A stretch of DNA of 64,000 bases, from the NCBI RefSeq assembly GCF_006345805.1, contig NC_042998.1:131750001-131814000 (forward strand), given 5' to 3'. Below the pieces are notes generated by a model. That model ran no database searches. It had not been told where the DNA came from and was given only the letters and a program-made list of their open reading frames with translations. This document shows, piece after piece, positions 1 to 64,000 of this stretch; the first letter of the stretch is position 1; each line of letters starts with the position of its first letter. A program made the translations under genes and the position numbers. Origin of the DNA: Octopus sinensis. Its lineage: Eukaryota.

Positions 1-70
1 GTTGCGGAGCACTGGTTTAGAGTACCAATTCTGATCTACGTATTTTGTGGCTTGCTGTCAAATATTATCA

Positions 71-245
71 GGCGGCGAGCTGGTAGAATCGTTAGCACGC
101 CGGGTAAAATGCTTAACAACTTTTCGTCTGTCTTTACAACGATCTGGGTTCAAATTCCGCCAAGGTCGATTTTTGCTTATTACCCTTTTGGGATCGATAA
201 AATAAGTACCAGTTGAGATCTGGCCTTGTGCCAACATTCAAAACC
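71..245 (+). mobile_element. tRNA-derived SINE, family B (GGCGGCGAGCTGGCAGAA head), diverged copy
   Basis: A-box-like head, GTTCAAATTCC B-box, then GGTCGA...GATAAAATAAGTACCAG body shared with many copies in the window. Confidence 0.85.
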
Positions 246-439
246 AATAAGTAGATACTATGTATTATAGGATATCGGGTATTGATTTATTTGCCCGGAG
301 ATCTATATTGCTGTTAAAACTGCTCCGATTCTCTGTCTCACACATGCATGTTTTCAAAACTCTTGTAACTTATCCGAATAGAAATAGCAACCAAATCTTC
401 CTCAAATCACCTACTGTCTTAGAAAAATTACATACACGT

Positions 440-660
440 GTTTGCGTGTCTGTGTTTGTCCCCCCAACATCGCTTGACGACCGATGCTGGTGTGTTTACG
501 TCCCCGTAACTTAGCGGTTCGGCAAAAAAGAGACCGATAAAATAAGTACTGGGCTTACAAAGAATAAGTCCTGGGGTCGATTTGATCAACTAAAGGCGGT
601 GCTCCAGCATGGCCACAGTCACATGTCTGAAACAAGTATAAAAGAGAAAAGAAAAGAAAG
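440..660 (+). mobile_element. 3' half of SINE family A, apparently inside an older repeat (about 370-775)
   Basis: TGTTTGTCCCCC...GGCGGTGCTCCAGCATGGCC...GAAACAAG and AAAAG tail; flanks resemble the repeat at 60925-61090. Confidence 0.8.
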
Positions 661-1366
661 AGATTAGTTAAGGTGACACTAGACGAATTATGACGGAATA
701 AATACGGGATGTTCACGTCTGGAATGTCTTTGATCATTGATCTGCTGGATCAAGGTTGGCTAGGCTCTAAAAAAATAATACCATCGTTATGTACAACTGA
801 GTTGTCTTTAGCTTATCGTTTATAATTTCCTTTCGTACGTTCTTTCTTTACGTGGGTATCTCGATCGATTTTTCGGTTTGTATGTTCCTGTGATAGTAAG
901 GTGATAATAGTAATGTGGTAGTTGTAATAGTGATGGTGGTAGTGGTGATGGTGGGGATAGTGGGGATGGTAGATGTCTAGCTTAGGTATTAGTCAAAGTG
1001 TTGAAGTATATTTTACTTCTTCCTAACACCTCACACTCATCATCACAACCCCAACTCACCCACTCACACATACTCTCTCTCCACTCGTCCACATTAACTT
1101 ACAGAGCAATATCTATGATTTCACTGTAGTTTATGTCATTGTTCAAAAACCGGTGGTGATGAGGTGGAATAGGCGGGGTCTCCCAGCCCACATATCCACT
1201 TTACTCTTTTTTTTCTTTATTATATGTTTTTATTTATTGGTCTTTCGTATTTGTTTCTCCTTTTATTTTGTTAAATGCTGTTTGATCGACGTCGTGGTGT
1301 CTGGTTTTCTCACGGCTATGTAGTTCGCTGATGGCTAGAAATGCCGTGTACCACTTATTTACGACT

Positions 1367-1430
1367 TTCATATCACACATGACATATATGCCCATAAATA
1401 TATACATATATATATTATATATATATATAT

Positions 1431-1519
<89 letters not shown>

Positions 1520-1576
1520 CTATATGTATATATTTATGGGCATTATATGTCATGTGTGATATGAATATATATAATA

Positions 1577-1630
<54 letters not shown>

Positions 1631-1667
1631 ATATATGTATATATATGTAATATATATATAGTATATA

Positions 1668-1706
<39 letters not shown>

Positions 1707-1952
1707 ACATGTATGTATATTTATATATGTATATATATATGTATATATTGTATATATATGTATATATATGTATATATATGTATATATATATATGTATATA
1801 TATATATGTATATGTATATATATAGATATATATATATGCCTATATATACATACATATATGCCCACATATATAGACATATATATGTGTGTGTATATATGTA
1901 TATATGTATGTGTGTGTATATATATATATGTGTGTGTGTATGTATATATGTA

Positions 1953-1985
<33 letters not shown>

Positions 1986-2280
1986 GCCCATATATATACA
2001 TATATATATACATGTCCATATATATACATATATATATATATCCATATTTATATGTGTGTGTATGTATACATATATATGTATGTATGTATGTTTCTATGTA
2101 TGTATGTATGTGTTCATATATATGTATACATACAACGATACATATCTATGTATACTTACGCATATATGTATATGTGTGTGTGTGTATGTCTATATGTATA
2201 TGTATATATATATATATTATATATATATGTGTGTGTGTGTGTATATGTATGTGTATGTTTGCATGAATATATGTATGTGT
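1367..2280. repeat. Compound (TA)n/(TG)n microsatellite with a fold-back at 1367-1565
   Basis: Direct inspection. Confidence 0.95.
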
Positions 2281-2984
2281 GAATTTGTTTCTATACATTC
2301 ATCTCTACGGTTAGCTGTCCACACCCACATATAACCGAATTCGATTTATTTTTAAGTTGAAAATATATTCTAAGTAAAAAGTCAACGCAATAGTTAATAT
2401 GTATATTTGTAGGCTTTAAAGATTCTATAAATACATACTAGTATATCTTTTTCATTTCTATTTTAACTCCCATACTGTGTTACGAAGGTTACATCTACAA
2501 AGCTTGTAAAATAGTTTTAGAGACATCAAATAAAGTAAATATACTAATAAATATAATAGGTATATACTAAACACTCAAACTCTATACATCGTGTAGTCAT
2601 CTGAATGTCTGACAGTTATGATAAAGGGAATATATTTTGTTGATGAGTTTTTAATAAGACTAAAACTTGTTCACCATATTCACCAAAGATCAGACACACT
2701 CTTCACTGTATGCTAGCGTTCAATTGTTTTTAATTGCTGTTAATTGATTTAAATTTTGAAGTGTTGTCCCTTGCATTTCTTGAACAGATTTAATCACTGT
2801 GATGAAAAAAAAAAAAAGCAGAAAAGAAATTCTCTACAAGAATAAATTACTCCTTTCGAATTTTTGGCCCATGTTCAGCAATTTTGAGAGGATTAGTAAG
2901 CCAATCTATCAAATTCACTTACAAAGTATTGGTCGATTCGAAAGAAAAATTAAAATAGAAGACACGTGCCCAGGTGCCATGCAG

Positions 2985-3200
2985 TGGAGCCACATGGCCT
3001 AGTGGTTAGAGCAGCGGACTCGCGGTCAAGGGATCGCGGGTTCGAATCTCAGATCGCGGGTTCGCCACAACTTTCTCTCACTCCTTCCTCTTGCAGCTCA
3101 CCTGCAACGTCCGGCGTCCCGTCCAGGTGGGGAACCTATACGCCAAGGAAACCGGGAAACCGGCCCTATGAGCCAGGTGTGGCTCGAGAAGGAACAAAAC
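2985..3200 (+). mobile_element. tRNA-derived SINE (third family) nested in a minus-strand family A SINE (about 2900-3250)
   Basis: TGGCCTAGTGG A-box and GGTTCGAATC B-box; host SINE interrupted at GCAGTG and resumes ACTGAGCCC. Confidence 0.75.
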
Positions 3201-3544
3201 TGAGCCCAGGACCATTGATTGGGAGGTAAACAACTTACCACAGAGCCACGAGATTTTCAAGCGCTTCTTTTAAATTCAAAAATGCAATCTTTATATATGA
3301 TTCGGTGAGATTTCTCCATGACGCTTTTACTTAAATTAGGAAGCATACTATGTTCATTCAATTTTTGTTATTGTTCCCACTATCGAAACGTGCGCGTTTT
3401 ATACTAAAATTTCCTAAATTTTCTTTTACACATGTCCCAATGAAAACTGTAAGATTTGCTGATGATATGTTTAGTGAATCTGTTGTATCCCATCAACCCG
3501 TTAATACGGTGACTACTTTCCTGTCGGAGTTGTAATTCTATTGT

Positions 3545-4171
3545 TTGTTATTTTTTTATTGCCCACAAAGGGCTAAATATAGAGGTGACAGACAAAGGGA
3601 TTAAGTCGATTACATCGACCCAAGTGCGTAACTGGTACTTATTTAATGGACCCCGAAAGGATAAAATACAAAGTCGACCTCGGCGGAACTTGAACTCAGA
3701 ACGTAAAGACAAACGAAATGGCGCTTAGCATTTCGTCCGGTGTGCTAACGTTTCTTATTTCTTTATTGCCCACAAGGGGCTAAACATAGAGGGGACAAGC
3801 AAGGACAGACAAAGGGATTAAGTCGATTACATCAATCCCACTGCGTAACTGGTACTTATTTAATCGACCCCGAAAGGATGAAAGGCAAAATCGACCTCGG
3901 CGGAATTTGAACTCAGAACGTAACGGCAGACGAAATACCCATTTCTTTACTACCCACAAGGGACTAAACACAGAGAGGACAAACAAGGACAGACAAACGG
4001 ATTAAGTCGATTATATCGACCCCAGTGCGTAACTGGTACTTAATTTATCGACCCCGAAAAGATGAAAAGCAAAGTCGACCTCGGTAGAATTTGAACTGAG
4101 AACGTAACGGCAGACGAAATACCGCTGAGCATTTCGCTCGGCGTGCTAACGATTCAGCCAGTTCGCCGCCT
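3545..4171 (-). mobile_element. Trimeric head-to-tail SINE family B
   Basis: Three units of GTCGATT..ATC.ACCC..GTAACTGGTAC..GAACTCAGAACGTAA; complete head only at about 4171. Confidence 0.9.
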
Positions 4172-4770
4172 TTATTCTACTGTTTGTATTATTAGCTTGC
4201 TCAAGCCTACGAGCATTATGTTATTGAATTATGACAGGCAGCGAGTTGCTAGATTCATTAGCGAGTCGGATAGAATGCTGAGTGGTATTTTTTCTAGTCC
4301 TTTACGTCCTCTTCCAAATTCCGCCGAGGTTGACCTTGTCATTCATCAAATCGTGATCGATGAAATAAGTCCTAGTAAAATTGCTGGCTTTGTGCCAAAA
4401 TTTTAAAACATTATTGAATTATGAACCTACGAGAGAGACTTTGTGTAGATCTCGGACAGCATGAACAATGTTTTATAACAAGACAGACTCACTGGAGGGT
4501 AGTGTAGCATGAAATATCCCATAAACAGACAAGATGATCAAGATTTGGATATTGTTGATTCAAGTGACTGCACGATGTATTATAGAGATTGGGTGTTCTG
4601 TATATGCCTTTTGTACTTGCTATGATAGTTTTATTTGATGTCTTTAAAACTACTTTACAAGCTTTGTAGATGTATAACCTTCGCAACATAGCATGGGAGT
4701 TAAAATAGAAATGATAAAGAAATATATTTGGATATAGTCGATCTTAAGAGCTAGTTGAATAGCTAATATA

Positions 4771-4939
4771 GGCACAGGAGTGGCTGTGCGGTAAGTAGCT
4801 TGCTTACCAACCCCATGGTTCCGGGTTCATTCCCACTGCGTGGCACCTTGGGCAAGTGGCTTCTACTATAGCCTCGGGCCGACCAAAGCCTTGTGAGTGG
4901 ATTTGGTAGACGGAAACTGAAAGAAGCCCGTCGTATATA

Positions 4940-5032
<93 letters not shown>

Positions 5033-5203
5033 TGTGTGTGTGTGTATAGTTTGTGTGTCTGTGTTTGTCCCCCAGCATCGCTTGACAACCGATGGTGGTG
5101 TTTTTATGTCCCCGTAACTTAGTGGTTCGGCAAATGAGACCGATAGAATAAGTACTAGACTTCCAAGGAATAAGTCCTGGGGTCGATTTGCTCGACTAAA
5201 GGC
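4771..5203 (+). mobile_element. SINE family A (GGCGCAGGAGTGGCTGTGTGGTAAG head) with internal (TA)n(TG)n
   Basis: tRNA-like head, GGCACCTTGGGCAAGTG segment, internal microsatellite, conserved 3' half. Confidence 0.9.
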
Positions 5204-5384
5204 TGCAGCCATGCTGGTGCACCGCCTTGGAGAATTTCTAGTTGAATGAAACGACCTCAGTGCTATTTTTAAAGCATGGAACTTATTTTGTCGATATCTT
5301 TTGCCGAACAGCTACGTTACAAGGGTTGCTAAGTGATTGGTGTCAAGCGGTGGTGGGAAACACACACACACATTCTTGCTCTAA

Positions 5385-5592
5385 TTCATTTACTTGTTTC
5401 AGTCATTTGACTGCAGCCATACTGGAACACCGCTTTGAAGGGTTTTAGTCGAACAAATCGACCCCAGGGCTTATTTTTAAAGCCTAGTACTTATTCAGTC
5501 GGTCTGTTACGCCGAACCGCTAAGTTACGGGGACGTAAACGCACCTGCGTCGGTTGTTAAACGATGATGGAAGGACAAACACAGACACACAA

Positions 5593-5642
<50 letters not shown>

Positions 5643-6014
5643 TCATCATCATCATCATCATCATCATCGTTTAACGTCCGCTTTCCATACTAGCATGGTT
5701 TGGACGATTTGACTGAGGTCTGGCGAACCAGATGGCAGCACCATCTTGATCTGGCAGAGTTTCTACAGCTGGATGCCCTTCTTAACGCCAACCACTCCGA
5801 GAGTGTAGTGGGTTCTTTTACGTGCCACCGGCACGAGGGCCAGTCCAGCGATACTGGCAACGACCTTGCTCGGATGTTTTTTTTTCACGTGCCATGGCAC
5901 AAGTGCAGTAAGGCGACACTGGTAACGATCACGCTCGGATGGTGCTCTTAACGCTCCATATATATATATTATATATATATATATATTATATATATTTGTG
6001 GTGTATGTGGTGTG

Positions 6015-6083
<69 letters not shown>

Positions 6084-6281
6084 CACACATACACACAATA
6101 TATATATATATATATATATAAAGGGCTTCTTTCAGTTTCCGTCTACCAGATCCACTCGTAAACCTTTGGTCGGTCCGAGGCTATAGCAGAAAACACTTCT
6201 TCAAGGTGCCACGCAGTGGGACTGAACCCAGAACCATGTGGTTGGTAAGCAAGGTACATACCACACAGCCACTCCTGCGCC
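5385..6281 (-). mobile_element. SINE family A whose internal microsatellite hosts another SINE
   Basis: 3' half 5385-5600, 5' half 6122-6281 ending ACTCCTGCGCC. Confidence 0.85.
5641..5957 (-). mobile_element. 3' part of a SINE with (ATG)n tail
   Basis: Minus strand GGTTGGCGTTAAGAAGGGCATCCAGCTGTAGAAAC ... GGACGTTAAACGATGATGATG. Confidence 0.75.
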
Positions 6282-7199
6282 TATTATTCACTTTTTCTTA
6301 TTCTTTTTCAATGAGTATCCTTCGTTAGCTTTGTTTAGTATAATAGACACAGGAATCTCTACGGCTACAAACTAGATGGGTGAGAGGTTGTAGCCGATGT
6401 TAAGCACACTTAACATTGGTTGACAATCGGTGAGAGGCTGCAAAGATAGTCACAACCACACACAAACACACACATACACACACACACACTACGCGCTTCT
6501 TTCAGTTTCCATCAACTAAATCCACTCATAAGGCTTTGGTCGGCCCGAGGCTATAGTAGAAGACACTTGTCCAAGGGCCACGCAGTAAGGCTGAACCCGG
6601 AACCGTGTGGCTGGGAAGCATGCTTTTTACCACACAACCATACCTGCGCTAATCTTTTTTTTTATTTTTTAATTCTACGCCTTTTACCACAAATGAATAT
6701 ATTTAAAGACGCATTTGGTGGTATTTGATTCTGTAATTCTATGTTAAAGCAAACTCGATCGCGAAATCGTTTTTTCGAAACATTGCAAAGCAGAATCAAC
6801 AACAATTAAATGTTTTCATAAATAGGCTTGCTTTAAATGATGAGAGAGAAATGATTACAGAGTTAGTGAGAGTGGAAGATAATATGAAGACTGAGGTAAC
6901 ATAAAGGTTTCGAGTACATCGATAATTGCACTGATCCATTAACAGAAGAAGCACAGCTTAAATATTCACTAAGCTCTCATATTTTATTAACTTGCACTTT
7001 GGCTTCGTCTACACTATATACGTTGTTCAGAAAGTATAAACACATCCGCTTCTCAATCCCGGTTTATCAATCTCCACTAGTAACGAAACCGAATAAAAAT
7101 TCAGTTACATATGTATGATTTGATATTCTATATTCGTTTCCTAGTGAGTAAGCCGAGATTAAACCACAAATATGTGTATGATGTGTGTGTGTGTGTGTA

Positions 7200-7232
<33 letters not shown>

Positions 7233-7462
7233 GAGAGAGAGAGAGGGAGAGAAAAGTAAAGAGATTTAGCGCTAAGCTACAAGGTCGTACGTAGGTGTAC
7301 GTCGAAAGACATTGATGCTCAATAGAAAAAGTGAAACGTAAGTGAATATAACGATATGTCTCTATTTTAAATAACTGGCAAGCCTGGATAATAATGCAAC
7401 GTGTGTATATAAATATATATAGATAGATAGATAGATAGATAAAACTTATGTATGTATGTATG

Positions 7463-7530
<68 letters not shown>

Positions 7531-7532
<2 letters not shown>

Positions 7533-8958
7533 TGAGAAAGTTGGTGTGTGAAAGCACGTGGTTGAATATATAGAAAATAGTAAAAAGTGAAAAAACTACA
7601 GAAGGCTTGTTTTAAAAGGTTAAAAAATATATATTTGAGTCATTATGTCTGAAGAATGTTATAAATTTTTTTCATACAATGACATAGTTTTTGAAGAAAT
7701 GACCGGTTTCGCGTTCAGCTTTTCAAATTTCTTACATCTTTATGTTTACGTTGAGAAGTGTTGAGAAGAGTTCCAGATAACGGGAGGTAATAAGTGATTT
7801 CTTCCGGTGTAAGGGAGATAATCGCTTAATATTTCTTGCCTTTTTTTGGGAGTGTATAAGAATGCTGGAATGGTTAAGTTTGGGCTTGTATTTTTCAATG
7901 AAGAATGTTTCCTTGTTTAGTCTAATTTGCGTTGGTGTTCCGATAGCACATTGGTAAAATGGAAAGATTAAAAATTGTGGTAGTAGTTGCTTTGCGCATT
8001 TCTCAATGTGCTCACTAAAGGGTATCATTCTGTATTCTGGGAATGCAATCTGTTGTCGATGCAGTGTGCATCTACGTCTGAGTGATAGTCCCGTGGACCC
8101 CACGTAGTTTTGGTGGCAGCCCGAGCATTTTATGACATAAATTATGTCTTCAGAGGCACAAGTAAAATTAGATTTGATCTTGAATTTCTGTCCCTCTTTG
8201 AAGAGGAATTCTGATCATTCTAGAATCTAGCAGGTTTGGACATGTTGCACAGTTCGATCTACCACATTTTTTTACTTTTGCATCCGTAATTTCAGAAAAC
8301 AATTTTGCCTTTGTGAGAATCTTTTTAAGTGATTTAGGTTGTTTGTAGCTTTTAAGGATTTGGTGTATGTTTAGAATTTCCTTTAATTTGGGGTCCTTAT
8401 GAAGTATTGGTAAATTCTGGGTGATGATGGTGAAGGCTTCTTTGTTTCTGGGGTTGCATGTGGATATTTAAGGTAGTATTTTCGGGGAAGGTGTGTTGTT
8501 GTGTTGAACTTTTCTCAAAGTTTCTATGTTGATTTCTGTTGCACGTCTGATCCCATCCTCTATGAGTTGAGCTGGGTAATGTCTGTCAATTAGGGTGTTT
8601 TTGAGTTCTTGCAGTCTAAAGTTCCTGGTATTTTGTTCTGACACTATTGTGCATATCCTTCTTGCAAGGTTGAAGGGGATGTTTGTTTTAGTGTGTCTTG
8701 GGTGGCATGAATCAAAAAGTAGGTATTGTTTGGCGTCTGTGGCTTTGTAAAAAATGTCTGTTTCTATTTTAAGGTTAATTTTTTTAATTAGTATATCCAA
8801 GAATGGGAGCTCCTTTTTGTTGTATTCCATTGTGAACCGTATATCTGGGTTTATGCTGTTCAATAGGTTTTGAATTTTAGGAGTTTATCTGTGTTTTCAT
8901 TCCAGAGTATAAAACAATCGTCCAGGAATCGTTTCCAATTCTCTTTTATGTATTGAGT
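7531..8958 (-). mobile_element. 5'-truncated Penelope-like element: RT C-terminal half, GIY-YIG endonuclease and 3' UTR, frameshifted
   Basis: WKRFLDDCFILW (RT catalytic), LPFLD, YL.F.SCHP.H, IYVIKCSGCHQNYVGST, LRRRCTLHR, ETFFIEKYKPKLN; ends in (TA)n. Confidence 0.92.
7694..7733 (-). ncRNA. Minimal type I hammerhead ribozyme, U3-A8 variant, in the PLE 3' UTR
   Basis: AAGAAAU UUGAAAA GC-UGAAC-GC GAAA CCGG UC AUUUCUU: 7-bp stem I, palindromic stem III. Confidence 0.75.
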
Positions 8959-10015
8959 TTGTGTCCACTTCATCTATGGCTAGTAGGACATCTTTTTCGC
9001 TAATGTCAATACATTCTATTGTAACCGCCTCGCTGGTTATAGGTGAGGCAGTAAAGAAGTCCACTGGTCCGTTCACTTGTCTGTGTTCCAACGGGGTGGT
9101 AAAGACACTTTTGAACTGGTCATTCAGCATCTCACTGATCATAGTCGGACTGTCTGTGAGGGAGCCATCCTTTTGGAGGAGGGGTCCTATCTTGTAGTGC
9201 ACTGAGACTGTTTCTTTCGCGTAATGAAAGAAGGCCTTTGGGTTTGATTTAATGTTTTTTATAACCCAGGCTTCTTTGTCTGCTTTCTCCTTCACATTGG
9301 CTCGTTGCAGCCTTTTTTCGATCTCCATCAGTGTTGTTTTTAGGCGGGACGTTTCGCTACTTTTGGGATGTTGGTTGAGACGATTTGCAACCTTCGTCCG
9401 TCGTCTCATGACATACGGCTTGCACAGAAGACATGAAACATTCTAGTTTCATGCCAATGTCTGATGTGGAGAGACATTCCGGCCAGTCCTCTCTGAGGAT
9501 CTCTTTTTGGATCAATTTCCAATCTGCTTTGTGGAAGTTCAGATTGGAGAGATTTCGGCTGCTTCCTTTAGGCTGTATGTCTCTGGTTACTTTTGGCCCA
9601 AACATAGACAGCTCTGTTATGTTGTGATCCGAAACTGATGTCGGTGTCACTTTCACATCATGAATAATGTCCATATTGTTCGTGAAGCAGAGATCCAGAA
9701 TGTTATTCGCCCTAGCTGGCTTGAGTACAACTTGCTCCATGAATAAGGCATTGGTGAGGTTAAGCAGGGACTCCACCTGTACTTGCTTGCAATGATTCAT
9801 TCCTGAAAGTATGTGACCTTCGGGCCATTTGACGTTGGGGAAGTTGAAATCACCCATAAGAAATATGGTCACGTGGTGTTCCAGATTCATGAGGATTTCT
9901 TTAATTCTTGTGAGGCAATCTTCAAACTTGCCTATGTGATTTGGGGCATCCGGTGGGCAATATGTATTGCATATGACTATATTATGTTGTCTTATGTATA
10001 CAATTAAGGTGTCAC
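8955..10015 (-). mobile_element. CR1-like LINE ORF2 fragment (APE endonuclease and linker), pseudogenised
   Basis: MGDFNFPNVKW, NILDLCFTN, SDH, NFHKADW, IKSNPKAFFHY, LNDQFKSVFT. Confidence 0.9.
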
Positions 10016-10036
10016 ATACCGAATTATGTTATATAT

Positions 10037-10100
<64 letters not shown>

Positions 10101-10115
10101 GAATTATGTATATAC

Positions 10116-10186
<71 letters not shown>

Positions 10187-10249
10187 CATATACATATACA
10201 TATATATACATATACATATATATACATATACATATATATTCATATATAT

Positions 10250-10280
<31 letters not shown>

Positions 10281-10282
10281 TA

Positions 10283-10535
10283 TTATCCTTCGAAACGTTT
10301 AGTAGATGAAACTTTAGCGACTGAAGAAGGGGATTTTTCGTTGTGCTTATTGTCCTGTATCTCCTTTTTTTTTTTTTTTTTTGCCTGTCTTGTTCCTTGG
10401 TTTGTGTCTATGTTTTTCGTCTCTCTATGTGTTCGACGTCTTTTTGGTGTCCTGTACACATATATGCGTGGTATATGTACATGTAGAGGTAGGTACGTAC
10501 ATATATGTTTATATATATGCATATATTTTATTAAC
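10283..10535 (+). mobile_element. Dispersed repeat embedded in (TA)n, probably a PLE-type terminal fragment
   Basis: Homologous minus-strand copy at about 24750-25145. Confidence 0.65.
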
Positions 10536-10538
10536 ATA

Positions 10539-10596
<58 letters not shown>

Positions 10597-10714
10597 CATA
10601 TAATATATATATATACATATAATATATATAACATATAAATATATATATATAATATATATATATATTATATACATATAAATATATATATATAATATATAAT
10701 AATATATATTATAT

Positions 10715-10776
<62 letters not shown>

Positions 10777-10787
10777 TATTATATATA

Positions 10788-10857
<70 letters not shown>

Positions 10858-10858
<1 letters not shown>

Positions 10859-11165
10859 TCGGTTAAGTAATTGAGATTCTAATGAATTCTAAAGAATTCA
10901 CATGAATATGGTCCTTAACTAGGATGCACCGGATATCTATATGGTGTTAACCATACGACAAGTGGGGTGATTATAAATAGGAAAAAAGCAACAAGAATGG
11001 ATTAAAATCTCGGTACGATCGTTTCGTACGAGGACATCTTTAATAAGCTACAAAAAATGCAGTGAATACAGATGGCTCGTACTCGTCAGCCGAAAAAATA
11101 TCAGAGAATTCCCAAACATCAAAAGGGGTAGATACAAAAGAGGTTGTAAGATTAACTGCATTGAT
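10858..11165 (-). mobile_element. About 305-bp hairpin-rich HHR-bearing cassette inside (TA)n
   Basis: Flanked on both sides by (TA)n, no meaningful ORF, contains the HHR at 11008-11095. Confidence 0.7.
11008..11095 (-). ncRNA. Type I hammerhead ribozyme with canonical core and extended stem II
   Basis: UUUCGG CUGACGA GUACGAG...CUCGUAC GAAA CGAUCG UA CCGAGA. Confidence 0.85.
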
Positions 11166-12378
11166 ATATATATATATATATATTGTTGTATTTCGAGATG
11201 GTCAATTTTTCTTCTTTTTTTTTGCCAAATATCTGTTTCACATCAGAAATCTTGCAAAACGAATTGATAAACGTGTGTATGTGTGGAGAGAGAGAGGGGA
11301 GGGGGAGATACTACGAGATTCTTTCAGTTTCCGTCTACCAAATCCACTCACAAGGCCTTAGTCGGTTGAGGCTAAAGTAGAAGACACTTGCCTAAGTTGC
11401 CACGCAATTTTAAACAAAACTTTTTTTTTCACGGACTCTTATAATACTACCACGGATCTCCAATTGATAATTTTGCTTGCATGAACCACACAAAGTCTTA
11501 GGAGTGATATGGACTCTTAGGAGTTATAGATGAAGATACAGTGGATAATGTTTAACTATTTGGTCGACGCTGACCCGAGGCTAAACAACAACAACAACAA
11601 CAGCAACAACAGCAGCAGCAGCAGAAGTAGTAGAAGCAGCAACAACAACAAAAACCCAAAGTCAACTACACCATCACCACCAATACCACTAACATCGACA
11701 CCAACACCGTTCTATGTTCTTTGCTCCATCTGCCATTTCCTTTCCGGCCTAATGGCTGCTTCGACTGTACTTTAACCTTTGAACCCTGACTGCTTATTAG
11801 GTCAAATCAACACTAGAGTAACATCTAAGCTGAATTTAACAGACTGCTTTCACATTATAATTCTTATCTCTTCACTCTTCACCGTCTGCTTTTAGTCTTA
11901 ATCCTGATTTTTTTTTTTGTTGTTTTTATTTTCTTTGGTTTTTGTTAGTTTTACTACTGACGGAGGCGGAGCGCGAGGGATAGCGAAAGACTTGAAGAGT
12001 AGGGATCTCCACTTCTTCCTCTGTCGCTAACTCTCTCTCTCTCCCTTTCTCTCTTCCTCTCCTTTCCACTTTACTTCCTTGCCCCCTCCCTCTCTTTCTC
12101 TCTCTCTCTCTCACTTTCCCCCTTATGTCTTGTGCTTTACTATATAGCTATCTTTATGTTCCTTTGTGTGTGAGTGTGTATGTATGTGTGTTCGTGAGAG
12201 AGAGAGAAAGAGAGAGAGAGAGATAGTAGAAAGGGATATACGAAGATATATATATGTATGTATGTATGTATCTGTTCATATATTTCTTTATGCTCACACA
12301 CACACACACACACACGTAGACAGACAGACGGACAGACAGATAGATAGACAGACAGATAGATAGACAGACAGATAGATG

Positions 12379-12705
12379 CTATGTCACCGACTGCCAGCAA
12401 TGTCCCGTTTCTCTTCCTCTTCCTCTTTTTTTCCTCTCAGCTGAGGGAGGGTGCATCTCCTCCGTGACCGGGAGATTCACCTCCCCTCCCTCATACCCAG
12501 GATCCTTCGGTGAGCACCCATTGTTGCTCACCTTCTTCCTCTTCCCTGAAGAATCCTCCGTCTCCTCAGCCGCCATCGTTTCCTCTTCTACAAAGGTCTC
12601 AATTGACTGCTCCAGGACTTTGCTTTGTTCCTGGGGACAGCTTTCCTTTATATGGCCAGGCAAACCACAGATCCAGGACCTTTCTTTTCGATACTGCTTC
12701 CTCAT
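12379..12705 (-). pseudogene. Degenerate retroelement ORF1/gag-like zinc-knuckle fragment
   Basis: SWICGLPGHIKESCP resembles CX2CX4HX4C with the first Cys lost. Confidence 0.5.
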
Positions 12706-12984
12706 TCAGGTGTTTAAAGTATTCATCATGTATTTCTTAATTATTTTTCTCCCTCGTATTTTTTGTATTCATTGACATTATTGATATTATTTTTATACAG
12801 TCTTAGCGGTTCGGCAAAAGAGACCGATAGAATAAGTACTGGGCTTACAATGAATAAGTCCCGGGGTCGATTAAAGGCGGTGCTCCAGCATGGCCGCAGT
12901 CAAATGACTGAAACATGTAAAAGAGTAAAAGAGTAAAAGAGAGTCTATTTTTAATTTCCATAATATCGTAACCCATATAATAAT

Positions 12985-13056
12985 ATACCGTGGTGGAATT
13001 TACTTACGGTGAAATCTACCTGGGGGAATTTTCCGTGGTGGAATTTACCTGTCACC
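12985..13056. repeat. About 15-bp tandem repeat ending ACCTGTCACC, likely a DNA-transposon subterminal end
   Basis: About four GTGGTGGAATTTACC-like units. Confidence 0.55.
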
Positions 13057-13239
13057 GAGGGCGCTCTGCTTCGTCTCATTCCACTGTGCTCTCTTAAACT
13101 CACGCCCCATTTCCATCAATAAAACCACCACAAGCATTACATACACATATGGACAGATGATGCGTACATTTATTTTTAGCTATCGATACACATAGACACA
13201 CTGTCTCTCAATCGTGTTCTTCTCTCCCTCTCTTTACAC

Positions 13240-13275
<36 letters not shown>

Positions 13276-13359
13276 AAATAAATACTTGTATACAATGAAC
13301 TGTGCACACTCAACACAGTTGCGTACAGACACTCAATATATATCTTTTTCTACTCTCTC

Positions 13360-13770
13360 TTTTTACTCTTTACTCTTTTACTTGTTTCAGTCATTTGACT
13401 GCGGCCATGCTGGAGCACCGCCTTTAATCGAGCAACTCGACCCCGGGACTTATTCTTTTGTAAGCCCAGTACTTATTTTATTGGTCTCTTTTGCCGAACC
13501 GCTAAGTAACGGGGACGTAAACACACCAGCATCGGTTGTCAAGCAATGCTAGGGAGACAAATACAGACACACAAACACACACACGCATATATATATATAT
13601 ATACACATATATACGACAGGCTTCTTTCAGTTTCCGTCTACCAAATCCACTCACAAGGCTTTGGTCGGCCCGAGGCTATAGTAGAAGACACTTGCCCAAG
13701 GTGCCACTCAGTGGGACTGAACCCAGAACCATGTGGTTGTTTAGCAAGGTACTTACCACACAGCCACTTC
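13360..13770 (-). mobile_element. SINE family A
   Basis: Full body with TTTTAC tail. Confidence 0.9.
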
Positions 13771-13774
13771 TAAA

Positions 13775-14529
13775 GCCCGAAATTTTGGGAGAGGAGGCCA
13801 CTCGATTAGATCGACTCCAGTCGAATTTGAACTTAGAGCGTAAAGACAGACGAAATACTGCTAAGCATTTCGCCCGGCATGCTAACGTTTCAGCCAGCTC
13901 ACCGCCTTTAATAATCTTTTCTATTCTAGGCACAAGGCCCGAAATTTTTGGGGAGGGGGGCAGTCGATTAGATTGACTCCAGTGCACAACTGGTACTTAA
14001 TTTATCGATCCCGAAAGGATGAAATGCAAAGTCGACCTCGGCGGAACTTGAACTCAGAACGTAAAGACAAACGAAATACCGCTAAGCATTTTGCCCGGTG
14101 TGCTAACGTTTCTTATTTCTTTATTGCCCACAAGGGGCTAAACATAGAGGGGACAAGCAAGGACAGACAAAGGGATTAAGTCGATTACATCAACCTCAGT
14201 GTGTAACTGGTACTTAATTTATCGACCCCAAAAGGATGAAAGGCAAAGCCGACCTCGGTGGAATTTGAACTCAGAACGTAACGGCAGACGAAATACCTAT
14301 TTCTTTATTACCCACAAGGGGATAAACATAGAGGGGACAAACAAGGACAGACATAGGTATTTAGTCGATTACATCGACCCTAGTGCGTAACTGGTACTTA
14401 ATTTTTCGACCCCGAAAGGATGAAAGGCAAAGTCGACCTCGGCGGAATTTGAACTCAAAACGTAACGGCAGAGGAAATACCGCTAAGTATTTCGCCCGGC
14501 GTGCTAACGTTTCTGCCAGCTCGCCGCCT
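13775..14529 (-). mobile_element. Multimeric SINE family B cluster
   Basis: Same unit junctions as 3545-4171. Confidence 0.9.
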
Positions 14530-15155
14530 TAGACAACCAATATATATCATAAATATACTCATATACAAATAACTACACACACATACACACACCCGCACGC
14601 ACACATACACACACCCGCACACACACATACACACACCCGCGCACACACATACACGCGCGCGCGCGCACACACACATATCTTTATCTTTTGTCTTCTACTT
14701 CTTTCACCCCTTTGGAGAATTTTTGGTCAAATGGATCGCCCTAGGACCCATCTTTTTAAGTTTGGTACTTATTCTATCAGTCTCTTGCCGAACTGCAAAG
14801 TTACGGGCACGTAAACACACGAATACCTGTTGTCAAGCGAAGGAGGGGGTAGGGAGGCGGAGACAGTCACAGACTCAAACACACACACGCGCGCGCGCGC
14901 GCACACATATATGGCGGGCTTCTTTCAGTTTCCGCCTACACAATCCTCTCACAACTCCCTCGGTGTGCCGTCTAAAGGACAAATAAACAGATATAATCAA
15001 ATATAGCAGTTTTATACTTCAGTCTATCTGTTTAAATAGTAGTAAACTCGTTTCTTAGTGTTATTAGCTATCTCTCCATGTAAATCTCTCCAACTATGCT
15101 TAAGTGATCGTGGGCATATTTGTACGTTTGTTTATTTTAAATATCTGTGTATATA

Positions 15156-15560
15156 GGCGCAGGAGTGGCTGTGTGGTAAGTAGCTTGCTAACCAACCACA
15201 TGGTTCTGGGTTCAGTCCCACTGCGTGGCATCTTGGGCAGGTGTCTTCTGCTATAGCCCCAGGCCGACCAATGCCTTGTGAGTGGATTTGGTAGAAGCCT
15301 GTCGTATATATGTATATATATATATATATATATATAGTGTGTGTGTGTGTGTTTGTGTTTGTCCCCCTAGCATTGCTTGACAACCGATGCTGGTGTGTTT
15401 ACATCCCCGTCACTTAGCGGTTCGGCAAAAGACACCGATAGAATAAGTACTGGGCTTACAAAGAATAAGTCCCGGGGTCGATTTGCTCGACTAAAGGCGG
15501 TGCTCCAGCATGGCCGCAGTCAAATGACTGAAACAAGTAAAAGTGTAAAAGAGTAAAGAG
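15156..15560 (+). mobile_element. SINE family A, near full length
   Basis: GGCGCAGGAGTGGCTGTGTGGTAAG ... GAAACAAGTAAAAG. Confidence 0.9.
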
Positions 15561-15614
15561 TATATACAGATAAATAGGGGGGGGGGAATCGATAAGTAAT
15601 CGGTGTGTGTGTGA

Positions 15615-15753
15615 GTGGGGTCGATTTCAAACTTCTACGGCACCCCTGAACTAAAAATATAGCTAAAAGTATAGGGAGAAAAATTATATTCGGATTACAC
15701 TGCGAGACACCTGGCGCAACAGTGTGCTGCGGCATGCCGGTCGCAGAGCACTG
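15615..15753. mobile_element. End of a hAT-like non-autonomous element
   Basis: Ends GGTCGCAGAGCACTG; similar terminus GTTGCGGAGCACTG at 1-14. Confidence 0.5.
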
Positions 15754-18699
15754 GTGTAAGATCCATGGTTATTTTGCATGAGGTTGTCACCCAATGGGGT
15801 GGTGGTGGAATATTAAATTAGCGGACTTATATCTTTTCAGTAGTTGATTCGTGATCCTTATGTGCCGCTCCTATCGTATTGTGCAATGGTGTGTCTATTT
15901 GCATGCATCTAGTATATTATAAAAGTGAGTGGCTTTCTCTAAAGTCACTTCTGGTTCACACTTCGATATTGGAGAAGGCTCTATCGAAAATTGTCCTATT
16001 GAATTAGATATTATTGTACTAGGCTCCTAATTATTACTAGGGGCTGGATTAAGTTCTTATAGGAAGATACAGTCTCTTTGTTTATTTTCATGTAAAGCTG
16101 TAAGAGATCTGCTCAAATGGTATGTAGAAAGTTAGATATCATTAGTCTGCTAGAATATCTGTATTAGAGATTTATTTTACAATGAAAATCCGAGTAGTGA
16201 CATTTGAGTCACCTTGTGTATTTTCATCCAAATTTGAGACGAATACCAACATTTACACACACACATACATATCTATTAGCACATAGGTAGAAAAGGTGAA
16301 GAAAATAACACTGGAATAATAACGGTAGGGTAAAACGCGAGTTTACTGTTGAGAAAACCCCACACAAACTGTTGTTCTGAGTTTCCAGTAACTTTTTGTC
16401 TAGTTTTTTTTTCAGTGTCAGTAAAATAGAATGTCTGTGTGTGTGTGTGTGTGTTGTGTGTATGTGGTGGGGTGTAAGGTCATCAGGCAATGTGTGGCCT
16501 GGCATTCGTAATACATCTGCTGCTTTTAAGTTGCCTTGTTTCAAGACTGGTTCTTAATATGTGCAACGACTGAGGCTTCGTACTAGTGAAGGAATGTTTA
16601 GGGTGTGTCTGTGTGTGTGTGGTGCCTGCGTATAATGTTTGTGTCTCTGAAAGTATGTCTATGAGTATGTATTTATGTTTTTTCATGTATGTGAGATTCC
16701 ATGAGGTCGCCTGATCTGCTAGAAATGGAAGCTAAATTTCTTTCATAGCACGTTAACCATCATAAAAGAGGAAGGACACTATAGATGATACAGTAGAAGA
16801 TATAATCCTACAGAATGGCCACGACTGAAATAATTTCGATCATGTCCACTTGATGAAAGCTGACATAGAGTTAAACAACAATAAACGACACCAACAACAA
16901 ACAACACTAACAAGCAACTACATTTATAAACCACTTTACCAAAATAACCTCCCATTTTAATTCTCATTTATAGAGGTTTAGCGCTAAGCCCTTTTCAGGA
17001 GAATGAAAATTCATTCTGTCTCTTTTTTCTCATATTCGTGGTGATGGTAGCAAAAGCGAGGGTGTTAATAACAGCAGCAGTTGTAGTGATTGCAATTGTA
17101 GTAGCGGTAGGGGTAAGATTGCTCTGGTCATGAAAAGGGTTAAGAGTTTAGTTCCACCTGCTAGAATTAATTATCTTACCATTTCTTTCCTTCCTCTTCT
17201 TTTTTTTTTCTTTTCTCAGATGTATTTCTCCATTTATTTACTTATTGATTTTTTTTTATCTATTTCTTTGTTCCTTTGTTTGTTTACGTGTTTAATTAGT
17301 TATTTGTGAAATATTTTCGACAAATATATCATGAGTATCATATACGGATGAGTGAAACTCTTGACATTTCTGGGAGAAAATGGCTTAGAGATAAAAGAGA
17401 AAGACAGACACCCTCATAAAAATGTTAGAGAGAGTGTGAAGGGAAGGCGAAGATTAAAACGATAAAGATAATCATACGAGTATGAGGAGAGAGAGAGACA
17501 CACAGACAGACAGATAGACAAACAGAGTGACACAGAGAGAGGATGAGATAGAGAAAAAGAGAGAGGGTGGAGAGAATGAGAGAACTTGTCAAAGAGACAA
17601 ACTTTTGAATGCTTCCCATTGACATCTTAGCATGTTATCTGATATCTCGTCAAGAGATGTGAGACTTTCCATCACCAAATTGAGAGCGATGTCGGCGTGA
17701 CTGACAGATAAGACAAGCTTAACTGTACATGTTAGCCGAAGAACGACAGCATACACATCGGTATGGGGCAAAATCTTATTATAAGTCCTTAATATTAGCG
17801 ATTAGCTCAGGGTGTTATATGACAAAATCGGTAGCGGCGCCTGGGTAAAATGCCTTGCGGTATTTAGTTGTACGCTATTTCCTAACTAAAGGCACTTACT
17901 AGTGTTTAGCACGTCTGCAGAAAATTCAAAGGGCTAACGAGTGAAAATGTAGGTAGTCACCCGACCGCTTATGTAGCCAAATATCTCCCAAATCCTGCGT
18001 TCTAAAAAATAGTAGGGCCATTAAATAAGGTAATAAACTAGGGCTTCAAGAACAACATGTGATCTACAAATAAAGTTTGTTCGCTCCATCTTTTCCCAAA
18101 AAGGTGTTTGTGTGTCAGTGTAAATATATATTTTCTGGTTTGTTTATTAAAAGACCAGCGCCCTTTCTCGTTCTATCCAAAAGTAACTAACTATACTGTA
18201 TATCTGAATATGAAAGATTGCTTGGAAACCCAAGGCTTGATATATAAGCTTACCAGTTCATTGTGTTTTCATAGCATGAAACTAATAATAGCTCGTATTC
18301 AAATATGGTGTGTATCGGTTCCAAATTTTGGAACAAGGCAAGTACTTTCGGTGGGGAGGCGTAAGTCGATTACATCGACCCCAGTCTGTCTTATTTGGTT
18401 AACCAGGTTTAACCCGAAATTTGAGTTCTCATTTCATTTTATTTTTACAAGTATTCTAAATTCATTATCATTTGCACTCATCTTTTACTTCACAACTTTT
18501 TCCACTTCACAAAGCCTTTCTATATCCTTGCAAACTTTTTTTTAAATACTATAACATTTAAAAATATATATAACATTACTCGATATGACTTCAAGCTGTG
18601 TAAGTAGGAGATATTTTAAGCTTTCTCAATTTTTAATATATATATTTTGTTTCGGGATTTGGATTGCAAGATTCTTTAAATGAGTTCGTGTGCTGAAGC

Positions 18700-18943
18700 A
18701 TATTTTATTGTTTCTGGGGAGAGTCGTTCTCTTTTAGTGCCTTATTATTTAACACACTCACCGGTATAGTTATCCGAACGCAGTTCGGATAACGGACAGT
18801 GCCAACGACTGTTGAAAAGTTTGCAAGACGCAACGAAAATTTTACGAAAAATAAATAAGTAAATGAGTGGAAACTAAACCGGTGAGTGTGTTAAATAATA
18901 AAGCACTAAAAGAGAATAACTCTCCCCAGACACAACACAATAT
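18700..18943. mobile_element. MITE-like fold-back with about 66-bp inverted arms
   Basis: 18700-18765 versus 18878-18943 (CTGGGGAGAG..TTTAACACACTCACCGGT and its reverse complement). Confidence 0.75.
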
Positions 18944-19967
18944 ATATAAATTAAATAGAGAAATACAATTATTGACAATCTAACAATTTTATTTACGTTA
19001 TAATATATAATATAAATAACCAATTAAAAAAAAAACAAATAAAGCCAACAATTTGTTTCGACTTACATACATGATTTGATTTATAAACAATTCATATCTA
19101 TGTATTCAAGACTCTTCATGGCCTTGGTTCAAAAAGACAGGCGAAATTCCATGTAAAGGGACTGTCAGATTACAAAATACTGATTCAAAATACCCGTGTT
19201 TAGGAGCGTGAGCGTTAACAAACATAATAAATACAATAAAAGAGCAACAAAATTCAAATGGATATACCAACCTCTGTTCCCGATATATGGGATGTGTGGG
19301 GCTTCACGTGCGCTTGTGCATGTGTGTCCAGATACGTCTGCGTGTCTGTGCTAATCTGCCGAGCCAATCGATAGTTTCGTAGCGTTTGCCGACCTACTAG
19401 ACTGGTGCTGCTGATACGTTTGATGTCCACCTTATATTTCTTTAGGTTAAAGCTTATCACAAACATTCGGACGGGGAGAAAGAGCGAGGGAGCTTCGAAA
19501 ATTGCTTGAGTTATCTCCATGCTTTACCAATGGACGAAAATCATTCGTTCTCAAACAGATCAAAACACTTTACTACAAAGAAGTGCCATTATCCATGAGC
19601 GGGGGCAACATAATTTTAAATTTGACTGCTTAACGTTCCTACTTCGTAATTTACCTACGGTGAGCCGCCACGTAGCGTTATCAGCCATTGTATGATGAGT
19701 GAAATAGTATAAGAGAATCGCTCTTTCATCAGTTCGGTCCACCCTCTGTCCAGTGTCTGTGAACGAAAGGGACATAAGTACTCTGAAATGCTGCATCTCA
19801 CAGTCTGGAAACAGGGCGCTGCGAACTGATCTAGGTGTACTTACACCATTGTCAATAGCGAGAAATTTTCTCCATGGCAAAACTCAGTGAATGGCCTGTT
19901 TATTAGTCCAAACGTGCCACAAATATATTTGAATTTGAAGTAGTATTGCATCTAAGCAATGCATTTA

Positions 19968-20312
19968 TCTATATATATAAAGCTGAAGTTGTCTGTGTAT
20001 GGCAGGTTCGGTAGCTTTCAACTAACACTATCTCCTCCGAGACCCTGCGGCGCAAGTTGACCAAAATTGAGAGTATGATAGAAGAAGGCTTGATCTTCCT
20101 TCCGTAGAAGAAAAATTTCAAATCGGACCATGTTAACACCAAAAATTATTTACATAAAAAAGTGCTTTTTTTTCTATGACAATCCCTATTTTTTACGATT
20201 TTTTTTTTACTGCTGTGTCGCCATTTTTCGGTGTATTTTTACTTTTCAAAAATTCCAATTCTAAAGGGGCGAAAAGAAAACAAGCCCGAGCAACGCTGGG
20301 CTATACTGCTAG
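19968..20312 (+). mobile_element. Non-autonomous Helitron
   Basis: 5' TCTATATATATAAA, 3' hairpin GCCCGAGCAACGCTGGGC then CTAG; inserted between A and T. Confidence 0.9.
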
Positions 20313-20657
20313 TAATGGATACAGTTCATTATCATGTACATGACGGGTACTTGTTCCGTAGGAGTTACACAGCTATTGTCCAATGTATCATTGGATTGCA
20401 ATTAGTGCTGAGAGATTAACTCTACATCTGGGAATAGCTTGGGAAAGATGATGCACTCCACCTGACAGACTTACCTGTGGACACACGAAGCGATAACTGA
20501 TCTCTTAGGAAACACCTACGACCGAAAGTGTCGAAGCATTTTCTGAAATATCAATATATTTATTTCTTTAAACACGTTTCCTTTACTCTCTCTAACTCTC
20601 TCTCTCTCTCTCTCTCTCTCTTCCTTTCCCTTTCTCTCTTCTATCCCCCCATAATAT

Positions 20658-20746
<89 letters not shown>

Positions 20747-20882
20747 TATATACATATATATATAATTCACGAACTGTTACTCCGAGTTTCACGTAACTGT
20801 TCCTCAAACAGTTGTGATAAAATTTTTTTCGGCTTTAATAATAAAATAGTATTTTACTTGAGTAGTATCTTTTCTTCCTTAG

Positions 20883-20941
<59 letters not shown>

Positions 20942-20978
20942 TACAAGTACACCATCGTCTTTGGATTTGGTTTTATCG

Positions 20979-21010
<32 letters not shown>

Positions 21011-21585
21011 AGTACGGCGAAGATTTATTATTAGCTCGCTTCGCTTCATGTATCTTCAAGTGGCTAACAAAGCCGGCCTTAGATAGACAAACTCTCTTAC
21101 AAGTAGAACATTTTGAGGAGATTATTGCTATCTGTGGGGCTTCCTTTTGCGTTTCGTTTGAATTATGCGTGTGGAATATGACATTCAGTAAATTTTTCTA
21201 CGTAATGTCTTATGTATTGCATTAATATCCCAACCTACCTCATGAACTTTGTGCTTTTTATTCGTTCAGAACAGATTGAAAATAATCCATATGTTCTAGC
21301 TTCAGTTTTTTAAGAAGTCTTTTTTAGAGAACAGAAGTCTCCGTAGAGTGTGGAATTTTATATATTTCCTACAATCTACATAGTCGGCCCACGTCGTTTT
21401 CTTAGGCTGAACTAGAGCTTTCATAAACACACACACACACACACACATACACAAACATGCATACACACAAGTACACCCACATAGATACCCTTATATGTAG
21501 TGTAGATTGCATTATCTATAGGATTGAACAATATAATTTTCCTTTTGCAACTTTTACCCTTCTTTTCATTAGAGGCATGTAGATA

Positions 21586-22461
21586 CAATGTTGTATCAAA
21601 ATGTTCCCGATTTAATCCTGTAACGCGCCAACAGATGGCAATACACGGTCGTGCGCGCCGTGAGAGCTAGTATTGACCTTCCTTCATAACGCAGTGTGCC
21701 AAGTAACATTACTGTGTTTACTTTGCAAGTTGTGAAATTTGTGTTTTTTTTTCTATCACTTGTACGTTGTAGTCTGCGATTTTGTCACGGACAGGAACAA
21801 AGAGCCAACGTCAAATTAGGCAAGTCTGCTACATAGACATTGAGCATGCTTCGATAAACTTACGGTGATGAAGCAATGAATCGTACGCAAAGTTTCGAGT
21901 GGCACGGGTGCTTCAAAAGCGAAAGAACGTCCCTGGAAGACGATGAGCGATCTGGAAAACTTGCCACGAGCGTCACCCTGGGAAATGTGGCATTGTGCAT
22001 CGAGAATTCGTCTCCAGGGCCAGACCGTGAATTGAGAGTGCTGCTGCGAAAGCGACCGAATCTGTGGAGTGTGAATAATTGGATTCTTCACGACTGTGCA
22101 CCCTATCACCGAACTCTCCGAACTCTTGAGTTTCTCACCAAAGACAACATGGTATCGCTTCCGCACCCACCCTATTCGCCAGATTTAATATCTGCGGACT
22201 TCCATCTCTTCCTCAAGAGGAAAATGCAGCTGAAAGGTCGCCGTTTTAACACCGTTACCGAGATCCAGAACGAATCACAGAACGTACTCGACTCACTTAC
22301 GGAAAACGACTTCCAGGCTGCATTCCAAAAGTGTTGGGAACGCTGAGATGGTATATTGCTGCACAAGGCGACTATTTCGAAGGAAATGATGTAAAAACTT
22401 AGGTAAATAAGTTATTTTTTATTAAACATAACTAGTCCAGGAACCTTTTGATACCACTTCG
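21586..22461 (+). mobile_element. Internally deleted mariner element with transposase pseudogene
   Basis: TA-flanked diverged TIRs; FEWH..FK....LEDDERSG, WILHD.AP.H, PHPPYSPDL..DFHLF. Confidence 0.92.
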
Positions 22462-22949
22462 TATCGTAGTTTTTTTTAAAGAAATGTATGGTGTGTGATA
22501 AAGATAGGTTTTCTGGGAAGTCACTGTTATGCATCGTGCAGTGTATTTTTAAAGTAAGGGTGGTTGGTTGGTTGATTGATTACTTGATGGGTTGGTTTGT
22601 TAGTTAGTTGGTTCGAAAGCTTATTTATATGGATTAATTTTTTAATTATTGATAAATTTGTCTCTAAATTCAAAGTAACACCCAGAAAATTATCAATAGT
22701 AAAATTATTATCCACAAACTAGGAATTAACCGTGCCTGCAATACCTTCAGATATGCCAAAGCAATAATTGACAATTAATACCCAGTCAGGTCACCGACAT
22801 CTGAACATGATATCATTTTTTCTGTTTCGCAATTGTTAAAGTGGACTCAAAGTAGCATTATTCATCTGCTCTGTAAAGGGAAATCTTGGTACGTTACAAA
22901 ACTCAAATTCTGAGCCATTCCTTCAGAGTAATTCCTGAAACTAGAATGA

Positions 22950-24660
22950 ATCACAGACAGCGTTCTAAGAAGTTTAATCTATTTAGAATGATTTCTTGAT
23001 TAATAGAATCTAACACATCTTTTAGTAGTAAAAAACAATATTTTAATATCGTTTATTGAGGTTTTCAAAAGGACACGCATATAGCCTTTACCGCACTACG
23101 GGTTCTTCTGTCTTTGACTTCAGGATTATCCTTCCGACAAGTTTCATTGTACAGTGCCTTGGTCACAACCTCATGTCTTCTTTATAGATAATAATGAGAT
23201 GTTTTCGGACAAATGCTTATAATGTGAGTGTTACATTCGGTGTTAATTTCACAATGTCTGCATTGGTTATCACATTTCAGTGTTTTTTTCTTATGTCTCT
23301 CTCCCTTTTGTGAATCAAAAAGTTGGTTCATATTTCCTACTACTCGACTGCAAACGCATATCCTTCAAAGAGAGATTTAGTAATCCTCTTGTTGGTCTCT
23401 GGTATCAATGTTGCTGTTATCCAGGAGGAGCTTTCGGCTGACATGTTTATGCATGGCAGTCTGCTGTTTTGCATTCATCCTTTCATCCGATAAGTTGTGG
23501 TAAGGTCATGCAACTTCTTTGGGCATGTATTCGAGATTATCAAACAAGGAATATTTCTCGATGAGCTATTTTCCAAATCTCAAGATGGTATTTGCTTAGT
23601 ATATTTTTTGTCGATAGAATCGCTTCTACATTTGGTCGTTAAAAGATGTTGCCGGCGAAATATGATGTGACATTTAAAAGCTGTCTCAATTGATGTTAAG
23701 CTTCTGCTTCTTAGTTTTAGGTAGAGGTGGTCTACGTCACTGTTGTGGAAATTTTTTTCTGCTGGTCGGTATCTTTCGGATTTTCACATCAATAATTCGG
23801 ATCTCAACAAGTATCAAATCAAGTAGCCCAAATGTTTGTATGAGTACTGGCACTGCAGAAACATTGTGAGTCACTATTTTATCGGAGGCAGACAGTTATG
23901 AGGTTCATATTTTATTTATCAAGCTTTTATATTCTTTTGTGACACGTTCATTATTACAGGTACAAACCAACGTAGGGTACGCTTTCATTTATCCTTAGTT
24001 ACCAACATCATTCTTTATCCGTCAGATATCGGACAAACAGTCAATTCATTAATGAAGATGCTATTACTCTGGTGCATAGTTTCCCCTCGTTTCACATCCA
24101 TATAGGAACATTATTATTGACCAAACTCTATCCCTATATCATTTGAGAATGTTGTAAATCTTACAAATCAAGTCACTTTTTCATGTAATGCATATTTCTC
24201 ACATAGAGCTTCAAGTCCTCTACAAAGAAACAGTGTACTTCTGTCACCACTTGAAACAATGGAATACTCTTCAAACTTCCTCAGCATAACAAGAGGTTTA
24301 CTGAAACTATGAACAGCATCCCAGAGAGGCTGTCCCCGTGGAATATGCCTCTGAAATATAGTATTTCATCGGTGATAATACAATTATTCTTTATAATTAA
24401 CTTCAAGATAAGAGCCCAGAACGAAGTCAGGCCAGCAGAAACTTTGACTATTCTCTGTGGAACTTTAGGGAGTGGAAAGGCCTTCAAGCATTCTCGAATG
24501 GATGTCGGAACCAAAAGTTTTCATATTGCCCAACCACATTGAAATCCGATCCCTTGTATGATGCTATACTTCTGACATTACAGTTCCTTTGATCAACAAT
24601 TGCTCGGCACATACCCAAACTCCTTTCTTTCCAGATGGTTCTTCTGCTCTGATGATATTA
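22950..24660 (-). mobile_element. Decayed R4/Dong-like non-LTR retrotransposon (RT and zinc knuckle); ends approximate
   Basis: RGIFHGDSLS, HCFFVEDLKLY, FSNDIGIEFG, NQCRHCE....NTHII. Confidence 0.75.
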
Positions 24661-24699
24661 TTTTCACGAAGGTCTTGGAGTAGTAAATTTAAACAGTAC

Positions 24700-24749
<50 letters not shown>

Positions 24750-24753
<4 letters not shown>

Positions 24754-25145
24754 TAATAAATAAAATAAAACATATGCATATATATAAACATATATGTACG
24801 TACCTACCTCTACATGTACATATACACGCATATATGAGTACAGGACACCAAAAAGGACGTCGAACACAATGAGAAACGAAAACATAGACACAAACCAAAG
24901 GAACTGGACATTTATTTAAAAACAGCAAAAAAATAGAATACAGGACAATTAACACAAAGAAAAAAACCCTTCTTCAGTCGCTAAAGCTTTCATCTACTCT
25001 ACGTTTCGAAGGATAAAAGCGAGACGTATCTTCGACAAGAAAACTTTCCTTCCTGCGAAGAGCAAATCAATTAAAATTCTGAGATCTTTTCGCAGAGGGA
25101 TAAAAAATAGTAACAACAGGACAGTAACGACAGTGCATATTATAA
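24750..25145 (-). mobile_element. Second, longer copy of the 10283-10535 repeat
   Basis: Shared CCTTCGAAACG..TAGATGAAA..TTTAGCGACTGAAGAAGGG and GTAGAGGTAGGTACGTAC. Confidence 0.7.
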
Positions 25146-25263
25146 ACGCACACACACACACATATATATATATACACACACACATATATATATACACACA
25201 CACACATATATATATACATATACATACACACACACACATAAATATATACATACACACACACAT

Positions 25264-25310
<47 letters not shown>

Positions 25311-25691
25311 CACACGTATAAAATACGCATAATAGATAGATAAACAGACAGAGAGATATGCATAAATACAATAATACAATCATATATTTGCATTTGTTTG
25401 TATTGATATATATTTGTATGTGTGTGTATGTGTGAGTGTGTGTGAGTGTGCGTGTGCCTGCGTGTGTGTGTGTTTGCGTGTGTCATCCCGTCACTTTTAT
25501 ATCACCTAATAGCCGCTTAATCAGTTTTATTTTTATCTTATACATATCCATTTATATCCTTAATGAGTTGAAGCAGTGTCATTGCTCTTTTCACCACACT
25601 TTACCACCTCTTGTACATACATATATGGCATAAGTATGTGCGTATGTGTGTGCGCGCGTGTATTTATATGTATGAATGTATGTATGTATAT

Positions 25692-25735
<44 letters not shown>

Positions 25736-25899
25736 TATATACACATACACACAAACATACACACACACAAAATCTTAGGACTTGTTAAAAGCTGGTAACT
25801 AGGCCAATGACATTGTATATTTGCATTTGTGTGTGCGTGTGTGTATACATAGAGAGAAGGAAGGAGGGAGAAAGGGGGAAACAGACAGCCGCAGACAGA

Positions 25900-25903
25900 A
25901 GAC

Positions 25904-25975
<72 letters not shown>

Positions 25976-26048
25976 GGATATATAGATGGATAGATAGATA
26001 GATAGATGGATAGATAGATGGATAGATAGATGGATAGATAGATGGATG

Positions 26049-26142
<94 letters not shown>

Positions 26143-26180
26143 CTGATTGTCTGATTGATTGATTGATTGATTGATTGATT
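25900..26180. repeat. (GATA)n/(GATT)n microsatellite
   Basis: Direct inspection. Confidence 0.95.
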
Positions 26181-26243
26181 AATTCACAGACAGATAAATA
26201 TATGCATGCATAATATGTATATATGTATATTCATATGTGTGTG

Positions 26244-26282
<39 letters not shown>

Positions 26283-26609
26283 GCGCACACATTACACACA
26301 AGCATATATTTCTATGTGTTTATGCGTGTTAGTGAATATTTGTGTCACTCAGGCTATTCCCTACATCTCATCTGTTGGTCAGATGTACTTATTTATCTGT
26401 TATTCTCATATCTATCTCAATACCCTGTTGCTTCGTGTCGATAACCTAGAACCGAGTCATCGGCCTCTTAATAGCTCCTTCTAGAACGACAAATCTCAGA
26501 CATCTATGATACCGTTTCAAACGGCCAGACATATCCGGCCTCATAAAAGTTTATCATATTGGATCGCAAACAAAGTTCATCTAATATTGTAGAATCTTCT
26601 TTGTCTAAT

Positions 26610-26985
26610 TAGTAGCTTGCTAACCAACCACAATGGTTCCGGATTCAGTCCCAATGCGTGGCATCTTGGGCAAGTGTCTTCTGCTATAGCCCAATGCCTT
26701 GTGAGTGGATTTGGTAGACGGAAACTGAAAGAAGCCCGTCGTATATATGTATATATATGTATGTGTGTGTGTGTTTGTGTGTCTGTGTTTGTCCCCCTAG
26801 CATTGCTTGACAACCGATGCTGGTGTGTTTACCTCCCCATCACTTAGCGGTTCGGCAAAAGAGACCGATATAATAAGTACTGGACTTACACAGAATAAGT
26901 CCCGGGGTCGATTTGCTCGACTAAAGGCGATGCTCCAGCATGGCCGCAGTCAAATGACTGAAACAAGTAAAAGAGTAAAAGAGTA
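26610..26985 (+). mobile_element. SINE family A, 5'-truncated
   Basis: Family motifs. Confidence 0.85.
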
Positions 26986-27049
26986 TAGTCCTCAGTTATA
27001 CCACACAAATATGAATACCCAAAGAATAATTATTCTAGTTACCAATAAT

Positions 27050-27740
27050 CCTTTCTACTCTAGGCACAATGACTGAAATTTGGAGGTAAAGGGTTAAGTC
27101 GATTACATCGACTCCAGTACGTAACTGGTACTTATTTCATTGACCCCGGAAGGATAAAAGGCAAAGTCGACCTCGGTGGAATTTGAACTCGGAACGTATA
27201 TACGGGCGAAATTCGCAAAGCATTTCGTCAAGCATGCTAACGATTCAGCTAGCTCGCCGCCTTATTCTAACTATTAATTATTACCCTTTCAACTAAAGGC
27301 ACAAGGCCTGAAATTTTGAGTGGGTGGGTGGAGGGGAACCAGTCGATTACACCGACCCGTGTTTCGCTGGTACTTAATTCACCGACCTTGAAAGGATGAA
27401 AGACAAAGTCAACTTTGGCAGAATTTGAACTCAGAGCGTAAAGACGGACGAAATACTGCTAAGCATTTTGTCCAGCGCGTTAACGATTCTGCCAGCTTTC
27501 TGTCTTAGTTTCATTACAAATAATGGTTTCAACTTTTAGCATAGGGCTTACAGATTTTGATGGAACGGGGAAGTAGATTACGCCGACCCCAGTACTTGAC
27601 TGGCACTTTTTTCATCGACCCTTGAATGAACGAAAGGCAAAGTCAACTTCGGCGGAATTTAGACTATAAAGATGGACGAAATGCCGCTAAGTATCTTTGT
27701 TCAGCCTACTTCACAATTCTATAAGCTCGTCGCCTTAGTC
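27050..27740 (-). mobile_element. Three adjacent older family B SINE copies
   Basis: Repeated AAAGTC.AC.TCGG.GGAATTT motifs. Confidence 0.8.
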
Positions 27741-27998
27741 AAATTGCTATAAATGCTGCAAGCATTTCTGCTCGTATTTAAAATTGTTTCGAGTTATTCA
27801 GATCAATCTTTTCTAAATATATTGTTGTTTTTTAATTGATTTACTCGTTTACAGTTGTTGCTGTTGATGATGAGGATGATGAGGATGAGGATGATGACGA
27901 TCCATCATAATCATCATCATCATCATCATCATCATCATAGTCGCCATGTTGTTATTGTTTAGCCCCAGTTTTGGGTTAATATTTGTAGCTGCTCAAAA

Positions 27999-28730
27999 GG
28001 CGGCGAGCTAGTAGAATCGTATGGGGGTCGATCTAATCGGCTGCCTCCTCCTCCAAAATTTCAAACCTTGTGCTTAGAGTAGAAAAGATAACTAAAGTCG
28101 GTGAGCTGGCAGAAACGTTAGCATGCTGGGCGAAATGCTCAGCGGTATTTCGTCTGCCGTTATGTTCTGAGTTCAAATTCAGCCGAGGTCGACTTTGCCT
28201 TTCATCCCTTTCGGGGTCGATAAATCAAGTACCAGTTACGCACTGGGGTCGATATAATCGACTTAATCTATTTGTCTGTCCTTGTTTGTCCCTTCTGTGT
28301 TTAGCCCCTTGTGGGTGGTAAAGAAATAGGTATTTCGTCTGTCTTTACGTTCTGAGTTCAAATTCCACCGAGGTCGACTTTGCCTTTCATCCTTTCGGTG
28401 TCGATAAATTAAGTACAATTTGCGTACTGGAGTCGATCTAATCAACTGGCTCCCTCCCCCAAAATTTCGAGCCTTGTGCCTAGAGTAGAAATGAATATTT
28501 GTAGCAGCCCAAAAGGCGGTGAGCTGGCAGAAACGTTAAAATGCCGGGCGAAATGCTTACGGGTATTTTGTCTGTCTTTACGTTCTTAATTCAAATTCCG
28601 CCGAGGTAGACTTTGCCTTTCATACTTTCGGGATCGATAAATTAAGTACCAGTTGCGTACTGAGGTGGATCTAATCGACTGGGCCCCCTCCTCCAAAATT
28701 TCGGGCCTTGTGCTTAGAGTAAAAAGGAAT
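27999..28730 (+). mobile_element. Family B SINE cluster including a dimer
   Basis: Heads at about 27999, 28098 and 28514; dimer junction at about 28330. Confidence 0.85.
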
Positions 28731-28882
28731 ATTTGTAGCGGCTCAAGTAACTATATAGAGGATTCTTTCCGTTGTCAGATTGTTAATATGAACAATACTG
28801 AAGATGGCGAAGGAAAGTTGTCGTCTAAATGGAATAATATTCTTCCTCAGCAAAGATTCAAGACATTCATTTTATAAACAGA

Positions 28883-29757
28883 CTAGCTTATGGCGACCCG
28901 CTCTACGTGCGGGTAAAAGTATGGTTGTTACTTTCTGTTGCTTCCTTTCTATTGTTTATCACCACATTCTCCCTCTTTGTTTCTCTCTCACTTTCCCACT
29001 CTCTTACTTTTCCTTTCTCTCGGACTCTCCCTCGCTTTCTCTTACTCTCTATCTTTCTCTATGTATCTCTCTCCCATTTATAAACAACAAAAGATCTTGA
29101 GTAAATTGAGAAAGAATATATTTTGAAAGATCAATCATAAATATCAGGCAGTTACAACGGAAAGGTCTGCTTCAAGGCAGACAGCAAAACACTAACATTT
29201 AAAAGGGACAGACGAACTTGCGAGCTGAATAAAAAATTTTTAAATATTGGAAACCAAAGTTTGAAGGGATAGAATCTGAGGATAGTAGGGTCACCATGGC
29301 TGGTATTTCTTAACGACGGACAGCAACGTAGTGGCAGTTTAACGGCTGGCGTAAAATTATGAACTTGATGTAAAAGAAAATTCTTAAACACTAAGTTTTG
29401 AAGTGATTCTTTCTCACGACAGTAGACTCACCATGGCAAGCATTCATAACTTCATCATGGACGGCAACACATTGACGATTTAAAGGGTGGCACAAATTTT
29501 TTAGCTTGCTGTAACAGAGAATTCCTAAACACCCTCTCCTGTAAATTTTAATCCCCTTCCAGCCCCATTTAGACCCCTTTTCACATTTTGGTTAATATAT
29601 CCCCAATTTCATTTGGGTCTACTCGGGCCACATTTTATAAGATGAGGAATTTTGTCCTAGAGGTCATTTGAGGAAAAAAATAGTTGCCATGCAAACCCGC
29701 CAGCACTTTTAACATAGGTGTGCATGTCTTCAGCCCAACCGATCGCATAATGCACAC

Positions 29758-29765
<8 letters not shown>
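28883..29765 (-). mobile_element. Non-autonomous Helitron
   Basis: Minus-strand 3' hairpin ACCCGCACGTAGAGCGGGT then CTAG-T; 5' end merges with (TA)n. Confidence 0.75.
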
Positions 29766-29826
<61 letters not shown>

Positions 29827-30118
29827 GCATTAAATATATATATGTGTAGATATATACGCAGTATATATATATGTGTGTGTGTGTGTGTGTATGTACGCAT
29901 TATATATACAAATGTATAAAATTATATATATATATATATATATAAGTACAAAGTGAGATAGGGGTTATGAATGTAACCCACTATGGGATATCATTTATCC
30001 AATATACTGCCAGTAAAGTACCCAGAAGGCTAATACATAAATGCTTAGAATTACAATGCAATTAATTCATTTATTGTATTATATGGGCGAAGGTAAAATG
30101 TTTTACCTCAAATTCATA

Positions 30119-30332
30119 ATACAAAATAAGAAAATGGAGGAATAGATTTCTTTCAATCATCAACTTCCAGATAATACTAATTCATATAATTTATTAATTA
30201 ATTATTTAGATTAAATATGAACTTCCAAATCCAGTTCATATTTAATCTAAATAATTAGTTTATAAATTATATGAATTAGTATTATCTGGAAGTTGATGAT
30301 TGAAAGAAATCTATTCCTCCATTTTCTTATTT

Positions 30333-30337
<5 letters not shown>
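30119..30337. repeat. Long inverted repeat: 105-bp arms, 9-nt loop
   Basis: 30119-30223 versus 30233-30337, 2 mismatches by eye. Confidence 0.95.
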
Positions 30338-30373
<36 letters not shown>

Positions 30374-31363
30374 AGATATATACACTTTGTATATATACAT
30401 TATATATACATATTTGTATATAGAACACACACACACACGCATAAATTAACCCAATAATTATCGCCACCATCACCGCACAATCATGAGAACAAATATTTGT
30501 TCTCATGATTGTGTGGTGGTGGTGGTTGTGGTGATAATAGTTCTCTCTATGAATGCAGACAGACGTAGAGAGAGAGAGAGGGGGGGAATGTGAGAGAAAG
30601 AGTGAGAGTGCTGGCGAAGGCGGCGGAGGTAAGATAGTTTATCTGTCACACGTCGTTATAGAGAGAAATTGAAGGGAAGGGAGGAAAGAGAGAGAGAGAG
30701 ATGGAGGAAAACAGGCAGATAAGAGAATGAGAGTAACGAAAAACGACTTGTCAAAGTGTGGTATTTTTTGCCCTAGTAACAACAACTTTTGAGATAGGAA
30801 TTTCTAACCTAGTCCACTCACATCCTCACCTCATTTTACATGTCCCTATAAACTTGGGAGCGAATCCGACGGGATTTAGTGCCCTTTAACCCATTCCAAT
30901 ACCAAAACCAGACAAACAGACTTTTTTGCATTTCAGATTTATAGATATTGATTGGTTGTGAATGTTTATGTTGATGCTGCTGTCGTTGTCGTCGTTGTTG
31001 TTGTTTTTGCTTAGCTCTAGCTAAGCCAAACGAATTCAATGTTAAGAGCTCTGTCTTTTATCCAAGAGATAAAGCATCTCACCTCAGACTACATTATCTA
31101 ATATGCCCTTATTTTTTAACGCGTGACCTTTAATATTTGGCTCGTTGTATTTGCTCCCTCATATATATATGTAATCCAGTTTGGCATAATTTATAATATT
31201 ATTTGAAGCAAGCTATCAAACATCTTAATTTCATGACCCAGGAATGATTTGCCAAATCATGAACTTTCTTGATCATACTTAATGTTTCCCTATATTTCGT
31301 TAAACATCCTGTGACTCATATACGGAGAACAACTGTACAGTAAGTAGGATGAACCCACAGGTT

Positions 31364-31680
31364 AACTGTAAGATTAAGAATGTAGTTTATAGCATACGAT
31401 GTACTGAGGGGCCATGCAGAAACGAGACAGCGACATACATTGGGGAGACAGCACAGAGCATAGGAAGCATATAGGTGAACACTGGCGTTTGCTCAAAGAG
31501 GACAAAAACTCATCAGTGCTCTACCAATATGCTCAATTAGAACATGGAAGCTCGGCTAATAACATAGAGGTTAAGGTATTATCAACACAAAGAACAGACA
31601 CGACACTTAGACAGATTACAGAGGCCTCACACATAGTAGTAAACAAACGGAGTCTCAACAGAAAACACGTATGTAACAAT
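31364..31680 (+). pseudogene. PLE GIY-YIG endonuclease remnant
   Basis: CKIKNVVYSIRCTEGPC......YIGET, then after a frameshift EHW...RQITEASHI......LN. Confidence 0.8.
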
Positions 31681-32154
31681 AAAACACCCACCACCATCAT
31701 ATTAAGCAAAATGACAGCCAAAGACGGAATGAGAAAAAATAGAAAATTAAATAAAACTAAATAAAACTAAATAAAGGACACGGGTACAAATAGTATAGTA
31801 AGCAAACCCATACACACACACAAATCATACATACAAAACACGTAGACGCGCGCGCGCACACACAGACATAGGCGCAAACGCGTACGCGGATAAGGATACA
31901 CACATAGAAAGACAGAATGGACTAAACAGGATAGGAGGAGACACATGGGATGGAGAGTCGCAGAAGAGGTCACAGGACGGTTGACGAAGGATTTCAGGTA
32001 AGGGACACTAAAATAAAAACAGTGATAAAGCTGAAGTGCTTATGTTTATTTAGCAAAAAAAAAAAACAATGACTGTCCCGAAGTATAACAATATCTGTTT
32101 CAACACACGATTTCACAAAAGGCATCATGCAAAACAAATACATAAATGTATATT

Positions 32155-32222
<68 letters not shown>

Positions 32223-32223
32223 T

Positions 32224-32482
32224 AGGGTAAAGACCCCCTTTGGTCATGAATGATCATGGGATTGCACTTATAAAGTTCCCCTCCGAAGCACAAGCTTGGG
32301 CAAGGTTGTTTGTAGAAGACCAACAGTCGCCCCTGCATACCAGCCTCCCCTCTCCACCGATTTTACCCAAGGGTAAATCAAAGGCTGATACAGCTTGGCC
32401 CCAGTGACATCACAACTCATTTCTACAGCTGAGTGAACTGTAGCAATGTGAAATAAAGTGTCTTGCTCAAGAACACTACACA
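32224..32482 (-). mobile_element. CORE-like SINE 3' portion
   Basis: Minus strand TTGAGCAAGACACTTTATTTCAC...CACTCAGCTG; related copy at about 49500-49630. Confidence 0.65.
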
Positions 32483-35189
32483 CACGAAGGGGTTTTCACA
32501 CAATTTCTGTCTATCAAATTCACTGTCAAGGCATTGGTGTTATAGCGGAAAAATATTTGCCCAAGGTAATGAGAGGAACTAAAGTCGAAACGACATAGAT
32601 GCGAAACGTTGTTAACCACACGACTATGCCTGCACCTGTTTAAATGATTAAATACATATTTTGAATTAATGCTGCAGGAATGTTGTTTGTCTTCTTTGTA
32701 AACCTACACCGTTCCTCCCAATATCTATATTTACTGTCACTGTAATAGAGTAACGTATGAAAGTTTACTTTGAACATTCTGCCTTGCACTTATGCCACGA
32801 GCGTCCAACTTTACTTGATATAATACATATAAAGTGCGTGCTTCAGATATCGAATTATCATTAGCAAATATGAAGCTTCTCCCACAATTTACTTATGCTT
32901 GATTATTGCTATCATGTTTTGCGGTAGTTGAGATAACTGATGTTGATTTAATTAATGTTGAGATATATAAATTACAAATGTTGTTCCCGTTCTTGTTAAG
33001 GCTATATCAACATCGGCGGTGGACTGAAGTCATCTTCACTCTTCATCCTTCTGATGTCGATGAAAGAAGAACCAGTGAAGAACTGAGATCGAGTCGAGCA
33101 ACTAACCTTACCTCACCAACATTTTGGCCCTATGTCTATGCAAGAAATTATTATTATTACATTTTATTTATTTTCGACTTTGCCTTTCATCCTTTCGAGG
33201 TCAATAAGATAAGTACCAATCGAACAATTGTAATAGATTTATCCCCTCCCCCGAAATTGCTGGCGGTGTACCATAATTTGAAACCAATATTTTTTTTAAT
33301 GTCTTCAGGGCGGTGAGTTGGCAGAATCGTTAATACGCTGGGAAAAATACTTAGTGACATTTCGTCAGTCTTTACGTTCTGAGTTCAAATTCTGTTGAGG
33401 TCGACTTTGCTTTTCATCCCTTCCGGGTTGAGCACTAGGGCCGATGTAATCGACTAGCCCCCTCCCCTAAAATTTCAGACTTTGTGCCTATAGTAGAAAG
33501 GACTATTACTGATACTATTAAAGACGACGAGATGGCAGATTCGTTAGCACGCCGGACAAATTGCTTAGCAGCATTTCGTCCGTATTTTACTCGTAAGAAA
33601 TAATCACATACTAACAATAATGTGAACAATACTAAAGACAGTGGAGGAACCCTGTTGCTTCTCATCTACCTGAAATAATATTCTTACTCTTTCCTTGATA
33701 TCTCACTCTCTGTAACGAGTGAGATATTAAAGAAATTGGCGTGTATAGAGCTAAGATCTAAAGGGTAATGTTTGGGTGAAATGTTTGTGACATTGTCAGG
33801 GCTGAGTAACCTTCTTGATCTGAAGCAAGCGGATTTAATTTAGCAGTTGCGGTTGGGGGTACGTGAGGTGGGAAGCCAGCTGAGGTAAAGGGAATGAGTT
33901 TAAGGGATTCATCAATACTGTGTAGTGTGCAGTTAGGTGTAAAGCGAGTAGCGAAGGTGTAGACTTTCTCCACGGGTGTACTATTCATGAGAGCCATCAT
34001 TATTGAGAACTAGAAAAAAAATAAAAATAAAAAAGAGGCCCCTATAAAATTCATAGAAAATTTTTGCCAAGAGATCGAATCCAGTTTGTGAGGCGAGAAA
34101 GCTCGAAGGCTGATTTCAGAAAGCACTTTTTCATGTGTAATAATGGTTTTGCAGGAGTTGCTTTGCTGGTGGACGCTACCCTATTGTGTTGAGCGGGTGA
34201 AATTCTCCATGTCTTGTAGACTTAATATTTTTTCTGAATACCCGCATTAGTTATGAGTGAACTACTTGGGACATTGAATTTTTGTCGTGTGCAGCATGTG
34301 GAGGAACATGCTTTAGGGGTCAAGCATTACAAAGCTAATTAGAAATAATTATGCGGTGAGGTAAAAAAAAAGTCCCAGATAACTCCGAACACCTTTCGGT
34401 CTTATTGGACTTCATCAGCAAATTTAAACATATCGTACTTGCAAAAGTAGTAAGCCATACAGCACAGTTGATGACAACACAGTAGAAAAGTGCGCCTGGA
34501 AAAAATGACAGTTGAATCAGTGGTGGTCCGTCTTCGAAAACAGCATCTGGACGTCTACCGTTACGCGGGAAAGAAAAGAACAGCAAAAAGCAATATTTCG
34601 TCGATGAATAACGAAAATAAAAAGACTTGAGAAAACAGCAGTGAGAATGAAATAATAAAGACCACAGCAGTTGCAGCAGCTGCAATAACCACAACAAATG
34701 TCACCACCACTGCTACTATTACTACACTTATAACTATTACCACCACCACCAATACACCACCATTCTACGACTAGTACATCGACGACGACGTCGAAAGTAA
34801 AATGAACGACGACAGCAAGAATGATAACAGAAGCACAAAAGAAACAATACACCCAACAGCTACGGCGTTCAAAGTGAAAAGAGAGCGCCAACAGCAAAAC
34901 AAACAAAAGCAGCACATTTGACAACAGTGACGGCAATAGCAACAATAGTTTCAATCCTTCCACGTTTTTTATATAAGCCGGCGTGAGCTCGCTCCGAGCG
35001 CACTAATTTTCTTACAGTATTTGCCGACTCGGCCGCTCAGCGGAACCTACAACAACAATAACAGCAAGCAATAGGGTACGCGTGTTAGGTCAGAAAAACT
35101 GAGAGGTGCACTCTGGCGCTCGATCCTATAGAAATGTACTGGAGGAATTTTCAGTTAATTTTCAGAATTATAGGGAGAAATACCTGAGG

Positions 35190-35430
35190 ACAGGTTATGT
35201 ACTGGGAGGGTGGTCATAGAGTTCAGGCCATTTCTGGTCAAGAGAGACTTTGAACCGAGCAGTCGTCGGCATCTTCGCTATCTCGTCCGGCAACTTATTC
35301 CACGGATCCGCAACCCGGACGGAGAAAGCCCCTCTCCTTCGATTGAGATGAAATCATCGTAGATAGAGCTTTTCGGAGTGACCCCGCAGCCCACGCTCTG
35401 GAGCAGGAGTGAAGAACAGCTCTTTTCCTT
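35190..35430 (-). pseudogene. CR1/L2-type LINE ORF2 3' end
   Basis: LRGHSEKLY...RRGAFSVRVADPWNKLP....FKVSLD. Confidence 0.85.
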
Positions 35431-35770
35431 AATTCTCTCTGTTTGTTGGACTCATGGCTATTGGTAGCAGTGTTGGAGGACTGCGAGGAATTCGCCAGTA
35501 CGAAGAACTTTTCCCATGAAAACTGGTACTGGATAATATAAAAATTAAAGGTATTAGCCTCATCTAGAAGTCCAAACAATATTCTGAGGTGTTTCCTTCT
35601 TGAAGGAAAGGAATGAGATTCACATTGGTTTACCCGGGGCTATAGGAGAATACACTTTCCCAGGGGGCCACGCGGTGAGACTGGAAGCAAGCTTCTTACC
35701 ATACAGCCACGCCTGCGCCTATAAATATACATACATACATATACACACACACACACACATATATATATAT

Positions 35771-35863
35771 ACGAGGTCTGATGGATAAGCATACAGACTA
35801 CTGCCATAGTAACGAAGCTAAAGCACGTAGAGTGAAGCCGCTTGGCATCGATTGATCTTGAAC
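35771..35863 (+). mobile_element. Isolated terminus of the mariner family found at 62952-63834
   Basis: TA-CGAGGTCTGA...GCCATAGTAACGAAGCTAA. Confidence 0.7.
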
Positions 35864-37299
35864 ACATATATGTATGTGTGTGTATTTGTTTATATACATG
35901 CGCACACACTCACACGCATACACACACACACACACACTCATTCTCACACACACACGCACACACACACCACACACACACACACACACACATCTATCTATCT
36001 TGTTCATACATCTATCAGTCTAGCTATCCAGCTTTATTTTTCTTCTTCCATCCGGCCATCAAATTATTTATCTGTGAGAATCCTTTATCTATTCAAATTT
36101 CTTTTCATCAAGGATCTTCTTTTATCATTCTTTCTTTCTTGCTTGCTTTTCTCTTCCTCTCGCAGGAATAGAAGTGACCACAGATGTATTTATTTATTTA
36201 TTTATTCATTCATTCATTTATCCAAAGCAGTTCCTGGTCAGTAACATTAGCTCTTAAACCACCTTCACTACCATCACCATCACAACTACCATAACCACAA
36301 AACCTTCAAAAATAACACTTTTCTTCTCTCCCCCCATCTACTCCCACAAACCCATCCAAACAACACCCTCTCAGAATCAACAACAACAACAACAATACTA
36401 ATCTGATCAACGTGACAAATCATGCGCTTTCTCCCTTTGCTTTTACCCACCAACAAAACACCTCTTAGAGTGTACCGTAATCTACGCAAACCAAAAATGT
36501 ATAAAACAAAAATTACACCTACAATTCTGGTTCCAAATATGGCCTTCTCCTCCTTAATCCCACCACCCAAGAGCTCAATTCCCTCCCTCTCCCTCCCCCG
36601 CCATTTCCACACTTCCTGTCCTGTCACTTCACTTGCTTCTGGCTTGACACCAAATGTCATTCAATGACAACCACTCACCATTCCCTAATCCCCCTCCCTC
36701 CCTCACTCTAACATCCCCTCTACCCTCCCCCTAACTTCCCCGATCCACCCCCGCCACCCACTTCTCCACATCGTCCCAATCTTTTGCATCACCCTGAGGC
36801 CTAGCATCCGAAGATAACAATCCAGATTCCGGTACCAGTGATGGCGGTACCGACATCCACATTGCCACCATCGTCATCACCACCACCACCATTATCATCG
36901 TCATCATCATCGTCGTTGTCATCGTCATCATCTTCATCACCTTCATCATCTTCATCATCATCAATAACATCATTAGTGGCACCAATATCAACAGTAGCTG
37001 CTTCAACGTATTCATTCACCACTACCGTTATTATCATCGTCAACATCATCATCGTTATCAGCATCAGTGTTAATTATAAGTTTTAACACAACCATCACGT
37101 CTATCATCGTCATCATCATCATCATCAGCAGCAGCAGCAGCAGCCTATACTTCGCATTATGCTCATTGTTATACATCACCATATCATCATTATCTTCATC
37201 ACCACACTTGGGCAGTGCCGAATAAGACAATTTTCCACCTCAAATATAGAGCCTATGCTAAATATGCATTGCGTCCTAGATCGTTTGATGATGTAATTC

Positions 37300-39050
37300 A
37301 TTGCATTATAGTGGCTGCTTTCTCGTAAATCCATTGCTAGAAAGAATCATTGAAATGGTTCATTGATGCAATGTGAGGCCCTTATATGACTCTTCAGCCC
37401 AGCCAAGATTTCCACATATTATTGCATAATGCACAGTAGTGCTGGCTGGTAGGAAGAACCGGTGTCACAATATGAAGTCTTTTGATATGTCTTTTTAATC
37501 TTCCAACTGATCAGCACACCTTTCCACAGGTTGCACCTGTTCTGTTGTGAACAATAGCTATATCATATTTTACAAGGAGTCGATTCCTGTGACTATTTTG
37601 ATAGCTAACCAAGATTGCATAACTTAAGCATTGGCTTTTACAAATCATACACATGAAAATCAATACTCTTTCATTTTCTACTATTCATTCTTTGTAAGCT
37701 TTCTCTTAATCTTCTCATGCTCCATTCTCTCTCTCGTTCAAACTTCGAGCAACCACTTGCACTCATTTCCTCCACCTATCTCGGTGCTGTGCTTTTCTCT
37801 CCCAACCAACATCTGAAATTCCTGTTTGTGTCAAAGCAGTTTTAAAGCAGTCATTGAAACATGTTTTGGGTTTATGAGCTGCCCTTTTATTGACCTTTCA
37901 GCTCACCGTACAAAAGTTGCTTAGGAAGCCTTTTATCACTCATTCTCACCAGATGTACCCCCACCACCACCACCACCACCACAAACGACTTTGCAGAATG
38001 ATCGATTCTACACTCCTACTAAAACTTCTCTCAAGTACTTTTATGTCACTGAACGGCAGTCTCCAGTTTATCCCAAGAATTTTCCGAAGACAATGTTGAT
38101 GGAATCGATCTAAATGCTTCAAATGTTTACGATAAATAACCCATGTTTCACTTACATAGCGCAATGATGGCAGAACACATGTGCCATAAGCCCTAACTTT
38201 AGTTCCGATAGATCTGCTATGATGTAACCAGAGGCGCTTGTCAAGCCTATCAAAGACATCACTAGCTCTGCTGATTCTGTATGAAATTTCATTATCAAGA
38301 CTAGTAGTGCTCAGAGTACTTCCTAAATATGTGAATTTGGTTTCAACTTCTAACCTTTATCTATATATAGTTTCAGAAGGTTCCATATTAATCTCAGAGG
38401 GGGCAGGCTGGTACATCAGAACAGTTTTCTTTAAGCTAATTGTAAAGCCCGATGCTGTACATGTAGTAGAAATCGTATTCATCATGTGTTGCATGTCTTC
38501 CTGGCAATGTGCTAATCATCTGCATACAAGAATTCAATGATGTGAGAATGAAGAACTTCCGTTTTGGCACAAAGTCTTTCGGGGTTGAAAAGTTTTCCCG
38601 CTATCCTTATATCTTATATAGACCCCTTCAGCACAATCTTCGTAGGCGATTTGAAAGATTATTGGAAAATACAGTGCAAACAAGGTAGGAGCAGGGATAT
38701 CAGCGTTTCACATCATTTGCTATAGAAATTGGATCTGACAGGATACCCCCAACATTACCTCTCCCCTCCATTCCGTCATGAAAGTGTCTAAGCATTTTCA
38801 CAAATTTTTCAGAACATCCCAGATATTTCAAGATCTCCCAATGTGCAATTTTATTTACAGAATCAAACGCTCTTGCCAGATTGATAAAATCCTGATATAA
38901 GTCCATATCGTGTTCGATGCTCTTGTAGCTGTCTAGCTGAAAATGTCATATCCATAGCACTCCTGTCACCTCTAAAATCCAACATTGTGATTTTGGTAGA
39001 ACCTCATCAGCAATGTGCAGATGCAATCTATCAAGCATTACTCTACAAAG
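37300..39050 (-). mobile_element. Decayed RTE (BovB-like) LINE: RT to C-terminal zinc finger
   Basis: FINLARAFDSV, HFHDGM, ETWVIYRKHLKHLDRFHQHCLRKILGINW, CALC...GLKSHIRASH (frameshifted). Confidence 0.88.
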
Positions 39051-41837
39051 ATCGACAAAACAAATACTAGCTGAGCAGTGGGGTCGATATAATTGACCCC
39101 TGAGCTCTCAGCAAGCATTATATGTTCTGTTACTTAGATTATTTTAAAGTTTTCAACTGTTTAAAATTAACGTTAACATTTACGTAAATTTAATTACTTT
39201 CGTTTCTAGTATTGTATAAGATAAGGCGATTATAACTTAGATATTTCCACTCTGATATAAATCCCCCGATGCTCTTCTATCCCGATCTGTAGGATCAGCC
39301 CCTGTTTCTTTTTAGAAAGACATTCCACAAATGCATGGAAGGTAGTATCCGAGAACTGAAGTGTTAATTTTTGAACACAACTCTGAAGTTGTTTCATTTA
39401 TTCTCAATGAACTTTTTACAAGAGATATTGTGACTAGTGAGAAAGGGAGCACAAACCAGACACCAGATATTATTGCTTCCAACAGAGTGAACTCTGCCAA
39501 GTGCACCAAGGAAGTAATCAGTGCCAAGATTTGAACTCGGAACGCAAGGAACCATAACAATATTCCGCCAGTACAACGCCAAGGGTTGGTACATTTTATC
39601 CAACCTCCCAAATTAGATTCAAAGTTAACCTGAGCAGGACTTGAATTCAGAGCGCCGGAAGCCAAAGAAGAACACTGCAAACTGATGCCCTCGAGTAACT
39701 CTGCGAATTAATCGCATGGAATTCAAAAAATCTAAATTTTCACTTTTCAAATCATTGCAATGGCGTTTCGCTTAACCCTTACTATTTGCAGAAGAGTTTT
39801 TTTTTCTCTCTTAAGGAAATTGCTGATTAGATTTTTGAGGGGTTAATATCTAAATTTATGAAAAAAAATCTGATCAGGATACTAAATACAGGGATATTAA
39901 GTGTTCTCAAACTCTCTTCAGACGAAGCAAACCCGAGTTACATACTCACTGAGTTAAGCACAGACACCTGATGAACATTTAAGGTAAATCTCGAGCGAGA
40001 TTCATTAATATTTTTGGTATACAGCACATAATATATATAATTGCAAAATCTCTGGCTCTTTCAGTGAGGATAGCGAATAAATCCTTTTTAACCTCTATCA
40101 CAAACTCTCGCTAACCATTCGAGCCTACATTGAATATATTATATCAAAAGTAAAAAAATAATAAAAAAATAAAAACAAAAAGGAAACAAACAAATCCAGT
40201 GAAAATTATAGATAAAATACCTGGCTTAAGAAAAATTAATTTAACAAATTCACCAACAAACTTTTTGCAGCTGTATTTATATATTTATCAGTTAATGTTT
40301 TTTTGACTGCAACCTTCATGAAACTTTATCTTTTATCACTGTTTAAAATCCTTCTGCTCAGATTACCGCTCCACAAACTGTAATCACTTCAGAATTTATT
40401 TTAATTCTTCACGAAAGAACTTCGCTTCTTAGCCAAACCGCATTTACTTCCTATTGTATGCTCAGATAAAAGAATATCTTATGGCTTGGAGATGAGTGGT
40501 GATTTAGACATAGTGTTCTTCACAAGCTCATCAGATTTGGTTGGATTAATGCGGTCGATGTTCAGTTTGAACATCTGGAAGCCGACGTTTGCAAGAAACC
40601 GTAGGTAGGAGATGGTTGATGGCTAATGATTAGTAAAAGAATGGTTACACGTTCTGCAGCAGTTTTACGATTCAGAATGGTATCTTTAGGGGACAGCTGG
40701 TAATTTGTGAGAAATTAGGACAGATCTACTCGTCATCTCAACACTTTACCCCCGTTCTCATCACTACTACTGATCTCATAATACTCAGACTACTATCTAC
40801 ATCAGACCTCATTAGACTTATAAACTTGCTCCATCTCACAGCTACCTTAACCACATCTACATCTAAACCACCTCTGTGTCACATCTGGTAGTCAATACTT
40901 GATAAAAGGTTAACAAGGCAGTGTAGCCCACGTCTCATAGATAACACTTTTCTCGTTCTCTCCCACCTCTCTTCTCTATCTTTAACTCCCTCTCTCCCAT
41001 CCCCTCTCTCTTGCTCTTTCACTTTCTCGCTTTCTTTTTCTTCCCCATCCCCTCCTTTTTCTCTGTATCATTTTCTATCTCTGTCCCTATCTCTTTTTTC
41101 AGTGTGACGATCAGTGAACCATTCAATCTATTTATCTATCCATATCTCTATATTTTCCCATCTATACATCTACTTACATATGCATCATCCCTTATATCTG
41201 TCCACCTACCTTCTTGTCTTTACATCTATCCATATATCAATACAGCTAGCCAAATATTCATCCATCTATCTATTTATCTGTCTATCTATCCCTCCATCCA
41301 TCCATCTGTTTATCTGTATGTATGTATGTATGTATGTATGTATGTATGTATGTATGTATGTATGCATGTATGTATACACATAAATCCATATCTCTCTTCA
41401 GCCAACTCTACACTTATCTATCTTTCCATCTATCCTGGTGAAGAAAACTGATAGAAATTCAGTAGAGCAGTAACAAGACCACTCACACACACATACATAT
41501 CTAAATAGATGTGTATTTACACAAACACACACATACGTACATAAAGCCACATATATACATTCATACATGAATACATACACACACATATACATTTATAGTC
41601 TGCCCAACACTAGATAACCCAGAAGAAATTTATTAAATTTAAACATTGCAAAGCCTCATTGTGGGCGAAGTAGGATTGTAAACACATTCTTTCCAAGCTG
41701 TTGATGCACAGAAAGAAGAAGGAAGCTCATGACTGACCATTAAACGATCTGTTGAAGACGTACCCGGCTTTCCTCCGCGATCAACAGCACAAATCATTCA
41801 GCTGATGTATACATACAACCTTGACCAAAATTATGGA

Positions 41838-41970
41838 TGCTTACCAACCACATGGTTTCAGGTTCAGTTCCACTGCGTGGCACCTTGGGCAAGTGTCTTC
41901 TACTATAGCCTCGGGTCGACCAAAGCCTTGTGAATGGATTTGGTAGACGGAAACTGAAAGAAGGCCGTCG

Positions 41971-42036
<66 letters not shown>

Positions 42037-42053
42037 CGTGTGTGTGTGTGTGT

Positions 42054-42114
<61 letters not shown>

Positions 42115-42133
42115 CGTGTGTGTGTGTGTGTTC

Positions 42134-42164
<31 letters not shown>

Positions 42165-42370
42165 TCCCCCAGGCATTGCTTGACATCGATGCTGGTGTAT
42201 TTACGTCCCTGTAACTTAGCGGTTCGGCTAAGAGACCTATAGAATAAGTACTAGGCTTACAAAGAATAAGTCCTGGGGTCGATTTACTCGACTAAAGGTG
42301 GTGCTCCAGCATGGCCGCAGTCAAATGACAGAAACAAGTAAAAGAGTAAAAGAGTAAAAGAGTAAAGAGT
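41838..42370 (+). mobile_element. SINE family A with (TG)n core
   Basis: Family motifs. Confidence 0.9.
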
Positions 42371-43485
42371 AATATGATTGAAACTATTGTAACGTAGTTA
42401 CTCTTCGCCAATTATTGGAGTATCGCCACTACTTATGACGATACTTTTTTACACTATAACCGCGTAATAACAATAAACATATAACAATGCAGGTTAGCAA
42501 CAACGTAACACTCCAACAAACTCTCCACGAACTATACACGAACCAACAAACGATATTACGACAAACTATCAAAACGACACCTTACGACTTCCTGCGATTA
42601 ACGCCTACTCTCTCTCTCAGACCGTTACTATTTATAGACGTTCAGTCAAGTCTATTCTCGCAGGGGGGTGGCGTGCCTCTAGCCACAACAGAAACTCATT
42701 TACTAAATAACTGAAAACAGTATAATAAACATCCGAGACTCTATCCTATCAATAATTAGTTTTTGATGTGTCCTTCTCGTGCTTTTATAACCACTTTTAT
42801 GCATTTTTGCATACTTAAGATAAGTTGGTGCAATCGACCGGGTCAATTTTTGGCTACTCATTGTGTGGCACTAGCGTTTTTGCCTATTTGTTTCAGTGAA
42901 TATCTTATTGATAACTTGATAATGGTTAATATTTGTTGAAAATGTCTCCCAAGTAACAGATTCCTGAAGATCAATGGGCTCAAATCTGTGAAGGATTCTC
43001 CCTAGTTGAAATTGCAAGAAAATTGAAATGCTCGAGAAAAGGGGTCTAAACAACCATCAGGAAGTACAATGAGGCCAGTTCTCTCAAAAGCCGCAAAGGA
43101 TGAGGTCGCAAAAAGTGTACAGCCACGTGGGAAGACAGGTTTCAATCATATTCTCTAATTTTCATACTTGCTGCATAATTGTGGCCAAGGTTGTACATCA
43201 GTCATAAATTACAGTGGTATAGCGGTGGATCGCCTAATTTGCATATTTGTGCTATGACGGATCGTCATTAATTAAACAATAATTTTACTTTTATGTATAA
43301 TACAGCGTTAATCACAAGAACTGAAATAGATTTTGGCTGTGTGGTAAGAACCTTGCTTCCTAACTACATGGTTCTGGGCACCGTCCCATTGCGTGGCACC
43401 TTCGGTAAGTGTCTTCTACTATAGCCTTGAGCCGACCAAAGCCTTGTGAGTGGATTTCGTTGACGGTAAATGAAAGAAGCCCGTC

Positions 43486-43558
<73 letters not shown>

Positions 43559-43593
43559 TGTGTGTGTGTGTGTTCGTGTGTGTGTGTGTGTTC

Positions 43594-43624
<31 letters not shown>

Positions 43625-44946
43625 TCCCCCAGGCATTGCTTGACATCGATGCTGGTGTATTTACGTCCCTGTAACTTAGCGGTTCGGCTAAGAGACCTAT
43701 AGAATAAGTACTAGGCTTACAAAGAATAAGTCCTGGGGTCGATTTACTCGACTAAAGGTGGTGCTCCAGCATGGCCGCAGTCAAATGACAGAAACAAGTA
43801 AAAGAGTAAAAGAGTAAAAGAGTAAAGAGTAATATGATTGAAACTATTGTAACGTAGTTACTCTTCGCCAATTATTGGAGTATCGCCACTACTTATGACG
43901 ATACTTTTTTACACTATAACCGCGTAATAACAATAAACATATAACAATGCAGGTTAGCAACAACGTAACACTCCAACAAACTCTCCACGAACTATACACG
44001 AACCAACAAACGATATTACGACAAACTATCAAAACGACACCTTACGACTTCCTGCGATTAACGCCTACTCTCTCTCTCAGACCGTTACTATTTATAGACG
44101 TTCAGTCAAGTCTATTCTCGCAGGGGGGTGGCGTGCCTCTAGCCACAACAGAAACTCATTTACTAAATAACTGAAAACAGTATAATAAACATCCGAGACT
44201 CTATCCTATCAATAATTAGTTTTTGATGTGTCCTTCTCGTGCTTTTATAACCACTTTTATGCATTTTTGCATACTTAAGATAAGTTGGTGCAATCGACCG
44301 GGTCAATTTTTGGCTACTCATTGTGTGGCACTAGCGTTTTTGCCTATTTGTTTCAGTGAATATCTTATTGATAACTTGATAATGGTTAATATTTGTTGAA
44401 AATGTCTCCCAAGTAACAGATTCCTGAAGATCAATGGGCTCAAATCTGTGAAGGATTCTCCCTAGTTGAAATTGCAAGAAAATTGAAATGCTCGAGAAAA
44501 GGGGTCTAAACAACCATCAGGAAGTACAATGAGGCCAGTTCTCTCAAAAGCCGCAAAGGATGAGGTCGCAAAAAGTGTACAGCCACGTGGGAAGACAGGT
44601 TTCAATCATATTCTCTAATTTTCATACTTGCTGCATAATTGTGGCCAAGGTTGTACATCAGTCATAAATTACAGTGGTATAGCGGTGGATCGCCTAATTT
44701 GCATATTTGTGCTATTGACGGATCGTCATTAATTAAACAATAATTTTACTTTTATGTATAATACAGCGTTAATCACAAGAACTGAAATAGATTTTGGCTG
44801 TGTGGTAAGAACCTTGCTTCCTAACTACATGGTTCTGGGCACCGTCCCATTGCGTGGCACCTTCGGTAAGTGTCTTCTACTATAGCCTTGAGCCGACCAA
44901 AGCCTTGTGAGTGGATTTCGTTGACGGTAAATGAAAGAAGCCCGTC

Positions 44947-44985
<39 letters not shown>
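42100..44985. repeat. Near-identical tandem duplication, period 1460 bp
   Basis: 42161 matches 43621; only a 1-bp indel noticed outside the microsatellite. Confidence 0.95.
42385..42690 (-). mobile_element. Solo LTR (306 bp) with 5-bp target-site duplication
   Basis: Ends TATTGT/ACAACA, GAAAC at 42380-42384 and 42691-42695, minus-strand TATAAATA; duplicated at 43845-44150. Confidence 0.7.
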
Positions 44986-44987
<2 letters not shown>

Positions 44988-45476
44988 TGCATATGTCCCC
45001 TAACATCACTTGACAATCAATGGTGGTGTGTTTACGTGCCCGTAACGTAGCGGTTCGGCAAAGAAGGCGATAAAACAAGTACTGGGCTTACAAAGATTAA
45101 GTCCTGGGGTCGGTGTCTGTTCGACTAAAGGTGGTGCTCCAGCATGGCCGCAGTCAAATGACTGAAGCAAATAAAAGAATAAAAGAGTATCAGAAAGCGG
45201 ATGAGAAAGTGCAGTCGGATGAATGCACATCAAGCAAGAGTACGAAAGCACACAGATGAAACAAGAAACAAGCACAGCGGAGAGATGTATTGGAAGAGCA
45301 TGGAAATGGAAAAAGGAAGAAATTGCGAGGAAAACAAAAACAAGGAGTAAAACAGAATGAGATAGGTTAAAAAACGGTAAGTATATAAAATTGTGGAAAG
45401 AACTACAATTAAAAGAAAACATTTGAACATTTTAAAATATTGTAAAGAAAAAGAAGAAATAAGGAATTGATGAACA

Positions 45477-45882
45477 AACAAGTATTTAAAAGGAAAGATC
45501 AGGGTTTCGCATTGCAGCGAAACTAGAGGTGGTTTTAAGATTAATTGTAAAGTGTATTTGTAAAGTTTAGTTGTAAAGTTAACCATAAAGTGTGTTTGTA
45601 AAGTTTTATTGTAAAGTTTAATCGTACAAACAAGTATTTAAAATGTTATTTTTGTTGGAAAAAAAAGGACACATATGAACGTTTATTTTAAAGGTAGGAA
45701 ACGAAAGGAAGGGTCAGTTTCGCATTGCAGCGAAACTAGAGGTGATTTTAAGGTTAATTGTAAAGTGTATTTGTAAAGTTAATTGTTAAGTTTAATCATA
45801 AACTGTGTTTGTAAAGTTTTTATTGTAAAGTATAATTGTAAAGTATAATCGTAAAGTCAATTGTAAGGTCTAATTGTAAAGG
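45477..45882. repeat. Imperfect direct repeat (period about 210 bp) built from about 13-bp ATTGTAAAGT subunits
   Basis: GTTTCGCATTGCAGCGAAACTAGAGGTG at about 45503 and 45717. Confidence 0.85.
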
Positions 45883-45889
45883 TATTCAC

Positions 45890-46249
45890 GGTTCGTCACG
45901 CAGCGGGGGCGAGATGGCCGTCTCATTTGCATCATAATTATATTCATTTCATTATCATTTTCCATTCGTTTTTATGACCCCGCATGTTTGTGTATGTCCC
46001 CTCTGTGTGCAGGCCTTATGTCTATAATAAAGAGAAAAAGGCATGCTACTCCAGACTGACGACGAGAAAGACTCGGAAACTAGTCTCTGGTTGCAGGCTT
46101 AGCTGGGTGGGGGTGCTTGTCTCCCCCTTGTAAACATAAGGACACAGGAAATGTGTCAAGGCCGACAGAAAGCGTTGATGTTTCCTAGGGATAAATAGCG
46201 GTGGTGTGATTTCCTTTATGGGACTGTCACATTAAGTTGACAGTTATAC
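45890..46249 (+). mobile_element. Retrozyme-like or non-autonomous PLE element A; 5' end approximate
   Basis: Contains a canonical HHR; architecture shared with 56244-56661. Confidence 0.65.
46051..46090 (+). ncRNA. Minimal type I hammerhead ribozyme, fully canonical core
   Basis: CCAGA CUGACGA CGAG-AAAGA-CUCG GAAA CUAG UC UCUGG; predicted cleavage after GUC at 46085. Confidence 0.9.
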
Positions 46250-46314
46250 AACTACTCTATCGTACCACCACTGCTTATATCTCTCTGAGATATTCAGAAA
46301 TGTAATATTTCTAT

Positions 46315-46353
<39 letters not shown>

Positions 46354-46904
46354 TAATCCAAACAAGAAAACACAGAAAAAAAGAGAAAAAAAAACACAGG
46401 ACGTGGAACAATTAAAGTATTATTGACGCTCACGAAAGAAGGGATATATATTCCTTGTTGGAGTCGTAAGGGCGCCCTTGCGATATACCGCTTGTATAAG
46501 CATTTTTAGACCTAAAGAAACCTAGGTCTATCTCCATGGCCTGATGATAGTCGATTTCTTCCAGAAAATAGAGGGAAGGAGAGTGAGACAGACAGAAAAT
46601 GAAAGGCAAATTTGACCTCAGCGCGACTTGAACGCAGAGTGCCGTAGTGATGGCAGCATATCAATCTATCCGATGCTCCTGCAAACGCAGCCTCTCAGCA
46701 GTCATATGTCTGCGTAAGTGTCAATCTTTTGTTGATGCTATGTCACTATCTCTCAGAAATTAAGAAAAAACAAAGAAATATATAACGAAAGAATGCAACA
46801 GCAAGGAATTACATTAACAGGAACAAGAACGTTCATAATGTTATTGCGAAATTTCGTTCATTTGGGAGTTTTGAAGATGATTATGTTGTTCTCCGTTTCC
46901 CTCA

Positions 46905-46970
46905 TGATCTACATCGTCGTCGTCATTTTCACAATCATCACCATCATCATCATCATCGTCGTCGTCGTCG

Positions 46971-47019
<49 letters not shown>

Positions 47020-47130
47020 TGTCGTCGTTTTCATCATCGTCATCAAAATCATCGTTATCATCATCGTCATCATCATCATCATCATCGTCATCATCATCAA
47101 CGTTATCATCATCATAGTCATAATTTTCAC
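46905..47130. repeat. (CAT)n/(CGT)n microsatellite
   Basis: Direct inspection. Confidence 0.9.
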
Positions 47131-47421
47131 CATGATCAAGGTCAACGTCTTTTTTCCTCGTTTCTTTTCGGCATTATCATTGTTCTAACGAAATCAACAC
47201 AAAGGAAATCAAAAACTTTGAATATATATATATATATTTGAATGAAGTCCTCTGAAGAATCTCCACTTTACATACTTATTCCCATATGTTTGTGCATCTG
47301 TGCTTGCATGCATGTGTGTGTGTGTTTGTCTCTATGTAAGTATATGTCTATATCTATACACACACACAGACATATATATATATGCATACGCATATATAAT
47401 ATTATATATATATGCATACGC

Positions 47422-47517
<96 letters not shown>

Positions 47518-48235
47518 AACACACACGCACACATATGTATGTAAGTATGTATGTATCAAGGGAAAGAGACACGGCGGACATTTTAAACATTATTTAATAG
47601 AAATATAATATTTCGCTCTTATCTTTTGCCAAATATTTCCTTTTTTTATTTTTTAAGCATATTTAGCTTTCACAATCTTTTTGACGCGACCTATTCGACA
47701 CCTTTTACATTTACATATGCATGTGTATGTGCGTGTGTATATCTGCATGTATATGTGTGCGTGTGTATATTATACACATACACACACACACGCGCGCGCA
47801 AGTACGGGTGTCTCATGGGTTGCACCAAAACTTTGCGAAAGCGAAAAATATTTTTAAAAAATTTATATTTACATAAAGAACATGAGTAGAATATTATATT
47901 TCTATCGAATAAGGTGTTTAAATCATTCGCCGTCTCTTTTAATAACACCATGGGGACAGCTGATTACATTTTCTATAGAAGCTGCGGTTGCATCAGGTGA
48001 CAGTCATGAAGCTTCAGTTTGAATACGTTGTCTTAATTTGTATGAGCTTTGCTGTAATGTATGGTGGTAAATGTCTGACTGAAAACTGTATAGGAGTCTC
48101 TAAGTTTCCTATAGGTTAGTACACTGCCATTGAACAAACAACGATCGAACTATTTTCAATATTCGCAGCACTGTCATTAATTGTTCGATAACCATCTTTG
48201 TATCATTACTGGTCTGGCAATGTGTTACCTTGTGT

Positions 48236-48667
48236 GGATCTTTTCGGTTTGAACGGTAGTTTTTAACATAATTTCTAGGTAACTAAAAAATTTTAAACTT
48301 CGTATACTGGTAGAATGTGTTTATAAAACATCTTTTTCTCTTGGCTTTAATGAGAAAATTCTATAGTTTGTAAGATATTTGTTGTTCTTTTTCTGCAATA
48401 CCTGCAATTTCAGCCAATCAAATACGTCTATTGAGGTAAAAAAAAAAACATTCTGTGCCGTATGAATATGTCCCTCGTTTAAGAAACAGATTGGGTTTAT
48501 TTACATTTCTGAAGAAAAAAAGATAACCTTCCCCCCACCCCTAACCCTAACTCACCCTAACCCTAAAACAGATTGAAATGCAATAGATCGATACTAGGGT
48601 TATAATTATGGGTGACAATTTCATATGCCACCGCTAGAAAAATCTGCCGTACAAACCGAAAAGATCC
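48236..48667. mobile_element. MITE with 8-bp target-site duplication (Merlin-like, GG termini)
   Basis: TIRs GGATCTTTTCGGTTTG / CAAACCGAAAAGATCC; CCTTGTGT at 48228-48235 and 48668-48675. Confidence 0.9.
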
Positions 48668-50017
48668 CCTTGTGTCACTATCGGTGTATCCTTAACGTAC
48701 TGGTAATGAACAAATACGAAGAACGTAACCCCACTATTAAGTGATCTCCAGCATTCTTCTTTGAAACCCTGAATATGACCGCTCGACCAGCTAGAAATAG
48801 CAGATTAATGTTTCTCAAATCACGTCCATCCGTATTAAAAAGTAAATGTGAAATATGTATGTAGCAATGATTGACTTTTATCATAGATCTACTGTCAGAA
48901 ACTATAAAAAACAATAACAACAACTGTGCTGACTAAAAATAAAATAAGTCCATTCCTACACATGTCTGGCTTGTCCGGCTCGGCAGAAACCTACTATAAT
49001 GATTGCGATAGGTTTGTCACAGTAAAGAGTGTTTTTTTTCTTGAAGTCAAATTGTAAATGGTTTCCATGGTTAAATTCTCCATTAAAATAGCAGTAAAAA
49101 ATTAATCTGTTCAAATAATGTCTTCTATTCATAATTTCGGAGAAATCAGTCTCCAAAATCTTTATGGAAGGTATTTTATGACATATCAAAAGTTACTGCA
49201 GCATTAATGAACTATTCTTACGGTAGAAATCGAGCTACTTGAGTCAAAATATGGTGTAGAATGGTGTGTGTAATCTGTATATGATGTAGTGGCTGAGAAT
49301 AATCTGAGATAAAGAACATCGAAATTCTGACGCTGATGGCAATAAAGTATTAGTAATATACAATCTGGTGTCGGATAAAAAGCTAAAAAGTGAGGACTAA
49401 AGATATGTAGCTGATGGACGCAGCCCTGTCCATGCACACAGATCTTTTACTGTGCCACTAAATAACGTTGCTGATGGTGTATGCGTGAGTCTTAATATTC
49501 ATTTTTACCAGCTGAGTGAGCTGGAGCCATGCGAAGCAACGTGCCTTTCCTAATGACACAGCACGCCTCAAAGACCGGAAATCGAACCCACGACCTTATG
49601 ATCGGTAGTCTGATTGCCTAACCACAGATGCTCAAATTTTGACACATCTCCCTCATTTCCTATCATTTCAATTTTTCTTTGCTATCTTGTAAATGTTTTT
49701 TTGCTTTCGTTTTTTTTCTTCTCAAATTTACGAGATCCTTTTTCATAATTTTTATTGATCTGAAATATAACTATTTCTAAATAAATATTGAGAGCGGTAT
49801 CGTAGATTACCTTGATGCTATTAAAACTTCTTTTATCGACTTCGTGGGGATTACAGGAAAACCTTTCAGCGTAATTTGAGCATGGAAGGTGAAAGAACGT
49901 GAGTAAATACAGCAATATACTTTACCTGCTTGACAGAAGTGTAAGAGAGATATCAAGGAAGAAACCAGAAGACGCCGAAATGAAAATACCTATATACATA
50001 CATATATACATGTATAC

Positions 50018-50215
50018 GATAATAACGGTATTTATATAAGCTTTAAGCTTATAGCGATCGCCGTGCAAAGACTACGGAAAATAGTTTAATAATGGGGCAT
50101 ATGAGCCCCTGACAGAAAAAAGGTAGGCTTATATGCTCCATTATTAGACTATTTTCCTTAGTCATTGCACGGTGAACGCTATAAGCTTTAAGCTTATATA
50201 AATACCATTATTATC
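50018..50215. repeat. Inverted repeat: 90-bp arms, 18-nt loop
   Basis: 50018-50107 versus 50126-50215, about 9 mismatches. Confidence 0.9.
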
Positions 50216-50349
50216 ATTTACAAGATTGTAAAACTCGGCTCCGCATAACAAAATCATTCGCACCGAATACACACACGCACACACACACACACACACACTC
50301 ACATACACACACTCACACACATGCATATGTATTTATGTATGGATGTATG

Positions 50350-50399
<50 letters not shown>

Positions 50400-50412
50400 T
50401 ATATATATACTA

Positions 50413-50599
50413 TAAACTATAAATTAGGGTATCTGAGAGATACCCTGACCCTAAAGCCACCTTAAATGTTCATATCGCGCCAGGATATCTCCTGGATATC
50501 TCCTGTCGCGATATGAACAATTAAGGTGATTTTAGGGTCAGGGATTTGACTGCTATTTCAGCATGGTGGTATCTCTCAGATACCTTAATTTATAGTTTA
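50413..50599. repeat. Inverted repeat with about 73-bp arms; right arm has about 24 extra nt
   Basis: 50413-50485 versus 50501-50599. Confidence 0.9.
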
Positions 50600-51173
50600 A
50601 ATAATTATTACCTTTGTATGGTATTTATTCCCATGCTGGCCACTAGATAAGATCGATATTTAAATATCGATATTATCCTTATTTATAAATAAACATATAT
50701 ATATATATATTCATATATATTTATATACATACATATACATATATATGTATACATGCATATACATACACACATACACACACACACACACATAAATATATAT
50801 ATCAAAACAGTAAAGAAATTTTCAGTTTGAGGCTGTAAGAAGTATCAAAACATTCAGTAAGCTTTTGGCTACCAACTAAACTATATTTTCGTTCTCTCTC
50901 TCTCTTACGCATAAAAAAGATGTTTGCATATGTATCTATGGGCGAAGGTCAAGAATACGCACTCCCGGGGTTTAGGGTTAGGGTCACGACGAAACATCCG
51001 CCTATTTATGTACGTGTATAGGAAAGATAATGTAAGTGGTTCGACAGAATATATCAATAGAATAAGCACCAGACATACAAAGAATAAGTTCAGAGGTCAA
51101 TTTCTTCAACTAAAAGGTGGTACGGCAGCATGGCCACACTCAAATGACTGAAACAAGTAACAGAGTAAAAGAG

Positions 51174-51222
<49 letters not shown>

Positions 51223-51232
51223 TATATATATT

Positions 51233-51281
<49 letters not shown>

Positions 51282-51395
51282 GTATTATGTATGTATGTAT
51301 GTATGTATGTATGTATGTATGTATATATAGAGATAGATAGATATACATATGGATATATATATATGCATATACACACATATTTATGGATATATATA

Positions 51396-51434
<39 letters not shown>

Positions 51435-51435
51435 G

Positions 51436-51467
<32 letters not shown>

Positions 51468-52000
51468 TTGACAACCGATGTTGCTGTGATTATGTTCCCA
51501 TAACTTAGTGGTTCGGCAAAAGACGCAAGTAAAATAAGTACTAGGCTTGCAAAGAATAAATTCTATGGAGATGTGTTCGATACATATATATATGTATATA
51601 TATATAAATATATATAACTACACATATATGAACGTATATATATGTATATGTATATAAACATACATACATGCGTACATAATACATATGTATACATAATACA
51701 TGCATATATATATATTTATGTAAGTATATGTATATGCATAGTGAAAAATTAGTTCTTATGGGCTCTGTTAATATGTTCCAGATTTCTCGACCATATGGGA
51801 TTTAAAAATTTTAAATACCCAAGAGGGATTTACATAGAAAATAGATGCACACGTACTTCACAGAGCATGTCTTAATACATTGAAACTTACTATTTTCACT
51901 GACTGAGAGTTCTGTGTAACTAATTAAATATTAATTACAGCTATGGTAAAAGTTTATGTGAAAATTTATGACGGAAGAATACAGAATACGGCGATATAAA

Positions 52001-52044
<44 letters not shown>

Positions 52045-52050
<6 letters not shown>

Positions 52051-53493
52051 AAATCCGTTCTGTCGCTCTCTGTGTGTGTCTTCTAGGATCTCGGGCATCC
52101 TCCATCCGATTGGGCTCAAATTTGATACGTAGATACTAACTGTATCAAGGCGTGTATAAGTCTTGAAAAAATTACAAAAATCGATTCCAGGTGAGAATGC
52201 GATCGATAAAGCCATGGGAACGTGCATTTGTACGCGCAATTACATCAGCTGTTGCGATCGATTCTGGGTCCGATGAACTTTGTCAGACAGTTTACCCCGA
52301 TCTATCTTCTAATTTCGGTGACCATCAATGGTTGTGTGATAGAGCCATTTTAGCGCCAACCAATGCCAACATCAATACGCTTAACACTCGCTTCCTTCGT
52401 CAACTGCCGACCCAGGAACGAATCTACACATCCGTTGATTCAATTACTGACCCAGAGCAAGTCGTGGTGTACCCGACCGAATTTCTTAACTCACAAGAAC
52501 CATCGGGTTTGCCACCCCATAAACTCTGCCTCAAGGTTGGAAGTCCCATTATTCTCCTCCGAAACTTGGAATCCCCACGACTTTGCAATGGCACTCGGTT
52601 GGTTCTCACCCAACTTTTGGATGACGTTCTCGAGGCAAAAGTTATCACGGGTCAAGGAGCAGGGGATGTTGTTTTTATTTCCCGCATGCCATTGATTCCG
52701 TCGGACTGTGTTTACCCGATGAAACGCGTTCAATTCCCTATTCGCCTGAGCTTCGCGATGACCATCAACAAAGCACAGGGGCAGTCATTGAAAGTCGTGG
52801 GGTTGGACCTCAGCACTCCCTGCTTTTCGCACGGACAACTGTATGTGGGCTGTTCGAGAGTTGGCTGTTCGACAAACCTTCTCTACTACGCTCCAGACGG
52901 AGTAACAAGGAATGTGGTTTACAAGATTGCGCTCCACTAGCTTTTCCATGCCCTTGAACATCCCGTAAAGTAAGTTAGCTTAAAATTATTTAGTTAGTTC
53001 CCTAGGTTGTTGCTTTTCATCAAAAATCAGCCCAAGTTGATTTCCTACATGTTTTATCGGATAAACTTGTTATTGTCCCAGGTATGTTCTCATAAATTCA
53101 TCATGCTTTTCCATCTAGATTTACCTACAGCTAACCTATTTGCATGGATCATTTTTGTCATGCTTTTCTTCCATCAACCTGTACATAACTGCACCTTCCA
53201 TTTTTTGTCATTTTGCACTGCTTAAAGGCACGTTTCTTTCCTGCCAAGCATACTGTTTAAACCATGTTTGTGTTCTCCCAGTCAACAGCCTTATCATTAC
53301 TGGTAATTTAAACTCTTCGGTTGTATATTTGTGTGAATAAAATCGTTTTTCTTTTGCTGGTGTCTCAAATTTAGGTTAAATCAGTGTTTCTCAAACAGGA
53401 GGCCTATGGGACGGTCGGACAAGTTGTTTTGAGAAAATTTGGTTTAATGTTTGACAACTCAGCAACGTCCATTGGACGGGGGGCATTTTGCTC

Positions 53494-53494
<1 letters not shown>
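52045..53494 (+). mobile_element. Helitron deletion derivative, copy 1
   Basis: TATATAAAA start, Pif1 C-terminal fragment, 3' hairpin CGTCCATTGGACG then CTCG-T. Confidence 0.85.
52197..52940 (+). CDS. C-terminal half of Helitron Pif1-family helicase (no Walker A); frame open
   Basis: [36 protein letters not shown]....[40 protein letters not shown]. Confidence 0.8.
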   Translation: MRSIKPWERAFVRAITSAVAIDSGSDELCQTVYPDLSSNFGDHQWLCDRAILAPTNANINTLNTRFLRQLPTQERIYTSVDSITDPEQVVVYPTEFLNSQEPSGLPPHKLCLKVGSPIILLRNLESPRLCNGTRLVLTQLLDDVLEAKVITGQGAGDVVFISRMPLIPSDCVYPMKRVQFPIRLSFAMTINKAQGQSLKVVGLDLSTPCFSHGQLYVGCSRVGCSTNLLYYAPDGVTRNVVYKIALH

Positions 53495-53560
<66 letters not shown>

Positions 53561-53566
<6 letters not shown>

Positions 53567-55007
53567 AAATCCGTTCTGTCGCTCTCTGTGTGTGTCTTCT
53601 AGGACCTCGGGCATCCTCCATCCGATTGGGCTCAAATTTGATACGTAGATACTAACTGTATCAAGGCGTGTATAAGTCTTGAAAAAATTACAAAAGTCGA
53701 TTCCAGGTGAGAATGCGATCGATAAAGCCATGGGAACGTGCATTTGTACGCGCAATTACATCAGCTGTTGCGATCGATTCTGGGTCCGATGAACTTTGTC
53801 AGACAGTTTACCCCGATCTATCTTCTAATTCGGTGACCATCAATGGTTGTGTGATAGAGCCATTTTAGCGCCAACCAATGCCAACATCAATACGCTTAAC
53901 ACTCGCTTCCTTCGTCAACTGCCGACCCAGGAACGAATCTACACATCCGTCGATTCAATTACTGACCCAGAGCAAGTCGTGGTGTACCCGACCGAATTTC
54001 TTAACTCACAAGAACCATCGGGTTTGCCACCCCATAAACTCTGCCTCAAGGTTGGAAGTCCCATTATTCTCCTCCGAAACTTGGAATCCCCACGACTTTG
54101 CAATGGCACTCGGTTGGTTCTCACCAACTTTTGGATGACGTTCTCGAGGCAAAAGTTATCACGGGTCAAGGAGCAGGGGATGTTGTTTTTATTTCCCGCA
54201 TGCCATTGATTCCGTCGGACTGTGTTTACCCGATGAAACGCGTTCAATTCCCTATTCGCCTGAGCTTCGCGATGACCATCAACAAAGCACAGGGGCAGTC
54301 ATTGAAAGTCGTGGGGTTGGACCTCAGCACTCCCTGCTTTTCGCACGGACAACTGTATGTGGGCTGTTCGAGAGTTGGCTGTTCGACAAACCTTCTCTAC
54401 TACGCTCAGACGGAGTAACAAGGAATGTGGTTTACAAGATTGCGCTCCACTAGCTTTTCCATGCCCTTGAACATCCCGTAAAGTAAGTTAGCTTAAAATT
54501 ATTTAGTTAGTTCCCTAGGTTGTTGCTTTTCATCAAAAATCAGCCCAAGTTGATTTCCTACATGTTTTATCGGATAAACTTGTTATTGTCCCAGGTATGT
54601 TCTCATAAATTCATCATGCTTTTCCATCTAGATTACCTACAGCTAACCTATTTGCATGGATCATTTTTGTCATGCTTTTCTTCCATCAACCTGTACATAA
54701 CTGCACCTTCCATTTTTTGTCATTTTGCACTGCTTAAAGGCACGTTTCTTTCCTGCCAAGCATACTGTTTAAACCATGTTTGTGTTCTCCCAGTCAACAG
54801 CCTTATCATCACTGGTAATTTAAACTCTTCGGTTGTATATTTGTGTGAATAAAATCGTTTTTCTTTTGCTGGTGTCTCAAATTTAGGTTAAATCAGTGTT
54901 TCTCAAACAGGAGGCCTATGGGACGGTCGGACAAGTTGTTTTGAGAAAATTTGGTTTAAATGTTTGACAACTCAGCAACGTCCATTGGACGGGGGGCATT
55001 TTGCTCG
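53561..55007 (+). mobile_element. Helitron deletion derivative, copy 2, helicase fragment frameshifted
   Basis: Near-identical to copy 1, with 1-bp indels. Confidence 0.85.
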
Positions 55008-55125
55008 TATATATATATATATATATATGCAGGCGTGAGTGTGCGTGTGTGTGTACACATAAGTATATATAAGTGCATATATATATGTGTGTGTGTGCAT
55101 AAATATGCATATACGCACAGATAAT

Positions 55126-55550
55126 AGCTGTGTGGTAAGAAGCTTGCTTCCCATCTACATGGCTCAGGGTTCAGTCCCACTGCGTGACACTTTGTGCAAG
55201 TGTCATCTACTTTAGCTTCGAGCCGACCAAAGCCTCGTGACGGGATTTGGTAGACAGAAGCTGAAAGAAGCCCGTCATATATATATCGTTCTAATTTTGT
55301 TAAACTGTCGTATGTCCAAATTTGGTCAACTTCGTCATTTTCAACATTTATTTTTGCTTGCAAATAGCCAGTTCTTTTGGTCAGACTACCATATCTCCAG
55401 CTGCTTCAGGTGCCAAGATATGAAACTTGCCATAGTGTAGTACAATGGTTTTGCTATGGAATGGTGAAACTATTCTCCTCGTTTTCCTCGTTTTCCTCGT
55501 TTTCCGAAAAAGCAACGTTTTGAATTTACGAGACTTTTGCATAATGGCCA

Positions 55551-55613
<63 letters not shown>

Positions 55614-55837
55614 ATATGCGTGTCTTTGTATCTGTGTTTGTCCCTAACCAGCGCTTGACAACCGGTATTGATGTGTTTATGTCCCCATAATTTAGGGGTT
55701 TGGCAAAAGATACCCACAGAATAAGTACTACGCTTAAAAAATACTTCCTGGAGTCGATTTATCGACTAACACCTTTCAAAGTAGTGCTCCAACTTGACCG
55801 CAATCAAATGATTGAAACAAGTAAAAAATAAAGGAAA

Positions 55838-55840
<3 letters not shown>
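55126..55840 (+). mobile_element. Older SINE family A with unrelated DNA (about 55287-55552) in its microsatellite
   Basis: 5' and 3' halves recognisable. Confidence 0.75.
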
Positions 55841-55867
<27 letters not shown>

Positions 55868-55871
<4 letters not shown>

Positions 55872-56050
55872 AGAATTCACGAAAAAAATCAAAAGATGAA
55901 GACAGGTGGTGTAGACAACAAACAGATGTATTAGCTTAATGCTCGGGAAGTGAAAAAGTCTTTAACGTTTCGAGCCTATGCTCTTCCACAAAAAGGAACA
56001 CAGAAAGAAACAAGAAGAGAAAATAAAGAATGTGTAGTGGCTAGCAATCT
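55868..56050 (-). mobile_element. PLE-type terminal fragment abutting (TA)n
   Basis: Homologous to 62480-62582 (+); carries a decayed HHR-like motif. Confidence 0.6.
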
Positions 56051-56243
56051 ATTGGGTTTTCTCAATTTAAAAATTATTACTTATGATAAGTATATATATA
56101 TATATATTTTCTTTTTAATTATTAAAAATCAAATTAACACCGGTCTAATGGAAGAAAGTCTGTGTGTAAGCGCTTTTCACTGCTTTCAGCTTTTCAGACG
56201 TTGTTGGTTAAACAATAGTTACCGGCACAACAGAATAAATAAG

Positions 56244-56661
56244 GTAAAGTATAGAAGCCATCTTATCATGGCTAACCACATTGGGGAGGGGGTGTTACTG
56301 TAGCTTTATAGCCCCAAGAGATCTTCGTCTCTAGCTGGCTTTAGACACAATATCTGTGTCCTTGGAGTATTTGCAAAGGGAGGCCATCCCTTCCTCGCAA
56401 GCCTGAGTGATACGCTCGAACTAGTTTCGGGATTGTTGTCCCTCGTCAACGGGCGGTAACCAACAGGTAGCGATGAAAGAGAAGGCTCCTTTGCAAATGA
56501 TGTCGAAAAACGAACAGTAAGCATAATTAAATCTCAGAATGAGATTGAAACAGTAATCGCTCGATAATGTAAAGTATAGAAGCCATCTTATCATGGCTAA
56601 CCACATTGGGGAGGGGGTGTTACTGTAGCTTTATAGCCCCAAGAGATCTTCGTCTCTAGCT
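56244..56661 (-). mobile_element. Retrozyme-like element B: 325-bp unit plus 93-bp terminal redundancy
   Basis: Exact direct repeat 56244-56336 and 56569-56661 bracketing an HHR. Confidence 0.75.
56413..56455 (-). ncRNA. Minimal type I hammerhead ribozyme, C3U variant or damaged copy
   Basis: CGCCCG UUGACGA GGGA-CAACAA-UCCC GAAA CUAG UU CGAGCG. Confidence 0.75.
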
Positions 56662-57197
56662 CATGTCAATAAAATGTGAAGGTGAGGTTAATATTTTATT
56701 TACTTATTTTTGATTACTAGGGTGTCGTTCACGATGATTTTCGTCTACATGGTCAGAGGATCAATAAAAGTTTACTAGAGTGTACTAAAGCGATTGACAT
56801 TGAGATTACGAAAGAACAGGACTGGACACGGACAGACGATATACAAGGACAAGGACATACTGGACAAGGATATACTGGACAAGGACAGGCGATATACAGA
56901 TGTTACCTCACGGCAACGGAACTGCTAATGCGTTAACCTTTACCCGTAGTACTTTTTGAAAACTGGACCGGATTCTACATCATCCTGAGCACCCTATTAT
57001 CAATGTTACCCTTTGACTGATTCCCTTTAAATGAAAAAAAACTCAAATTTCAATAAGAAATTATATACGGCCAAGGGCGGGAACCTCGAGTAGCAAAAGA
57101 GCACAATTGATAACTTCTTCGAAACATCCTGTTTCATTGTATTGCATATTATAACATCTATACGTACGTATGCATATATATATATATATATATATAT

Positions 57198-57320
57198 ATC
57201 TCCGTGATCACCGTGACCGCCCAGGCTATCAGATGTTGCTACACATCGCTGGTCACAATGCGCTTCACATTGTTTTAGCCTTCAAATGACGCCACCCCGC
57301 TGGCTAAGCGAGTAGGCCAA
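57198..57320 (-). mobile_element. Probable SINE 3' fragment inside (TA)n
   Basis: GC-richer island flanked by (TA)n; assignment from recalled family sequence. Confidence 0.45.
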
Positions 57321-57346
57321 TATATATATATGTATATATATATATG

Positions 57347-57448
<102 letters not shown>

Positions 57449-57742
57449 TAGATATTTAAATGTATGTATATGTGCATATATGCATACATATTTAAAAGTA
57501 TATATCTGTGCTTGTGTGCCTGTGTGTGAGCGTACGGATGTATGTGCATTCACAAACACGCCTACACACATATACAAAACCAGTACCCACACCCACTGCA
57601 CACTATAAAAGCAATTTATGCTAACATTTTCAACTGAATAGCTCTTCTTTCATTCGCTCTATTTTACGTTTTACTCGTTTCTTTCTTTCGGCTTTATTAT
57701 CTTCACTTCCTTTTCTTTCTTGTATTATCTCTTCTTTACCTT

Positions 57743-57776
<34 letters not shown>

Positions 57777-57925
57777 CTGTCTGTCTATCTACCTATATCT
57801 ACTAATTTATCTATCTGTCTATCCACTATGTACCTATCTGTTTATCTATCTATTCAACTATTTATACATTCATCTATCTTCTATTTCTGTCTATCTATTT
57901 GTCTGTCTGTTTCTTTATCTATCTT

Positions 57926-57986
<61 letters not shown>

Positions 57987-58109
57987 ACATCCACCTCTCT
58001 CTCTCTCTCGATATATATATATATATTTGTCTGTCTGTATCTATCTCTCTATCTGTATGTCTGTCTAATCTATCTGTTTATCTTCGTTTTTATTTATCTT
58101 AATACTACT

Positions 58110-58492
58110 ACTCGAGGCACAAGCTCCGAAATTTTTGGAGAAGGGGCCAGTCGATTAGATCGACCTCAGTACGCAACTTGTACTTAATTTATCCACCTCG
58201 AAAGGATGAAAGGCAAAGTTGACCTTGGCAGAATTTGAACTCAGAACTTAAAGACAGAGGAAATACCTGTTTCTTTACTACCCACAAGGGGCTAAACACA
58301 GACAGGACAAATAAGGAAAGACAAACGGATTAAGTCGATTACATCGACCCCAGTACGTAACTGGTACTTAATTTATCGACCCCGAAAGGATGAAAGGCAA
58401 CGTCGACCTCGGCGGAATTTGAACTCAGAACGTAACGACAGTCGAAATACCTTTTCGCCCGGTGTGCTAACGTTTCTGCCAGCTCACCGCCT
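58110..58492 (-). mobile_element. Dimeric family B SINE
   Basis: Two units, junction at about 58265. Confidence 0.85.
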
Positions 58493-58503
58493 TCTTTTTA
58501 ATT

Positions 58504-58578
<75 letters not shown>

Positions 58579-58581
<3 letters not shown>

Positions 58582-58826
58582 GAAACAATTCCTATCATAG
58601 TAGGTGCATTAGGCATGATAAAAAAATATTCAAACAAATACATAACAAAAACACCAGGACTTACAAACACATATAACATACAGAAAATTGCACTACTAGG
58701 CACTGCACACATCCTACGTAGAACACTTTCCATACAATAACCATCAGAGCATCACAACAAATCACAGCACATACCCAAGGCACACAGAGCTGCGCTCGGT
58801 AGTGAAGTGAAAGCACGCTATAAAAA
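58579..58826 (+). mobile_element. 3' end of a Dong/R4 element inserted in (TAA)n
   Basis: TETIPIIVGALGMI...NIQKIALLGTAHILRRTLSIQ, stop at 58740; (TAA)n on both sides. Confidence 0.9.
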
Positions 58827-58834
58827 TAATAATA

Positions 58835-58874
<40 letters not shown>

Positions 58875-58922
58875 TCGTCGCCTTCACAAGTAACACTTCA
58901 GTCACATTCTTTTATTCTCTTA

Positions 58923-60091
58923 CTAGCATTAAAGACCCGTCGTTACCGGGTCATAGTGCTAGTGCAGGTATATATGTGTATATATATATATGTACATATT
59001 ACATGTACATCTATATATATACATCTACAAATAAAATACAAAATACAAAGTTATATGTTGATATCGCTAGTGATATCAATACTCAAAATATATAACAGAC
59101 TGGAATTGTTAGCCCGTCTCTTGTAATTTCGATCAATTGTATCTTGTCCTCCCTCTTGTATAGAAGTGTGGCTACAATCCAGCCTACCTCTACTTCTGGG
59201 GGTGGTGGATTTTTAATTTTTATCCGGTACGTCCTACGTCCCAGATATAAAGGTAAAAATAAAATATTTCCACTTTGCAAGTTCGAGTCGAGTACTCCCT
59301 TGCACGCTCCGTTGACTCGAACTTGGCTTCTATTGTGGTGAATTTACCGTCTCTGATTAGATACCTTTCATAGTCGCACCAAGACACTTTTCGAAGGTGC
59401 TTTCCTCCATGTGTTCAAATCTTCTTTTTTCTCTACATTGTATACTTTATAGACAATAGTCTTTTCTTTAATTTAATTTTTTATCCATCTGGACTATTCT
59501 ATTTCTGCACGCTAATTTTATTTTTAATTTATTCCCATTCATGTTAAACCACTTATTCAAGTTCAAATCATTGATGCAATTTTATACCAATTGCTATTTT
59601 TACTTTTGTTATGTTACGATTAGTTTGATCTTAATTATTACTTACTACATATAATTCAATTGCTACTATTATTTTTATTGTTAAAGTGAAAGTATCTAAC
59701 ATAAAATAGAGAACCGTTTTTGTTTCACTTTTAACACGTAATACTGAAATAGTGGAGAAGATATGATATTGCTATGGGCTCGCTCTAGGCAAGAAGTTGA
59801 ACAATTTTTTTGCTCATGAAACTACATGGACCCTAAGTAAGACATGTGTAAAATCTGAATGGAATTGGTTGTGTAGTTCTCAAGTTTTAGGGAATCGTAG
59901 TGGAGAAGATATGATATTGCTGTGGGCTCGCCCTAGGCAAAAAGTTCAAATTTTTTTGCTGATGACACTCCCCGGACCCTAAGTAAGGCATGTGTAAAAT
60001 TTGAATGAAATTGGTTGTGTAGTTCTCAAGTTTTAGGGAAACACACAGACAGACAGACAGACACACATTCTCAGTTTTATATATATAAAGA
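58923..60091 (-). mobile_element. Non-autonomous Helitron with an internal about 147-bp duplication
   Basis: 5' TCTTTATATATATAAAA, 3' hairpin GACCCGGTAACGACGGGTC then CTAG; A/T target; repeat 59750-59893 and 59898-60038. Confidence 0.85.
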
Positions 60092-60154
60092 TTCCTTTAC
60101 TTGTTTCAGTCATTTGACAGCGGCCATGCTGGAGCACCGCCTTAAAGGGTTTTA

Positions 60155-60743
60155 TATTTTGGCACAAGGCCAGCAATTTCGGGGGTGGAAGAGGAGGTAA
60201 GTCGATTACATCGACCCCAATGCTCAACTGGTACTTATTTAATCGATCCCGAAAGGTTGAAAGGCAAAATCGACCTCGATAGAATTTGAACTCAGAACGT
60301 AAAAACGGACAAAATACTGATAAGTATTTTGCCCGGCGTGCTAACGATTCTGTCAGCTCACCACCTCATCTAATACACATCATAATCCTTTCTGCTATAG
60401 CACGAGGCATGTAATTTCGACTGGTACTTAATTTATCGACCTCGAAAGGCTGAAAGGCAAAGTCGACCTCGGCAGAATTTAAACTCAGAACTTAAAGACA
60501 GACTAATTACCTATTTCTTTACTACCCACAAGGGGCTAAACACAGAGGGGACAAACAAGGACAGACAAACGGATTAAGTCGATTACATCGATCCCAGTGC
60601 GTAACTGGTACTTAATTTATCGACCCCGAAAGGATGAAAGGCAAAGTTGACCTCGGCGGAATTTGAACTCAGAACGTAACGGCAGACAAAATACCGATAA
60701 GCATTTCGCCCGGTGTGCTAACGATTCTGCCAGCTCGCCGCCT
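60155..60743 (-). mobile_element. Family B SINE cluster (monomer plus dimer)
   Basis: Family motifs. Confidence 0.85.
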
Positions 60744-62224
60744 TAATAATATGCAATATGATAATACATATTACAACTGGTATATATTACAACTAAAACA
60801 CATATGTTATACACGTTATATGTATATGTTATATGTATAACACAACAAATACCTAGTAGGCCAACAAACACCAGTCCTGCATTTGATCAGGTTAATGAAG
60901 GAGTTTTTAAGTGGTTGCTTGACCTGTTAGAAATAGCAGCCAAATCTCTTTGAAAGAGACACTTTATGTAATGTTATTCGAAATTCCCTCACATGTAAAA
61001 ATAAAAGACAGGAAAGTCACGGCTGGAGCAATTTTCATAACATGTCTGCACTATGGTGACTGATCTGGATCCAAGCTATAGCAACAACTATGTTTTTTTT
61101 TTCCTTCAATGGTATCTCCGCTTCCAACACTAATGCATAAACTTACATAACCACACATAACGACGACGACGACGACGACGATGGCCACCATCCCTATCAT
61201 CAACATCACCACCATCGCCAATACCACCACACTCACCGCCATAACTAATACACACTGAACCACGCATCCTCACTGTCACACACCATCTCTGCACACAATA
61301 CAATACTCCTGTTATCATTTTCCTGCGTTCGACCCCCACCACCGTCAACTCCTTGAAAATCACCAACCACAATCTTCCAAACTCACCCACAGTTTTCTTT
61401 CTAAACCTAACCTCCCAAACACCGCCTGACCCCCACCTTCACAGACTCACACACAACCACAAGATTAGTTTCCATACGCACAAATGTGCTGTAGCAAGGC
61501 TAAGGCTGTGTGTGTATGTGTGTGTGTGTTTGTGTATGTGTGAGTGTGTATGTGTGTGTGTTTGTGTATCTGTGTGTGCCTGCGTGCGTGTGTGTGTGTG
61601 TGTGCATGTGTGTGTGTGTTTCAATACTGACCTTTAGGCATATACCGTTGAAATTCCTTGTTTCCTTCGGATCCAGCTTGATCTACCTAGATCCACTTTG
61701 ACGCTAATCCTCTCTGAGATTAAGGTCATACACACACATACACACATATGCACACGCATACACACAAATGCACACACACACACACATACAAGCACACACA
61801 ACACACGCACAAACACAAACACACACATACATAAACACAAGGACTCACACACACACATGCAAACACTCACACACACACACACACACACATACACAACACT
61901 GGCATATACGCGCGCGCGCACATACACACACACACACATTTCCTCTTCAAATATGCATCACGGGTATTTCAGGAAAACTGGGTCACGAAAACCTTTTGCT
62001 CCCACTTGCAAGTGTGAGATATTTTGGCAAACATTCTGTAAACAAACTTAGACGAATTGGATGGAGTAATGCGAGGTGTTGTGAAGGTGAGATCGCATGA
62101 GGGCGAGGTGTAGTGGGAGTAGATGAATGACAGTTAAATATTTCTGCTTACCAAATCAAGGTCCGATTGGCTTAGTGCTTTTCTCTAGTTTCCTTAACGC
62201 TATGAGAATGATATATATATATAA

Positions 62225-62450
62225 AGCGAACTGGCAGAAACGTTTGCACGCCGGGAGAAATGCTTAGCGGTATTTCGTCTGTCGCTACGTTGAGTTCAAA
62301 TTCCACCGAGGTCGACTTTGCCTTTCATCCTTTCGGGGTCGATTACATAAGTAGCAGTTACGCACTGAGGTCGATATAATCGACTTAATCCGTTTGTCTG
62401 TCCCTGTTTGTCCTCAGTGTGTTTAGCCCCTTGTGGGCAATAAAGAAATA
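62225..62450 (+). mobile_element. Family B SINE monomer in (TA)n
   Basis: Family motifs. Confidence 0.85.
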
Positions 62451-62607
62451 TATATATATATATATATAAAGACTTGTTAAAGACTTGTTTTATTTATATT
62501 TCCTGAGCGCCATACTAATACAATTGTTCGTTTGTTTTCCACCTGCCTTCGTCTTTTGTTTATTTTCATAAAGCTTCCCGTTATATATATATATATGTGT
62601 GTGTGTA

Positions 62608-62672
<65 letters not shown>

Positions 62673-62951
62673 TAGCTCTATTTAGGTACATATTTTCTAT
62701 AGAAATTATAGCCAGCATTGATTTTACGACGTTTCATGTTCGAGATGCTTGATGTAAATAACAATGAGATCGAAAATGAAAATAGGTAATGACTGTATAT
62801 GCCATACTCCAGGAGTTTTTGCTCCTTCATCCACTCCCATCTAACACAGTAGAACACAGTATTGACTTATAAAACCGTTTAATATATTTTGTAGTATATT
62901 ATGGTTGCATAACGAAATACGGTTTTCCCTACAGATCATTAAATACATATA

Positions 62952-63834
62952 CGTGGTCAGATCCGGACTGTTGCGATAGTAACAAAGCTAAAGAACAGAG
63001 AGTAAAGCCACTTGACAAAGATTGACCTTAAACTCTGCTGTGCATGTGCAATAAGTTTTAACAGTCTAGCTCACTTCCGTTGCTTACAGCAATGCTTGGA
63101 AGGAAGGTGTGTAGCGTGTGACCGTCGCATTGACCATGACACAGAAAGTTGAGCGGAGAATCTGCATCAAATTTTGCCAAAAGCTTGGCGATACTTGCTC
63201 AGAGGCCTGCGCAAAGTTTTGGAAAAGGTTTCACCGTTCTCAACACACTCAAGGAGATCTTGCGGAACTGAAACCCGAGTGTCTTTTTGGTCAGCTGAAA
63301 GCAGTTTGGCATAAACTTGGCAGAGACGCATCTCATATCAAAATCTTCAGTGATAATGGACTGAACTGAATCGTAACTAATCTGCACATTCTCTGAAAAC
63401 TCACAGATGGTGATTCGATGAAATCCTCTCACAGCTGCACGCACGTCTGCGATGTTTTTCTCAGTTCTGCTGGTTGCAAGTCTCCCAAAACGTTCGTCAA
63501 TATCGACATTTTTCAACCATCTTGGAAACGTTTGAACCACTCGTACACTTGTGTGTGGTTCATACACACTTCTCCATACACTTTCTGCAATTTTACCTAG
63601 GCCTCTGAGCAGATATCGCTATGACAGCTTTCTCTGTCATGGTCAATGCAACGACCAAGCGCTACACACCTTCCTTCAAAGCACTGCTGTAAACAGTGTA
63701 AGTGAGCTAGAACGTTAACTCTTAGTGCACATGCACAGTAGAGCTCAAGGTCAATCTTTACTCAGCGGCTTCACTTTGCCCGTCTTAGCTTCGTTACTAT
63801 GGCAATAGTCCAGATACTTATTGGTCAGACCTCG
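62952..63834. mobile_element. Fold-back mariner derivative made of two inverted 5' ends
   Basis: Plus strand MTQKVERRICIKFCQKLG; minus strand NVDIDERFGRLATSRT...VSAKFMP; about 270-bp inverted arms; TA flanks. Confidence 0.85.
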
Positions 63835-63863
63835 TATGTATATTTAAGTAAATATATATATAT

Positions 63864-63932
<69 letters not shown>

Positions 63933-64000
63933 TATATAACTGTATGTGTGTGTGTGTGTGTGTGTGTACAGAATATGGGTATAGTGCTGTTTTATTTCAC

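Follow-up and report, generated by a model that had tools for sequence, protein, structure and literature searches.

The window, by which we mean the whole 64,000-nt stretch of Octopus sinensis DNA that was analysed, is rich in microsatellites and in interspersed repeats, which we take to resemble octopus SINEs, and it contains fragments of a LINE endonuclease, a PIF1 helicase and a Penelope-like element (PLE). The helicase fragment (52167-52940, plus strand) is of the Helitron type and apparently tandem-duplicated, with repeated motifs lying 1514-1515 nt apart nearby (52319/53834 and 52721/54235). Two further elements, A and B, each bear one hammerhead ribozyme, and their parts are given below together with the Penelope-like fragment.

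7694-9007, minus strand: Penelope-like element, 5'-truncated and broken, with the end of the reverse transcriptase (RT) and the GIY-YIG domain at 7849-9007
45860-46035, plus strand: segment upstream of the element A ribozyme, repeated in other contigs, with no demonstrated homology to B or to the run-on of A
46046-46095, plus strand: type I hammerhead ribozyme of element A, with a UAC bulge (motif proper 46051-46090)
46096-46130, plus strand: 3' strand of the family's long ribozyme-closing rod
46138-46157, plus strand: AAGGACACAG...TGTGTC hairpin (GACACA/UGUGUC), with 6/6 stem pairs identical in A and B
46160-46192, plus strand: hairpin domain of a closing helix and an inner hairpin, imperfect in A
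46198-46274, plus strand: bridging helix (46198-204 with 46268-274) that encloses two hairpins, crosses the end point given in the initial annotation and covaries between A and B
46224-46260, plus strand: TAAG-loop hairpin (46224-43) and TATAC (46245-49), with insertions inferred to end 3' preferentially at about 46260
46250-46318, plus strand: run-on in the circular unit order of B, with an ATCTC/GAGAT hairpin (46278-92), up to (TA)15.5 at 46319-46349
56239-56661, minus strand: element B, 1.3 units of a 325-nt monomer, its hammerhead core beginning at 56449

Judged by its letters, the hammerhead of element A is a genuine type I motif with every core base present. Stem I (CCAGA/UCUGG, 46051-55/46086-90) is Watson-Crick in 5/5 pairs, stem II (CGAG/CUCG, 46063-66/46072-75) forms 4/4 pairs below an AAAGA loop, and the core consists of CUGACGA at 46056-62 and GAAAC-UA-GUC, with GAAA at 46076-79; cleavage is predicted 3' of C46085. 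The core had been called perfect in the initial annotation, which holds for its letters, but helix III is one pair with a palindromic CUAG loop (ACUAGU, 46079-84). These helix sizes fit the canonical metazoan hammerhead, described in the accessible part of PMC4209133 as having a helix I of 6 bp, a helix II of 4 bp and a helix III of 1-2 bp with a palindromic loop; helix I has 5 bp in A itself, and the letter enabling a sixth pair is carried by 78% of the depth in sequencing run X1. Scanning the 64 kb with a descriptor on both strands returned three candidates, namely A, B and a weak match at 20807 (minus strand; UUGAGGA, 2-bp stem II), the last probably due to chance, and GAAACTAGT occurs just twice in the window, once in each element. 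An Rfam scan of A at E<=10 gave no hammerhead match, and no ribozyme was among the 150 of 173 matches listed for the whole window, which were low-scoring and involved microRNA models and one scaRNA on simple repeats.

The helix III of A resembles that of the axolotl HHR_Amex1, which likewise combines one pair with a palindromic tetraloop, and by analogy with that ribozyme, as far as it is described in the accessible part of PMC7229834, the motif of A would be expected to show weak cleavage as a monomer and efficient cleavage when dimeric. The computed energy of the monomer changed from -8.3 to -2.8 kcal/mol once the 1-bp helix III was forced, and a double hammerhead reached -22.4 kcal/mol, as against -16.6 kcal/mol for two monomers lacking helix III. 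In direction the energies match dimer-dependent cleavage, but the minimum-energy dimer is an alternative fold at -28.5 kcal/mol.

Element B, about 10 kb from A, is an insertion of 423 nt with a 98-nt terminal redundancy containing one mismatch (99%), and its whole 325-nt period is non-coding (GC 45%, longest Met-ORF 72 aa; the values for A are 44% and 49 aa). The insertion exceeds one unit, starts mid-unit, crosses its own cleavage site and ends 3' at the position homologous to A46260; as candidates for a target-site duplication there were matches of 5-6 bp, none flush with both ends. Its hammerhead has UUGACGA (C3U), GUU instead of GUC and a C.A mismatch in stem I, and it matches the Rfam model Hammerhead_HH9 (RF02275) with 25.8 bits (E 3e-4), below the gathering score of 52. 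The match covers the full model, including the UUAC and CAA.AA loop letters, whereas A gave no match and has C-G as its first stem II pair in place of the G-C of the consensus. The HH9 motif occurs singly in amniotes and has a stable helix III. B folds beyond shuffled sequences in both linear (z -4.1, 0/100) and circular form (z -4.0, 1/200). Its terminal repeats are nearly identical although the hammerhead has three departures, a paradox that would be explained either if the departures were already in the template or if the repeat was homogenised later. No third copy of A or B was detected in the 64-kb window by blastn and nhmmer (best other E 0.18).

The initial annotation assigned A and B to the same family of hammerhead elements, and their homology outside the core is confirmed. 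On the 3' side of the ribozyme the local alignment score of 51 (z 11.3) was reached by 0/2000 shuffles and 0/2490 genomic tiles, and two segments are 60% and 57% identical, where shuffled sequences average 45-47% and reach at most 52%. On the upstream side, in contrast, the alignment did not rise above shuffled controls (z 0.5, 585/2000 shuffles; z 0.3, 1937/5000), with an identity of 45% versus 42% when shuffled. Three upstream motifs said to occur in the same order are present, but they are too weak statistically to indicate homology, as three ordered shared 7-mers were equalled by 104/3000 shuffles and 52/2492 tiles. In addition, UGACGA and GAAACUAGU are shared by both elements as claimed, but do not by themselves prove kinship, because seven metagenome loci have the same core and CUAG loop and are otherwise unrelated.

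These seven loci, on six contigs, were retrieved with a core-only pattern that required the hammerhead core; they have only that core in common with A and nothing in common with B, and six of the seven matched nothing in Rfam at E<=0.05. A pattern built on the two subfamilies found no match among viral and metagenome contigs. Tandem or circular-looking units with the same core and CUAG loop were seen at L002 (period 1021), L003/L004 (period 727), L006 and L007 (123-nt terminal overlap), those of L002, L003/L004 and L006 being related to one another (68-85%) and unrelated to A and B; they are possibly retrozyme- or viroid-like elements of other eukaryotes. L001 (509-936) and L005 (1-428) share a 428-nt stretch at 97% likeness; it contains a hammerhead and then a palindromic hairpin, and has the appearance of a dispersed element's terminus.

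The register of element A differs from that originally proposed. The unit 45890-46249 is shifted with respect to the stretch homologous to B, which covers about 46040-46292, and 45890-46035 has no demonstrated homology to B. Nor does A end at 46249: the TAAG hairpin and TATAC with which both elements were said to end do occur in both, but A extends to at least 46292. Thus, 46252-46291 aligns with the start of the unit of B (z 4.2, 13/5000 shuffles, 1/2492 tiles), and contigs spanning 46249 were found in three runs (X1, X2 and X17). The fold energy of 46020-46318 lies well below that of shuffles (z -3.6, 0/200 as good), and that of 45890-46249 does not stand out (z -1.1, 15/100 as good).

Within the corrected stretch, several helices are kept by paired changes. 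In stems I and II, which had been described as differing completely yet still pairing, six of the nine pairs are doubly changed, while two are identical and one is broken in B (C.A); with registers fixed by the core, 6/7 doubly changed pairs are still Watson-Crick (p 0.007 at a chance of 1/3). The bridging helix in our register shows three double changes, one single change and three identical pairs between A and B, and RNAalifold predicted it without being prompted, three bases out of our register and with two double and two single changes. Three RNAalifold helices together keep 14/14 pairs with five double changes, a result matched by 15/500 shuffles and drawn from two sequences only; the same helices slid out of register are 29-57% paired. 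The domain at 46160-46192 is the positional homologue of the AGC/GCT and AGAGA/TCTCT helices of B, and the 5' partner of the rod is seen in B and in one X17 loose end and is absent from the sequence upstream of A. Covariation here rests on two sequences, and it supports the view that A and B are two divergent subfamilies of one hammerhead element whose structure is kept by compensatory changes. The further proposal that structure was selected rather than sequence is too strong, since the AAGGACACAG/TGTGTC hairpin, TAAG and TATAC are identical in A and B, and some sequence is conserved as well. That the two are a satellite or dispersed DNA repeat spread by recombination at the DNA level, with the ribozyme an inert relic, would agree with the decay of A, with the mutated core of B and with in vitro cleavage in only 1/9 Xenopus dimers (accessible part of 10.64898/2026.07.22.740005); we find this scarcely credible, because compensatory changes in five helices indicate that an RNA fold was under selection, and the copies lie scattered over both strands with inversions among them.

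The upstream segment (45860-46035) probably represents a separate or chimeric part, as suggested by its failed alignments and by a summed depth far below that from the ribozyme onward, a figure that reflects contig depth and not copy number. It differs from the other contigs by 80-100% at several sites, and 45897-46011 can fold into a domain of its own. The alternative that A is longer than one unit, with the upstream part being the previous unit, was rejected on the basis of its terminal redundancy (z -0.3). Directly upstream of A, 45474-45886 (plus strand) holds two units with a period of 215 bp that are 89% alike over 140 nt, and in each an inverted repeat (GTTTCGC/GCGAAAC) flanks ATTGCA and a 13-bp TAATTGTAAAGTG minisatellite comes next.

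Contigs from 4 of 24 listed sequencing runs were placed on the stretch at 80% likeness. Two DNA runs yielded 2235 and 2409 placed contigs, most of them less than 95% alike, indicating many divergent copies of the family, and the partial presence of the stretch in runs of six organism labels suggests that the family is common to related species; 20 of the 24 listed runs contain part of the stretch, and none contains half. No run labelled RNA is among the 24 listed as containing it. Two runs guessed to be RNA, X15 and X17 (6 and 50 contigs), are without cover at 45860-45955, which we do not count as evidence. The deepest X17 contig, over 46170-46294, carries letters that are rare in the DNA runs (46246, 46253), which suggests one particular source copy; RNA editing is not claimed for its A>G differences, as these come from one contig with mixed types of change.

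The contigs also describe the relation of A to the other copies. Of the 50 named pairs of A, 7 are not Watson-Crick, and for each a pairing variant occurs among the 40 of 99 variant rows listed, in five cases at 78-99%; three of the nine helices were named after the variant table had been seen, and B has helices at two of those places. Element A is therefore read as probably a decayed copy with private mismatches. The 40 listed rows include 27 within 46040-46295, 11 of these in the named helices, and among the remaining helix variants listed one forms a G-U pair and three mispair with the partner in A (at 73%, 2% and 0.1%). At 46075 the prevailing letter is A (73% in X1, 82% in X2), and it does not pair with C46063 of element A; this counts against a strictly kept stem II unless the partner also changes, and the family may frequently lack an intact first stem II pair, position 46063 not being among the 40 of 99 rows listed. 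Loose ends show CUGAUGA cores, a loop II starting with CAA and, in one variant of stem II, A-U replacing C-G.

Consensus sequences of loose ends from 26 (X1) and 36 (X2) contigs follow A to 46264 and 46260, respectively, and then diverge; these contigs were selected by their break at a 1-nt indel, and the sequence of A continues through 46260. We infer a preferred 3' end of insertion at about 46260, which would be common to B and to many A-type copies. Such an end, together with conserved sequence mainly 3' of the cleavage site and with 5' inversions, which arise in LINE-type priming too, could be taken to indicate a linear, SINE-like element without any circle, in which the 5' hammerhead trims read-through transcripts and a LINE or PLE enzyme recognises the 3' hairpins. 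SINEs moreover dominate octopus repeats (accessible part of PMC8967140). We consider this very unlikely, because A and B keep the 5' half of the ribozyme that a self-cleaved linear template would lose, B is over one unit long with a mid-unit start, and homology runs beyond the preferred end in circular order. In addition, no tRNA, 5S or 7SL match was obtained from Rfam at E<=10 in 45850-46290 or 56200-56700, and there is no A-tail, B being tailless and A abutting (TA)n, which is possibly a target.

Thirteen joints were listed, each from one contig per run at 80% likeness, of which two go back from 46310 to the ribozyme, six are to the opposite strand and five are skips. At most a few hundred bases lie between 46310 and the ribozyme in the two go-back contigs; one comes from a guessed-RNA run and one from a DNA run, so that the joint is no proof of an RNA circle. 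In two inversions the length of the side equals the distance to 46310, implying head-to-head 5' junctions, and head-to-head joints to the opposite strand are a pattern described for PLE insertions (accessible part of 10.1101/2021.04.23.441226).

The Penelope-like fragment in the window sits fused behind the LINE endonuclease fragment, and its best named relatives are from Argonauta hians and Octopus bimaculoides (61-64% identity), followed by bivalves. Going by this sequence, a candidate helper PLE family is present in the genome, represented by a fragment separate from A. In the 3' region of the fragment, inspection by eye showed a small, decayed hammerhead-like motif at 7694-7733, with a 7-bp stem I, a 2-bp stem II, an ACCGGU helix III and two core changes, and a (TA)n tract begins at a distance of about 160 nt beyond it. 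Four comparisons were made with the 3' end of this PLE, the best being that of A (z 2.6, 46/2000); B gave z -0.2, and the 215-bp unit showed no significant link.

Given these neighbors, A and B might be solo pseudo-LTR (pLTR) or 3'-end remnants of autonomous PLEs, 5'-truncated and never independent circles. In the accessible accounts, the hammerheads of PLE pLTRs are of type I, and in some of them helix III is small and palindromic; partial tandems and inversions are hallmarks of PLEs (10.1101/2021.04.23.441226), Xenopus retrozymes are homologous to pLTRs (10.64898/2026.07.22.740005), and most contigs depart from the sequence of the window just upstream of the ribozyme. This origin nevertheless appears unlikely. 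With 118 PLE-type proteins, tblastn matched the window only at 7849-9007 and not near either element, so that no ORF with RT and GIY-YIG adjoins these two copies; the full period of B is non-coding; and the two go-back contigs return to the ribozyme within a few hundred bases. Moreover, A and B align poorly to the local PLE 3' end, and their canonical helices and HH9-like loop letters are unlike the 2-bp stem II motif found there. More generally, PLE pLTR hammerheads, as far as they are described in the accessible accounts, resemble A and B in type I topology, a weak palindromic helix III and dimeric cleavage (predicted here), whereas A and B differ in their canonical 4-bp helix II, their loop motifs and the lack of an adjacent RT-EN ORF.

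Taken together, we consider it probable, with good though not full confidence, that A is a decayed copy of a many-copy non-coding hammerhead repeat that is most likely a non-LTR retrozyme, circularised as RNA and copied by a PLE enzyme. The class itself, which the initial annotation did not name, is already described, with members in mussels, corals and salamanders: A and B would be metazoan non-LTR retrozymes in an octopod, and the ribozyme is ordinary. As far as the accessible part of PMC7229834 goes, they share with the metazoan retrozymes a canonical type I hammerhead, a non-coding unit of about 325 nt with GC below 50%, a self-paired fold and PLEs in the same genome. Mussel retrozymes measure 350-390 bp, and the axolotl Rtz331 and Rtz353 form two divergent subfamilies, as do A and B (PMC7229834, accessible part). 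Members of this class lack an LTR, PBS and PPT, and any target-site duplication exceeds 4 bp. The same text describes tandem units of 150-450 bp; the period of B is 325 with 1.3 units, two of the thirteen joints go back, and A is solo. Most invertebrate retrozyme motifs in it cleave as monomers, whereas A and B have an amphibian-type helix III, predicted to be dimer-dependent, in an invertebrate host. They are further set apart from those retrozymes by the cephalopod host, by the occurrence of a solo copy and a 1.3-mer only and by the variable first stem II pair. The direct repeat of B is a partial tandem without a ribozyme, unlike the LTRs of plant retrozymes. The retrozymes of Li (2026; 10.64898/2026.07.22.740005, accessible part) are similar in having dispersed monomers, co-occurring PLEs and PLE-like partial tandem or inverted joints; homology to PLE pLTRs is not established for A and B, and no mollusc is among the classes named there. 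By the rule given in that text for an active retrozyme, neither A nor B qualifies, as both are monomers, and no hammerhead-to-hammerhead dimer was seen, each element having one ribozyme. No description of a cephalopod retrozyme came up in the literature searches made, and the supplement of PMC7229834 might list cephalopods.

As B is longer than one unit and the cleavage site is intact in both A and B, a circular or an uncut multimeric template is needed. We propose that tandem copies would be transcribed by read-through, after which two ACUAGU palindromes would form a 6-bp helix III and each unit would be cut after GUC. A host RtcB-type ligase, as shown for the circularisation of mussel and axolotl retrozymes (PMC7229834, accessible part), would then seal the monomer into a circle of about 325 nt. 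Target-primed reverse transcription by a PLE-like RT would begin at a preferred site near A 46260, some 16 nt beyond the TAAG hairpin on its 3' side, and proceed round the circle, over the sealed cleavage site, for a variable distance, which would give rise to 1.3-mers like B, truncated copies and 5' inversions. Element A, which stands alone and has mismatches private to it, is probably inert.

The present analysis extends retrozymes to an octopod, and the A/B pair is divergent enough for the conserved RNA architecture beyond the ribozyme to be mapped. The priming site and the RT of animal retrozyme circles were left open in the accessible parts of PMC7229834 and 10.64898/2026.07.22.740005. 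Features common to the two subfamilies, which are 57-60% identical, are the GACACA/UGUGUC hairpin, the UAAG hairpin and, apparently, a 3' insertion end about 16 nt beyond it. Our bolder and tentative suggestion, which we hold to be possible but doubtful, is that these invariant hairpins and the fixed 3' end expose the mobilisation signal of animal retrozymes, the point at which rolling-circle reverse transcription by a PLE enzyme starts, and that B is a crippled circle that was still copied. If true, B, whose ends agree at 99% and mark it as recent, would demonstrate that copying goes on even from circles that can no longer cut themselves again. The common 3' end and the invariant hairpins offer a usable clue to the start of reverse transcription, one that is directly testable.

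Follow-up and report, generated by a model that had tools for sequence, protein, structure and literature searches.

A 418-bp hammerhead insertion in octopus DNA as a probable copy of an abundant PLE-dependent retrozyme family

In the window, by which we mean the whole 64,000-nucleotide stretch of octopus DNA analysed here, a 418-bp insertion holds 1.3 units of a short sequence with a hammerhead-like motif, and the question raised by this locus is by which route such an incomplete tandem came to be written into its site. RNA-templated copying, descent from a larger PLE, duplication of the DNA in place and accidental likeness are weighed below; we consider it likely that the element is a dispersed copy of an abundant non-autonomous, PLE-dependent non-LTR retrozyme (pseudo-LTR-like) family of octopus.

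Layout and abundance of the insertion

Read along the ribozyme strand, the whole insertion (56244..56661, minus strand) has the layout R(93)-U(232)-R(93). Re-comparison of the letters confirmed the exact 93-bp over-run described in the first-pass annotation, 56244-56336 being identical to 56569-56661 at a period of 325; on leftward extension the repeat grows to 98 bp with one mismatch, and blastn found no further copy of the 93 bp in the 64-kb window. The 5' partial copy R (56569..56661, minus strand), which forms the 93-nt over-run, may represent a 5'-truncated cDNA end, and is followed by a segment of about 40 nt (56530..56568, minus strand) that has R-like depth in the family. The 3' copy R (56244..56336, minus strand) has its terminal hairpin at 56273-56256, with a short tail beyond it, and its end near 56244 presumably marks the start point of reverse transcription. 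The unit of 325 nt, with a GC content of 0.449, is non-coding, as is usual in size, composition and lack of coding for non-LTR retrozymes. It had been annotated as being without a credible ORF, which is borne out by ATG ORFs of only 20-72 aa in the insertion, a 75-aa frame without a match in the Pfam search, and a 61-aa ORF without a homologue among longer proteins, the last point carrying little weight. No target-site duplication of at least 9 bp was found at the insertion, 7-8-mers lying far from its ends, and the 3' junction offers a 4-nt match only.

At least half of the element's words are present in 20 of the 24 listed runs (10 studies, five organism labels). Contigs of four runs were aligned to 55900-57150 at a likeness of at least 85%, more divergent contigs being left out; X1 and X5 are large, DNA-sized runs, and the other two are guessed to be RNA. 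In X1 and X5, the summed contig depth is 6.5e3-3.9e5 across the element versus 21-108 in the flanks, climbing in the bin 56236-56277 and dropping in the bin 56656-56697, so that the boundaries coincide with the element ends; the ratio to the right flank is 177-6312 (X1) and 1431-8997 (X5). Summed depth is not copy number, and is read here, as an order of magnitude only, as hundreds to thousands of copies of the family. The 418-bp insertion is one member of a very abundant family, with single-copy DNA on either side; a single-copy unit, which the first-pass annotation had named as fatal to its reading, is contradicted by both depth and run content. The flank contigs of X1 (56122-56273, with zero differences to the window) and of X1 and X5 (56632-57150, single-copy and reaching into the 5' R) each enter the element by 30 letters, one below the bridging threshold and as expected where a k=31 contig stops at a repeat, and the listed contigs of the four aligned runs include neither an empty site nor one running across the whole element. 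Next to the element, 55900-56052 is part of an extremely abundant short repeat with a summed depth of up to 4e6. In the two putative RNA runs the element is partly covered at a depth far below that of the adjacent repeat, with strand, ends and circles being invisible in contigs; none of the listed runs with the element is on record as RNA, which carries no weight in either direction. Exact-pattern scans for the element gave no matches in metagenome_contigs, genome_contigs or viral_contigs.

The depth is uneven within the element, and this bears on the origin of its terminal repeat. The bin 56530-56571 stands at 196043 (X1) and 387789 (X5) versus 6514 and 61687, respectively, in the bin 56488-56529, the ribozyme and the upstream arm being several- to 30-fold shallower than R in summed depth; therefore, many family members differ there or are without the ribozyme. 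Since the junction of unit end and R at 56530-56571 is as deep as R itself in both X1 and X5, it belongs to the family at large and not to this locus alone, which speaks against an origin of the 93-bp repeat at the DNA level, either by local duplication after insertion or by collapse of a longer array through recombination or the assembler. A recent duplication or gene conversion would likewise leave identical copies, near-exact duplications occur elsewhere in the window (period of about 1.5 kb, 52020-54932), and no listed contig spans the whole element; a collapsed array, however, would still mean a tandem family, and we regard this origin as quite improbable. Beyond the single ribozyme of this locus, that deep junction bin may point to tandem copies in the family, as may one X5 contig (depth 78) in which the unit end, a damaged R and the unit start are joined head to tail (56586 to 56338, the shorter side having 38 letters). 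This join is not contained in the 1.3 units of the window and comes from another genome; an array as such did not show up among the aligned contigs.

As for other features of the window, the near-exact tandem duplication of about 1.5 kb at 52020-54932 contains a Pif1 helicase remnant (Helitron-like) and has AT microsatellites at its bounds; the closest named match of the helicase remnant is from Octopus bimaculoides (81%), other listed matches being at or below 60%, which makes an octopus the probable host; the richness of the DNA in microsatellites agrees with this. Dimers of 184 bp and 146 bp are located at 3757, 14114 and 59750, and a weak DDE_3 transposase-like match (E 0.006) at 21858-22343 on the plus strand.

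The hammerhead, its relatives and the predicted fold

Rfam alignment, a descriptor search and folding place a type I hammerhead of canonical architecture at 56402..56467 on the minus strand. The Rfam HH9 model matches 56467-56398 with 25.8 bits (E 4.3e-4 for 701 bases; gathering score 52), and the Rfam scan of the whole window returned nothing at the gathering level. A distal helix I, a UUAC/UAU internal loop and a 6-bp helix I with a C56452·A56416 mismatch lead to the core, which runs from U3 (56449) to A9 (56443) with the letters UUGACGA; helix II (56442-56439/56432-56429, 4 bp) is capped by the loop CAACAA, GAA stands at 56428-56426, and helix III is the 2-bp palindrome ACUAGU (56425-56420), followed by U17 at 56419. 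Motif alignment predicts cleavage after GUU (56418..56419, minus strand), and this position (56419|56418), together with the palindromic stem III ACUAGU, reproduces the cut near 56418/56419 proposed in the first-pass annotation. Its term minimal type I hammerhead holds as to type I, not as to minimal, the 6-bp helix I, the 4-bp helix II and the tertiary loops being canonical, and it made no mention of U3·G8, U17 and the helix I C·A mismatch, which depart from the expected core. With its short palindromic helix III and its loop 1-loop 2 motifs, the motif has the canonical type I architecture of non-LTR retrozymes, and matches the definition of the canonical type I hammerhead in the available text of PMC4209133. 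Compared with Hammerhead_HH9 (RF02275), the helix I UUAC internal loop and the CAA-type loop II align to the model, whereas the element differs in its score relative to the cut-off, in the 2-bp helix III and in U3.

The activity to be expected of this core is low. GUU sites are cut more slowly than GUC sites. As far as the accessible parts of the sources go, U3-A8 covariation occurs naturally (PMC3088659, PMC4209133), a halophile variant combines U3 with G8 plus inserted bases (PMC7151607), and mutational scanning of a type III hammerhead found low activity for single changes in the CUGA turn (PMC9901934). Because of the U3·G8/GUU core and the low activity of core mutants in the literature, slow or no cleavage is predicted, probably only as a dimer via the palindromic helix III, whose pairing between two copies is calculated at -7.2 kcal/mol. 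With core variants known in the wider class, U3·G8 would lower the expected activity more than it does the class membership.

That the hammerhead resemblance is accidental or vestigial, the element being a SINE-like or other repeat, would be in line with the Rfam score under the gathering threshold and with the core being off consensus. Motifs with a palindromic helix III of at least 6 nt, however, number three in the window (56449 minus, 46056 plus and 7726 minus) versus one in 30 shuffled windows, as counted with a relaxed hammerhead descriptor that was tuned after the motif had been seen. The second of these belongs to a diverged relative, element B (45900..46260, plus strand), which is located about 10 kb from the insertion and has, at the same place, a hammerhead with the consensus C3-G8 core at 46056, a GUC site and the same helix III ACUAGU, followed by two downstream hairpins. 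The third argument against accident is a sister ribozyme in X6, described below, in the same place. Element B itself has no Rfam hammerhead match at E up to 5, which is the remaining point in favor of accident, an explanation that we regard as very remote.

From core to 3' end, the insertion and element B align with 128 of 211 columns identical (about 61%). The downstream part of the insertion without the core scores 76 against element B, the maximum in 300 shuffles being 64, and the downstream-only score of 78 of element B is the best among 1258 window tiles (mean 34.6, sd 6.2), the top three all being element B. Both elements have two hairpins in common, hairpin 1 of this 3' module lying at 56343..56361 (minus strand) in the insertion; the terminal one is conserved as a structure, its paired letters being different, and directly beyond it the likeness stops. 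Homology upstream of the core was rejected (239 of 300 shuffles as good), as were a terminal repeat in element B (96 of 300 as good) and a GIY-YIG reading of the DNA upstream of it, where tblastn gave no match. The whole fold of element B is unremarkable (z -1.1), and upstream of it there are 13-bp repeats and a 213-bp duplication at 45500-45880.

Loose contig ends at 56422 (X6) and at 56415 and 56498 (X5) represent sister subfamilies that differ in their ribozyme arms. In the X6 sister, known from a single contig, the core reads C3·A8, helix II is again of 4 bp but different, and the palindromic helix III is longer (8 nt). The octopus genome is subject to heavy RNA editing, and we speculate that A-to-I editing could close the C3·A8 mismatch. 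Three T>C changes confined to X6 (56295, 56301 and 56340; A>G on the ribozyme strand) are all at predicted A-U pairs and are absent or nearly so in X1 and X5; RNA editing as their source is not claimed, X6 also having three A>G and two C>T unlisted rows and no matched DNA. As to the core itself, the tallied A>G and C>T changes number 5 and 4 in X1 and 7 and 4 in X5, and listed rows at other sites explain them all. Therefore, A>G at 56449 (giving C3) and C>T at 56444 (giving A8) should each account for less than 5% of the aligned depth in both runs, with the reservations that a single A>C row and a single C>A row in each run have no assigned site, that contigs under 85% likeness lie outside the alignment, and that variants near contig ends can be missed. 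The share of C17 is 1.4% (X1) and 11% (X5). Judged from these tallies, U3·G8 and U17 are apparently the family majority in X1 and X5; a consensus without an intact core had been named at first as telling against a retrozyme, and C3-G8 is indeed apparently not the consensus here. A loose hammerhead pattern gave 120 prokaryote loci, which were rejected as chance, none having both helices convincing or the 3' module.

Folded as a circle, the minus-strand unit reaches -94.0 kcal/mol (z -3.7), with none of 100 shuffles being as good, and a long rod-like stem (56370..56500, minus strand) is predicted to present the ribozyme at its tip. Holding helices I and II in place with an open core costs 0.1 kcal/mol in the calculation; the monomer would be highly self-paired, with its ribozyme free to fold. 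Among the 14 variant sites listed inside the element for X1 and X5 (13 variant rows being hidden from the listing and no linkage between sites being given), 8 are unpaired in the MFE structure, or 9 (p 0.04) counting N17, which the active fold leaves unpaired. The variants at 56317 and 56332 affect the two partners of the same predicted pair (U-A to U·G to C-G), the one at 56359 keeps a G·U pair, the family variant at 56463 restores a pair, and two of the 14 sites (56282 and 56355) break predicted pairs; the structure-keeping variants fit the minus strand, not the plus strand. Since the window at 56463 is unlike essentially all other copies and breaks the distal pair, this copy has at least one private change.

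PLE relatives and the route of copying

A broken PLE 3' fragment, found by profile and homology searches, is located far from the insertion in the same window (7700..8900, minus strand), and comprises an RT thumb region, a CxxxxCxxC linker and GIY-YIG (match E 7.7e-4), with RT/GIY-YIG homologues found. We take this fragment to belong to the Neptune clade. Its Cys linker is as in that clade in the available text of PMC8557442. The fragment adjoins an AP-endonuclease LINE fragment (8900-10028, minus strand) and is followed at 7726 (minus strand) by the third hammerhead-like motif, with U3-A8, a 7-bp helix I, a 2-bp helix II and ACCGGU. The remnant shows that a possible helper class exists in this genome, the partner of the element being a separate matter. 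Between the repeats of the insertion there is no RT and GIY-YIG ORF, as an autonomous PLE would have, and tblastn with a set of PLE proteins found no PLE coding remnant near the insertion or element B; constant attachment to a PLE ORF, which the first-pass annotation had set against its own reading, does not apply at this locus, and the statement covers this locus only.

It is nevertheless conceivable, if unlikely, that the insertion is ordinary PLE debris, derived from an autonomous octopus PLE by internal deletion or as a solo pseudo-LTR and made up of a 5'-truncated pseudo-LTR, a tail and a 3' end; its ribozyme would then be a passenger, and circular RNA would play no part. The R-U-R layout with the deep segment of about 40 nt after the 5' R mirrors a pseudo-LTR plus tail as described in the accessible parts of PMC8557442 and PMC3846280, and what the insertion shares with element B is only the module from ribozyme to end. 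Among 20 PLE loci in bacterial bins, moreover, 11 (three of them overlapping pieces of one contig) have hammerhead-like motifs with palindromic helix III; hammerheads of PLE loci lie on the sense strand and have palindromes similar to that of the insertion, among them ACUAGU in contig CBDHDL010000009.1 (L010-L012). Against this, the ribozyme of the insertion is canonical, whereas in most PLE motifs, both in the 20 loci and in the available text of PMC4209133, helix II is longer and A9 is followed by an additional base; these features of the minimal PLE hammerhead, and its poorly defined loop 1, are absent from the element. The rod fold with its structure-keeping variants, the lack of an ORF remnant and the existence of the X5 head-to-tail join also argue against debris. 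Because retrozymes are homologous to pseudo-LTRs (bioRxiv 10.64898/2026.07.22.740005), this explanation shades into the preferred one, a PLE-dependent retrozyme.

The 3' module of the insertion has no homology to the PLE end of the window or to the 20 PLE loci from other hosts. An alignment of element B with the PLE end of the window (score 79, reached by none of 200 shuffles) was rejected, as it puts the ribozymes out of register. Some of the animal PLEs among the 20 loci (L001-L020), which lie inside bacterial MAGs, are tandem with one hammerhead per unit; their presence there is probably host contamination. No PLE relatives were found in viral_contigs.

In the mechanism proposed for the retrozyme reading, a tandem or partial-tandem donor would be transcribed in the minus (ribozyme) sense, and the RNA is predicted to fold as a rod that is tipped by the hammerhead and joined by the 3' hairpin module, a fold which the family variants fit. 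A PLE reverse transcriptase/GIY-YIG protein would then prime at a nick in AT-rich DNA, with copying beginning just after the terminal hairpin at 56244, passing the intact cut site and the unit junction, and stopping 93 nt into the next unit; the resulting layout, R-U-R without a clear target-site duplication, is that seen in the insertion, and the process is the one we infer. A start after a terminal hairpin common to element B, the deep 40-nt segment at 56530..56568, which may resemble the 30-40 bp pseudo-LTR tail of PLEs, and the missing duplication would fit PLE machinery, for which a tail of 30-40 bp and a sometimes absent target-site duplication are described in the available parts of PMC8557442 and PMC3846280.

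The 3' end of the insert lies 175 nt downstream of the cut site, across which the sequence continues unbroken. A self-cleaved linear monomer, freed by two cuts, has both of its ends at this site and hence could not have served as template without a template jump; a ligated circle, an uncleaved multimer and a PLE-type template jump remain as possible templates, each with the same footprint. Both R copies agree at four family-variable sites, the product of the allele shares, with linkage ignored, being 0.012 (X1) and 0.105 (X5); one template is therefore favored, but no particular kind of template. In view of the weak-looking core, and of the inactivity of 8 of 9 Xenopus dimers in bioRxiv 10.64898/2026.07.22.740005, an uncleaved route is at least as likely as a circle; within the retrozyme reading, we lean toward an uncleaved multimer or a template jump and hold a ligated circle to be a plausible, somewhat less probable template. 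The annotated view of 1.3 units as more than one passage round a circular or multimeric RNA is partly supported, namely by the read-through layout, the multi-copy state and the rod fold, none of which favors a circle over a multimer or a jump. Nor was it new: in the available text of PMC4209133 and PMC7761336 copying of more than one unit is already a published model, and circle-templated copying by PLE enzymes has been proposed there and in PMC7229834. Having one ribozyme, this locus has no means of releasing a circle on its own, and is a dead end in that respect.

We further entertain, as a rather doubtful extension, an octopus superfamily of circular-RNA retroelements in which the 3-8 pair is detuned family-wide (U3·G8 here, C3·A8 in the sister), giving lasting circles and multimers, and in which the 3' hairpin module fixes the start of the PLE reverse transcriptase. 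If this is true, thousands of dispersed copies, alike in their 3' end and unlike in the length of their over-run, would form a genomic record separating circle-templated copying from template jumping.

Comparison with known retrozymes and PLEs

The element is worth comparing with the metazoan non-LTR retrozymes of Cervera and de la Pena 2020 (PMC7229834), which are 170-400 nt long, below 50% in GC, non-coding and without LTR, PBS or PPT, a mussel example having 350-390 bp. It resembles them in unit size, GC content, lack of coding, canonical type I hammerhead whose helix III is palindromic, strong self-pairing of the predicted circle, great abundance and PLEs in the same genome, and differs in having 1.3 units, one ribozyme, a U3·G8/GUU core and a cephalopod host, and in being known here from sequence alone. 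By its sequence, the element would rank as a non-LTR retrozyme in all but the consensus core. According to the available text of PMC7761336, metazoan retrozymes have no conserved motif pointing to a helper, whereas a 3' hairpin module is common to two diverged elements here. No report of a cephalopod retrozyme was found in the literature searched, although Repbase/Dfam, the supplements of PMC7229834 and of the bioRxiv preprint, and Lunse et al. 2016 may already list the family; hammerhead, ribozyme and retrozyme do not occur in the accessible text and supplement of the 2026 Octopus vulgaris repeat annotation (PMC13282606).

Li, Clavereau and Pollet (bioRxiv 10.64898/2026.07.22.740005) derive retrozymes from PLE pseudo-LTRs, find dispersed monomers to be common in 35 species, none of them a mollusc by the text, and report many predicted ribozymes to be inactive in vitro. 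The insertion agrees with theirs as a dispersed monomer of pseudo-LTR-like origin, and under their two-unit rule a one-ribozyme locus is a monomer, not an active retrozyme; it differs in that a matching autonomous PLE was not found among the PLE end of the window and the 20 loci from other hosts. Over-run lengths and 3' ends do not figure in the main text of their study. With PLE pseudo-LTRs, as described in the available parts of Cervera and de la Pena 2014 (PMC4209133), Craig 2021 (PMC8557442) and Arkhipova 2013 (PMC3846280), it shares the partial-tandem layout, the optional 30-40 bp tail, the sometimes absent target-site duplication, the palindromic helix III and variants at core positions 3-8 (U3-A8 there); in contrast to them, it has no RT-GIY-YIG ORF between its repeats and has canonical helices and tertiary loops.

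The copying of animal retrozymes into new sites is still a hypothesis, the mechanism of which is not settled by a single copy; the family would offer a countable footprint, with a fixed 3' end and a variable over-run, and a candidate recognition signal for the helper. Altogether, the element, with its predicted self-cutting, is most likely a new addition to the known animal retrozymes, which would extend them to cephalopods and add an apparently family-wide U3·G8 core and a common 3' module.
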